Shown here piece by piece: positions 1 to 64,000 of a stretch of 64,000 nt of DNA. This stretch comes from Mytilus edulis. Taxonomy: Eukaryota. A program made the translations under genes and the position numbers. The stretch is from NCBI RefSeq assembly GCF_963676685.1, contig NC_092349.1, forward strand, positions 14,384,001 to 14,448,000, given 5' to 3'. How positions within the stretch are numbered: position 1 is the stretch's first letter; every line of letters begins with the position of its first letter. The notes under the pieces were generated by a model, which had not been told where the DNA came from, did not search any database, and saw nothing but the letters and a program-made list of their open reading frames with translations.

Positions 1-834
1 ATGTGTTTAGTTCCGATGCAAAGACCCTATCAGTGAATCAATGTTAAATCCAAAATATGCAATCTTTAATGACCTGACAACAGTATCGTAACTATATCCC
101 CTTTTAATAAGTCTATTTAAGGTTGTGTTAGTTTCTGAGGAGAATACTGACATTTTTGTGCTTTATAAAGAATATTTCCATAAAATTTTGGATGTGAAAT
201 ACCTGAACGTATAAGATGTCTGCATGTTGAGTTATATTTACGAATTATTGTATAGATAATAAGGGATACGTTGTTAATGTTCATGAAAAGTATTTAAAAT
301 GTTCACAAAAATTATTAATCGTAATTTTAACTGATGAGCTTGGATGTGTACAAAGCGGGGATTAAGACCTCCGTTGGTAATTACTAATACATAAAACTTC
401 TAAATCGGCGTCTTTTATCTTGTCATATTTTCTTTTGAAAAGAAAGTGTGAGATGAAAGAAAATGAAGAGAATTCAAAATTTGTTTAAATCTTTTGTATC
501 CGATAATAAACAATTTTGTCAACTTTAAATGACCTAAATAATGCTAAGATCGATTGGAAATTACTCTCTCGGATAAAAGCAATAGGAAAGAATTGTAACC
601 GAAACAATTGAATAAGTAAAAATAATGTAATTATAATAATGAAAGACCCGGACATACAAATACATCGATCTGATACCAGAATAGTGATCCCCTTCCCATT
701 TTCAACCGGACTTATTTTAGCTTTACCAAGCTAGTCAACAGGTGTGTCCCTTGGTCTCTCAAACTTCCGGTTTTCGTTTGAGTCGAACTACGTGTATCTC
801 GAAATATTGCTCTGGTCCGGCTGACTTCGAGATA

Positions 835-1051
835 CTGTAAACCAACTTATTTTCGCGGATACTTTATTTCGCGTTTTACCCTTTCTAGTCTATTTCGCGG
901 CTATTTAATTTCGAGATTTTCCAATTTCTGGATATAGTTTAATAAGGAAAGATCTAAGTTTTACATATTCGCGACGATTTATGTTCGCGTTATTTTTCTA
1001 CTCGCGAAAGTCGCGAAAATAAAGTGCTCGCAAAAATAAGTTGGTTTACAG
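835..1051. mobile_element. MITE with TA target duplication (Tc1/mariner-type termini)
   Basis: TA|CTGTAAACCAACTTATTTTCGCG ... CGCAAAAATAAGTTGGTTTACAG|TA: ~23-bp TIRs, internal TTCGCG/CGCGAA motifs, no coding capacity. Confidence 0.85.
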
Positions 1052-1611
1052 TAACTGTATATATGTATGTTAATATCGGGTCGAATGACTATCGTCAGTC
1101 TTTAATTATAGTGTGTCTTTCTAGTTTTTGGTGAAGTTCGTGTTGTTTATTCTTTAGTTTTCTATGTTGTGTTATGTTTACTATTGTTTGTCTGTTTGTC
1201 CTTTTAATATGTAGCCAAAGCGTTGTCAGTTTATTGTCGATTTATGAGTTTGGCTGTCCCTCTGGTATCTTTCGTCCCTCTTTTATTTGGATGTTATTTA
1301 GATGGTTTATTAGATGGCATCTATTCTACAATATGCACGAAATGCTGATATATTGTAACAAGCACATGCATTGTTAATCCCCTTATCTTTTTTCTATTTG
1401 ACTTTTGTTATTTGTATTTAGATTTGGTATGTTGCGAAACAAGAATCAAATAGAAGAATTTAAGTTAAATCAGTGATAATTAATTTGAACCTGTATGCCC
1501 CTTTAAGGTAACTGATTATCTCAAATTTGTTTGATTTGTGAGGGTTTTACACGTAACCCAGACATAAAACCTTGATATAAAACCAAGCATCGGAACTAAA
1601 CGACTTTTTCA

Positions 1612-2548
1612 TTCTTCACCATGCTCAAATACGAAAGTACTTATAATCTCGATACAAAATGCTGTAAGGAAAGTGACGTTTCCCAAATTTCTTGCAATTT
1701 GCTTATTTCTGCTAGTCTTTAAATCACACTACTATTGAATGAAAGTATTTGTTTAGGTTTTTTCTTTTCAAAATGAATTTCTTTTCCTTAACATCCGCAA
1801 CTATAGTGGTGCATTGCCTGTCAAATTCTTTCTTGGTTCTTGTGTAGGCAGCTATTTCAGTTTTCAACACATGACTTATTTCATCTGAAGATTTGATGAA
1901 TCATTTTATATGAACTAGTAATATTTGCAGGAATTATATGAACCCATTTTAATTACGTTTATTCACTCAAAAAAATATGCTTTTGATACATGAAATGAAA
2001 GAGAGGACTTGATAAATACAAAAACATGCAAGCAGCGAAAATTGTTCAAAAGAACCTTATAGACGTGAAATTACTATTTGTGCAGTCATGTTTTGTCTCA
2101 CGGGGCAAGACATGTACTGTTTTTATGAAATAGGGGTTTTCAATTAAGTTATCTTGTCGTGCATGTTGGAGAACAGAGGTATTTTATATATAATTTCAAA
2201 GTCAAACTTTATTTTCTTCAATTAAGAGTTCTTATTGAACCCTTTTCAATATCATGCTGACATCTTTTTTTCAAATCTACCAAATGTTTTCATTTAAAAT
2301 TATTTTAAACTTAAGTTTCATAATCATTTGTTTAAGGGGAAATGGTTTGCAATTAGATTCACTGTACATTTATTTTTTGTTAGATACCATATTGATATTT
2401 GTCCAGCAAATTCTAATTCAGACCATAACCTAATGCCATTGTGAATGCAATTTGTTTCAGAATCTAGATGGTTATAATTGGCATTCCATACAAAAGAAAG
2501 ACATGGTGCAATTTAGCTGCATGAACAATAGCAAAAAAAATCTATCCT
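1612..2548 (+). repeat. Dispersed ~0.9-kb repeat; inverted copies at ~13120-14050 and ~15560-16235
   Basis: For example, CTTATTTCTGCTAGTCTTTAA (~1702) is the reverse complement of TTAAAGACTAGCAGAAATAAG (~13940). The sequence is colinear over the whole interval. Confidence 0.85.
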
Positions 2549-3939
2549 TTAGGCCTTACTTTGAATCCCTCATATTTTGGTAAATTTTTTTGACTAGTTT
2601 ATGATTTCGAAAACCCCGGTGTAATAATTTTTCAGTAAAACCTAAATTTCTTTTTTTAACATCAAATACGTTGTTACATACACGAGCGAACCGAACAAGT
2701 TGAGGTGTATGAACACCATAAGATTAAGATGGTGACAAGGGAACTTCACCATCTACAAATGAATAATTAACGATAAGAAATGAAAAATCATCTTTTTATC
2801 ATAGATGTTTGTATTAAGCTTCCCTTTATTGAAATAGATATCAAGATCGTGGAAAGGGCAGTGGTCATTGTTATTATAAGCTTTATACAGGATAAATTAC
2901 TTTAGTATACATACTGATCATGAAGTCGTCATTATTAGATAATTTTCTTTAAGCACGTATTTGCAAATCATGTTGACAGCCATCTTCGCTAACCAAGGGT
3001 TACGATCCACTACCGTTCTCTTCACCCTTGGCGGATTGAGATAAAATGTCGGAGACACAAGGTAAGGATTTTTATTTGTTGCAGTCGAAACTCGCTGCAT
3101 CCAATCAAAAAGCACATATAACATGATCACGTGTAAATGTAGAAAGTGTTTGTAAACAATTGCCACGCGTTTATTGTGCAACAAGTCTTTACATCCCTAA
3201 ACATACGACTATATTCAGTGATAACTTGAATGTTTTTCATCAACTAATAGAAGTTCCTGTGTATTTTTCATGCACAAATGCATGAATTTTGACGTATATT
3301 TTCATTTCATTGTTTTGTAAACTAAAAGCTGAAAGATAGTCAAGATCGTCAGATGTTTGAAATGACTCTATTGTTGAAATCACAAAGATCTGTAAAATGA
3401 AGTTAACAAATCAATGCTGAAAGTTGATAAATCTTTATTTTTCTATCTACATTTTACAAATTTATTTAGAGTTTTACATAGACATCTTTGAGTCAGAAGG
3501 AGAGGAATGCTCTTTAATATACAATTGATGGGGGTTGTCGGTGGGATTCCTCTTCTCTAACCTTTTGGTATATTAAGGATTTTTAAAATGTAAAACATTT
3601 CAAAATTTGCGTATGTGAAAGTGTAACCTTTTCCCATTTTGGTTTGGTTTCATCTGGTGTTCAGCTGTGAAAAAATAATAATACCGGGCTTTTTATGAAA
3701 CAAGTAAAGGGAACTTTTTTGTTTCATATCATATAGTTCTGACTTTCCATATCAATATCAGAATATTGTAATAATTTACATTTGTTGATCCAATGTATTC
3801 AAAATGGCGGGTCCCTGTTAAGTTATGACTTGTCAACTGTGGATTTGATGGTAATATTTAACCAATGAAAATGATTGTTACATAAAAATGCATTACAATA
3901 ATTATTGTACATGTTGCTATAGTGACATGCAGTAGCCTT

Positions 3940-6900
3940 TTATTCACAACAGAAAAATTTTACATCATTTACTGCGGTATCGTCTTGTCCATAAGGACTT
4001 CCTCCATGGATTTTAGTTTGTATACCACATATTGCACTGTTCACTGGACAAGCGTCACTCCATTCGCCATAAGAACCGTACACACCATAACCGGGGGGAT
4101 AGCTCAGATCGAAGTTACCAGCGTCATTTTTAAAATATCTGCACTTGAATTTGACGTAGTTGGCACCTGTGTTATCAACTCTAACCTATAAAACAATTGA
4201 AAAAAATAAAAGTTCTGACTTCACGCCGCTTAACAGAGAAAAACATATGATTGCGTTGGTAAACTATGTGTTTAAGGAAGATATATATAATACGTCTAAA
4301 TAACAACCCAACAATGTTAAATTTGTAAATTTGCGGAAGCAATTTTTTTTCTTCCGTGGCTGGATTCGAACTCATGCTACTGAGATATCGTGGCACCAAA
4401 TCGCCTTGCACTATGCCCTGCGCGCTATATATATTATGTGTTTGTGTGTTTTCGGTTTTAATTGGATAAATTTTCAGATTTATATAGTTCGAATCCCGAC
4501 GATTGCAAATTAAACATTGTTGTGCTGATACTAAGAGTAATTATGAATATATATGTTTTCATCCATGTATCACCTTCACTGGTGATCCAATAGATGGATT
4601 TGTCGTAGAATTGTCACTTGTTTAGACGTACTATTTCTGTGACTGTATCTTACGATCCTTTACGATAGATATTTACCTAATGTGCGATCAATTCAATCGT
4701 CATGCCTAACATATCATGTACTGTGTTACAACTCTAGATTCTACTGACGAGAAAGGGTAACACTAGTCCGCCGTAAACTGAATTATTTTATGTTTTTCTT
4801 TGAGTTTGGTATTTTTGTTATTTTACTTTTTGGTTGCAAATTGATAAACAGACAATATTGCAAGATTTAAGGATGTACTTAAGTGAGGTTTTGGAATTTG
4901 TGTCAAATTTTCGGACTCCTTGGTGTTTTTCCATACAATACAATGTAAAATATTTTGCCCCATAACACCCATTTATTTTTTCATATAAGACTTAATAGCT
5001 CATGAAAGGTCATTTACTAAAATTTTAGAAGATTCTTAATTTTCTTTCTTTTGTTTTGAGACCTAATAATACCAATGCAAATATAAGGTAAAAGTCCGAG
5101 TCAGCCTTTTCCCGCCATATTTTAAATCTCAAATATCTCGAAAAGGAGGTCCATGACCTATCAATATTTTTAGCTTATTTTTATCCTTAATTCATGCTCT
5201 ACCAGCTTTTAACTTCTTAATTTATTAATTTTCACTTAACCTCACCTAAGTACATCCTTAATTTATTGCAATAAATGTAATAAAACTTTAGGTGTCTTAT
5301 CATACATATACAACCCAACAGATATCGTTATTCTGTATCTGTATACCATCTGCATAGCGATATCCATTGGGCTGTATATATATGTATAATAAGACACCTA
5401 ATTGCAGGATTACATTTTTTTTAAAGATTTGTTGAGTTTTATCTTCCACCAGGAATGCAATTAAATGACTATTGATTATATCAAAAATAAATAGTTTTAT
5501 TTCATTTATTGCAAACACTTGTAAGCAATCATGTATTTACTTCAATATAATACAAAACTTAACTTGAAATTACTTTATCTATTTCTAATCTATTTTATCA
5601 TTAATAATAAAAAAAAATATCATTTGTTTCGAAAGCTCAAAATGCAATGCAGTGTTAAGTGTCGAAAAGAGCACTTACTACAGAATAAAATGGAACGCCG
5701 TTATTGCCTTATGGTACTACCTTATTTATCATTAAGATGAGCTTTTGCAGGATAAAGAAAATAACTGTTTAGTGTCTATAAATATCAGCTGTATTTGCAC
5801 TCGGCTCGAAATAGGCGGTCTACCTCGCTTAAGATTTCTTCACACCTGTTTCGTAGCCTCGTACACATACTGATTATATTTAAAGACACTAAACAATTAT
5901 TGTCTATATAATAAAAAAGCTACTCCCAGTGGAGATTTTGTACCTTTTAACAAGGCATTATTTGATACAAATAACCTGATTCTTCTTGTTTAGTAATTTA
6001 TACAGTCTAGACAATAGATATATAGACGTGTGATAATTTCTGTCCAAAAACATATAAATTTATTACAGTGTAAACATCTTACATTGTACTGTTCCACTTG
6101 TAAGGAGAATGCGACCAGCAATGTTTTAGCTGGACAAAGTACTTCATCTGTCCAACCACCCCATTCCTGCTGACCAGACCTTGATGTGTCACCACAAGGT
6201 ACACCCCCTCTGCTTCCGCAGATAATTTCGATAGCATTCAGTTCTGTTCTATCCCCTGTCAGTGGCCCTTCAATCTGTCATTCAAAGAAGAAAAAAACAA
6301 GCAATTATATTATCTTACACCTACTCATCTAATGCAAATGTACGGACCCCGTATATAATATATCGTATTATCACATATTTGTTACGAAAAAAATGGGTTT
6401 TGCAGATGTTATAACCGCAAAATTGTCCTACTCATACTGCAGTCCGGGGCAAAAGAGTGGTGGTTATTTTTTTTTATTGTGCTTCGATTCCAAATGACGT
6501 GACGTTACATTAAAAATATGAGAATGGTTTTAAATAAATTTTTGATGACAGTGTTTTTCTCTGATTTATAGAAAATGGTATTTGAAGCAGCTGTCGAAAA
6601 CAAACCCACAGATTAAACAAAACAAAACCACCGACTACATTAATCACTCATGACTTACTCCTGTCAAAAAAAAAAAAAAGAGAAAGATCAATAATTTCTT
6701 TTTTCGCTTATGATATTTCTCTACGGTAAAAAAAAATTAGATAAAAATGAACATCTGACGCCTCCACACCATGTAGTGCGTACTTCCTATTGACCTGGCG
6801 CCTCCACACCATGTAGTGCATACTTCCTATTGACCTGGCGCCTCCACAGCATGTAGTGCGTACTTCCCATTGACCTAGCGCCTCCACACCATGTCGTGCG

Positions 6901-8761
6901 TACTTCTTATTGACCTGGCGCCTCCACACCATGAAGTGCGTACTTTCTATTGACCTGGCGCCTCCACACCATGTAGTGCGTACTTCCTATTGACATCGAT
7001 CAAAACCCGTAAGCTTAATATACCGGTAATAACCATGGAAATATACATACTTTAATTTTGTAACCAACGGCATAATGACCTTTCGTACAAAACTCTTGGT
7101 ATGTCCAATCACCAAAAACTCCACCATTTGATACAGACAATGTATAGATATAGTCTGAAAAACATAAGTTATTTTATAAATACGATTAACGTTACAGCAA
7201 ACACAACAGCACAAATCAAAGACCTCTAAAAATCAATACACAGTATATGCAACAATAAAAAGGTATGTGTACAATATAAGTTAAAGCAACACCAGCACCT
7301 CCACCTCCGCCCCATTAAAAAAACTAAGTATCAATTAGACAGAAACAATGTTCTGCAATCGACACTATTTGTTTTAAGATAGCAAAACCATTAGGTCTAA
7401 GACGAACACGTACTAGATTTCTGGTTTTGGACAGGCACACAAAAATTTATTGCTAGCAAACATGCTTAAATCCCGCCACATGCTTCACGTACCTGTCTTA
7501 GGTAAAAAGCTAATGCAAATAATCAACTTTTTATGATTCGCCCAATATCGATCGCCTCGTGAGAACACTAACAGATATAGGGCACACAATTATTCTGGTT
7601 CCCACTAATTAAATGGAGGTCATTGGTTTATATTGTTCATTTATTGTTTATCATAAATCGGATTTGTTTTTTCTCGTTTGAAATTTTTCGCATTTTGTTA
7701 TGACGTGGCCTTTTATATCTTGGGGTTTACAAACTAGAAAATAATCGTCAAAACAATAAGCATGATTAGAAAAAAGAGACATATAGTCGCCTTGTACCTC
7801 TTCAGGTAGACTTAGTAGACAACTTTAGTTAGTTATCTTTCCTGAAGATAATTCCTCTTGATATTTTAGTGAGAAAATTCGGAAAATAAAAAAAATTCAA
7901 AGTTTATATTGTGAATAAACATACTGCAGTTGTTCATAAAATAATTTAAAAAAAAAGCACCAACATATTATACCTAATCATTCACAGCACTCATAAGTTG
8001 ACTTCCTTTATCTGCCTTTGGTACATGAAAGGCCAACATAAAGATGGGAAATGTAATACTATTTGTTTTCCAATAATGCTACATGACTGCAAAAACTGCA
8101 CGGAAAGATATTGAATGTATAGAAAATTGTCCATCTAACTCATTGAGGGATTTCATCAGATGACAATCCGAATACTTAAAATCGAAGCTGAAAAAAACAA
8201 ACTAATTCAGTCACGTACTCAAAATGTCGAGACTTTGTTGTAATGTTTTAAGCTGTTATGATTTGTGGCTGCGGAAATAATAACAGCTTCACGTGTAGAG
8301 CTAAAAGGATTTGATATATTTATCCATATTGAAAGCATGTATGTATGGTAGTAAGTCAAGGGGTTCTGTTATTCTGTCATTAAGTTTCTCGGTTTACATA
8401 AGATCATAAAGCACATGTTTAACTTACCGCTAAATTTACGACCGGGGTGTAGAATTTTTGAGCCAATAACGTTGTTAAATTTCATATGACAGCAACCAGA
8501 GGGTCCCAGTTTACACTCCTTACTCGATTTTACATAAGTAGTCTCACAGCAGATATCACTGTTTTCCTCACAGAATGCGGCACATTGAATTTCAGACATA
8601 CTACCTATAACTTCGAGATCCGTTGACCTTATTTCCTTGTTTTTATCTACTCTGAAGAATTCCTTAGTTGTCTGATATTTCCCAACAGTAAGCCTCACGT
8701 TTTGAAATAGGAAACTCATTATCAAAGCGATTTCAAATATTTGCATGACTGTCTGAAACAA
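3940..8761 (-). CDS. Secreted PAN/Apple-domain + VOMI (vitelline membrane outer layer protein 1-like) protein, 4 exons: 8761-8428, 7154-7051, 6274-6083, 4185-3940 (~291 aa)
   Basis: Exon 1 gives a hydrophobic N-terminus and a PAN-type Cys pattern (SEIQCAAFCEENSDICCETTYVKSSKECKL). All introns are GT-AG with compatible phases (1,0,0). Exons 2-4 read LSVSNGGVFGDWTYQEFCTKGHYAVGYKIK / IEGPLTGDRTELNAIEIIC...QEWGGWTDEVLCPAKTLLVAFSLQVE / ...YGEWSDACPVNSAICGIQTKI...DDTAVNDVKFFCCE*, the three-fold VOMI repeat with its typical C-terminal DDTAxNDVxFFCC. Total 876 nt with no internal stop. Confidence 0.92.
4352..4430 (-). mobile_element. tRNA-derived SINE head fragment
   Basis: Minus-strand B-box GAGTTCGAATCC in a GC-richer tRNA-like segment; no full cloverleaf. 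Confidence 0.45.
4871..5257. mobile_element. TTAA-target MITE (Kolobok-like) in intron 3 of the VOMI gene
   Basis: TTAA|GGATGTACTTAAGTGAGG ... CCTCACCTAAGTACATCC|TTAA: 18-bp TIR with 1 mismatch and a TTAA duplication. Confidence 0.85.
5760..5901. repeat. Hairpin/inverted repeat (small MITE-like)
   Basis: AATAACTGTTTAGTGTCTATAAATAT... pairs with ...ATATTTAAAGACACTAAACAATTATT. Confidence 0.65.
6758..6994. repeat. 40-bp minisatellite, ~6 copies (intron 2 of the VOMI gene)
   Basis: Unit GCGCCTCCACACCATGTAGTGCGTACTTCCTATTGACCTG repeated head to tail with few substitutions. Confidence 0.95.
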
Positions 8762-9479
8762 TGAATATTTATTTTGATATTAAATGTTAAGTTTTAAATT
8801 TTCGAAAAATACTGAAAACTCATTTAATTTAGATCCACTCGATAAACTGCAATTAATTCATCTGCAGTGTATTCTATTGTTACAGTAGTCAAAATGAAAT
8901 AAAATAGCAATTGTGTGCGCATTTAACGAAGTCAAATGAAAGGCATTTAAATTAAAACATGTTTTTTTTTAAAAAGATTTTATTTTCGATTAAACCTTAT
9001 AAAAACTTTTTCCACGATTGAACTCAGCATTGAAATGAAAATGTTGTAATAACTTACCTCATAGTTAATTTAAGAGAGCGAGACGTCTGCAGGCAATTGT
9101 AATCGCACTGAATTAATAAAATTACACCAGTGATCGAGTTAAACTATATTGTTTTTCTTTCGTCTGGCGACATGTATATAAGGTCACGGATCAAGATGAA
9201 AGTAATCGAGGATTTGTCAGTTACTATACCAACACACGTTTCATAATTTGAAGTTTAAGTTGTCTTTTATAAATCGTTCAAATAATTTACACAGGCTGTG
9301 TTGATAAGGAATCTATATTCAATGTTGGACTTTTAGACAGAGAAAATATTTTGCATTTAAAAATAAATTTTTGAGCTTGTCATTGTGCCATACGGTACCT
9401 ACATCCATACATACTGCTCAAAATGGATAAAACGAGGAAAAGCTGACAAGAAATCGTTAGATACTATTTGTAATTCATT

Positions 9480-10520
9480 AATACTCCTTACAACAACCAT
9501 AATAGCCCTATTTCTAATATCAAACAAAAGCTAAAAGAGCTCGCCAAGGATATTTTTTTTGTCCCGGCTGATAAGGCTGCTTATAATACCATTATTGTTT
9601 GACGTAAATTTTACATTAAGGTTCTGCAAAAGGGAATCACGAATTCACCTACATTCCAACTGACTCCATTATCGAAAAATAGCTACCTCTTTACAAGCAG
9701 AAAGAAAACAAAGAAAGTTGCAACTATGTACTGGCCTATGAAGCTGCACAAAACTCCTTACAAATATAGATTATCTCTTCAAGCCATTGTTCCACTAACA
9801 AACTATCTATGCTTCTTACTAGTACATTTGATACAATCAAAAACCTGATAATAAATTGTTCAAATAAGGTCTTTAAGAATAGTGGAATTAATTACTTTTG
9901 GAGGGTCAAAAATGTGTTGTAAGTACTGGATAAATTACATGCTTATATAAGTGATTTTGAATCTGTTAATTTTTCAACCCTATATACCACTTTGTCTTAT
10001 AATCTTATTAAGAAAAAAAATCACACACCTCAAAAATATATTTTGAAAATCTTTTAGGTCATATTTTAGTAACAACAAACAAAAGAACCATGTCAATTGG
10101 ACCTGCTTTGAAACTTTTACTGCCTATGAATTTTTACTTGATAACATTTTTGTTCGCTATGGAGATTCCGTATATCACTCAGTCATCGGAATTCCAATGG
10201 AGACAAACTGTACACCACTTATTACGGAACTGTTTCTGTATTGTTACGAATTACAATTTATGATTAATATCAGCAATGACCCATCGAAACAACATCTGAT
10301 TCCAAGATATTTAATAATACTTTTAGATATTTGAATGCTATATTGGTTCTCAATAATGGCGCCTGAAGTATGTATACTAAAGAGATTTATCCTGCTGAAT
10401 TGAAATTAAATAAAGCTATTACTATCAATGAACACTGCTCTTTCCTGGATCTTAATATATTTATCTTTATCGGAATGCTCAATACTAAAATTTATGATAA
10501 AAAGAGATGATTTTTTTAAT
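9480..10520 (+). mobile_element. Decayed Penelope-like retroelement reverse transcriptase fragment
   Basis: Broken frames retain VPADKAAYN, NIFVRYGDSVYHSVIGIPMETNCTPLITELFLYCYE (consensus GIPMGTNCAP) and FRYLNAIL (degenerate RYxDD). Several stops and frameshifts. Confidence 0.8.
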
Positions 10521-10679
10521 TATTTACTAAATTTTATCATTGATAAAAGTCTATCGTTCGTAAATATAAATCCACATGCAGACATCTTATACGTTCAGGT
10601 ATTTCACATTGAATCTTTTATGATAGTATTCTGTACATTGATTGTGGGGATTATGGCCCAAAGTGTTTAGGAGTTGGAG

Positions 10680-11490
10680 CCAAAAACGATACTTTTCTTA
10701 TACTTTTCATAGATTGGTTACTTCTTAATCACTTTCAAAGGGGTTTAATTTTTGAATTCTTTGGGTTCTTTAAAATGCTGAATCTAAGCGTGTATTAATT
10801 TTTGAAATTTGGGCCCTGTTTTTGAATTGGTCTTCATTAAGGTCCAAAATTAAACTTGAGCTTAATTTTAACAAAAAATGAATTCTTGGGGTTCTTTGAT
10901 ATTCTGATCCTAAACATGTATTTAGATGATTGATTATGGACCCAGTTTTCAAGTTTGTTTAAATTGGGTCCCAATTTAAACTTTGTTTAATTTTAACAAA
11001 TATTGAATCCTTGGGTTTTTTTTATATGCTAATTCTAAACACGTATTTAGATTTTTGATTATGGGCCAAGTTTTCAAGTTGGTCTAAATTTGGGTCCAAA
11101 TTAAACTTTGTTTGATTTTTAAAAAAAATTGAATATATGGGTTTCTTTGATATGCTTAATCTAACCATGTATTTATATTTTTGATTTTTAGGTCCTGTTA
11201 TCAAATTGGTCCGCATTGAGGTCAAAAGGGTCCAAAATTAAACTTTATTTGAATTTTGAGATTCTTTGATATGCTGAATATAACCATGCATTTAGATTTT
11301 GGATATTGACCAATAATAGGTAAATTTGAATGTGTTAAGCTCAATATGACAACGTTCATTCTGTGTTAGAAACCTATGCTGTGTCAAATACTTTTAAATC
11401 ACAATCCAAATTCAGAGCTGTGTCTTGTCCCAACTGTCCAGAGTTCGACCACTGCTGTCGTATCAAGCTGCACACTGCGGATCATTTTAT
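10680..11490 (+). mobile_element. HINE/Helentron-like non-autonomous element with internal ~120-bp tandem units (partial second copy ~14050-14390)
   Basis: Repeated blocks GGTCCAAAATTAAACTT...TTCTTTGATATGCT...TATTTAGATTTT, followed by a GC-rich 3' end (GTCGTATCAAGCTGC...GCGGA) and a T-rich flank. Confidence 0.55.
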
Positions 11491-14400
11491 TTGACATGTT
11501 TTTATTAATGATAATACAACTTTGAAGATGAATTTAATGATACCATACAGTACATGCAGTATATTGACATGTTTTCTTTATTTCTTTATTTTAACCTTTT
11601 GAGGCGTGAAGAGGGGACTGTCAACTGTTTTTTTATGAATAAATTGACGATATGCCCGTTTTAACACTTGCAATTTACAAAATAGTGATGGTCGACATGG
11701 TTGAAAGTTATAGTTTAGACTATAGGGTTATTCAGGTAAACCCAATCTTGTAAAATGAATATAAAAAGATGTGGTATGAGTGCCAATGAGACAACTTTCT
11801 ATCCAATAAAATTGAGAATGGAAATGGGGAATGTGTTAAAGAGACAACAACCCGACCATAGAACAGAAAACAGCAGAAGGTCTCCAACAGGTCTTCAATG
11901 CAGCGAGAAATTCCCTCACTCGGAGGCGTCCTTCACTTGGCCCCTAAACAAATATACTAGTTCAGTGATAATGAACGTCATACTAAACTCCAAATTGTAC
12001 ACAAGAAACTAAATTTTAAAATAGTACAAGACCAACAAAGGCCAGAGGCTCCTGACTTGGGACAGGCGCAAAAAGGCGGCGGGGTTAAAAATGTTTATGA
12101 GATCTCAACCCTCCCCCTATACCTCTAGTTAATGTAGAGAAGTAAACGCATAACAATACGCACATTAAAATTCAGTTCAAGAGAAGTCCGAGTCTGATGT
12201 CAGAAGATGTAACCAAAGAAAATAAACAAAATGACAACCATATATAAATAACAACAGACTACTAGCAGTTAACTGACATGCCAGCTCCAGACTTTAATTA
12301 AACTGATTGAAAGATTATGTCTTCATCATATAAATATCGGGCACAATCCTTCCCGTTAGGGGTTTAGTATCATACCTTCATTACATATATGAAATTTTAA
12401 GTATAATTTGTAAAAGTTAACCATTATAGGTCAAAGGACGGTCTTCAACGCGGAATCTTGGCTCACACCAAACAGCTAGCTATAAAGGGCTAAAATAAGA
12501 CTATACAGTAAAACCATTCAAACTGGAATAACCAACGGTCTAATCTATATAAAAAACGAGAAACGAGAAACACATCAACAACCGACAACCACTGAACATC
12601 AGGTTCCTGATTTAGGACCGGTGCAAACAAATACAGCGGGTTCGAACGTTTTTATAGGTTACAACCTTCACCTTTTCCTGAAACAATCGTGTAACATCAC
12701 ACCATAAAAAGGCCCACTAGAAAACATCAATTAAAACGGGTTAACTCATCCAAAAGACATATTAACACAAACAAGCGAATATACATCGAGCGAAAAAATT
12801 TGATTTACGACACTATATAAATACGAATTAATAAAATAAGGGGTGAGATGTCAAAAAAAATCGATAGACAACCATAGCCTCAAACAAAATGCCGTCAAAT
12901 AAAAAAATATACACAGGTAAATGAAAATAATTTTGTTGTAAGTTATTCAGTAATGCAGAACGGAAATAATTTTTACAAAATAATTTTGGGGTTCATAATA
13001 CGATAACAGAAGTGAAAATTTATAGTCATACCAAACACTCAAAGCTGTTTTATATTTGAAAAAAAGAGACGATATATATAAAAGACAAGAAATATAAAAG
13101 ATAAAGTTTAAACATTTGCGGTAGATCTTTTTTTTTTTGCCATTGTTCGTGTTGCTAAATTGCATCATGTCTTTCTTTTGTATGGAATGTCAATTTTAAC
13201 CATTAAGATTCTGAAAGAAATTGCATTCACAATGGCACAGGATTATGGTCTAAATAAGAATTTGCTGGACAAATATCAATATGGTGTCTAACATAACTTA
13301 AACGCACAAGGAATTTAATTGGAAACTATTTCCCATCGAACAAATGATAATTAAACTTAAGGTTAAAATCGTTCTAAATGATAACATGTGTTACATTTGA
13401 AAAAAAGATATCAGCATGGTTTAAAAAAGGATTCAATAAGAATTCTTAATTGAAGAAAATAAAGTTTGACTTTGAAATAATATATAGAATACCTCTGTTC
13501 TCCTACATGGACGGCAAGATCATTTAATTGAACACCATTATTTCATAAAAACAGTACATGGGTTGCCCAATGAGACAAAACATGACTACACCAATAGTAA
13601 TTTCAAGTATCTAAGGTTCTTTTGAACAGTTGTCGCTGCATGCATATTTCTGTATTATATCAAGTCCTCTCTTTGATTTCATGTACGAAAAGCATTTATT
13701 TTTAAGTGAATAAACGTAATTAAAATGGGTTCATATAATTCCTGCAAATATTACTAGTTTATATAAAATAAGTCATCAAATCTTCTGACGAAAAAAAAGC
13801 CATGTGTTGAAAACTGATATAGCTGCCTGCACAAGAACCAAGCAAGAATTGGGCAGACAATGCCTACTGTAGTTTCGGACGTTCAGGACAAGAAATCCAT
13901 TTTAATTTTTTTTTAATTTTTATACAATACCAGTATGAATTAAAGACTAGCAGAAATAAGCAAATGGCAAGAAATTGGAAAAGTGTAACTTTCTTTACGG
14001 CATTTTGTATCAAGACTATAAGTTCTTTCAAATTTGAGCATGGTGAATATATGGGGTTCTTTCATATGCCAAATCTAAACATCATTTTGATTTTTGGGCC
14101 CTATTATCAAATTGGTCCACATTGAGGTCAAAAGGGCCAAAAATTAAACTTTGGTTGAACGTTTGGGATTCTTTGATATGCTTAATCTAATCATGTACCT
14201 ATATTTTTGATATTGGTCCATAGTAGGTAAAGTTGATTTTTTCAAGTTCATTTGAGACCACATCCATTTTGTGTCAGAAACCTATGCTGTGTCAAATATT
14301 TAATCACAATCCAAATTCAGAGCTGTATCTTGCCCCAACTTTTAGACCTCTGCGGTCGTATCAAGCTGCGTCCTGCGGAGCAATTTATTTGACATGTTAT

Positions 14401-16235
14401 GATAAATGATTATACAACTTTGAATAACGAATTTAATGAAACTATACAGTACATAGACATGTTTTCCTTTTTCTTTATTTTAACTCTTGAGGCGTAAAAA
14501 GTATCCTGTTTGCTAGCTGTTTATCTACACAAAACTATGATAACTGGAAACACTTTGTTTTTTATGGATAAATTGACGATATGCCAGTTTTAACACTTGC
14601 AATTTACAAAATAGTGAAGGTCCACATCGAGGAACGATATATTTTAGACTGTAGGATTATTCAGGTAAACCCAATCTTATAACTGAATATTAAAAGATGT
14701 GGTATGAGTGCCAATGGGACAACTCTCTATCCAAGTCTAATTTGTAAAAGTAAACCATTATAGGTCAAAGGACGGTCTTCAACGCGGAGTCTTGGCTCAC
14801 ACCACACAGCTAGCTATAAAGGGCTAAAAAAAGACTACACTGTAAAACCATTCAAACTGGAATAACCAACGGTCTAATCTATATATAAAACGAGAAACGA
14901 GAAACACATCAACAACCGACAACCGCTGAAGATCAGGTTCCTGACTAAGGACCGGTGCAAACAAATGCAGCGGGTTCGAACGTTTTTAAAGGTAACCACC
15001 TTCATCCTTTCTTGAAACAATCGTGTAACATCACACCATAGAAAGGCCCACTAGAAAATATCAATTGAAACGGGTTAACTCAATCAAAAGACATATCAAC
15101 ACAAACAAGTTAATATACATCGAGCGAATAAATTTGATTTACGACACTATGTAAATACGAAATAATAAAATAAGGAGTGAGATGTCAAAAAAATTCGGAA
15201 GACAACCATAGCCTCAAACAAAATGCCGTCAAATAGAAAAAATTCACAGGTAAATGAAAATATTTTTGTTGTAAGGTATTCAGTAATGGAGAACGGAAAT
15301 AATTTTGTTGTTCATAGTAAGGGAACAGAAGGGAAATTTAATTAAGCCAAACAAGTAAAAAGTTGAAGAGCATTGAGGATCCAAATTTCCAAAACGTTGT
15401 GCCAAATACGGCTAAGGTAATCTATACCTGGGATAAGAAAATCCTTAATTTTTCGAAAAGTTCAAAGTTCTCTAAACAGGAAAGCTGTTTTATATTAAAA
15501 AAAAAGAGACGATATATATAAAAGACGAGAAATATAAAAGATAAAGTTTATTAATTTGCGGTAGATCTTCTTTTTTTTGCCATTGTTCATGTTGCTAAAT
15601 TGCACCATGTCTTTCTTTTTGTATGGAATGCCAATTATAACCATTAAGATTCTGAAACAAATTGCATTCACAATGGCACAGGATTATGGTCTGAAATAGA
15701 ATTTGCTGGAAATATATCAATGTGGTGTCTAACATAACATAAATGTGCAGAGAATTTAAATGGAACCCATTTCTCCTTAAACAAATGATTATTAAACTTA
15801 AGTTTAAAATAATTCTAAATGATACATTTGTTAGAATTGAAAAAAGATATCAGCATGGTATTGAAAAGGGTTCAATAAGAATTTTCAATTGAAAAAAATA
15901 AAGTTTGACTTTGAAATAATATATAAAATCAATTGTTCTCCTACATGCACGACAAAATAACTTAATTGAACACCATTATTTCATAAAAATAGTACATGTC
16001 TTGCCCCATGGGACAAAACATGACTGCACAAATAGTAATTTCAAGTCTCTTAGGTTCTTTTGAACAATTGTCGCTGCGTGCATATTTTTGTATTATATCA
16101 AGTCCTGTCTTTGATTTCATGCACGAAAAGCATTCATTTTTGAGTGAATAAGCGTAATTAAAATGGGTTTATAAAATTCCTGCAAATATTACTAGTTTAT
16201 ATTAAATAATTCATCAAATCTTCAGATGAAAAAAA
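11140..16235 (+). repeat. Tandem segmental duplication (copy A ~11140-13800, copy B ~14050-16235)
   Basis: Colinear similarity, e.g. 11370/14277 AGAAACCTATGCTGTGTCAAATA, 12421/14754 CCATTATAGGTCAAAGGACGG, 13060/15500 AAAAGAGACGATATATATAAAAGAC. Each copy has a private insertion (~11805-12400 in A, ~15340-15480 in B). Confidence 0.9.
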
Positions 16236-16242
16236 AAAGTCT

Positions 16243-16619
16243 GACAATTTTAGAAAAGTTTGTTAAATCATGTCAGTACCGAAGTACTGAATACTGAGCT
16301 GAAGATACCCCCGGGGACTGATAGTCCACCAGCAAAGGTATCGACCCAGTCATGTAAAAATATGAAAACAACACGTTTAATAATGTCATGCGTTCGAAGC
16401 GCTTTTCTGGATTTACCGTCATTAGGAATGCTCAAAGCCAAACATTTGAAATCCGAGGATGTATAAGTACCGAAACCGTTGAAGAGCTATTTGTAAAAAA
16501 TACCTAAAATAAATAGCCAAATTCTTCTAAAGTCAACTTTGCCTAAGGGAGTTGAAACCTTAGTTTCTTAATAATTTCAAAATTTATAAACGGACAATTT
16601 TAGAAAAGTTTGTTAAATC
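16243..16619 (-). mobile_element. 350-bp retrozyme/Penelope pLTR-like unit with 27-bp terminal direct repeat and a degenerate hammerhead ribozyme
   Basis: GACAATTTTAGAAAAGTTTGTTAAATC occurs at 16243 and 16593 (period 350). Minus strand 16431-16390 reads GCATTC-CTAATGA-CGGTAAATCCA-GAAA-AGCGCT-TC-GAACGC. Confidence 0.65.
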
Positions 16620-17249
16620 GTAAACTTCGTGAGCGATTACAAAATAAATACCACTTATTTATAGATTCGTTTTGTTAATGTAACTTCATTATCGAACAGG
16701 TCGAGAGAAAACAAATATGTTCATTTCCCAAAACTTTATTTTTGTAGAGACTAATGATAAACCATTATTAGAGAAATGTAGAATAAATGTAACTACTATT
16801 TAAACATTAAAATAACTCCTTAAAAAAATACGTATTGTTCTAAGCATAGGTGCAAGGTATTAGTTTCGATAACTGCTTGACAATTATATTCAGTCAATCA
16901 TTAATCATATATTACAACACACATTGAAAAAGAGACACTATCACAAAAATCATTCTGTCTCAAATTTTGGTGAAGGTTGGCGGAAGTTGAACGTTTAAAC
17001 CCGGTGCATGTTTATGCGCAAGTCCTAAGACTGTTGCCTGTCGTTCAGGGGTTGTTATTTTTTTGTTATGATGATACATGTAGGTGTTTATCGTTACTTG
17101 TTTCTTTATATAGATTATACCGTTGATTTTCCTGTTTGGGTTGCTTTACACTAGTCATTTATATCTTGCTGTTTGTTGTGAATCAAGGCTCGGCGGTGAA
17201 GACTGTACTTTGAAATATAATAGTGAATTAGATGGAGTGTAGCTCATAA

Positions 17250-18420
17250 GTATGGCAAGCCGTTCTCGTCAAAACTATGTTTAAACCATTTTTCGAAAAA
17301 TTTACACAGTGAGAATTACAACAAAGCACACTGAGATTTAAAAACTTCAAAACGCACACTGAGAATTAAAAATTACACACTGAGAATTGAAAATTACACA
17401 CTGAGAATTAAAAATTTACACACTGAGATTTCATAAAGACGCACTGAGATTACAAAAATGAAAAACGCACACTGAGAATTGAAAATTACACACTGAGATT
17501 TCAAAAAGACACACTGAGAATAAATAAACTGAAAACACACACTGAGAATTTGAAATTACACACTGAGAATTTAAAAATACACACTGAGAATTTAAAATTA
17601 CACACTGAGATTTGTGCGCACTTTTTATGCGCACATATCTAATTAGCATACTTAATCTGAATCTATTACAAACTTAAAACAACAAGGGGACATAACTCGT
17701 TAGTCCTTCGATTTGGTTCCAAATTTTTAATAAAAAAAAAAATACCCACTTACTCTTATTACAAAATATAACCAAATGGTGAAAAACTTTATTAAAATTA
17801 TAAGAAAACATTGGAACAACCTGCAAAAGAATGCAGCAAAATTTTTACTCTCTCCTCTCGTCCAAGGAAAGAGTCTACTATAGCATATAAACGTAACAAA
17901 AATATAAAAGATTAACTAGCGAAATCAGGAAAACAGTTGGGAAACTTTTGAAAAGTGACCCATGTTTAATTACTGGTAGTAATGACCTGAAATATAGGCA
18001 ACAAACTAACTTATGAATATAAGCGATGTTAAGTCTTGAAATTTATTACGAATGTTGGTTGAAGGAATCGCATTTCATTATAATGACAAGAGTTCTTGAG
18101 ATCAAGATATTAATCTGTTGAATTATTCATCTCATGAATATTCATTAGTGATTTGCATATTAATCTCAGTGTGTATTTTTAAAATCTCAGTGTGTAATTA
18201 ACAATTCTCAGTGTGTGTTTTTCAATTTATTTCATCTCAGTGTGTCTTTTTAAAATCTCAGTGTGTAATTTTGAATTCTCAGTGTGTGTTTTTTATTTTT
18301 TTAAATCTCAGTGTGTAATTTCGATTTCTCAGCGTGTTGTTTTAGGTTTTTAAATCTCAGTGTGTATTTTTTTCGAAAAAAGGGTTTAAACATAGTTTTG
18401 ACGAGAACGGCTTGCCATAC
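17250..18420. mobile_element. Foldback-like non-autonomous DNA transposon with ~50-bp TIRs and inverted subterminal 21-bp tandem arrays
   Basis: ATAA|GTATGGCAAGCCGTTCTCGTCAAAACTATGTTTAAACC ... GGTTTAAACATAGTTTTGACGAGAACGGCTTGCCATAC|ATAA. ACACACTGAGA repeats run forward at 17300-17615 and in reverse at 18160-18370. 4-bp TSD ATAA. Confidence 0.92.
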
Positions 18421-18621
18421 ATAAGCACTCATATCACATATCTTATTCGTTTCAAATGAATTGAGACACAATCCGAACGACACAAAAATAAAAAGAATAT
18501 TTAAGATTAATCACAGCTAGATAGATGCATCAATAGTAGCATTTATGTTGTCTGTGTATTGACATGTATAATTTATGTGTTACAAAATATCATACGTATC
18601 GAGAACGAATCCATGATATCC

Positions 18622-18720
18622 TATAACAAAATCGGACTATAACAAACTCGGCCTATAACATTATCGACCTCCCAAAATCGGACTATAACAAACTCGGACT
18701 ATACCAAACTCGGACTACTA
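18622..18720. repeat. Short ~16-17-bp tandem repeat (AACTCGGACTATAACA-like)
   Basis: 5-6 imperfect copies visible. Confidence 0.75.
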
Positions 18721-19520
18721 TAAGAATATAACTTGACCAATACTCAACGCTTCCGGTGGGCGCATAGTCCATAGTTGACTCATTGAAATTCATACCACAT
18801 ATCCTTATTCTTATATTTTTAGATATTGAATACGAAATTAAAATCCAATAATGGCCATGACCAATATAAATATCAGAATTGAAAATAAACAAATAGGAAA
18901 CATAAACCAATTCGCCTTTTCAGAATCTGAAAGATTATGGGTAATCTCATTGTTCTTACATCAAAATGAAAATAATGTTACGTCATTTATTGAAGTTCAA
19001 TTGTTTAGAATGTTTTTAACCAATCACAACGTTTTGATGTACGCTTTTGAAAATATTACCCAGAATGCATTAGGTTCTGAAACTGCGAATTGAAATCCCT
19101 ATTGTGACATCAAGTACCACAGGCTTCTAAGAACTACTATTCCTAATCAGTAAAGTAAACGCCATGCTTTCAAATGAAATGAGAGGAATAATAGATAGTG
19201 TAGTTCCAATTGATTTCACCAACGTCTGTGCGTCAGTATTGACGTATTTTGTTATTGTTATTGTTGCTTATTCTTTAGTCCTCTATGTTGTGTCTTGTGT
19301 ACTATTGTTTGTCTGTTTGTCTTTTTCATTTTTAGCCATGACGTTGTCAGTTTATTTTCGATTTATGAGTTTGACTTTCCCTCTGGTATCTTTCGTCCCT
19401 CTTTTGTTTCTTATGTTTGTTACTCACATTCCTCTTTAATTTAATACGAAATCATTATACACAAATATAGGACGAAATTACCGTTCTGTATATTTTTCCT
19501 CTGTCGTAACATATTTCCTT

Positions 19521-20342
19521 AATAAAATTGAGAATGGAAATGGGGAATGTGTCAAAGAGACAACAACCTGACCATAGAAAAAACAACAGCAGAAGGTCAC
19601 TAACAGGTCTTCAATGTAGCGAGACATTCCCGCACCCGTAGGTGTCCTTCAGCTGGCCCCTAAACAAATATATACTAGTTCAGTGATAATGAACGCCATA
19701 CTAATTTCCGAATTGTACACAAGAAACTAAAATTAAAAAAATACAAGACTAACAATGGCCAGAGGCTCCTGACTTGGGACAGGCGCAAAAATGCGGCGGG
19801 GTTAAACATGTTTATGAGATCTCAACCCTCCCCCTATACCTCTAGCCAATGTAGAAAAGTAAATGCATAACAATACGCACATTTAAAATTCAATTCAAGA
19901 GAAGTCCGAGTCTGATGTCAGAAGATGTAACCAAAGAAAATAAACAAAATGACAATAATACATAAATAACAACAGACTACTAGCAGTTAACTGACATGCC
20001 AGCTCCAGACTTCAATTAAACTGATTGAAAGATTATGATTTCATCATATGAATATCAGGCACAATCCTTCCCGTTAGGGGTTTAGTATCATACCATCATA
20101 ACATATATGAGAAGAACATAACCCGTGTCATGCCAACAACTGGTTTTTTAATAAATGTGTTTAGTTCCGATGCAAAGACCCTATAAGTGAATCAATATTA
20201 ACGCCAAAATAAGCAATCTTTAGTGACCTGACAACAGTATCGTAACTATATCCCTTCTTGATAAGTCTATTTAAAGAATTTGTTAGTTTCTGAGGTGAGT
20301 ACTGACATTTCTGTGCTTTATAAAGAATATTTCCATAAAAAA
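19521..20342 (+). mobile_element. High-copy dispersed repeat family (other pieces at 1-240, 11805-12390, 31520-31760 minus, 51220-51410)
   Basis: Near-identical blocks beginning AATAAAATTGAGAATGGAAATGGGGAATGTGTCAAAGAGACAACAACC; positions 1-190 of the window match 20155-20342. Confidence 0.85.
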
Positions 20343-21149
20343 TTAAGTTTGAATGTACATCGCTGTCTTTAAAATGAATAAATGAATATTATTACCTCAA
20401 GTACATATCACAATAATTATAACAATTATTGCCATTCGGTAAACAACAAAACAAGCGTTTTAATGTATGACTGAAAGCAAAACCCATATACCACAAATGA
20501 ACAGAGTACAGGAAGATGTATATGATCGGTTTACATTATAGTACAATCATGAAACTATAATGCATTTTAAGACCACCTATCAATTATAATATAAGAACCA
20601 GCTACATAAATGTTATAACCATATATTAAACTCAACATTGCCCCGAGTTTAAGTATTGAAACCCTAAAGTGCTTGTTATCCAGGTTTAATCCACTATTTT
20701 CTACATGAAGAAATATTAGTTCAGTGTAGCAAGTTAGAAATATGACAGTTGTTTTCCATTTCCTTGTTGTGTTTGAGCTTCTTCTTTTCATTTGATAAAG
20801 GATTTTCCGTTTAAAACGATCCTCGGAGTTCTTATTTATTTTCTTTTCAATATATTTAATTAATTGAGATCTTGAAATGTGACATGTACGAACATATGTT
20901 TTGCCAAGTGAATAACTAGACTAACCGTATAGTATAGTCTTTTCATGTACACATATGGTCATTTCATTTGTGTTGATGAATTCTGCTTTTTCTCCTGGAT
21001 TTCGCATTTTGATTGCGTTTTCCATTTATTTCAATTTTTATCTATTATCTTGAAAAATCAAATGATAAACGAAGGTATTTGCAGTTTTTAAAATAACTTT
21101 AATTTTTTCTTATTCGCATGCAACTATATTTTACTTCAACTGCACTAGA

Positions 21150-23605
21150 TTAGCAATCTGCAAAAGAGTAAAGAAATATCGTGTATTAATAAAGCTGTAC
21201 TAACTGAAGTTCAAATCTCGACAATCTATTTTAAAAATACGAACAAAGTGAAAAAATTGAAGGAATCAGTAGACGTAATGTCTCTATGATATGTATGTAG
21301 TTTTACAAATCAGACGAATTCTCTGGAATCCTAGATCAACATGACTCGTTAATTAAGACAAATATATCATGTATATATCGTTTCAGTTAACAAATAAGTT
21401 ATATGCCCTAAAAACTTGTATTCACGAAAAAATTAAATATTTCCACTGCCCAATGTGAGTTTATAAATGACAAGCGGGGATAATCCAGTACATTGATTGT
21501 AGGTTAACAATCTTGTCTATCAAATGACACAATTGCATACAATGTAACTTTAATTTGAAAGTTTTTTTTCTTTTCATTGTTACAGATAACTATTTTGTCT
21601 CGTATATTTTCTATAAAATCATATAAATTGCTGATACTTTTAGTCTTTTTCTGTCTGAATTTTATAGTATTTTGAAACTTAAGAATTTTACTCTGTTCAA
21701 AAGTAAGTAAAATAATCACTTCATTCAGCAAATTATTACCTGTTGCAAAACTGAGCCTTTCACTACTGGTTTCTGTCCCCGCCGAATTAGAAGCCTTACA
21801 TACATACATTCCACTATCAGAATCTTTCAAATTTACTATTATCACCCTTCCAAATAAAAAAAATAGTAAATCAAACAGCATACATTATCCAAATAAAACT
21901 AAAAGGTTACTACATCTCCACATTAAGAATATTTGGTACATCTTTATCTACTTCTTTAGATCTATGCATCCTATATATTCACACTTAAAGTTGGTTGTAG
22001 AATACTTTTTTTTAACTTTGTAATATAATGAGGGAAACATGACAACGAAATATTTTGTTAAATCCTGCACAGTTCTAATATATAGAATTTAATCATAAAA
22101 TGTCGAATATACCGGTAATAGAAAACAAAGGATATGGGGTACATATATACGACATGATTGAGCAGTCAGTTGCAGACGTTTTATATATAGAATAACATTT
22201 TTTATACTTTTCATGATTACTAATGCCATTTTAATAATTTATTATTATTTATGTATATCACTTACTGATTGATGTCTGATGTTGGCACATCAAATCATAA
22301 GGTAAACAGAGTAGTCCTATATTATATATGCGTTTGAAAATATTTGTTTTTCTTTGTAAGTAAAATCAGCGGTGGTTTATGTAGTGGTTGTGTTTCTCAA
22401 CTCTTATTGTTATTTGTAGTGTTTTGTAAATTGTTTAGTTTTTTGACAGATTGTCAAATATTTGTCGGTCCCCCTTTTAGTTTAAGATTATATATTGCAT
22501 CTTATATACTGACTCACGTGGTTGGTCATGAGTTTTGTCATGTGGTTTTGTAAGAATTACCTTGATGATCCAGAGGAATGTCGTCTGATGTTAAAACGAC
22601 CACCATGTTCTAATTTGACTCCATCTTTAAACCATTCATAATCGGGCAATGGGTCTCCACTTATGTCACAAAACAGCATTGCGCCTTGTCCAATACAGGC
22701 TTTGGTCATTTCTAACTCCGCGTACTTTGAAATTAATAGACCTTAATATACAAGCACATAGTGAAATCCTTAATATGTCAATATAACACAACGTTGCAAT
22801 ATAGTTAACTCCTTTACTGCATTTAACACATATTCAGACTTCGTTCTACACGATAGACAGCAGTGATCATGTCGGGTCAAAACAGTTATAACTTAAATAG
22901 GAAGTTTTAGCCGATAGAATGTCTGTACACTCGCTTCAAGAATTGACTAACTGAGTTTGCAGGTTTATAACAAAAAGGATTTTGATATTTATCATCGCGA
23001 TAAATTGTTCAATATTGTGTTTGGTAAACAAAATTAAAATGAACTAGAAACTTAATATAAAGGGAAATAAACAAGAACATAACAGTCAATCTAGCAACAA
23101 ACTATTCAAAAAGTAAACATAATTCAATAAATATTGCAGCTTTAGTTGATTTAAAAAGTTACCTTGGTGCGGCATCTGTCATGCTAATCTAGCAGTTAAT
23201 ATTTCCCCATTAGTCTTGCATTATAAGTTATATCGTTCGCTACTGACCCCCCATTAAACCATAAAGGGTAAGTAAAATCCCTATATATTTCATTCACCCT
23301 CTATGGATTCGTTGGGGGTCAGTAGTGTACCGTATAACGAACTTATCGCACGCAGGACTTATACTACCCCGTTTTGTAGAAAAATAAACAATGAAATACA
23401 ACAACATCAGTAGACGACGTCACCATTAACAGGAGACGTGACGTCATGAACCCCCTATGAAATTTACTAACCACGTGTCGGCTCTAAACCAATCACAACG
23501 TGATATTTTACCAGTGGTGCGATAAAATATAATAATCTTACCATGAGTTGCAATCACAAACGTACAACATAACATGAACACATTAAACGTGAAACCAACC
23601 ATCAT
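21150..23605 (-). CDS. Small secreted single immunoglobulin (I-set) domain protein, proposed exons 23605-23542, 22741-22561, 21846-21740, 21157-21150 (~119 aa)
   Basis: The Ig core is clear: GQGAMLFCDISGDPLPDYEWFKDG...R/VIIVNLKDSDSGMYVCKASNSAG (C-W-DxGxYxC). A phase-compatible signal-peptide exon (MMVGFTFNVFMLCCTFVIATHG) and a terminal exon (DC*) complete it. Two acceptors are weak AAG sites, so the N-terminal model is less certain than the core. Confidence 0.7.
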
Positions 23606-24948
23606 TACTTGTGTTTACTACAAAAAAAATATTTCAGTAAAAGTACTATCATTATGCTAATAACATTATTTCGATCGGTAATATATATGGTAGCGTACCA
23701 TTGTCATTGAGAATGTACCTATACCTACATTAAAAAATCTAAGGGTGTCCCTGGTGAAGCAGGATCTACCATCCCATCGAATTACATAAGATCGCCCCTG
23801 GGTTTTTTTGTAACATTATGATGCTAAGTCTTCATGTTTCTAAATTGTATTTTGTATACTTTTGTTTGTCTTTTCTATACAGTTATTCGTCGTTGTTAAA
23901 CAATGGTTAACGGCCTGGTCAGTTTAATTTTCACTTATGAAATTGAATTTCTTTGTTGTTCATGTTGGTATTTAGGACTGTCTTTGATTATTAAGTATGT
24001 TTTTAGGGAGAAGCTAAAAAAACGATTCTGGTTGCGTAGTTTTCTCGCTGTGTTCAAAGATCTTTGGTTCTTACTGGCTATTTTCTGCTCGCACTTTTGT
24101 TTGTTACCTTCGTCTACGATACATCCCATTGAAACATAATTAATCTTTATACATTTAAAAGCAATTTCGTGGGAAATTAAGCACGATTTATACAAAAAGA
24201 AAATCACTGTTACACTTACCATCTGAAATTGCCTTTCAAGTGTGTCTGCCGTGATTATTTAAACACTAGTTTCCGGCTAATAATAGCAATTACGGTTGAT
24301 TATTGTGATAAGCTGTTAAATCGACGTTTATAACATTTACAGGGTTATTTCTTATCTGACAAAATCTAAGTAGCATGAATAAACAAAACTCCGAAAGAGC
24401 CATTAACCCCCCCCCCCCCCCCTTTCCGAAAAACCTATGTGTATGTTCAGTGGTTGTCGTCTGTTTATGTGGTTCATAAGTGTTTTTCGTTTTTCGTTTT
24501 TATATAGATTAGAGCGTTGGTTTTCCCGTTTGAATGTTTTTACACTAGTAAATTTTGGGGTCCTTTATAGCTTGCTGTTCGGTGTCAGCCAAAGCTTCGC
24601 GTTGAAGGCCGTACTTTGACTTATAAAAAATCACTGTTACACTAAACATCTGAAATTGCCTTTCAAGTGTGTCTGCCTTGATTATTTAAACACTAGTTGC
24701 CGGCCAATGATAGCAATTAGGGTTGATTCTTGTGATAAGGTGTTAAATCGACGTTTGTAAATACGGATTGTATGTGTTATTAAAATTTGCTGTTACAAAA
24801 TGTACGAAATTATTATAGATTACGGAATGTTTCTCCCTCATGCAAAGCTCTGATTCCTTTAACGGATTTGGCTATACCTTTTGGACCATTTGGATTATAG
24901 CGCTTCATTTTTTATATAAGCTTTGAGTTTCAAATATTTTGGCCACGA

Positions 24949-24992
24949 GCATCACTGAAGAGACATGTATTGTCGAAATGCGCATCTGGTGC
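24949..24992 (+). ncRNA. Minimal type I hammerhead ribozyme within a retrozyme/PLE fragment (~24762-25015)
   Basis: GCATCA-CTGAAGA-GACA(TGTAT)TGTC-GAAA-TGCGCA-TC-TGGTGC: complete core, stems I and II, palindromic stem III. Confidence 0.85.
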
Positions 24993-25349
24993 AGTAAATT
25001 GGTACCGTTAATGTTATGTTAACATTCACTGGGTTATTTCTTATCTGACAAAAATTTAATAACATGAATAAAATAATTTCCAAACGAGCCATCCCCCATA
25101 GAAAAATCTTTGTGTATGTTCAGTGGTTTTAGTCTGTTTATGTGGTTCGTAAATGTAAGTGGGTTTTTTTTTCCGTCTTTACGCTAGTTATTTTTGGGGT
25201 CCTTTATAGCTTGTTGTTCGGTGTAAGCATAGAATGGTTTACCTTTACAAATTGTTACTTACATACTCATACTACATCTACCCCATGTTCCTATAACTAT
25301 ATCAATTGTGGTAATTTTAAGGTCTTTATAAACTATTAATCGGGCTATT

Positions 25350-25831
25350 ATTTTATCCCCCACCTACGATAGTAGAGGGGCATTATGTTTTCTGGTCTGT
25401 GCCTCCGTCCGTCCGTTCGTTCGTCCGTTCGTTCGTTCGTCCGTCTGTGCGTCCGTTCGCTTCAGGTTAAAGTTTTTGGTCAAGGTAGTTTTTGAAGAAT
25501 TTGAAGTCCAATCAACTTGAGACTTAGTACTCATGTTCCCCATGATATGATCTTTCTAATGTTAATGCCAAATTATAGTTTTGACCCCAATTTCATGGTC
25601 CACTGAACATAGAAAATAATAGTGTGAAGTTCAGGTTAAAGTTTTTGGTCAAGGTAGTTTTTGATGAAGTTAAAGTTACATCAACTTGAAACTTAGTACA
25701 CATGTTCCCTATGATATGATCTTTCTAATTTTAATTCCAAAGTAAAGTTTTGGTCCCAATTGCACGGTCCACTGAACATAGAAAATGATAGTGCGAGTGG
25801 GGCATTCGTGTACTATGGACACATTCTTGTT
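25350..25831 (+). mobile_element. HINE/DINE-1 (Helentron-derived) element with (GTCC/GTTC)n microsatellite and two ~170-bp core repeats
   Basis: T-run start, 5' CCCC...GGGGCAT motif, CCGTCCGTTCGT microsatellite, duplicated TTCAGGTTAAAGTTTTTGGTCAAGGTAG core, 3' GGGGCAT...GTGT...ACAC hairpin and TT end. Confidence 0.8.
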
Positions 25832-26784
25832 CGTTAAGCTTTGTTGTATCATTACATTTTATATTAACATTGTCATATTAACTTTTTATCAGTCGTTTTG
25901 TCTGGTGAATTTGTCTTCGTCATTAATCATACTTTATCCAATAAATACACGATGAAATAAGTTTAAGGATGTATTCCCCTTTTCTTTATGTTTGAAAACA
26001 AAGGCAATTTATACTGGTCTTGAAAATTCACAAATCGTCCGACAAAATAAATCCGGGCAACAAACCAAAACCGAGCCAAACACATCAACCATAAAACGAA
26101 AACAAAGGAACAACAGGAACATCGGGGTGCAACAAAAACATATCTTAACGCATAGAAACGAGAAAAATGATAACAAACCTCACGCTTTAAGATAATGTTA
26201 ACAAAATATCGCTTAACACTTCGTGACAGAAATACAGCACAAACACACGCAAGAACATTCATAACAGAGAAAGACACAAACAAATAATATTATAGTCGAC
26301 ACAACAACAAACATAGATCATCAGCGACAAACACCGCATAAGATCAAAACGGTGATGTGCTGACGTAACTAACAGGCAATCTCGAACTTTATACAATTAT
26401 TTTCACAATATTTGTCCAAAACAATTATCATAACAATGATGGTGTGGTAAGGCAACAAACGTCAAGATATAATATTACCAACTATCCGAAACCACAACAG
26501 AAGCATAAAAAATAAATATAAAAACAATACAGATTGTTATTCTGTGATTTTTTTAGGTATATTTTCTAGTTTGATTTTTTCTTTGATTTTTGTTTTAAAT
26601 TATTTCGTCATTTCACACAAATCATATCTTTTTTCGATCTGCACTTTGATTTATTCTGTTTAAAGTTATCTTTGTACTTCATAATTCCTCCGAATTCATT
26701 TGTCTTTGTATTGTTGATATTTCTATCATCATGATCATACAAACCTCTTGTCTGTTTTGAGCTGAGTTTTTCGTCGTTGTTTTA

Positions 26785-27005
26785 GGGGTCTCAATGGCCG
26801 AGTGGTTACTACTGTAATCACTAGCCAGTCAACACTGAAGTTATGAGTTCGAACCCCGCTCGTGCGGGTGCACTCGAATCCAATCTTAATTGACTAGGAT
26901 TGTCAATTTTCCTATTGAAGGTCGGCTTCCTCAACCAATAAAACTGACCGCCACGAAAAAGTGAATAATGCGGTGCTTAAAAGTGGAGTTAAAACACCAA
27001 AAATT
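26785..27005 (+). mobile_element. tRNA-derived SINE (mollusc Meta-SINE-like) with target duplication
   Basis: A-box TGGCCGAGTGG, B-box GAGTTCGAACC, 3' AATAAAACTGACCGCCACG...GTGGAGTTAAAACACC. TCGTTGTTT is duplicated on both sides (26774, 27012). Confidence 0.85.
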
Positions 27006-29779
27006 AAAGCATCGTTGTTTAAATGTGTAAATGTAAATATAGGAACTGCAGAAAACATCAATATCGTTTAAATTTCCATAGATAACATACTAAACAAAAA
27101 TAACAAAAAGATAAAAACACTAGTGACAAATCTTAAAATATTTACGATTATTGTTTCTAGTTTAAAGATTGATTGTTAACAATTAACCATGAGTTCAAAA
27201 CTTAACAGTTAATCAGAACACCTAAGATGTGTAAGGATTCCATTAACAAACTTAAAACAAGGATAACCTTGTTCATTATCAGAATGAAGAATCATAATTG
27301 ATAATTACATGAAATTAATTCAAGGTAAAGTTCAAATGTCAATCAAAACATTTGTATCAGTAAAAGAATCTAGAAAATAGTTTAGAAGCATTTACGATAA
27401 ACCTGAATTTATAATCTGAGAGTTACATACAGAATACAGTCATAACATTTTATAAAACTCGACAACATATATATTTTGTCAAAAGATTGTGAAAGCTGAA
27501 CACTGTTAGAATTTATCAATTGGAGCCTATTTCTACAAATACAATGTGAAATGATAGCGTTATAGATTTTTCTTCAGATGTCTCCTATCTTTTGTAGAGC
27601 AGATGCGAAACATTCCAGAAATTTTAAAAGTCATAAGTACAAAATAAACTGACAACGCCAGGGCTAACAAATAGGGAAGAAACAGACAAACGGACAATCA
27701 AAAGTTAAAAAAATACGATATAGAAATACTTATAATGTCGTATGTAAATTTCGTCTATTACAAAATCCTGTTGGTATACTAGTAAACAGAGAACATGACA
27801 ATTTTTATCATTAAACTAATAATTTACGTATCAATACCTTGAAAATGAGTAACCATGAAAACCTATAACTTTTTCAACTGATATATTACAACAGATCTAA
27901 AGAAATTACTGTCAGTAATTGAATTCATACAAAATCATACTAAACTACCATAAACGTTCTTACCTATGACGCTAAGGTTTACTTCCTAATTCCGTGTAAA
28001 TCAAGATTTATTCTGTAATGAACAACAGCTTATTTCGCCTCGAATTAAAATTGAATGGAAATTTACACGTTTATATAAGCGAAGAAAATGACAGTTACAC
28101 TAATTATCTTAATCTGATTTTCAAATCTTTTGATGTGTTGTTAAAAAGATAAATTATCGCGATCTACGTGAGTATTTAATGATAAATTGGACTGGTTTAT
28201 ATAATCGTTGTTATAATAGGATTTTAGTAATGAGCAAGTTTTTTGAATAAAAAAAGATGTGTCATATCCAAAACACCACCTTTTGTTTTATAATCTCATT
28301 GTGTATTCTCTTTTAGCATTTGGTAAGTTACAGTTCAGTTTTTCTGTTTTTCCGTTACTTTTCCTCTTATAGTTGAAGGTTTTAGTTCGAGTCAAAATTA
28401 TAATTTCGTTTTCATTTATTTTCTGTGTAAATTATTACTATTACTGTCTCGGAACTTAATACATTTGTATGTTATTGCGCTATAGAACATTTTTGTTTTC
28501 TTTCTTCTGTTTTTTTTTCGGGTGTGCTTTGGTTATATGCCTTTCTGCGTTTCTCTGTTTATATATTTGTATGTTAGTGATTAAGATTATAACATAATAT
28601 TGATGATGTACCCTTATTTTCAATATTTTTACCTAGTATGTCTGTTTTTGCAAATTCAGAGGTATGACAGGTTTTATCTATTCGTTTGGTTTGTTTGAGC
28701 TTTTGATTTTGCTGTTTGATTCCGTTTTGAAATTTCTGTGGGGTTCGGTAATTTGGTATTTAACTTTCAATTACAAGGAATTTCACAAGCTGTATATTCA
28801 TTAGTGCAATTGTTATTCTATTATTTCAGCAAACGTGTGGTTTTGTTATTATATTTTTGTAATGTTTAAATTATGTTTGATCAATTTGAAAGGTGCATGA
28901 TTGCTTGACAAGTTTATTTATGATTCGTTATATGCAAATAATACTACCATTACCTTTATGCCACTTATTTTTAGTCTTCTTCGATGTAAACTAAGCAATT
29001 TGTTACTCTTTTCAAAATCACAAATTGATTTAATCATCTTTTTGTATTATTTCTCTTAATTTAAAATGTTTATGTATTCTTTAAAAAGTTGCATTCATCA
29101 AATTTGGGGTGATGTTGTTTTAGATATTTGAAAATGCATTTAAAAGTTTTCCTGTTTTTCCATACAACTATTTTGCTGTTTTTTTTATTTCATTTTTTTA
29201 CTCAACACTGGATATCAAATGTTAAGGTTAAAGCGGTCCTGGTGGATGAAAATACATTTTGTTCGTAGTTTAGCCGATTAGTCCACATCGGTCAAAATCA
29301 AGTATGACGTCAAATTTCTTGTTTTTCTCTAAATTTCTCATAAGGCGTCATGATCAAAAGTGACCATGCCTGTCAACGTCAAATGAGAAGAACAAATATT
29401 TTTGCAGATCAATGAAAAGAAGGAAGAGAAGATTGACTGCATATTGTCTAAAAAGTATTACAGAAACAGATTCCATTACCAAATCTTGTGCAATATCCAT
29501 TCTTGACAGTTAAATGTTTAACATTCAAAACACTCAGCGAGCCTCATGTTTTGCGATTTGATTGATAACAATTAACTGGATCGAAATGATGAATGTCGTT
29601 TCACACTCGATATAGTTGTAGAATCTATATATAAACCTGCCGAACACACAAAATGTATAAAGTGTTTATTAAATTTATTAGCACTGAGTCTAGTTCGATA
29701 CAGTTGATTGCGGACGGTTGATATTGTCTGTCTTAACAAACTATAACATAAACTTATCAAACCGCCCACCACAGCGTTG

Positions 29780-30009
29780 CCATAAGAAACTAAGGATCCA
29801 ACTCCATCGGACAAAGTTGACATTTCCATAAGAAACTAAGGATCCAACTCCATCGGACAAAGTTGACATTTCCATAAGAAACTAAGGATCCAACTCCATC
29901 GGACAAAGTGGACATTTCCATAAAAAACTAAGGATCCAACTCCATCGGACAAAGTGGACATTTCCATAAGAAACTAAGGATCCAACTCCAAAGGCCAAAG
30001 TGGACATTT
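29780..30009. repeat. 46-bp minisatellite, 5 copies
   Basis: Unit CCATAAGAAACTAAGGATCCAACTCCATCGGACAAAGTTGACATTT with starts spaced exactly 46 bp apart. Confidence 0.95.
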
Positions 30010-31789
30010 CATGAATTTAACTTTTATGTGTATGTCTCTTTTAATCATGAAGCTTCCAACTTCGTAGCATAGTTACAAATCATTAATTTTAAATGATAAA
30101 ATAGAAAGCATTTAAAAGCGTGTTTCAGGTGTTTCTCATATATTCATTGAAAGTTTTTAAGATTTCGAAACAAGATACTGTTTTTGTTTGTTTTTGTTTG
30201 TTTTTGTGGGTTTTTTGGTGTGTTTGTTTGTTTGTATTTGTTTCTTTCTTTCTTCGTCTGTTCTTTTTTATTTGGCAAGAAATAGTTTTCATTTGATTTA
30301 TACCAGAACATGGCTATAAATGTTATAAGACAACCCATCAAAGATACTAATTATTATGCTATATGGTTTATCATCTGGCCGTCGTTACAATCTTAGTCAA
30401 GGAAGCGGAACTTTACTTGCTCCCTATTCATATCATCAGCAATCTGAAGAATTATTAAAATTCATCATTATATTGATAATATTTCAAATAAAATATTATT
30501 CATAATACATATATCAACATTTTAAAGGGTTTGTATATAATTTTTTTTATTTAAAACAGTTAAAATTGAATGTATTCCTTCACATCGGGTTTTGACGAAT
30601 GCAAAACATTTCTTGAAATTATCTTATTGAAATCAAGTTACGCTAAAAGAGGGACGAAAGATACCAGAGGGACATTCAAACTCATAAATCGAAAATAAAC
30701 TGACAATGCCTGGCTAAATATGAAAGAAGGCAAACATACAAACAATAGAACGCATGACACAACATAGAAAACTAAAGAAAAAGTAACATGAACCCCACCA
30801 AAAACTAGGCGTGATCTCAGATAAAAGTATTGAGCATTCCGAAAGTAAACTGCGATCGATTATTTTTACGAATTCGTTGTAATCATTACTCCGAAACTAT
30901 TCTGTCTGTTTGTTTCTAGAGCTTTATACCATATAATTATATGAATATAGTTTACCTTTATTATAAACATTTAAATTTTGCGTATGTATATTTCAGATGT
31001 TCTGACTCAGTTAAAGGTTAACGATGTTTAAAAGCATTTTTTGGCAACAACTTCAAAAACAATTACCTGTTCTAACACAAAGTTTACCGGAAGTTGTAAG
31101 AACTCCAGCTGCATTAAAGGCCTTGCATGGGTACTCTCCGCTATCTGTCGTTATAGTATTAAAATGATCCTCAACCTAATATAAAGACTGTACATGTAAC
31201 ATGGTTGAACAAACACACACAAAATGTATTAACATAATGATTATTGCATTTCCAGTACATTTTAAAAAGATAAAAAAAATATTATGAGATATACATTTCG
31301 ATCTTGTTTGAATAATGAACGGTCTTGTCTCATAAACCATCAATCTATATCTCCTGTTTTCTGTATTGGATATCTATTTGTAATAATGATTAATTAATCA
31401 TAGACTTAAATTGTTGATAGTTGCAGTATGGTTCAAGGTTACGCACTAGCATACATATATGTGGTTCAATATAAATACAGAGTTTACAATATAATGGAAT
31501 TGATGCGACTGTCCCAAGTCAGAAGCCTCTGGCATTGTTGATCTTGTGTGATTTTTAATTTTAGTTTTATTGTGTATAATTCGGAGTTTAGTATGACATC
31601 AAATATCGCTGAACTGGTATACATATTTGTTTAGGGGCCGGCTGAAGGACTCCTCCAGGTGCGGGGGTTTCTCGTTGCATTGAAGGCCCATTGCTGTTGT
31701 ATGCTCTGTGGTCGTGTTGTTGTCTCTTTGACACATTCCCAATTTCCGTTCTAAATTTTGCCTCTATGAATTAAAAATTGCATAATTGT

Positions 31790-32650
31790 TATTGGGTCGC
31801 CTTGACGGAGTCAAAAAGCGAGACATAGGTATGCTTTTTCCGGCGGAGGCGACGGCGATGGCGGCGATGGCGTCAACAATGTATTAGTTTGTGATTAGGT
31901 CTAGTTTATGGTGAACCACAAGTGGTAGGTCAATCATATTTGGTATGCAGTTGTATAAGCACTGGCACATCTCATTTCCATGGAGATTATTTGGCCCTGC
32001 CCCCTCAGTCATGGTCTATTGACTTTGAATTTTTTTTAATTTACATGTATTAGTTTGTGATAAGGTCAGTTTATGGGGAACCATAAGTGGTAGGTCAAGG
32101 ATATTTGGTATGCAGTTGTATAAGTATTGGCATATCTCATTTCTATGGAGATAATTTGGATCCGCCCCCTTAGTCATGGTCTATTGACTTTGAAAATTTT
32201 TCTAAGTTATCATGTATTAGTTTGTGATTATGTCAGTTGAAGGGGAACCATTAGTAGTAGGCCAATGTTAATTAGTATTCAGTTGTATAAGCATTGGCAC
32301 ATCTCATTTCCATGGAAAATATTTGGTCTCGCCCCCTCAGTCACAGCCTTATGACTTTGAAACTTATTTTAGTTTACATGTATTAGTTTGTGATTATATC
32401 AGTTTAAGATGAACTTCTAATGGTAAGTCAATGATATTTGGTATGCAAATTTATTAGCGTTTGCAAGTATCGTTTCCATGGAGATTTTATAGCCCCAGGC
32501 CCCTCTTCATGGTTCATTGAAACTTTTACATAGTTTACAAGTTAATGTTTGTATTTAGGTTTGGGAACGACTTATAATAAGTCAATGGCATTTGGTATGC
32601 AGTTGTATTAGCAAATTGGCACATCTCATTTACATGGAGATTGTTTAGCC
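31790..32650 (+). mobile_element. HINE/pearl-like element with GGC microsatellite and ~5 tandem ~165-bp core repeats, truncated at a LINE tail
   Basis: 5' GTCGCCTTGAC...GTCAA...GCGAGAC head, (GGCGAC/GGCGAT)n, repeated ATGTATTAGTTTGTGAT...TTTGGTATGCAGTTGTAT...CATCTCATTTCCATGGAGAT units. Confidence 0.75.
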
Positions 32651-34432
32651 ATGAATGAATGAATGAATGAATGAATGAATGAATCTTTATTTCCTCCATG
32701 TATATGAAGATTTTGCATACAAAAAGAAATTAATAATTATTTACACAATAAACAAAATATCATACATTTTGAGATAAATACCAAATGAAAAACAAAAACA
32801 TATTTAGATATCCACACAATACACATATAGTATACACAACAAAAACACAATGTTTTTCAATCAAAGTCTATTCAAAAATCAAAATTAAACCTGTTTTCAA
32901 ATAATACATGTCTGAATTTCTTAAACATGGGGTACACATTTTTTGCTATGTAATACATCATTCTAGACCAATCTATAGGATCGAGATCGTATATTATATC
33001 ATTAACAGCTCCTAATAGTATTTCTTCAAGAAGGTCATCGTCGCCTAAATTGAAAATGTCCACAGATTTTTGAATGGGAAGTTCATCCACAATTTTATAA
33101 AACATAACATTTCTCTCTGTTAATAGAACATGACACTCCATAATTAAATGTTTAACGATATCAAAAGACTGTTTGTTACATAGAGTACATGTAGCTTTCT
33201 TAATGGCTGCCGATCCTAAAGCCACAAGTACTAGCAGTTCGAGTTTTGCGTCGGGATATAAAACTGTCAACCGAATTAATCTATGTTCACAGAGGGTAGG
33301 ATGAATTTTGGAATACCTTTTGAGTTCATTTCTATTTTCTAAATTACTTTTCCATCTGTTCTCTTCATAAATTTCAATAGACTGACGGACAATTTTCGAC
33401 CACAGCACTTTTTCTGGTATGTAATCCTCATTTACATAGGTTTCAAGGAAAGAAAATAGATCGTATTTAACCAGAGTTGTTATAAGATTATAGGTTATAG
33501 AGTGTTCGGCATTTTCATCCAGAATAAATTGACTGATGCACATGTTGAACAATTTTTTATGAGTTGTGCCCGATTTACTCCTACATAATCGCCCAAAGAA
33601 TAAAAGTTTGAATTTGTCAGTTTCAGCTTCCAATGACTATAAACCAAGGTTGCTTGTAGTTGAGTCCGTTGGTGAATATTTGTCCATACACTGTATATAT
33701 CGCGCAGCATATCGTTGTGTTCTTTCTAAAAGTTCTATTTCAGAATTTGAGAGTTGTCTCCATACTTCGCAAGAGTACAATGCTGTAGGCAGAACAAAAC
33801 GTTTCCATATTAAAGTGTTTGTAATCGGCGTAAGGCCTTTTGGGTTTACTCCAGCACTATACAATGGGTGTAGATTTTTCTTTAACTTCTTAGCCGCATT
33901 TTGTGTCCTTTCAAACGTTTTGTTATTGTTAGTTATCAATGTACCAGCATAAATTGTATCAGTTTTACACGCTATTTTTGTATTTCCAAGCTTAATGTCA
34001 ACATCTGTATTATTATTAAAAGCCAAGACATAACTTTTTGTTCCGTTATATTTAAGTCTCCATTTACAAGCATAAGTTTGTACACAGTCGAGAAGACCTT
34101 GTAGACCTTTTGGCGAAGCACTAAGAAGGGTTGTGTCGTCCGCCAGAAGAATGGCAGGAAAGTTTAAATAACCAATTCGTATTCCACAATTTGTCGAAAT
34201 CAGCTGTAATATTAAGTCATTTATGTACAAAGAGAATAGCCAAGATGAGAGTACTCTCCCTTGCCCTACACCCTACAAAATGGAGAAATTGTCACTAGTA
34301 AGTCCATTATATTGCACATGTGCACTAGCAGATTTGTAAGACATAAAAAGTATGTTCCATAGTTTACCGGTTACACCGATTTCTTTCAATTTCAGAAAAA
34401 GTCCGTCGTGCCAGATCTTGTCAACTGTTTTC
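32651..34432 (-). mobile_element. 5'-truncated non-LTR retrotransposon (LINE) RT + C-terminal CCHC region, pseudogenised
   Basis: Minus frame reads KIWHDGLF...GVGQGRVLSSWLFSLYINDL...LLADD...KWRLKYNGTKS...LYSCEVW...CTLC..HLIMEC. In-frame stops at ~34273 and 33637-33639. The 3' end is AATAAAG followed by an (ATTC)n tail at 32651-32685. Confidence 0.92.
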
Positions 34433-34644
34433 CTTATGCTATGTTATTTACCTACAGTTGCTGAAATCACAGTACAACACACCATGAGCACAATGAATAA
34501 AGACGACATCAGTGATGGTGTTTTTTTTTTTACAAAAGGAATGAATTTCTATAAAATAAAATTGAATAAATTGCAGTATATATGGTAGTATATAATCATT
34601 AAATAAACTCTCATCATAGATACCAGGATTGAAATTTCATATTT

Positions 34645-34688
34645 ACGCCAGACGAGCATTTCATCTACAAAAGACTCATCAGTGACGC
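34645..34688 (-). ncRNA. Minimal hammerhead ribozyme (slightly degenerate stem III)
   Basis: Minus strand: GCGTCA-CTGATGA-GTCT(TTTGT)AGAT-GAAA-TGCTCG-TC-TGGCGT. Confidence 0.75.
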
Positions 34689-35567
34689 TCGAATAATAAA
34701 ATGTTAAAAGGCCAAATAAAGTATGAAGTTGAAGAGGATTGATGACCACAAATTCAATGTAATATTATAAAAAAAATGTGTTTAATATGTTTTGGAATAC
34801 ATGTTTCATTGTTGTTTAAATTTCAGCGTACAGCACCCGGAGTGGCGGATCCAGGGGTTGGATTATATTTACATAAAACAAACACGAATAATAAATTAAT
34901 ATTGCCAATCTTCTGGATAGTCTTTATGAAGTTACTTCTCATCTACGTGCCAACGACATTTTTGTATGTTTTCGGAGAAGAAGTAGAGATTTAAAAAAAA
35001 AGAAAGTTAAATCACAAAGATACTGAATGGCAAAATCAAATGATAAAACACATAAAACGAATGAACAACACCTGTCATATTCCTGACTTGGTACAGGCAT
35101 TTACAAATGTAGAATGGATTAAACCTTGTTTTATAGCGCTAAATCTCTTTTGAAGTAGCTTTTAAGTAACTGGAAGTCCCAGATCAGTACTTTGAGACAT
35201 GTAGATTTAGAGTTTTTTCACCGTTTTGTTTCGTTTCTCGAGATTATATAAATCTGATGAGTGTAGTTCTTTTGAAGATTTTTATAATTTCGGTTCTAGT
35301 TGTGATGTTTTGATTCATTTGTCTCAGGTCAAGGGGGAAATGGGGAGAGGATGGGGCTTTAGTCGCCCATACGTTTACCGTGCTAAATTCTGCATATGTA
35401 GGGAGTCTGTTATTCAATGATAATCATTTGTTTCCGTAAATCATATTGCATTTTTTATGTGTATTGTTTAATTTTGAATTGGTTTAAATTTACCATCGGG
35501 TTAGTTTATAGCTTGATATGCTGTATGGGATTCGCTCATTATTGAAAGCCGTACATTTACCTATAGT

Positions 35568-37694
35568 AATGGAACGCCACAGCTGTCGTATGTGGAACTC
35601 TGATATTACGACGTTGTTTTATCATTACTTGATGATATTTTGTTTTAACATAATATGGTGTTGACATTGCGTAATGATGTTTTGATATGACTCAATATGG
35701 AATAGTCATTACTTTATGATGTTACGATATTACACGATATGGCTTCGTATTGAATTGATATAGTTGGGCGTATTGCATTTCTGCTAATTTTTTAAAGTCC
35801 CAATACTACGTTTCCGCAAATTTAAAGTATACGTTTCCGCAATTTGTATTTATTACTTTTCCGCAAATTAAATTACCTGGTAAATTGTAAATTATAAATA
35901 TTTGAATATTTGAATATCATATATAAGATGAATTATTATTATTTTTTTTTAATAAAGACAAGGTTCTGATCTATCTTATATCTACAATATACTAGATATA
36001 ACTAGTTGACTCTGGTAGGGATTAGTTAAACTTCATTGAGAAACCCAATGAAAATTATTTGTTTTAAAAGTGTTCACCTTATCCGTAGACATAAAAAGGT
36101 AATCACACTCAACATTTGATCACACATCAAGATGGATCTGGTACATACAGAAACGAACAGAGGAAAGAAATGCATAATCTACGACGGATTTTCCTATAGA
36201 TCGTCAAATATTTTGAAGAATGGGGATAAAGTTTACAGGTATGTACAGTTTTACAAATATTAACTTTTCTCTGAATAAAATGATGTAAATATTTGATTTA
36301 ATGTTGTAGGGGTGTATACAATTAAAAATGATAGAATTTGTTCATACTTTGCCAAAACGTTGTATATATTTATTGTGAACATTAATTTCGTAAACGTAGA
36401 TAAGCCGAATATAGCGACTGAATTATTCGGGTTAGCAAAATAGCATAATATGAAAGAGGGACGAAAGATACCAAAGGGACAGTCAAACTCATAAATCTAA
36501 AACAAACTGACAACGCCATGGCTAAAAATAAAAAAAGACAAACAGAAAAACAATAGTACACACGACACAACATAGAAAACTAAAGAATAAACAACACGAA
36601 CCCCACCAAAAACTAGGGGTGATGAAAAAGATTCATTGAAAAAAAGAAAATATTTTAGAGTTACCTCCCCTTAAAATGCTTATTTGAAAACGTTTACAAA
36701 AGCAAACAAATATAATTCACGCTTTTAAAATATCAATATTTGTAAGTTAAAATTTTATAAATTTGTTCCTTGGAATGAAAATTCATATTTATTATCTGCA
36801 TCCATCTGACGACAAATGTATGAAGTTTGCCGATTATATCTTGGAATTTTACATAGATGGCAATTCCAGATTTCCACCAACCATTTGGGCATCACCTCCT
36901 GATCCCGAGGAAAAGAGAACGACAAATGGTGCCGAGTCTTTTCATGCCCACCTGAACGAGCAGTTTTATGCTAACCATCCTAACATTTTTGTTTTTGTCG
37001 ATGTTTTACTAAAACTGCAAACAACATCTTACATAAAGATGAGAACTCTTACTGTCAAAGCACCTGTTCGCAAATACGAAAAGGAAAAGATGGACTTCCT
37101 TCTAGAGCAAAATTCAAAACTTGTAAACGGACAATATACTACTGTGGACTTTGTAAGACGTGTTGGGTACAAGTATTCTGCCAGAACTGACTTATGAACT
37201 ATTATCATTCAAGATACATCTGATTAGTGCTGAACATACGTTTGCGTACATTTTTATGATGAATTTTATTTGCATGCTATGATGACCTTTAACTTAATAA
37301 ATATTTATTTTTTATTTTGGCTTTGCTTTCGATCAACAGGTATTCCTTAATTATTTGCGAAAAAGTAATAATTTATTTTTTCCGAAATAGTTAATTTTTT
37401 TCCGGAAAAGGTAAGATATGTATTTGCGGAAACGTAAACCTTTTTTTCCGGAAACGTCATCTTTTTTTTCCGGAAAAGTAATGCCAATTTGCGGAAACGT
37501 AAAACGCCGATATAGTTTTTTCATTACTTAATATGGTTTTGTCATTACTCGAAGTGGTTTCACCTTTATTTAATGTGATTGTGTCATTAGCAAAGTGGTT
37601 TTACCATTACATGATGTGTATGTAACTTCAAGTAATGAAAAAACAACATCATGTAATATCAGAGTTCGACATAAGATAGCTGTGGCGTTCCATT
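35568..37694. mobile_element. Non-autonomous TIR DNA element hosting a nested MULE
   Basis: AATGGAACGCCACAGCTGTCGTATGTGGAACTCTGATATTAC ... GTAATATCAGAGTTCGACATAAGATAGCTGTGGCGTTCCATT. Flanks share TATAGT, so the TSD is 4-6 bp and its boundary is ambiguous. Confidence 0.85.
35766..37508 (+). mobile_element. Internally deleted Mutator-like (MULE) transposon
   Basis: GATATAGTT is duplicated at 35757 and 37509. Termini GGCGT.../...ACGCC with repeated ACGTTTCCGCAAA / TTTGCGGAAACGT subterminal motifs. FLYWCH-type first exon 36132-36238 (MDLVHTETNRGKKCIIYDGFSYR) and C-terminal transposase piece ~36800-37197 (RTTNGAESFHAHLN...HPNIFVF); the central DD region is absent. Confidence 0.85.
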
Positions 37695-39023
37695 TATAGT
37701 TGTCAATTCATGTGTCACTTGGTGAAAGTTACCTACCTAACATTTATACCATTTGTTTTAGATGTAAAGTATTCTCACAAAATCTTTACAGGGCGTATTC
37801 TAACACATGGTAGAATAGAATGTTACAGCTATTTTCCTACTGCATGTAGTTTAAAGGTTTGATTGACTTGATTGTTTTGTTTTTATAACTGTTTACCCTG
37901 CATTTTAATTAAGTTTTACAATTCTAATCAACAGATAGGCTGGGTTTCAGCTTGTATGATGTAATTGAATGTTTGAACAAACATTTAAACAAACAAAGCA
38001 AGCAAGCCAACCAAACCTATAAACTACATACAGTAGTGAAATAGCTGTAAATTAAAGCATTTAATTTAGTTTCGAATAATGTTAGTTTCAGTTTAAGATC
38101 TTAAAAGATATGTATTCAACCTAGCATACTGTTTTCCAACAATATTAAGCCCTACATGTTCACATGCCCAACTTAAAAAAAAACAATAAAGGAGGGAAAA
38201 AAACGGCGGAAAAACACTAGTTTGTATAGGGTATCGTTAACTCAGGAGTTAATTTTTTATACAATGAATTACTGTAAATCCAATTCAATTTAATATTTTA
38301 TTAGAAAGAGCACTATTGAGGCGTGATCCAAATACAGACAATTTTAATATTAAAACAACATATAAATAAAATAAAATAAAATTCAGAAGTTATTGCGTGC
38401 ATTTATTATTGTGATTTTGTCATTTTAAACTTAAATGCAATTTGAATTTTTACGATTTTGAGAACAATTTTGTTTAATTCATATCACATGTTTCAAAATG
38501 CGAATTAAATGATTGCATTTACAACTCTGTCACATTCTTTGCAATCACAATAAAAAGTTCACAATAAATTCTGAATGTACAGTATCCAATTCATGGTAAT
38601 TGCCTCATTTGAAGTTAATTGGACTTTTTACAAAGAATAAATTTGAAATCATTTTAAATTGATGTATTAAATGAAATTAAACAAACGTATAGTCAGTGTT
38701 GTGAGTGGGTAATTATATATTCCTTTTACACAGGGCTTGCCATTCAGAATGACATTTAGTAACACTTTACAAAATAGAATGTAAAAGTTAACATACTGGG
38801 CCCAGTTGTTCAAAAGTGTCGTTAAGCTAACGACTAGTTAAGCCTAACAACTCGTTAAATTTTAACATTGTTGTTAGTTAATTTCTGTGTTAAATTATGT
38901 TGTTCAAAAATATTTAACGACTGCGTTAACTAACAACTTGTTAAAAAATTTAACAACTAATTAATTTAACATTTTCCCACAACTCCCTTAAAATCCAACA
39001 ATTCCTCCACTTCCTGTTTGAAA

Positions 39024-42000
39024 ATGGCTGAAGAGCAACCCCCAAGAAAATTCCAAGAATTAGAGGCAAGAATTTTTCAAGCATAGAAGTAAACCTTATA
39101 AGTAGAAGAGTTGTTGAAGAATTGGGTCTACTGAGAGGGAAATTCGGGAAGGATGTTACAGCAGATGCTAAAAACAAAATGTGGGAAAAGATAACTGCTG
39201 AAGTGAATGCTCTAGGTGTGAGCTACAGACAAGTTCTAACTGTAAAAACCAAATTTAGAAACTTAACAAGAGATGCCAAAGACAAATTCACGTATGAAAA
39301 AAAGGAGAGAAACAGGACAGGAGGAGGACCTGCTCCAAAGCCAATAAGTGTTGCTGAGGAGAATATTATAAATGCCTTAAAAGACACCTCCTCCTTCAAA
39401 GGAATTGATGATGGGATGGAAACTTCAGTGGGCAAGTATTTTTGGTTTACTGATGTCAATAATGTGCTTCCATTTATTTCAAACAATAAATCAGACGGTT
39501 ATTTTATTTCTATCTTAGAAAATAATGCAGAAAATTAATATCTCTGAGTGCGTCGTCTGCTATGACATTAGGATATCCCGTTCAACGAAATTCCCTACAG
39601 ACGTCGCCGATGTGCTATAAATAGAATTTTATGTTGTGTTATAATTACAACCTTCCTCTTACCTGATATATACAAATACCTTCTTGTGGTATTGATGAGA
39701 ATAATTATCACATACAAATATCTTTTCATCGTTAAAAATAAGGTTTAACTATTGTTTTGCAAGAGGTAAAGTTTGTTGGCCATCACCTTTGGCGGTCAAT
39801 TCTGTATTGCCCCTTACATCATCTTTTACCACAATGAAAAAAATTGAGCTGTGGTAAAATTTTCATAAAAAAAAATCCCATTACTTTTAAAGATTAATTA
39901 AATTTCAATAAAATTTACTTGTTAATACTTGTAACCAAGAAAAAACTTGGAATTAGTACTTCACCAAAAGTCATTGTAACATGTTTATAGTCCATTTCGA
40001 AATAGCCCTGCATTAAAAATTGAGTTATCTTTCTTTGTGCCTGATTTTTTTGTAATTTTCACTTTATCATTTTTTCAGGGTTTCCTCAGCAGACAGAAAC
40101 AAGTGAGAGTACACCAACACAATTAAGTATACAAGGTATGTATCTAAAGAAGATAATAAAGCATACACATTACTTGCAGTAATATTATAATTGTAACCAT
40201 AAGTAAAGAGAGAGATTATTGTTACAAATAATTTGGTATAAATTTTAGAGTGTAAGTATACTCAATACAGGGGGGATCAAGCAATTTTAAAAGAAGTTTC
40301 AACTGTATGTAAAAAATGTTTGTATCTATGAATCTATGCAAATCAATATTCTTTGTTCTTATTCATGTATGCTCTGTATGCCCCTTGTGGGCCCATAAGA
40401 GTTCTTATGATCAATCAAATATCCAAAAATAAAATTATTGTTAAAAAATTGAAATATAATGTATCTTCATTTTATTTCAGAAAGCTCATCATCTGATCCA
40501 ATATATTTTGCTGAACCTGTCAGCTCACCAATTCCAGCACAGATTGCTGTCTCAGGATGCCAGACATCTGATGGTAATCATTACATAGATTTTTGTATTA
40601 TGTTAATCGTAAATTATTTTTACAATTCCGCATTTCAAAAAAATGAAGATGCAATGTTTCGGAATCAATATTTCATTAAAGAATTGAGGTTGATATAAAA
40701 TTATATTGCTGTGAAAATAATCTATATAATTATATATATTTATAAATTTACTCATTGAGGGTCTAATACAGGATCTCTGTAATAGCACGCTTTAAGTTAA
40801 TTGTGTATCTATCTATTGACTTTCTTTCATTCAATTGGTCTTTATATATTTTCTCAAGTTGAAATTTACACAGAATATAATGACTTATGGAAAGAAGTAA
40901 CAGCTATATTACTTTTTTACTTTTTTTCTTTTTTACAATACCTTTCTCCAATCTATGTTGTTCAATTGATTGGGATTTTAAGTCTTGAATATATGTATCT
41001 TGACTGACACATTTAAATACATATATTCATTTATACATCAACTTCATTTACAATTTGGTGGATTGTTGTCTGAAGGTCTCTTAAGCAATCCTAATACCCC
41101 CCGTATGTTTATATACTAAACAGATAACAAATGGCTTTCCCAATTGAATGGATTTACACCAGTAATATTTGGGGCCCTATATAATAGTAGCTTGCTGTTC
41201 GGTGTGAGCTAAGGTTCTGTGTTGAAGGCCTTACCTTGACCTATGATGGTTTACTTTTATAAATTGTTACTTGGATGGAGAGTTTTCTCATTGACACTAA
41301 TACCACATCTTCTTTTATCTACCCTATATGCAATGTATACACATTCAACTGAGGCAATTTTAATGTTTCTTTAATCAAAACTTTCAGAACCACCATCTTC
41401 TGTGGAGAGTATATGGATTAGGAGACTGGAAGAGGTTCATCAGAGAAATAAAGAAACACGTTATACTGAACATGCAAACCTACCTGTGTCTGCCCAAATA
41501 CCTCCTTCATGCCCTAATAGCAGCACTCAGCAACCACCTAAAGCTAGGTATATGTTTTATATGAAAGAATACAACAGCCTTTTAATTTCTACACACTAAA
41601 TAAGTTGGATATGTACTGAATGCTCTTGAGTGTTGTATATAGCTGGCTTTGAAACTTTTTTAGATGGAGTCATCACTGATGTACGAGTCTTTTGGATCTG
41701 AATACATCCTGGAATGTAATTGCTTATTGCTGAAGGGATTGTGATGATACATCTTGACTTAATTGGGCTTCCTTTGGACTGTGCCCCATATTTGTCTGAT
41801 TGGAAATCATACCACATCTTCTTATGTATAAATGATTTGAATACTGATAAATATTCTTATAGTGCCAATAAATCACTCATGTAAATGTTTTGTATGAGAT
41901 TAATATGCATATTTGTTATGAATTAACCAGTTATTGAACTTCAAAAATAGTTTGAAAAGGAAAACTGAGTGGCTAAATTTAATAAAATGAATAATTGTAT

Positions 42001-42650
42001 ACCTTTTATACCTATCCATTGAATATGTCCAAAAAGTTCATACAGCAGCCCTGTATAAAATCAAGAGTTATCTCCCTCTTAATTGTTTCATTAAACTTGT
42101 TCTTAAGGATGAAATATGTCCTGTAAATGGGAATTATAATTCTAAATCAAATTATCTAATTTAACTACCTGTTAAATGTAAGATTTAGAGAAATATCCCA
42201 AATACTCATTTGCTGAATTAATTTAATAAAAGTCTGCATCCCCTTTTGTTTAAATATTTATCCGAAACAGTGATATAATATGATCAATTTTTGTTAAAGA
42301 GTATTAGTTAAAGGAATAAACATTTATGTATGAGTTGCAGAAATCTTGGCCTTTGGAAAACAATTTTTTTCTAAATAGTTATACTGGTTTATAATAACTA
42401 TATTTATTTAAAAAAATTAACAAATATGCATTTTTATTATATATATTTCAGTGAAAATAAACGGACAAAGAAACCCAAGAAAACTGCAGAAGACGTGTAT
42501 GAGTTGCAGTGTCTGGTGTTAGAGAGCGACCTAAAAAGAAATCAGACTCAAATGGAACTATTCAAGAAGCAAATGGAGTTATATGATATGATGAAGAAAA
42601 ATTTGGAAAATAGTTGTACAGAGACAATGTTAGAGGCTCTACTTCATTAA
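39024..42650 (+). CDS. Harbinger Myb/SANT-like DNA-binding protein; exons 39024-39431, 40079-40135, 40481-40573, 41388-41547, 42452-42650; 1-bp frameshift at the C-run 39039-39043
   Basis: RGKNFSSIEVNLI...KNKMWEKITAEVNALG...VKTKFRNL...NRTGGGP is the NAIF1/MSANTD-type trihelix domain; the last exon is coiled-coil-like. Phases 1,1,1,2 are all compatible, and intron 1 has a GC donor (G|GCAAGT). The ATG at 39024 is one base out of frame with the domain. Confidence 0.85.
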
Positions 42651-42764
42651 GTTTAATCAGCATTTATTTATAGATCCATATTAATGTTATATTTTTTATA
42701 TGTTTTATTGTTATTGATAAAATATATATTCAGAAAAAAGTTTATCAATGTTTTATTCATGATT

Positions 42765-45700
42765 TCAACGATTAAAAAATGTGGAGGAAATGTGGTCTCT
42801 GACACCTCTTCCATCCTGATTACCAAAGAAACGGTCCCCAAGATCTCCATCATTGTCTATCACTAATCCATCATCTTCAATGTCTGGTTCATTAAGTAAG
42901 ATGCAAATATTGTGAAGAATAGCACAAGCCATGATGATCTTGCATGCTTTGCTTGGTATCATTCTTATCTGAAACCGAAAAGTGAAAGTTATGTAGAATT
43001 ATTGCCTTTTTTAACTATAGCATGTCAATTTTATTATAATTTTTATTATCTTATTATACAGGGCCCTATATAAAAATATTATCACACAGATAGATTCAGC
43101 ATATAGATCCACAAAAAAATAAGTTTCTGATAAAAACCGAACAAAGTTTAATTTTGGAGACCTCAGTGTTGATCAATTTCTAATGGGGCCAAAATATTTA
43201 AATAAATAACAAGATAAGAACCCCAACAAAAAATGATTTTTTTTTTTTAATCAACTGCATTTTTTATGTTCTATAGATACATGTATAGGAAGATGTGGTG
43301 TGAGTGATCATTTGCTTAAAGAATTTTTTATGCTTTACCTCTGAGTGTAATATGTGGAACCTTCTCTTCAGCCTCCCAAATGTTCTCTCTATCACACTTC
43401 TGGTTGAACAGTGGCATCTGTTGTACTTCTTTTGATGATCAAGTACAGGATTCTGATATGGGGTCATCAGGAATGGTCGACAAGGATAACCACTATCCCC
43501 CAGCAGTACACCATTTGCCCATCCACCATTCTGTTCCATGTAGGTACACACCTATACATAAAAGTTTTAATTTCTTTTTACAGCAAATATTTGGTTAAAA
43601 CTTCCATTTTTATATTTAAATTGATATATTCAGCTTCGCAGGGAGGAGTTACACTATTTACCTAAAATAATATTCAGCAAGACTATTTTTTATATATTCC
43701 CTTTTCATTTATTGTATATCAATATTTTTTTTCATCATAAGCAACCCTAAAAACTAATTGATTGCTGCTTTATATGTATAGAATAATTGATTTTTTAACA
43801 TAAATTATTCACTAAAGATATTTCTATATTCTTTTCTCAGTTATTGTATCTCAAGATTTCTTTCAACAGGTTGCTTCTTTCTTAATTAATTATATAAATT
43901 TCCAATGATAAATTAATTATTTTGAACTGAAATTCAAAAGTCCTTACATTGACATTTTCACACCTTTATGTGTATCTAATGACAAAAAGTAAAAAATAAT
44001 ATTGATAAGAGCAAATAAAAATAGTGGTTTCATAGGCGGATCCATGGGGGGACTGGCCCCCCTTAGGTTGGAAAAATTTGGTTGAATATATAGGAAATCA
44101 CTGAAGCATGACTGGAGCGGAACCCCCCCTTTAGGTCAGTCAGAGGCCCCCCCTTTAGGAAAAGTTCTTGATCCACCACTGGGTTTTATGTCCAAGAAGA
44201 AGATTTTGACTTCCTGCAGTGGTGACCAATCCAAGATAAGAGATTTTAATTCTTTTATTGAGAAAATAAGAAGTCTGGACTGACTGCTAACATATAGTGC
44301 TTAAAAGGGAATAAAACTTATAAAAGATGACCAACATTGCAATAAAATACATACCTGTGAAGTCCTGAATATGTGGGAGTCATGACTGCTACCTGGCCAG
44401 TTTGCATTTATGTTTGTGAATTTACCTGCAAAATATAGATAATATATAATGCAAATAAGAAAGAAATGATGTAATAGCATAAAAAAATTTACATGTAACA
44501 AATTGTCTTTGATTAATTATTATATTTTTCTAATTAAGAGGTGTAGCAAAAGTTTAAAGAGAGGATTATTTAGTATCATGCAACAATGGACTTTAAAAAT
44601 AAAATTTATTTGAATCCATATTTTAAAAGTCTTGTAATGGTAATCTTAAAAGGGGGTGTCCAAACATTTTAAATTATTAGTGTATATAAACACAATGAAT
44701 AACCATGACAACTGATGTACAATGCAAAATTTATGCCGTTACTTTTCTGGTTCAAATTGTTTTACGTTGTCATTCCGGAGACTTTTACAGCTGACTATGT
44801 GGTATGTGTCTCGCTCATTGTTGAAGGCCGAACAGTGACCTATAGTTGTTAATTTCTGTGTAATTTGGTCTCTTGTGGAGAAATGTCCCATTAGCAATCT
44901 TACCACATCTTCTTTTTTAAATGTATAGACTTACAAATTTTGACTCCACTGTATTGTTTCAAACTAGGAACCATGATATCAAATTAAAAGTTGTAATGCA
45001 TGTTGCATAAGGCATAAATGTGCTGATCCAGTCATCAGAGCAACATCAAATTATAAATTGTACAAAATCTAGAGTACTCTAGGTTAATGTTTCTTTTTTT
45101 TTTTTGGATTGAAAGGGGGAAATTCAAGAAATATATCAGAAACAGCAGTGGTAGATACAGGATAGGGAAACCTCCCTTTTTAAGTTTATCAGTGTATTTG
45201 AATGGGGACATATGGTTGGAGCTCCCCTTCAGGCTTTATCTTATGTTGGGAACCCCCCTTTTTGGAAATGGCTGGCCCCTGAACATAATCTTTTTCTCAT
45301 TAAAGAAAACTAATATCTTCTTTTAATATTTGACTTACCAATATTTTAAGTTATCTTTAGTAGGTAAACCATATAAAACCCTAATCATGTCCTAGATGAT
45401 CCGTGATGAACTGAGTGAAAGTGAAAGTAAAAGTGAAAGTAAAATGTTCTTTTCTGAGAAACAGACTATAGGGGTCCCAGTCACACTGAAAAGTTGATAC
45501 CAGTTTATTATTTACGAAGGTCAATGTCATATTAGATGAGAAATGTTTTACCTTTGGCATCACAAACAGCCTGCACATTTACAGAGTGTACCCCTTTCCT
45601 ATTAACGAATGATGCTTCATCTTCTGATGGAGCCTGGATACGGACGTGTGTCCCATCTATTGCCCCTAGCACATTCGGGAAACCACTTAGACGGTAAAAG

Positions 45701-46302
45701 TCTCCTCTTGTTTCCTCCACATTCCTTGGCCACTTGATAAATTGATCCCGCTTGTTACAAAGTGATGTCAACACATCAGACACAATTCGCGAGACAGTTC
45801 CCTTGTGCAAACCTGTAAACAGACCAAAAACATACAATTTGGGAGATCGTTTAGAACAAAAAATAAAATGTGTATTTTACCGGCGTTTGTTTACATTTCG
45901 AAAATTAACAAATTGAAATTATCATTCAAACATCAGTCAAAGATCATTATAGCAATTGATTAACACAATTTTACTAATGTTTACTTAATTGTAAATCATA
46001 TATGATAAATATATAAATGAAATCTTACCTATTGTGTCTCCAACTACTTGCAAAAAACTGCCTGTAGCTAGAAATCTCAGGGTCACCATGACCATCTGTG
46101 GTACAGTGAGAGCATGGTTTCTCTTTGTTTTTCTTGTTATATCATCACTGACTAGATTAGAAATGAAATTAATTCCCTCTCTACCAAAGCGATACCGTTT
46201 TCGTAACTCCTCATTTGACAAATTCACAGAAAGGTCATCTTTCAGGCGAAAATGCCTTTCTTTTCTGTGAGGTGCAACAGGTACTTGTCTAAAGGCGGCC
46301 AT
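42765..46302 (-). CDS. Harbinger DDE transposase (HARBI1-like); exons 46302-46029, 45812-45552, 44425-44355, 43551-43339, 42968-42765 (340 aa, apparently intact)
   Basis: Motifs [72 protein letters not shown] introns with phases 1,1,0,0; 1023 nt with no internal stop. Confidence 0.96.
44031..44181. mobile_element. Small GC-rich MITE (GGCGGATCC...GATCCACCACTG ends) in a transposase intron
   Basis: Imperfect TIRs CATAGGCGGATCCA / TTGATCCACCACTG with internal G- and C-runs; a related piece lies at ~45145-45280. Confidence 0.55.
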
Positions 46303-46613
46303 ATTTAACAATAACTTAAATATTTAATCGACCTCCCAGAAGTTGTTAAATTTAACGACTCGTTATCATTATTTTTGTCGTTAAATTTTTTGAACAACAG
46401 TTAACGAATTTGTTAAATTTAACGACACTCTAACGACACTTTAACGACTGCGTTAGCTTAACGACACTTTTGAACAACCGGGCCCTGATTTTGATGATAC
46501 TTTGTAGTTGTAGTAACAAATATGTTTAGGTTTTCAAGAACTGTATTAGAGATTTGGCAATAAGTGGATGACTCCTACCCTGGTCCGACGAGGAGTATAT
46601 TTATAACATAAAG

Positions 46614-46726
46614 CTGAGACGGTGATAGAGCAGATTGTTATCCCGAGAATTCATTGTCCAGTGAGGAAAAGTCGAGGGTGACAATATTTTTCGAGGGTTA
46701 CCAATCTGCTCTTTCACTCTCTCAGT
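46614..46726. repeat. Hairpin inverted repeat (MITE core)
   Basis: CTGAGACGGTGATAGAGCAGATTGTTATCCC pairs with GGGTTACCAATCTGCTCTTTCACTCTCTCAG. Confidence 0.7.
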
Positions 46727-49700
46727 CAACAACAAAAAAGGACATTACGACGAACATCACTTATTGTAATGAGAGAAACAATGAAGACAACTAACGCAAA
46801 CGTACTTGGAACCTTCCATGACTAAAGAATGTTTTGAATAAGAGATTAACAATGTGATTGCACAACCCATGTAAATCAACTTCTTTTTTTTTTCTTCAAA
46901 TAGTTATACTGTTATATGTGTAATATAGGGAAAATTAAAAATTAGTTTTTACACTTTTAGTTTAAGCTATCTAATCAGTTGACACTTCCTCAGTGTAATA
47001 CATTGTACGCATCTTCCCAATTCATAGTGTAATATTTTTGTTTTGTGGTGTTTCTCTTGTGTACAACATTCGAAAATATGGCAAAAATATGAACTTTGAT
47101 CCTTTGACAAAGATATAAACATTTCAAACAACTTGAATCACACAGTTTCTCGAAAAAATTTCATTGAATATGTTGCAGTTTGACAAACATTGATTTTGAT
47201 CATTTAGAAGCTTAATATTCCCCAACAACACATCGCAATTAAACGTTTAATTGATTTTACAGAGTAATCCCCATGTAATGTAAGGTACCATCTTTACACA
47301 TCGATCGATCACCACAATCTAACATGAGCAACTCATTTTCAACATAATTGTACTCGAAAATTACACGTTAGTCTCGAACATTTTTGTATAACATACTTTT
47401 AGGTTTAGTAATTATTTTTTGTATAAAATAAAACCGAGTTAGTTGATTTTTCAAGTTATGCCTCATTCTTGAGACTTTTTTTTAGGGTAAACACATCAGT
47501 TCTTTATTTTATTATTCGTGTCCTATTCGAACAGAGAAGAGATTTTTCTAATCACAGTTTTATTCAGCAGATACTAGTAGTTGTTAAACGGTTATCTGTA
47601 GACCATTAAAAGGAAAATATGTAAAGGAAGCAAAACTATGGTGTAATGCTATCATAATTAACACTCGAATGAAGGGCTAAATGCTGAAACTAAAGTAAAA
47701 AATATGTTTACCTATAACACCTACGAAAACCATCGTGGAACATATTAGTGTTCGGATCATCCTGGTTCTCTACTGTAGTAACAGTAATATGTTATTATAA
47801 AAAAAAAAGAGATGTGGTATGATTGCCAATGAGACAACTCTCAATAAGTGACCAAATGACACAGAAAAGAAACAACTATAGGTCACCATACGGCATTCAA
47901 CAATGAGCAAAGTCCATACAGCATAGCCAGCTATAAATGACCCCGAAATGACAAATGTAAAATAGTTGAAACGAAAAAACAAACAGCCTAATTTATGTGC
48001 GAGATTGAACGAATAGCAAATATGTAACCCATCAACAGGCTTCTGACTTGCCTGTTTCGTGATAGATGTTTACAAGGTCGATGCATTAGGTATGCCGTCA
48101 GGTATGACCATCGATCAGTCATATAGAAACACCTTGCATGTTATTATATTTTAATCATACAAGTGGAAAATTTAATATGAATTAAACATAATAATAAATC
48201 ATCATTCTATTCCAAATATTGTAATATATGTCATTATTTATATCTGTACAATATTCGTTTAGCCAAAAAAGGAAAATATGTTCTTGACACAATTTGATGC
48301 AAAATCTAGGAGTAAAATTTCGCTAAAAGAGGATTGACAGGTCGAATAGACATGAGAATGATGTGACGGATAGACATTGATTTATTAATTTTTAAATAAT
48401 TTCTATTGAAATGAAATGGATTTTAAAAGCTACTCCATTTTTATTAATACATGGTAGATATACATAATGATATGTGATCATACTTTGTGAAGTAGACCTT
48501 TAATCATGAGTTTGTCTTTTGTGTCTATATAAAACTTATGACATGTGGTATGATTGTCAAAAAGACAACAATCCCATGTAGTTCAATGACTTGGATCTCA
48601 TGAATCATGTCATCGTAGGCCTTCGAAAGGCGTCAACATGAAAAATGAGAAACAGTTAAAACGTGAAAACTAACGGCATTATCTATAATAATATAGTTAA
48701 GCTCCCTACTTGAAGTAGACATATAACGGGGTTCAACATGTTTATGAACTTTCAACTATCCCCTATTCTGGTACATAGGTGTAACAGCACACGATAACAA
48801 CAAACGGCAAAAAACCTTTGCAAATAGATAAACTTAAAGATGAAGACAGTGTTAAATTGATAAATTTTGAGAATAAGTTTATCCAAAGGACTAATGTTTT
48901 TCCATCATGATGGATTGTATTTAAATTTATTTGATCTATAAACAACATCACCGTACAAATTAGGATTTGATATCCCATTTTTAATAAGAAATCTACAGCA
49001 ATCTTATTCGTTAAGATGATCATGAAACAAGTTTATTACAGATTTCAGTCGTTATATACCGCAACCTTAATAAAACAGTTTTTCCGTAATGTATGTGAAC
49101 ATTTATTCTTTAACGTTTTAATTTTTATATGTAAATGAAGTGCGCCCAATTGGATATTTACAAAACTGTGTATACAGTTAAAGCAAAAATGAATATAGCA
49201 TTATCATATCTGTTAGTGAAATAATAAAAGAGCAATGCATAAGGTTGTTAAATTTAATATATGCCTTTTTATGCTTCGTTGTAACAAATTTGTTTGTTTT
49301 TTTAGTGCTTATTAAAATTATAACACAATGTTGACTGCTACACCCCTATTATTACTTAATTCATTTCACTTTACTGGGCGGAGTTTAGCCGGTTCGCTCA
49401 TAATAAACCAGTCCATCTATAGATATGTGTTTTAGAATAAACTCATCAATGAAGTGTCCAGTCATTTCTTTGTAAATTCCTTTGATGACACTGAATTGTG
49501 ATTAGAAATCGGTTATAATTATAACGGCAATAATCCTTATCACACACATCTTCAAATAGACTGTCCTTATGCAAATTAAAACGTAATCTCCGCCCGATCA
49601 GTTGAAATAACATTGGTAATAAGTTTGTTTGATTTGTTCACGCATCGTTGTCAATATAATGGAACTTGGTGCGACTGTCATACACTTGAGAGGTTTAGCT

Positions 49701-49856
49701 AGCTACCAAACCAGGTTCAATCCACTATTTTCTACATAAGAACATGCTTGTACCAAGTAATACGACAGTTGTTATCCATCGACGTTTCCGTTTTGAATTT
49801 ACCTCGGATTTTAGTATTTTTGTGATTTTTACTTTTTTTTTTAAACAAACGCTTAC

Positions 49857-49911
49857 CTGCAATACATGCTAAGAGAACCAAAACTGAGATTATTTTCAGG
49901 GTTCCCGTCAT
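49857..49911 (-). CDS. Orphan signal-peptide first exon (MTGTLKIISVLVLLACIA-G), downstream exons not established
   Basis: Hydrophobic 18 codons ending at a consensus donor CAG|GTAAGC; TATAAA at 49963-49958 upstream. Confidence 0.45.
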
Positions 49912-51601
49912 CTGTGTTAGGTTATTGTACACCATAAAGTATCACTATGCCGTCTAATTTATACGGACATATGTAGATATAGATATATCACTTTTCTGAT
50001 TGAGTATGATTGAGTATATCATAAATTAATGAAGCCAGCTTGTATTAAATTTTGTATATTAACTTTGCATTTATATATTTTTTAAATGACGCCAATCGTT
50101 TTATTATATGAAAAAAATGTTAAATCAATATAAGAGAAACAAAAATGAAATAGGGTTTATCTAAGGAATGACTGTAATATTTTTCTGTCTTTGGAGAAAT
50201 AACATAAAATGTGGTGCACACTGTATAACGCGCGTAATGTTATTTCGAATAAAATGACAAACATTACCGTTAGTTTATATAATTTCTAAATTCCATTTTA
50301 AACCGGCGTAAATCATGAAAAACGTTGATGACGTTACGGTCACATGGCAAAATTGTGTCTATGATATGATAAACAAAACGACGTCAGCCAATCAGAAGAC
50401 GCGTTACATCATAAGTTAAATTATTAATCATTGTTTTTATTTATACATGTGATCTGTGATGTTGCATCAATTTTGAAAATTTGACAATGGAGGATCTGCG
50501 TGGCATTCCGACCATCATAAACAGCGGGTAAATAAAGTCAATAAAGTATTAAAAAGCTGTTTGAAAGTCATAAATCAATAAAGATAAAAACAAATCCGGG
50601 TTACAAATTAAAACCGAGGGAAACACATCAATTAGAAGAGGAAAACAATAGAAGACAGAAGCATTGAGGTGCAACAAAAACTAAAGTCAATGCAACCTAA
50701 GAGAAACGGACTATAAGATAGCAACTGCCATATTCCTGACTTGGTACAGGGCATTTTAAGAGGGAAAAAAAGTGGATTAAACCTGGTTTGGTGCCTAGTC
50801 ACACCTCGCGTTTAATTTAAAAGACGTGAACTAGAGTGTTTATAAACATTCGTTAGACTTTCCATAAACATTGCAACTGATGGCTAAGGTAAATCTACAT
50901 CACGTGTACGTATCAGGTTGAATTTTCATAGCACAATCGCATGAATTTATATTATTATGAATTTTACCTATGTTTTATTTATCAAGTCAGATTGTCGCAA
51001 TTTAGTAGATTACTTTCGCCGTATTTGGCACAACTTTCTGGAATTTTGGAACCTCAATCCTCTTTAACTTTATACTGGTTTTGTAATGTTGTCATTTTAA
51101 TGTTATAATTAATACTGCCATTAAAGCGGGAGGTTTGGAATGCCACAAAACCAGGTTCAACCCACCATTTTTTCATAAAATGCTCTGTACCAAGTCAGGA
51201 AAATGGTCATTGTTACATTATAAAAATGAGAAAGGAAATGGGGAATGTGTCAAAGCGACAACAACCCGACCATAAAGCAGACAACAGCCGAAGGCCACCA
51301 ATGGGTCTTCAATGTAGCTAGAAACTCCCGCACCCGTAGGCGTCCTTCAGCTGGCCACTTAAAAAATATGAATACTAGTATAGTGATAATAGACGTCATA
51401 CTAAACTCCGTTATAGTTTGTTTCTGTGTGTGTTATATTTCGGTGTTGTGTCTCTGTTGTGTCGTAGTTCTCTTATATTTGATACGTTTCCCTCAGTTTT
51501 AGTTTGTAGCCCTGATTTGTTTTTTCTCTATCGATTTATGAATTTTAAACAGCGGTAAACTACTGTTGCCTTTATTCGGCTTTTTAACTGTTTTGATATG
51601 A

Positions 51602-51645
51602 GCATCACTGATGAGTCTTATATAGGCGAAACGCGCGTCTGGCGT
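51602..51645 (+). ncRNA. Minimal type I hammerhead ribozyme
   Basis: GCATCA-CTGATGA-GTCT(TATAT)AGGC-GAAA-CGCGCG-TC-TGGCGT. Confidence 0.8.
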
Positions 51646-54600
51646 TTCAAATTATAATCCTGGTACCTTTGATAACTATGTTAGTCATATTCTCGTTCAT
51701 TTTAAAAAATTAAAAAAATGATGGTTTTATTGTATAGAACCTATGTCTGGACGTTTTTTATCTTCTTAAGAACGTGTTTTATTGTTCTGTTATTTGTCGT
51801 TACAGTTTAATCCATTTTTGATAATATGCTCTTGGCGTTGCTCGGTACTTTTTGTCATTGTGTTATAGTTCTGTTGACTTTTTTGTATTCTTGTTTTTCA
51901 TTTTCATGCTTTGTCTATATGCAATTTTTTTTTTGTTGTTGTCATATTTGTAAGTTTTCTAGCGATAACGACTATAACACAATGTTGCCCGTTGTACCCT
52001 TTCTTTACATTTTTACCTATGATGTCAGTTTGTTTTGTGAACACATACTTGTCAATACAATGGCACTTTTGCGACTGTTATACAATTAGCCTTGTTACCG
52101 GTTTTTTTCTAACATGATCAACATGCCGCATATTGAGTATGATCTGCTTATCCTTCAACGAGCACCTGAAATAACCGCCAGTTTTTGTTGGGGTTCGTGT
52201 TGCTTAGTCTTTAGTTTTCTATATTGTGTTTTGTGTTCTATTGTCAGTTTGTCAGTTTGTTTGCTTTTTCTTTTTTCAGCAATGGCGTTTTCAGTTTAAT
52301 TTTCGACTGAATGTCTTTCTGGTATCTTTCGTCCCTGTTTGGAAGTGAGAAGTGTCGCCGCTAGCCATCAAACAGATTTCATCAACCCTTTTCTACATAC
52401 GGAAGGGCCTTTACCAAATACAATTCATGCATTTATGAGTGCTAGCACGGAATCAACATGATTTAAAATGCAACAGCATTTATTATCGATTTTATATTTC
52501 ATTTTTCTGATGCGTTTCTTGGTTCGTGACGATGACCTTGTGTTGCAAATTAAAAATAATCACCAAATAAATGACACAAAACTATTAGATTAGTTTAGAT
52601 ACTTTTTTTTATATAAAGAATATGTTACTATATAAATTAGCTTGTCGAGACACAATAAATACATATATTTAAACAGAAAAATATAGACTGTTACTGAAAT
52701 ATACATAGTACTACCATAATTTTACGATATCGTGAACACAACTAAAAATGACATAAAACACTCAGGAAAGTAATACAAAATAGGAAAACAAATAAATCTA
52801 TTCTCACTTCTTACCACAACTAATGACATACATTTTGTTTTACAGATATTAATTTCACTGAAATCTACTACCCCCTTATCACACAGTACAATACACGTTC
52901 CTTATTTTAACCTGACAATATGGCTGAGTCTGAAATTGTATAGCGGCTGATTAATGCATAGCAGAAGATGCTAACGCATGCTCCTGTTACACTTATGTTT
53001 CCCTGGGAGTCAACAGTTTTTGTATTTCACCTTGATTGTTATGTTCTTATTGGATGTTTTAAAATCATTTAACATCAGTTAACCACAATTGTCTTAAAGT
53101 GTTGACCCAATATAAAAAAAATCTTATGAAGCAAAAAGCATGCAATGACATATGTTAATTACATGACTAAATGAGTGTAACAACAACTCACACCAGCTAA
53201 AATATTTACACCAGGGTCTAAAAGTTTGCTAACATTTGTCAACAGATAATAAAAAAAACATCTATAGACACGGTGTGAACTGCAGGTTGTGTATAACTTT
53301 GGACCATGGTTCATATTGCGTCGAATAAAAAGTAAAATCACAAAAATACTGAACATAGAGTGAAATATAATCGAAAAGTCCATAATCACATGGCAAAATC
53401 AAATGACAAAACACATCAAAAACGAATGGACAAGAACTGTCATATTCCTGACTTAGTACAAGCATTTTCAAATGTAGAAAATGGTGGATTAAACCTGCAT
53501 TTAGTTAGCTAAACCTCAAACTTTGATGACAGTAATGAATAAAGATGTTGAATAATTCTTACTGATAATATGACTCCACATAAGACAAAAAGGGAAAAAG
53601 TTGGTTTAGTCTTACAGGAATAATCCGTCAAATCTCGCTTAATTATCAGATTATTTTTTTCGAAAACAAAGACTGCAATGTAATAAAATATTTTTAGTCC
53701 TTTATAAATATTCACATGATGATTTCGTCCTTTTACTGTACAAATGCAATATGTAATGACCTACTGTTCCGCTTTATAAATTTGTTCGAGTGTTTTCAAA
53801 TTATCATGATATCTTGGAAATTAATTTATCAAAGTATGTTACCCTGTAGGGCCTTCATAGCAAACTTTGTGTTAGCAATTAACGTATTACGGTGACGAAA
53901 TCATCAAATGTAATATTATTCCAAAAATTTTCGAATTGTACATTGTAAATATTTTAAGATAATTGCCATTTAGAATGAAAGATTGAATTGGTATGCTGTG
54001 TTCTCGTTCGAGGGAACAAAATGAGGAACAATCTTGAGGACAGAGTAGTTTCTAAGATATTTATTGATGATTGAGCAAAGGGAGCAAAAACAGGATTTTC
54101 ATTAACTGTGTCATTAGACGTTTTAACATAAAGACATTATTTAAGTTACAAGAGAAGCACACAAAATTGACATTCATATCATAAAGGCGTAGGGCCACAA
54201 AGGTGTCAATTAGGCCCTAAAATATAACTTTGTGATATCATATGCAAAAACATATACTTATGATCTTTAACATGTAAAACTAAATGAACAAGACCTTTAT
54301 TCTGTATGCTGTTCATTTTAACAATTAGACAGCTTCAATAGTATGATATCAAACAGGATTATATCCAGATTGCATGTTTTAATACATTTGCAAGGTTTAT
54401 TTCCTTCTAAAAAACATTGGAAACAGCTTTCGATCAAAATACATTTGTTTTCAAAGAATTTATATGGTCAGATACTAAACCTAACACAACATGATGGCAA
54501 ATGTCGTTTAAAGCAGAAACTTTAAGAAGATTTAGCCGAATAAATAGTTCAAATGATAATTTCTTCATAAGAGTAAGCAATAATGACATTATAAGTGTTC

Positions 54601-54929
54601 AAATGTATCAGCACATGTTGATTCTATATTTTTGTTTAAGTTATTTGCCATAAGATGTTAACTGCTATTATTGAATTTATATTTCACAGAATTACAGGGC
54701 TAATTTGACCCTTCGTGAGCCTACTCCTTTATATTAAAAAAATATGTTCTTATTCCCTATATATAAACATATATGACTTTTAACACTTGCAAACTTTCAT
54801 TTGTTTTATAAAAATATTAAAACGAATACCGATAATACCATTTTACATGTTATAAGCATATCGAAGATTGATTGGAAAATTAAACATATAAAATTTAAAC
54901 ACACCACATAAGACTGGTAATTTTGTTGA

Positions 54930-56800
54930 ATATTTATATTCCTATTCAAATGAGTCGTCTTTTGATTTTGTAGTTAAATACTCCTGTTCTGGTTTCAAGG
55001 AGTTGTCATTTAACTTTTGTGGCATGTTCATGTTCTTGATCTAATGAATAGTCTGTTCATTTTGTGGCGTACTAATGTTCCTGGTCCAATGAGTCGGCTT
55101 TTGATTTTGTTGCATATTCATGTTGTTTCTTCAATGAGTCGTCTTTTGATTTTTTGACGTTGTGTTGTATTCATGTTCTAGATCCAATGAGTCATCTGTT
55201 GATTTTATGTCATATTCATGTTCTTGGTTCAAAGAGTCGTCTGTTGATTTTGTGTCACATTCATGGTCTTGGTCCAATGAGTCTTCTGTTAATTTCGTAG
55301 CATATTCATTTTCTTTGTTCAATGAGTTGTCTGTTGATATTGTGTTATATTCATGTTCTTGGTTCAATGAGTCGTCTGTTGATTTTGTGTCACATACATG
55401 TTCTTGGTCCAATGAGTCGTCTGTGGATTTCGTAGCATATCCATGTTCTTGGTCCAATGAGTTATCTGTTGATTTTGTAGCATATTCATGTTCTTGGTCC
55501 CTTGAGTTGTCTGTTGATTTTGTGGCATGTTTATGTTCTTGGTTCAATGACTTGTCTGTTGATTTTGTGGCATGTTCGTGTTCTTGGTTCAATGAGTTGT
55601 CGGTTGATTTTGTTACATATTCATGTTCTTGATCCAATATGCTGTCTATTGATGTTGTGGCGTTTTCATGTTTATAGTCCAATAAGTTGTCTGTTGATTT
55701 TGTGGCATGTTCATGTTCTTGATTGAATGACTTGTCTGTTGATTTTGTGGCAGGTTCGTGTTCTTGGTCCAATGAGTTGTCTGTTGATTTTGTAGCATAT
55801 TCATGTTCTTGGTTCAATGAGTCGTCTGTAGATTTCGTCTTATATTCCTGTTCTTGGTCCAATATGTTGCTTATTGATTTTGTAGCATGCTTATGTTCTT
55901 GGTCCAAAGAGTCGTCTACTGATTTTGTGGAATGTTCATGTTCTTGGTTCAATGAGTAGTTTGTTGATTTCTTGTCGTATTCATGTTCTTGGTTCAATAT
56001 GTTGTCGGTTGATTTCGTAGCATATTCATGTGCTTGGTTCAATAAGTCGTCTATTGATTTTGTGTCATATTCATGTTCTTGGTTCAATGAGTTGTCTGTT
56101 GATTTCGTGGCATATTCATTTTCTTGGTTCAATGAGTTGTCGGTTGATTTCGTAGCATATTCATGTTCTTGGTTCAATAGGTTGTCTGTTGATTTTGTGT
56201 CATATTCATGTTCTTGGTTCAATGAGTTGTCTTTTGATTTTGAGGCATGTTCATGTTCTTGATCCAATGAGTCGTCTCTTGATTTTGTGGCATATTCATG
56301 TTCTTGGTCCAATGAGTCGTCTGTTGAATTCATAGGAAATTCATGTTCTTGGTTTAATGAGTTGTCTGTTGATTTTGTGGTATTCTCATTGTCTTGGTTC
56401 AATGAGTCGTCTGTTGATTTCGTGTTATATTCATGTTCTTGGTTCAATGAGTCGTCTGTTGATTTTGTGTCATATTCATGTTCTTGGTCCAATGAGTCGT
56501 CAGTGGATTTCGTAGCATATCCATGTTCTTGGTCTAATGAGTTATCTGTTGATTTTGTAGCATATTCATGTTCTTGGTCCCTTGAGCTGTCTGTTGATTT
56601 TGTGGCATGTTCGTGTTCTTGGTTCAATGAGTCGTCTGTAGATTTCGTGTTATATTCCTGTTCTTGGTTCACTGAGTCGTCTGTTGATTTTGATAAAGAT
56701 TTATCTTCCTGTTCCACTGAATCATTCTCCGAGTTTGTTGGATATTCATATCCTTGCTCCAATGAATCGTCTGTTGATTCTGTTGTAGATGTATCTTCCT
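54930..56800 (-). repeat. 45-bp coding minisatellite (~36 in-frame units of TKSTD[DN]SL[DN]QEHEY[AD], plus ~5 degenerate units past the stop)
   Basis: Plus-strand unit TCATGTTCTTGGTTCAATGAGTTGTCTGTTGATTTTGTAGCATAT with strict 45-bp periodicity. Confidence 0.97.
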
Positions 56801-59800
56801 GATCCGTTGAGTCTTCCTCAGAGTTTATTATGTATTGATTTTGGTTGATAGATGTGGCATGAGAGTCCTCATAAGAAAGTTTTCTTTTCATGAAAACTAA
56901 ATCCTTTAAAATCGGCGAACACTGTCTATACAGAGACAAAACTACTAATCGGTTAATCTTGATAACAGCGGCGGACTTACTGTTATACTTTTTTATGAAA
57001 AGATACATAAAAAATACCACAAAGAACTTGTTTTTGTCAATTTGTGTTGGTTTTTCTAGTAGCAGACTCAGTATTTCATTATTTCCATGAAATAGGGCCA
57101 AATGCCATGGTTGGAGACTAGCAAAACCGGTTGCAACATTTGTATCAGCACCATGCTCTAATAAGACTTTGCACACTTCAATATTTCCGTTTTCTGCGCA
57201 CATGTGTAATGGATACTTATTAACATTATAATTGTACGAGGAGAAAAATTCGACAATTGTTTCTTTGTCTTCGTAAATGATCGCATATGACACGGCTAAA
57301 TTTGCAACTTCCATACTCTCTGCACCTCTTTTCAACAACGACTTCAAAATAAACTCATCTGCGCATAAGCAGGCTACGTGAATAGGTGAAAGCATACAAA
57401 TACTATCTCTGTAACCAGTTGAAAGACACAATTTGTCTACATGGCTTGTCAAATTCACGAAAAAATATATATGCCAAACCGATAGTTGACATATTTCATT
57501 TATTGTTTTTACTTGCGATGAAATCATTCGTGTTAAAGGGGCACTAGCTACGATATATATAAAAAAATAAAGTATGATTTTTTTTAGATCAATCATTAAT
57601 CAAATTGGAATAATGAAATAATAATTTGCTTTTAGCAATCAATTTCCTTTAATTTTGTTGAAATAAGCGATTAAACATAATTTTTGACTGATTCACTTGC
57701 AAGTGAAAACGTCATCATCATTCTAACCGGTATTCATGTGAACTTCAAGTTAATCCCTAGCTAGAGATTGACAACGCATGCATTGTACGTATACAGGTTA
57801 TTTAAAGAAAAAGAATGTCAACAATGAAAGTGAAACTACGGTAAACCATTTGATTACGAATTCGATGCACATAAAATCATTCTTATATGGTTAAAAAGAA
57901 TGAGAAACATCTATTTTTAATCTATAAAATAAAATCAAACAGACCTATAAAAATACAATTGCACGTGTTGGTTTAATCTATTCGTATCTTTTTTTTTGTT
58001 TACATCGCTTATATGGTCATCTGAGGTCAAATCGATAGTTAATTAGATGGCGTCTGGACTAAAATACACACGAAACGAACCTATATATAATCTACCCCAT
58101 GCTCTGTAAACTGTTTATTTTAGACTTTTGATAGTTTGGATAAATGTTTTACATTGTTATAAACCAAATATGAGAATTTGAGTCAAATCGGTTACAATGA
58201 ATTTGATAGCTAGTGCCCCTTTAAAGCTACACTTTTTGAAAAACAAGCTAAATGTAATGCACTAAGTTCCGAATGTGTTAAAATTACTTTTTCTTCAGAC
58301 TGTTTTAATTCTAGGGTTAATATAGCTGGTATATATAGGTTGGTCCTTCGTCTAATGAATAACTCTGCAATTTCTGCATTTCCTAACAGACAAGCGATAT
58401 GAAAAGCAGTTAGTTTGAATGAAGAATTTGAAGATATTAACTGCGCAATATTTTCATTGTGCCTAAATTTGATATGGAGAGGGAATATTCTACAAATAAT
58501 GTCAGTTCTATCTGTTTTTCTTAATAGTGATAATATAACTGCTTCGGCTTCCATCAAACTTGCAATATGCAATGGTGTTAATTCAGATTTTGTACCGAAG
58601 AGTTTCTCGTTTTTTTCACCACACAGATGCTGATTGGTAAGGAATTTCATGTGCAAAAAAGAAATATTTGTAGCAATACTGTTAAAGTCGCATTGGATAT
58701 TTGATAAGACTTTTAACCCAGCGTTATGTTGTCTAAAACATAAAATATGAACTGCAGCAATTTGTCCTAATTTTTTAAAGTTTTCATTTATAGTATAAAA
58801 TTTTAAGTATTGTATGTTTTCGGTTAACAAAATAATATGTAGTGAGGATAGACTAGCAAACGATTTCACACAACATTTCATTGTAAATGACCGCAACAAA
58901 CGCGAATTTACATCTTTAAGGCAAGCAACATGCAGAGTTCCAATTTCTGCACTCAAGTTGTCATGCAGAAACGTTTCCATTGTTTTTAGCGATACATCAT
59001 TTTCATCTAAGAAACACAGTAGATGAAAATACGGAATTTCATAGTTAATGTTCATATCATCATTCCTGTACATTAAACATTGTAAGTTATTATCATTGTT
59101 GTGTAAACATGCTGCAATTGCGGAAGTTATTAAAACTCTTTTTTCTTTAGCCTCGCTCATTGCAAAAAATGTATTACAAATAATCCCACGAGTTAAATAC
59201 TGTAGTTCTAATGCTGATAGCATTATTCCTTTTGATGGTATGCTACGGAAAATACTTTCAATATCAATATTACGCAAACAAAAAAAGTCACAAATTTCCA
59301 AAAGCATGTTATTATTTGATACACTGGTTAAAGTAAACATTTTGAGTACGGTAGTCCAATCTTTACAAAGGCATGCATTTAAAACAATACTAAAATTAAA
59401 AGGTTTTCCTATTGTAAAGAGGACAAGGTCTTTGTTTTGCTCTCTGTCGTTCAACACTAAGGCACATAACAAAAGATCCATATCTTGTATTACACGTAAA
59501 TTTGATAAATCAGTGACAACAAAATCTGGCAAATGATCGCATATTTCATCAGTATGCATTTGATGCAGTCTACAATACAATGACCATGATAGAAAGTTAA
59601 TAGAGCAAATGCTTTTTAAATTTTGTTCATTGAATATGTTTAAGATTGCAATGCAAGGATCATTACCAACAAAAAGTAATAACAATAATGGTGTCACCGT
59701 CACAGACGTCTTCATTATACCAGGTTGTCTCATTAAGTTTTCTAACAAATAGGGCTCAGAAATTAAACAACATACTTCAAAATAGGAAGTGTTAAAGACA

Positions 59801-62800
59801 AACAGGTTCCTACTGAAGTAACGTATATTTAAACTCATCAGCTTCCATGTTTTCCACCAAATAAGTAGAACTACAAAATAGATGAATAATTGGCATGGTA
59901 AATGTATTGATCACATTGATGTTATATTCCAGAATTATCCTTAAGTGATCCGTGTATCCTCTGAAGCAGATAAAATGAATAATTGTTATATCTATGCTCT
60001 CAGTGAAATCAAAGCATTCGGATGAAAGAGAAGCTAATGTATCATTATTGTTTACTAACAAGGCAACGGACGGAGCATTAACAAGACATCTAGATACAAG
60101 TGGAAAAGTAGCTCGCCAGGTTAAAATCAATGATGTGATTTCTGAGTTGATTGCAATAATGTCTAGAAGACTAATGTTTGCTGTATCCGTCACAACGGCA
60201 TGGTTTTCTAATAAAATATTAATAAGTTCACAATTGTTTGTTAAAGTTGAATACAAAAGAGGCGTTACTTCGGTCTGGCAATCATCATCTTGTATGTTAT
60301 ATTTTTTTACAACTTCAATAATAGATGAATGATTTCCAGATACTGACGATAAAACTGAAGAAGTAACTGTAAATTTACCATTAACATCAACAAGACCGTT
60401 ACATAAAAATGTGTTGACTAGTTTAGTGAAGCCTAAAATCAAAGCTACTTGAAATGGTGTAAGATTAAGTTTGATTTGATATTTTGTATCGTCATCATAG
60501 GTAAAATGATTCTTTTCTATCAACGTATTACAAAAAACAGACACTTCCATAAAACACACAGGATGCAATGAATTATTTAGCAACATGTTAAGCATCGAGT
60601 TGTTGTTTGACAATACGGATATATATACTGGAGAAAATTCCTCATATTGTAATTCGGGATTTGAAGAGTTGTGGACACATTTTAATCTGATAGAACAATC
60701 AGCATTTCTATTTAGTAAAACACTAACAATGTCTTCATTATTTAACAAACAGGCCAAATGAACTGGTAGTATATTTTCTAACCTTTTGATAGAGGTTTTC
60801 CCTAAAAGGTTTTGAACACCCTGTCCATAAACATCACTTGCAAGATTTATTGACGCATTTGCATCTAGCAGTTTGTGAATCGTATTTACATTTTGATTTG
60901 AAACAGCAATTAAAAGAGGTGTTTCGCCGAAAGCGTTGAGACTATCTACATTTCCTTCAGATGTGATTAGTTTGTCTAGAAGTTCTTCATCCTGCATCCT
61001 ACACGCAAAGTGCATAACACTATCTACATCATTAACTGCATAACCAGCTTGAAAGTAACAAAGCATCTCTTTCAATACTGATTTCATTGGCATGTAAAAT
61101 TCATTTATAATGTGGTGTCTTTTCTCTTCGAATTGTTTTAAAATGTCAAAAGTTTTCAGTTCAAGTAAAACAGAAAGCACATTTTCATGTGAGGAAGAGC
61201 AAGCTAACAACAATGCATTTTCACCATACGCACTTAAAGCATTGACATTTGCATTGCTCTCAATAAGCAGTCTCACAATTTTATCATTACCATTTGTTAT
61301 TGCAATTAGAAGCGGTGTGATCTTACTAAAGGTTGCTTGACTTTCTAAATTGATATGGTCACAGTTCAATAAATATGTTACCACGTCGAAATTACCTGCA
61401 TTACATGCAATGTGTATAGCTGCGTGACCGTCATTGCTGCGTTGTTTATTTATATCTATGCCTAATCTGTGCAAAAAGTGCAAACATGTTGAAGTACTCC
61501 ATTCTGCTGCTAAAAACCATCCTTCATATAAAACTTTCATTGGTGTGTCTTTAAAACAAGAATTGATTAACAATTTGACAAGTGAGACTTTGGATTCACC
61601 GCAAGCCCAAATGAATTCGTTTTCAACAGCTCTTTGTTCGATCGTTGTTATACTTAAAATATCAACTACATCACTAAGTTGTCCATTCAAACACACCTGG
61701 TGAAATGACGCATTTACATTTATATCCGCGCCACGCTGTAACAATAGTTTTCCAATTTCTATATGGCCATTTTTGAGACTTGTGTGCAAGAGCGTCTCGT
61801 CGTTAAAAATAACTTTATTAATATCAATTTCAGTATTATATTCTAATATGATGTTCATAATGTCATATTGTCCTTTTACGCAGGCACGATGCAAGAAGAA
61901 GTCACGTTCATGGCTACAGACATTCCAATGGGCATGATAGTTCAGAAGACGTCGCATAATATCGATGCTACCAATTTTAAATGCAAAGTATAGTGCTGTT
62001 TCACCCATATAATGACAATAATTCACATCGGCATTGTGTTGCAATAAAAGATCTAACATTTCAACATGCTTTTGTTTGCAGGACATTATTAACAAACTCT
62101 CACCAGTTTCATTTATCACATTCGGATTTGCATCTTTTTTCAATAACATTTCTGCCTCTGCAATATTATTATGAATGCAAGAAAAATAGAGCGGACTATA
62201 ACCTTCATACGAGGTTAAATTCACGTTTGCATTCTTTTCAAGAAGTAAACACGTAATTTCGTCATAACCTAAAAAGCAGCTTATATAAAGCGGTGTTTTG
62301 CGATCAATATTGAAGACATTCGTTCGTGCTTTGTTTTCAAGTAGTATCAACAATATATCGTTTTCTCGATCTTTGCATGCTTTAAACACCAATGTTTCTT
62401 TCTGTGGTCCATATCTTTTATCAATATCAGCACCTTTCAAGATAAGTATTTTAAGCATTTCCTTGTGTCTGTTATCATAAGCAATTGAAAGTGGTGTCAT
62501 TCCTGAGCTACTTTTGATATCCATATATTCTTGAATAAGACCACCAATAAAGACACTCTCTTCAGATTGCAGGAGCAGATGTAAACATGCCATATTATTT
62601 GTCTTGCATGCAATGTGCAATGCATTTTCTCCGTCTCTATTTGTAAGTAATGGATCTCCACCATTTTTTATCAAAAGTTCAAGTATATGCGTGCACTCAT
62701 TTCTCGTCGCTATATGGATAGGAGTATCAAAATCTACAGCACGACAATTTACGCTTGCATTGTTTGACACAAACAATTCAACAACCTCTGTTTAGTTAGA

Positions 62801-64000
62801 CTCACAAGCATAGTGAATTGGGGCTTTGTTTTGATGAATAATCGACGTGTCTTGAATAATCACTAAAAGATCTCTGATCGTTTGTATATCACCTATTATA
62901 CAACTTTTGACAAATGTTTCAAACAAAAACATCTCAACTGATGTTTTAAAAACTGTTCCGTCAATTTCACTGTTTTGTAACTCCTTCATGTTTTTAGAAA
63001 AACCTGCCAGTATAGTATTTGATATACGACAACTTTCGAATATAGAAGCCCCGTGTTTTAGAAGCGTTTTCAAGATTGTCCAATCAGCACTGAAACATGC
63101 GATTTGTATTGGGGATAACATAAATGTCTGCTCTTCTCCGGAAACCAAGTCAAAATCTACGAGTAAACCATGAATGCATATAACCTGTTCTGTGTTTATT
63201 AGAATTGGACTATCTATATAATTAGGAAGGTTAGCAATATTGCTTCGTAATAACATTTCGACGATGTTATAATTTCCCATTAAACAAGCTATGTGGAGAG
63301 GAAGAATATCGTGAATAATACTGCAATCAAAATATTTGTTGAATGCTATTTCAGGCCTATAAGTGCTCTGACAATTATTGGCTAAAATGTGAAGCATCAT
63401 TGGATTAACAGAACATTTTAAATTAATTCTTGCTTTGCTATCTAAAAGCATCTTAACAATATTCTCATTATTGCAGATGCTTGCTATATGTAATGCTGAT
63501 ATTGGAAATTCCGGAGTATTAAGATAATTCAACCGTTTATATGCAATTATTTCTATAATATCAACTGCCTCTTTACATTGGAATATCGTGAGACATATAT
63601 CGTCAATACATGTAAGAGTGTTAACGTTTGAATGATTGTTCAATAAAACTTCTACCATATTTTCATTTTTAAAAATACAGGCAACAGATAGTGGAAAACT
63701 TTCTGTTCCAAAACAACTGTTTGGTTCAGCTCCACTGTTTAATAGAAGCTCCATTATATCTAAGTTTTGTTCAAAGCATGCTATTTCCAAAGGAGTTACA
63801 CATGTATCATGCCACTGACCAACTTTTGTCAATAAAGAATTGATATATTCAGGAGATCGAATCGAATAAGCGGCATGCAATGTTAGTTCTTCACTTGCAT
63901 TAACAGCAATGCAAATATCCTTTTGAAGAAATATTGAGCACATCTCATAATTATTCAAAAGACATCCTATATGAAGAGGAAACGGTAAAACTGTAGACTG
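55131..64000 (-). pseudogene. Giant intronless ankyrin-repeat gene with C-terminal 15-aa tandem repeat, disrupted; 5' end lies beyond the window
   Basis: Four consecutive minus ORFs are full of TPLHIAC/GADVN-type ankyrin motifs, and the frame is open to 64000 (QSTVLPFPLHIGCLLNN). ORFs 62792-63958 and 59810-62776 are in the same frame, separated only by TAA (CESN*TEVVELF). There is a frameshift near 59810-59900 and a MITE at 57537-58220. Confidence 0.88.
57537..58220. mobile_element. 684-bp TTAA-target MITE (Kolobok-like) inserted in the ankyrin coding sequence
   Basis: TTAA|AGGGGCACTAGCTA ... TAGCTAGTGCCCCT|TTAA: perfect 14-bp TIRs and TTAA duplication (57533-57536, 58221-58224). Confidence 0.95.

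Follow-up and report, generated by a model that had tools for sequence, protein, structure and literature searches.

A broken allele of a four-exon HEPN-nSTAND3-ankyrin gene in the mussel Mytilus edulis, with a likely translated acidic minisatellite tail

Four open reading frames lie on the minus strand near one end of a 64,000-nucleotide stretch of the Mytilus edulis genome (contig NC_092349.1, positions 14,384,001 to 14,448,000; the "window"). These frames (62792-64000, 59810-62791, 58210-59910 and 55131-57599) all match Pfam ankyrin families, wherein the match of frame 58210-59910 falls below the Pfam cut-offs, and the last of them continues into an array of acidic repeats. The locus thus raises the question of whether the pieces belong to one gene and, if so, what its intact product would do. 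We consider it probable that the locus is one broken allele of a four-exon HEPN-nSTAND3-ankyrin gene, likely encoding an NLR-like intracellular immune receptor with a likely translated acidic tail of minisatellite origin. This reading builds on direct observation of the exon structure, the domains, the lesions, the absence of lesions from other individuals and the size of the gene family.

A preliminary description of the window had joined the four frames into one gene. Indeed, excising a transposable element leaves a single frame, and the ankyrin array and the start of the tail are co-framed in other individuals. Approximately 8.2 kb of frame, or about 2,730 codons, lies inside the window, as had been estimated. 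The gene had also been described as single-exon, which proved incorrect, as three short coding exons are located 6 to 8 kb past the window edge. In extended coordinates (contig position minus 14,384,000), all on the minus strand, these are exon 1 with the ATG (71826-72042), exon 2 with the HEPN_DZIP3 core (70988-71220) and exon 3, a helical linker (70075-70291); all three were assigned from reading frames and splice borders. On the same basis, the giant terminal exon starts at extended position 66189 and occupies 55131-64000 within the window, for a total of 11,059 nt (10,371 nt without the insertion). The Mytilus trossulus protein XP_063419201.1 has the same exons. The long exon had been regarded as an outlier, which it is not, because multi-kb exons are the norm in this family in the M. 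edulis genome, although the terminal exon examined here is the longest among the family exons seen.

Reading through the lesions yields a product of approximately 3,679 aa carrying a HEPN domain, a STAND domain, about 31 detectable ankyrin repeats and the tail. The locus is colinear with a 3,101-aa frame of a paralogue on another contig (C8) and with the 2,924-aa protein P0053. The ankyrin solenoid begins 876 nt past the window edge (extended 64876) and spans 57048-64000 of the minus strand. The "dozens" of repeats claimed earlier amount to 31 hits with a family-built profile, of which 18 reach at least 10 bits, and the distal half of the solenoid is strongly degenerate.

The missing N-terminus had been guessed to be NLR-like, and extending the contig past position 64000 for Pfam analysis indeed revealed a HEPN plus a STAND module. 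The first matches PF18738 (HEPN_DZIP3; 92.1 bits versus a cut-off of 27, E 3.6e-26) and retains an intact Rx4-6H motif (RNKIAH at residue 125), from which it is predicted to be an RNA-cutting-type domain, that is, an RNase. The second (extended 65690-66142, minus strand) matches PF20720 (nSTAND3; 88.8 bits versus a cut-off of 27.2, E 4e-25) over profile positions 1-153 of 155, and its Walker A sequence, GNSGVGKS at residue 262, conforms to GxxxxGK[ST]. The Walker B pair is ED in the assembled allele, whereas it is DD in DNA run X3 and in proteins P0044, P0051 and P0053; among 22 family loci with a Walker A motif, 20 carry DD, two DN and none ED. Matches to PF20720 occur in all 14 control genomes, in seven of them above the cut-off.

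No match to NACHT was found, and the Walker B region (FEDVCG or FDDVCG) lacks the D[GAS]hDE signature of NACHT domains (10.1101/2022.07.19.500537). NB-ARC matched only at E 0.038, which is below its cut-off, and there is no LRR sensor among the Pfam repeat matches, which are exclusively to ankyrin families. Given the lack of NACHT, NB-ARC and LRR, the locus is not an NLR in the strict sense. It does exhibit the NLR-like tripartite layout, wherein an effector, a STAND module and superstructure-forming repeats follow one another in one chain. The same three families are present in P0044, P0047, P0049 and P0050.

To compare folds, we used a structure model of the 400-aa NTPase module of the C8 paralogue, which is about 40% identical to the locus in this region (pLDDT 87, pTM 0.81). 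The top Foldseek matches were a wheat resistosome, NOD2, Apaf-1, NLRC4, a maltose-system regulator and EfAvs5. In VIA, the top rows included 8bob (Z 13.7, rmsd 5.9, 302 residues aligned), NLRP3 (Z 13.1, 7.5, 316), NRC2 (Z 12.8, 5.1, 260) and SAMD9 (Z 12.6, 4.8, 281). AAA+ proteins without an immune role follow close behind the STAND proteins, with NSF at Z 12.2 and rmsd 3.0 over just 189 aligned residues. The best STAND structures align over 260 to 331 of the 400 residues, whereas plain AAA+ proteins mostly align over about 190. The module is modelled as an AAA+ core followed by a helical and winged-helix extension, and this closest-paralogue module is predicted to fold like those of NLRs and Avs5. 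In a longer model of 990 aa the HEPN core was poorly predicted (pLDDT < 50 at residues 38-103), and among the matches listed from a fold search with this model, all were ankyrin-repeat structures, as were the best 60 matches listed from a PDB profile search. A profile search with the NTPase alone returned P-loop matches only. PADLOC reported ankyrin-region models and a weak match to PDC-S73.

Several known systems resemble the locus in part. Bacterial Avs5, as far as the available text of its report goes, is a Sir2-nSTAND3-TPR/PPR protein whose Walker A and B motifs are both needed for immunity (10.1101/2025.07.08.663546). Avs5 (PDB 9jap, 9nc9) and the mussel locus share the Pfam NTPase family, an enzyme effector in front and a repeat sensor behind, and the Avs5 structures match the C8 paralogue model at 10 to 14% identity in structural alignments. 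However, Avs5 is prokaryotic and pairs a Sir2 effector with a TPR/PPR sensor, whereas the mussel locus has a predicted RNase effector and an ankyrin sensor. Pearl-oyster HEPN-NACHT NLR-like proteins, described in the available portion of PMC9646362 as proposed immune sensors and RNases with large expansion and haplotype variation, likewise have an N-terminal DZIP3 HEPN with Rx4-6H, a central STAND module and C-terminal repeats. Those proteins combine NACHT with LRR, TPR or WD40 repeats, whereas the mussel locus has nSTAND3 and ankyrin repeats and is without the NACHT Walker B signature; the word ankyrin occurs 0 times in the main text of that paper. For the DZIP3/hRUL138 HEPN family, animal fusions to ankyrin, NACHT and death folds and an oyster expansion are on record in PMC3710099, whose account, in its available portion, does not include the three-part nSTAND3 architecture, the giant exon or the tail.

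The gene belongs to a large family. At least 150 family loci are present in the M. edulis genome, 64 of them with open frames of at least 1,000 aa. All 150 scored matches (from 406 candidates) carry the helical module, with a median open frame of 926 aa, and all 150 scored matches in the HEPN_DZIP3 search exceeded the cut-off. The 20 long family members examined carry arrays of 30 to 68 ankyrin repeats. Over the front half of the intact P0053, identity to the locus is 95%, falling to 74% over the back half. Proteins with PF18738, PF20720 and ankyrin repeats are also on record from M. trossulus (XP_063419201.1, XP_063448450.1), M. edulis (CAG2201963.1) and Mytilus coruscus (CAC5357848.1, CAC5357841.1, CAC5357851.1), and have the same domains and segment order as the locus. 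Identity per 200-aa block is 90 to 96% over the first 1,200 aa for XP_063419201.1 and 59 to 78% for CAC5357848.1. All are fragments or truncated models, none with the whole ankyrin array, and CAG2201963.1 alone among them has about two tail units. They bear bare names such as 'ANK', 'ankyrin-1-like', 'uncharacterized' and 'unnamed'. Our search of the open-access literature turned up neither a paper describing this architecture in mussels, although the supplements of PMC7653742 and PMC9646362 may list such domains, nor a functional test of any family member. This is a little-described NLR-like family of over a hundred genes.

What sets the locus apart from its relatives is mainly the acidic repeat tail, which they lack. 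A 45-bp tandem array of 39.1 copies spans 54920-56692. Read on the minus strand, the tail starts with four degenerate 45-bp units (56694-56873), which are in frame with the ankyrins and covered by gapless contigs in the DNA runs, and continues with 34 core units (55164-56693) encoding 510 aa without a stop or an indel. An 8-nt insertion then puts the array out of frame and a TGA stop follows (55131-55163), and five more units lie beyond this shift (54927-55155), three with a stop in the repeat frame and one with an indel. The preliminary description was right about the array, though its count of about 36 copies and 550 aa becomes the 34 core plus four degenerate units given here, and the 15-mer it quoted occurs exactly 0 times; the residue consensus is TKSTDDSLNQEHEYA. 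The tail is 25.5% Asp plus Glu and 7.1% His, with a net charge of -87, 21 EHE triplets and 17 S/T-x-x-D/E sites. Going by this composition, the tail might bind metal or calcium or be phosphorylated, as had been suggested.

Translation of the tail was assessed from variation among its units. None of 10 possible stop-making transversions was seen, versus 36 of 80 other transversions (Fisher p 0.005), and stops are present in 0 of 34 core units versus 3 of 5 distal units. These tests are rough, because the units are not independent and the array edges decay faster (7 to 11 differences versus 5.1). Residue constraint was not detected in the tail (15 of 26 synonymous versus 47 of 98 non-synonymous variants, p 0.5). 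We conclude that the minisatellite-encoded tail was likely translated.

It had been noted that homologues in which array and tail never share a reading frame would count against one protein. This holds in part, as none of the database proteins found combines the whole array with a long tail; the only protein joining ankyrins to about two tail units is P0087, a 291-aa M. edulis gene model. The tail is absent from the 20 long family members, the closest paralogue and P0053. A phmmer search with a 330-aa junction-plus-tail piece against 1.84 billion representatives gave 26 matches; apart from P0054 (ankyrin end only) and P0087, these were 13 to 43% identical, and the three examined, P0069, P0072 and P0075, are unrelated repeat proteins. 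Word-based searches at longer and near lengths, which are weak evidence, likewise found no ankyrin-plus-long-tail protein. All strong tail matches in the M. edulis genome are this array itself, and the four other loci examined are unrelated repeats or other frames. By these sequence searches, the tail appears peculiar to the M. edulis locus. A membrane helix before the tail was also considered and rejected (best 19-residue hydropathy there, 1.13).

The assembled M. edulis allele is dead, a pseudogene. Three lesions had been named, and each is present: an in-frame TAA (62792-62794, minus strand), a frameshift placed near 59810-59900 that is a 2-nt deletion at approximately 59815-59816 (minus strand), and a MITE at 57537-58220. 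The count falls short by one, since an in-frame TAG lies 1.6 kb past the window edge (extended 65591-65593, minus strand). The MITE is a 684-bp non-autonomous Kolobok-type element with a TTAA duplication, perfect 14-bp inverted ends and 5'-RR...YY-3' termini, and at least 40 other near-full-length copies match it at 98 to 100% (best 40 of 2,603 candidates scored). Kolobok and KolobokP elements share the TTAA duplication, RR...YY ends and short inverted ends, of 11 to 18 bp, and have terminal units, roughly 450 or 660 bp long, that exist in solo form in M. coruscus as well, according to the available text of PMC9587614; the insertion, at 684 bp, is likened to these by hallmarks.

Intact alleles had been proposed as a check, and the TAA, the deletion and the insertion are indeed all absent from four of four other mussel DNA runs (four studies), which have a sense codon at full depth, two more letters and an empty site, respectively. 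At the TAG, X3 (the one run checked) has a sense codon, and P0044, P0048, P0051 and P0053 have a residue. An intact allele complete with its tail is not contained in any one record, and the contigs are unphased. Fungal NLRs are similar in that alleles broken by stops, frameshifts or transposons in one strain are intact in another, and repeats are exchanged between family members, as described in the available text of PMC13449251, although they have a NACHT or NB-ARC core and other effectors. Null alleles at the mussel locus may be common, because the X3 contig has an apparent stop of its own at codon 277 and the two models from M. trossulus each end or skip sequence around residues 1,220-1,260.

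These observations bear on a different reading, which we regard as unlikely, wherein the locus is decaying genus-wide and the tail is a neutral minisatellite read in frame after an old stop was lost. Four lesions plus the odd Walker B of the assembled allele, the apparent separate stop in X3 and the M. trossulus and M. coruscus models that are truncated or split are consistent with it, as are the lack of residue constraint in a long tail found on no relative at the protein level and the last ten residues of P0053, which suggest that this protein runs into the array out of frame and then stops. However, the 34 core units are poor in stop variants, which do occur in units beyond the frame shift; of the differences listed for run X1 outside the element, 37 in number, none creates a new stop over about 8 kb; and both P0053 and the C8 paralogue are intact colinear frames, the former open for 2,924 aa. 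It is very improbable that the lesions are assembly errors in an individual with a working gene, even though the stops and the deletion occur in none of the other runs examined: the insertion comes with a target duplication and inverted ends, and numerous near-identical copies of it exist; two of the three letters of the TAG are different in the X3 allele; and at least 18 differences from X3 in 680 nt mark the assembled haplotype as a distinct allele. Equally improbable is a structural scaffold, or a protein of the biomineral type that binds calcium or metal, in which the acidic, His-containing tail is the working part; the composition, EHE triplets and acidic S/T sites of the tail fit such a role, but the HEPN and STAND domains, the lack of a clear membrane helix ahead of the tail and relatives that do without a tail argue against it. 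That the frames are separate ankyrin genes, as the annotation of one piece as a 914-aa model (P0052) would imply, is scarcely credible, as P0053, P0001 and the C8 frame each run colinearly across the breaks, the breaks are absent from four of four DNA runs, and open alleles already contradict it.

If the locus is a broken allele of an NLR-like receptor gene, the intact protein would, by analogy, rest closed until its ankyrin solenoid bound a foreign or damage ligand. Nucleotide exchange would then allow the STAND modules to oligomerise, as in Avs5 and NLRs, gathering the HEPN domains so that RNA is cut and the infected cell is shut down or killed. HEPN RNases need pairing. The tail would most likely be a late addition that the protein can do without, a disordered polyanion kept for its length and charge and not for its sequence; more speculatively, it may act as an electrostatic brake or solubiliser. 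A bolder proposal, which we offer only as a doubtful possibility, is that mussels run at least 150 Avs5-like ankyrin-RNase receptors in which two types of distal sensor, which Mytilus species have in common, are exchanged at this locus on a shared HEPN-NTPase trunk, and that in one type a minisatellite has been taken up as a polyanion of 570 residues, mimicking RNA and restraining the RNase.

Neither the giant exon nor the broken allele is out of the ordinary, and it is the family that matters. At 150 or more loci of one mussel genome, it joins the NTPase family of anti-phage Avs5 to a predicted RNase and to long ankyrin arrays. Repertoire surveys that look for NACHT plus LRR would miss it, and as a candidate for antiviral cell death in farmed bivalves it can be put to the test. 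The locus offers two handles: its distal sensor seems to have been swapped, and only one of the two types has the tail. Contig depth in runs X2, X3 and X6 rises near the point where P0053 diverges, which is a hint only, because depth is not copy number.

Transcripts of the assembled allele or the tail were not seen, and the sole coding-exon RNA contig among the listed pieces, which connects exons 1 and 2, is roughly 90% similar and may come from a paralogue. The three runs examined among 10 RNA or guessed-RNA rows (X15, X20 and X24) map chiefly to intronic repeats, have almost no depth over the NTPase exon and are not informative on expression. Their 5 to 7% word share is probably due to the transposon.

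At the focal locus, one member of a mussel family of HEPN_DZIP3 (PF18738), nSTAND3 (PF20720) and ankyrin proteins is present as a dead allele that carries a private tail. Four long minus-strand ORFs, each with an ankyrin match, occupy positions 62792–64000, 59810–62791, 58210–59910 and 55131–57599, the last of which ends in a 45-bp array. The preliminary description, which treated these ORFs as one single-exon protein, placed the breaks between them correctly (an in-frame TAA at 62792–62794, a frameshift and an element at 57537–58220), and their repair yields one frame. This frame runs 2.2 kb past the window edge, via a TAG, to an nSTAND3 NTPase (extended positions 65690–66142, minus strand; Pfam E 4e-25). 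The window spans C6:14384001–14448000, and all extended positions are obtained by subtracting 14,384,000 from the C6 coordinate. The single-exon part of the claim fails, however, because three short minus-strand exons lie upstream (71826–72042, 70988–71220 and 70075–70291) and encode a DZIP3-type HEPN domain (E 3.6e-26) with the motif RNKIAH. Contig extension and Pfam searches thus recovered the STAND/HEPN module that had been suspected in the 5′ part. The exon borders are canonical, the segments, once joined, agree with M. trossulus XP_063419201.1, and exons 1 and 2 are joined in an RNA contig ∼90% alike to the focal gene. For these reasons, we assign the gene four coding exons, the last being 10.4 kb without the insertion; with each break replaced by X, its translation is ∼3,679 aa long. 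In database protein searches, the closest proteins with names are all from Mytilus.

The in-frame TAG (65591–65593, minus strand) is a fourth lesion. Alleles were compared in four mussel DNA runs from four studies, chosen from the 14 (of 24 listed) that contained at least 50% of the sampled words. In all four, the position of the TAA that splits the first two ORFs is a sense codon, the frameshift site has two extra letters and the element site is empty. The TAG site differs by at least one of two letter changes in 4/4 runs (both in run X3) and is a residue in four database proteins. The lesions therefore belong to the window's allele. Walker B reads ED in this allele versus DD in X3 and three proteins. 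One X3 contig has an apparent nonsense codon at residue 277 (66027), just after Walker A, which appears to be a second, independent null allele. The picture is further complicated by one-letter indels in minor contigs of runs X2 and X3 and by M. trossulus and M. coruscus models that are truncated or split, and no single record among the runs and proteins compared holds a whole intact allele including the tail. In fungal NLRs, breakage confined to particular alleles and exchange of repeats have both been described (PMC13449251).

The 684-bp element is flanked by duplicated TTAA, its inverted ends are perfect, and its removal lets the giant frame continue. Among the candidates scored (of 2,603 first-look matches), at least 40 others are near full length at 98–100%. 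It has Kolobok hallmarks (PMC9587614), and it is a young, high-copy, Kolobok-type element near in size to the solo terminal repeats of KolobokP.

The giant exon had been said to stand out, a view that the genome does not favor. Of 406 candidates, 150 places were scored for the helical module behind the NTPase and all matched; their open frames have a median of 926 aa, with 64 reaching 1,000 aa and seven reaching 2,000 aa. HEPN_DZIP3 likewise matched at 150/150 scored places. In the closest paralogue, on contig C8, a frame of 3,101 aa is intact and the three upstream exons recur, and 19 of 20 other long members combine Walker A with 30–68 ankyrin matches in one frame, the remaining one being stop-split. 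A giant exon is thus nothing unusual within this family. Both the domains and the way they pair were known before, and database entries for these proteins exist with bare names; in searches of open-access main texts, PMC8195603, PMC9334734 and 10.1101/2022.07.19.500537 among them, we found no paper on the HEPN-nSTAND3-ankyrin family of mussels. In three family members, L064 (C5, ∼87.27 Mb), L070 (C12, ∼5.97 Mb) and L074 (C12, ∼20.57 Mb), the ankyrin array consists of tandem units of 219 bp (73 aa), present in 23.3, 14.3 and 12.8 copies with matches of 72–90%, a pattern similar to the strongly conserved internal repeats of some fungal NLRs.

The tail, previously put at ∼36 copies of a 15-mer, is indeed in frame but comprises 34 core and four degenerate units. 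Its core is 510 aa with a net charge of −87, and 174 of 1,530 letters differ from the consensus without creating a stop. None of the 10 transversions that could make a stop is seen, against 36 of the 80 remaining ones (p 0.005). No difference separates synonymous variants from the rest (p 0.5); these p values are rough because units are not independent. The only possible stop-making transition occurs just with a second change giving Tyr; past the frame shift, three of five units have stops. The tail was therefore probably translated and maintained as an open frame, with no constraint acting on its residues. Contigs of four runs cover the ankyrin-to-tail junction gap-free. Among the 20 long members none has >156 aa after the last ankyrin match, the tail is absent at the ends of the C8 paralogue and proteins P0001 and P0053, and the M. 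coruscus model P0054 stops just before its start point. Units 24 apart have a likeness of 0.88 versus ∼0.79–0.84 at other spacings, which suggests that a block of 1,080 bp was duplicated within the array (55388–55568 and 56468–56648). A family member from M. coruscus, P0047, has a ∼60-residue Asp/Glu tract between NTPase module and ankyrins, indicating that the family gained acidic inserts on at least two occasions.

The distal sensor appears to be swapped between the window type and that of P0053, a 2,924-aa open-frame relative. Identity between the two proteins is 95% over residues 224–1,600 and 74% over 1,651–3,110, dropping near 1,700–1,750. Model pieces of the P0053 type occur in M. edulis (98% identical to P0053 versus 83% to the window) and M. 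trossulus (91% versus 76%), so this back half is not confined to a single species. About two tail units are part of the M. edulis model, and we infer that the last residues of P0053 resemble a tail unit in another reading frame. Own-genome searches found a single copy of the front half. The two types may be alleles or may represent a presence/absence paralogue, such variation being common in mussels (PMC7653742). In X2, X3 and X6, contig depth over the 5′ half exceeds that over the 3′ half ∼1.4-fold, a difference much smaller in X1, with the step at window ∼61500–61830 (L029:4900–5230), near the P0053 divergence point; this hints at an extra copy sharing the front half alone, depth not being copy number.

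For the NTPase module of the C8 paralogue, the predicted structure (pLDDT 87) best matches a wheat resistosome, NOD2, Apaf-1, NLRC4 and Avs5, which has the same Pfam NTPase as the focal protein. Alignments with the top STAND proteins span most of the model (Z 12–14, rmsd 5–7.5, 260–331 residues), whereas those with plain AAA+ proteins are mostly limited to its core. The focal protein, in which the NACHT signature and LRR are absent, is not a strict NLR, yet its predicted domains conform to an effector-switch-sensor plan. Ankyrins of such a protein would bind a ligand, oligomerization may follow, and the HEPN domains, for which pairing is a requirement, would pair and, as a predicted RNase, cleave RNA. 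Avs5 immunity needs its Walker motifs (10.1101/2025.07.08.663546). For pearl-oyster HEPN-NACHT proteins, a role as immune RNases has been proposed (PMC9646362), and PMC3710099 lists DZIP3 HEPN domains fused to ankyrin and to NACHT.

Further along the contig, a 458-aa single ORF with many cysteines and a signal-peptide-like start lies at C6:14482833–14484206 (+; L014). A 562-aa reverse-transcriptase-like frame at C6:14474695–14476380 (+; L013) is, we assume, Penelope-like. Within the window, ORFs at 39032–39535 (+) and 45535–46323 (−) presumably resemble a Myb/SANT-type protein and a Harbinger-type nuclease, and fragments at 32875–34272 (−) and 36751–37194 (+) a non-LTR reverse transcriptase and a DNA-transposon protein.
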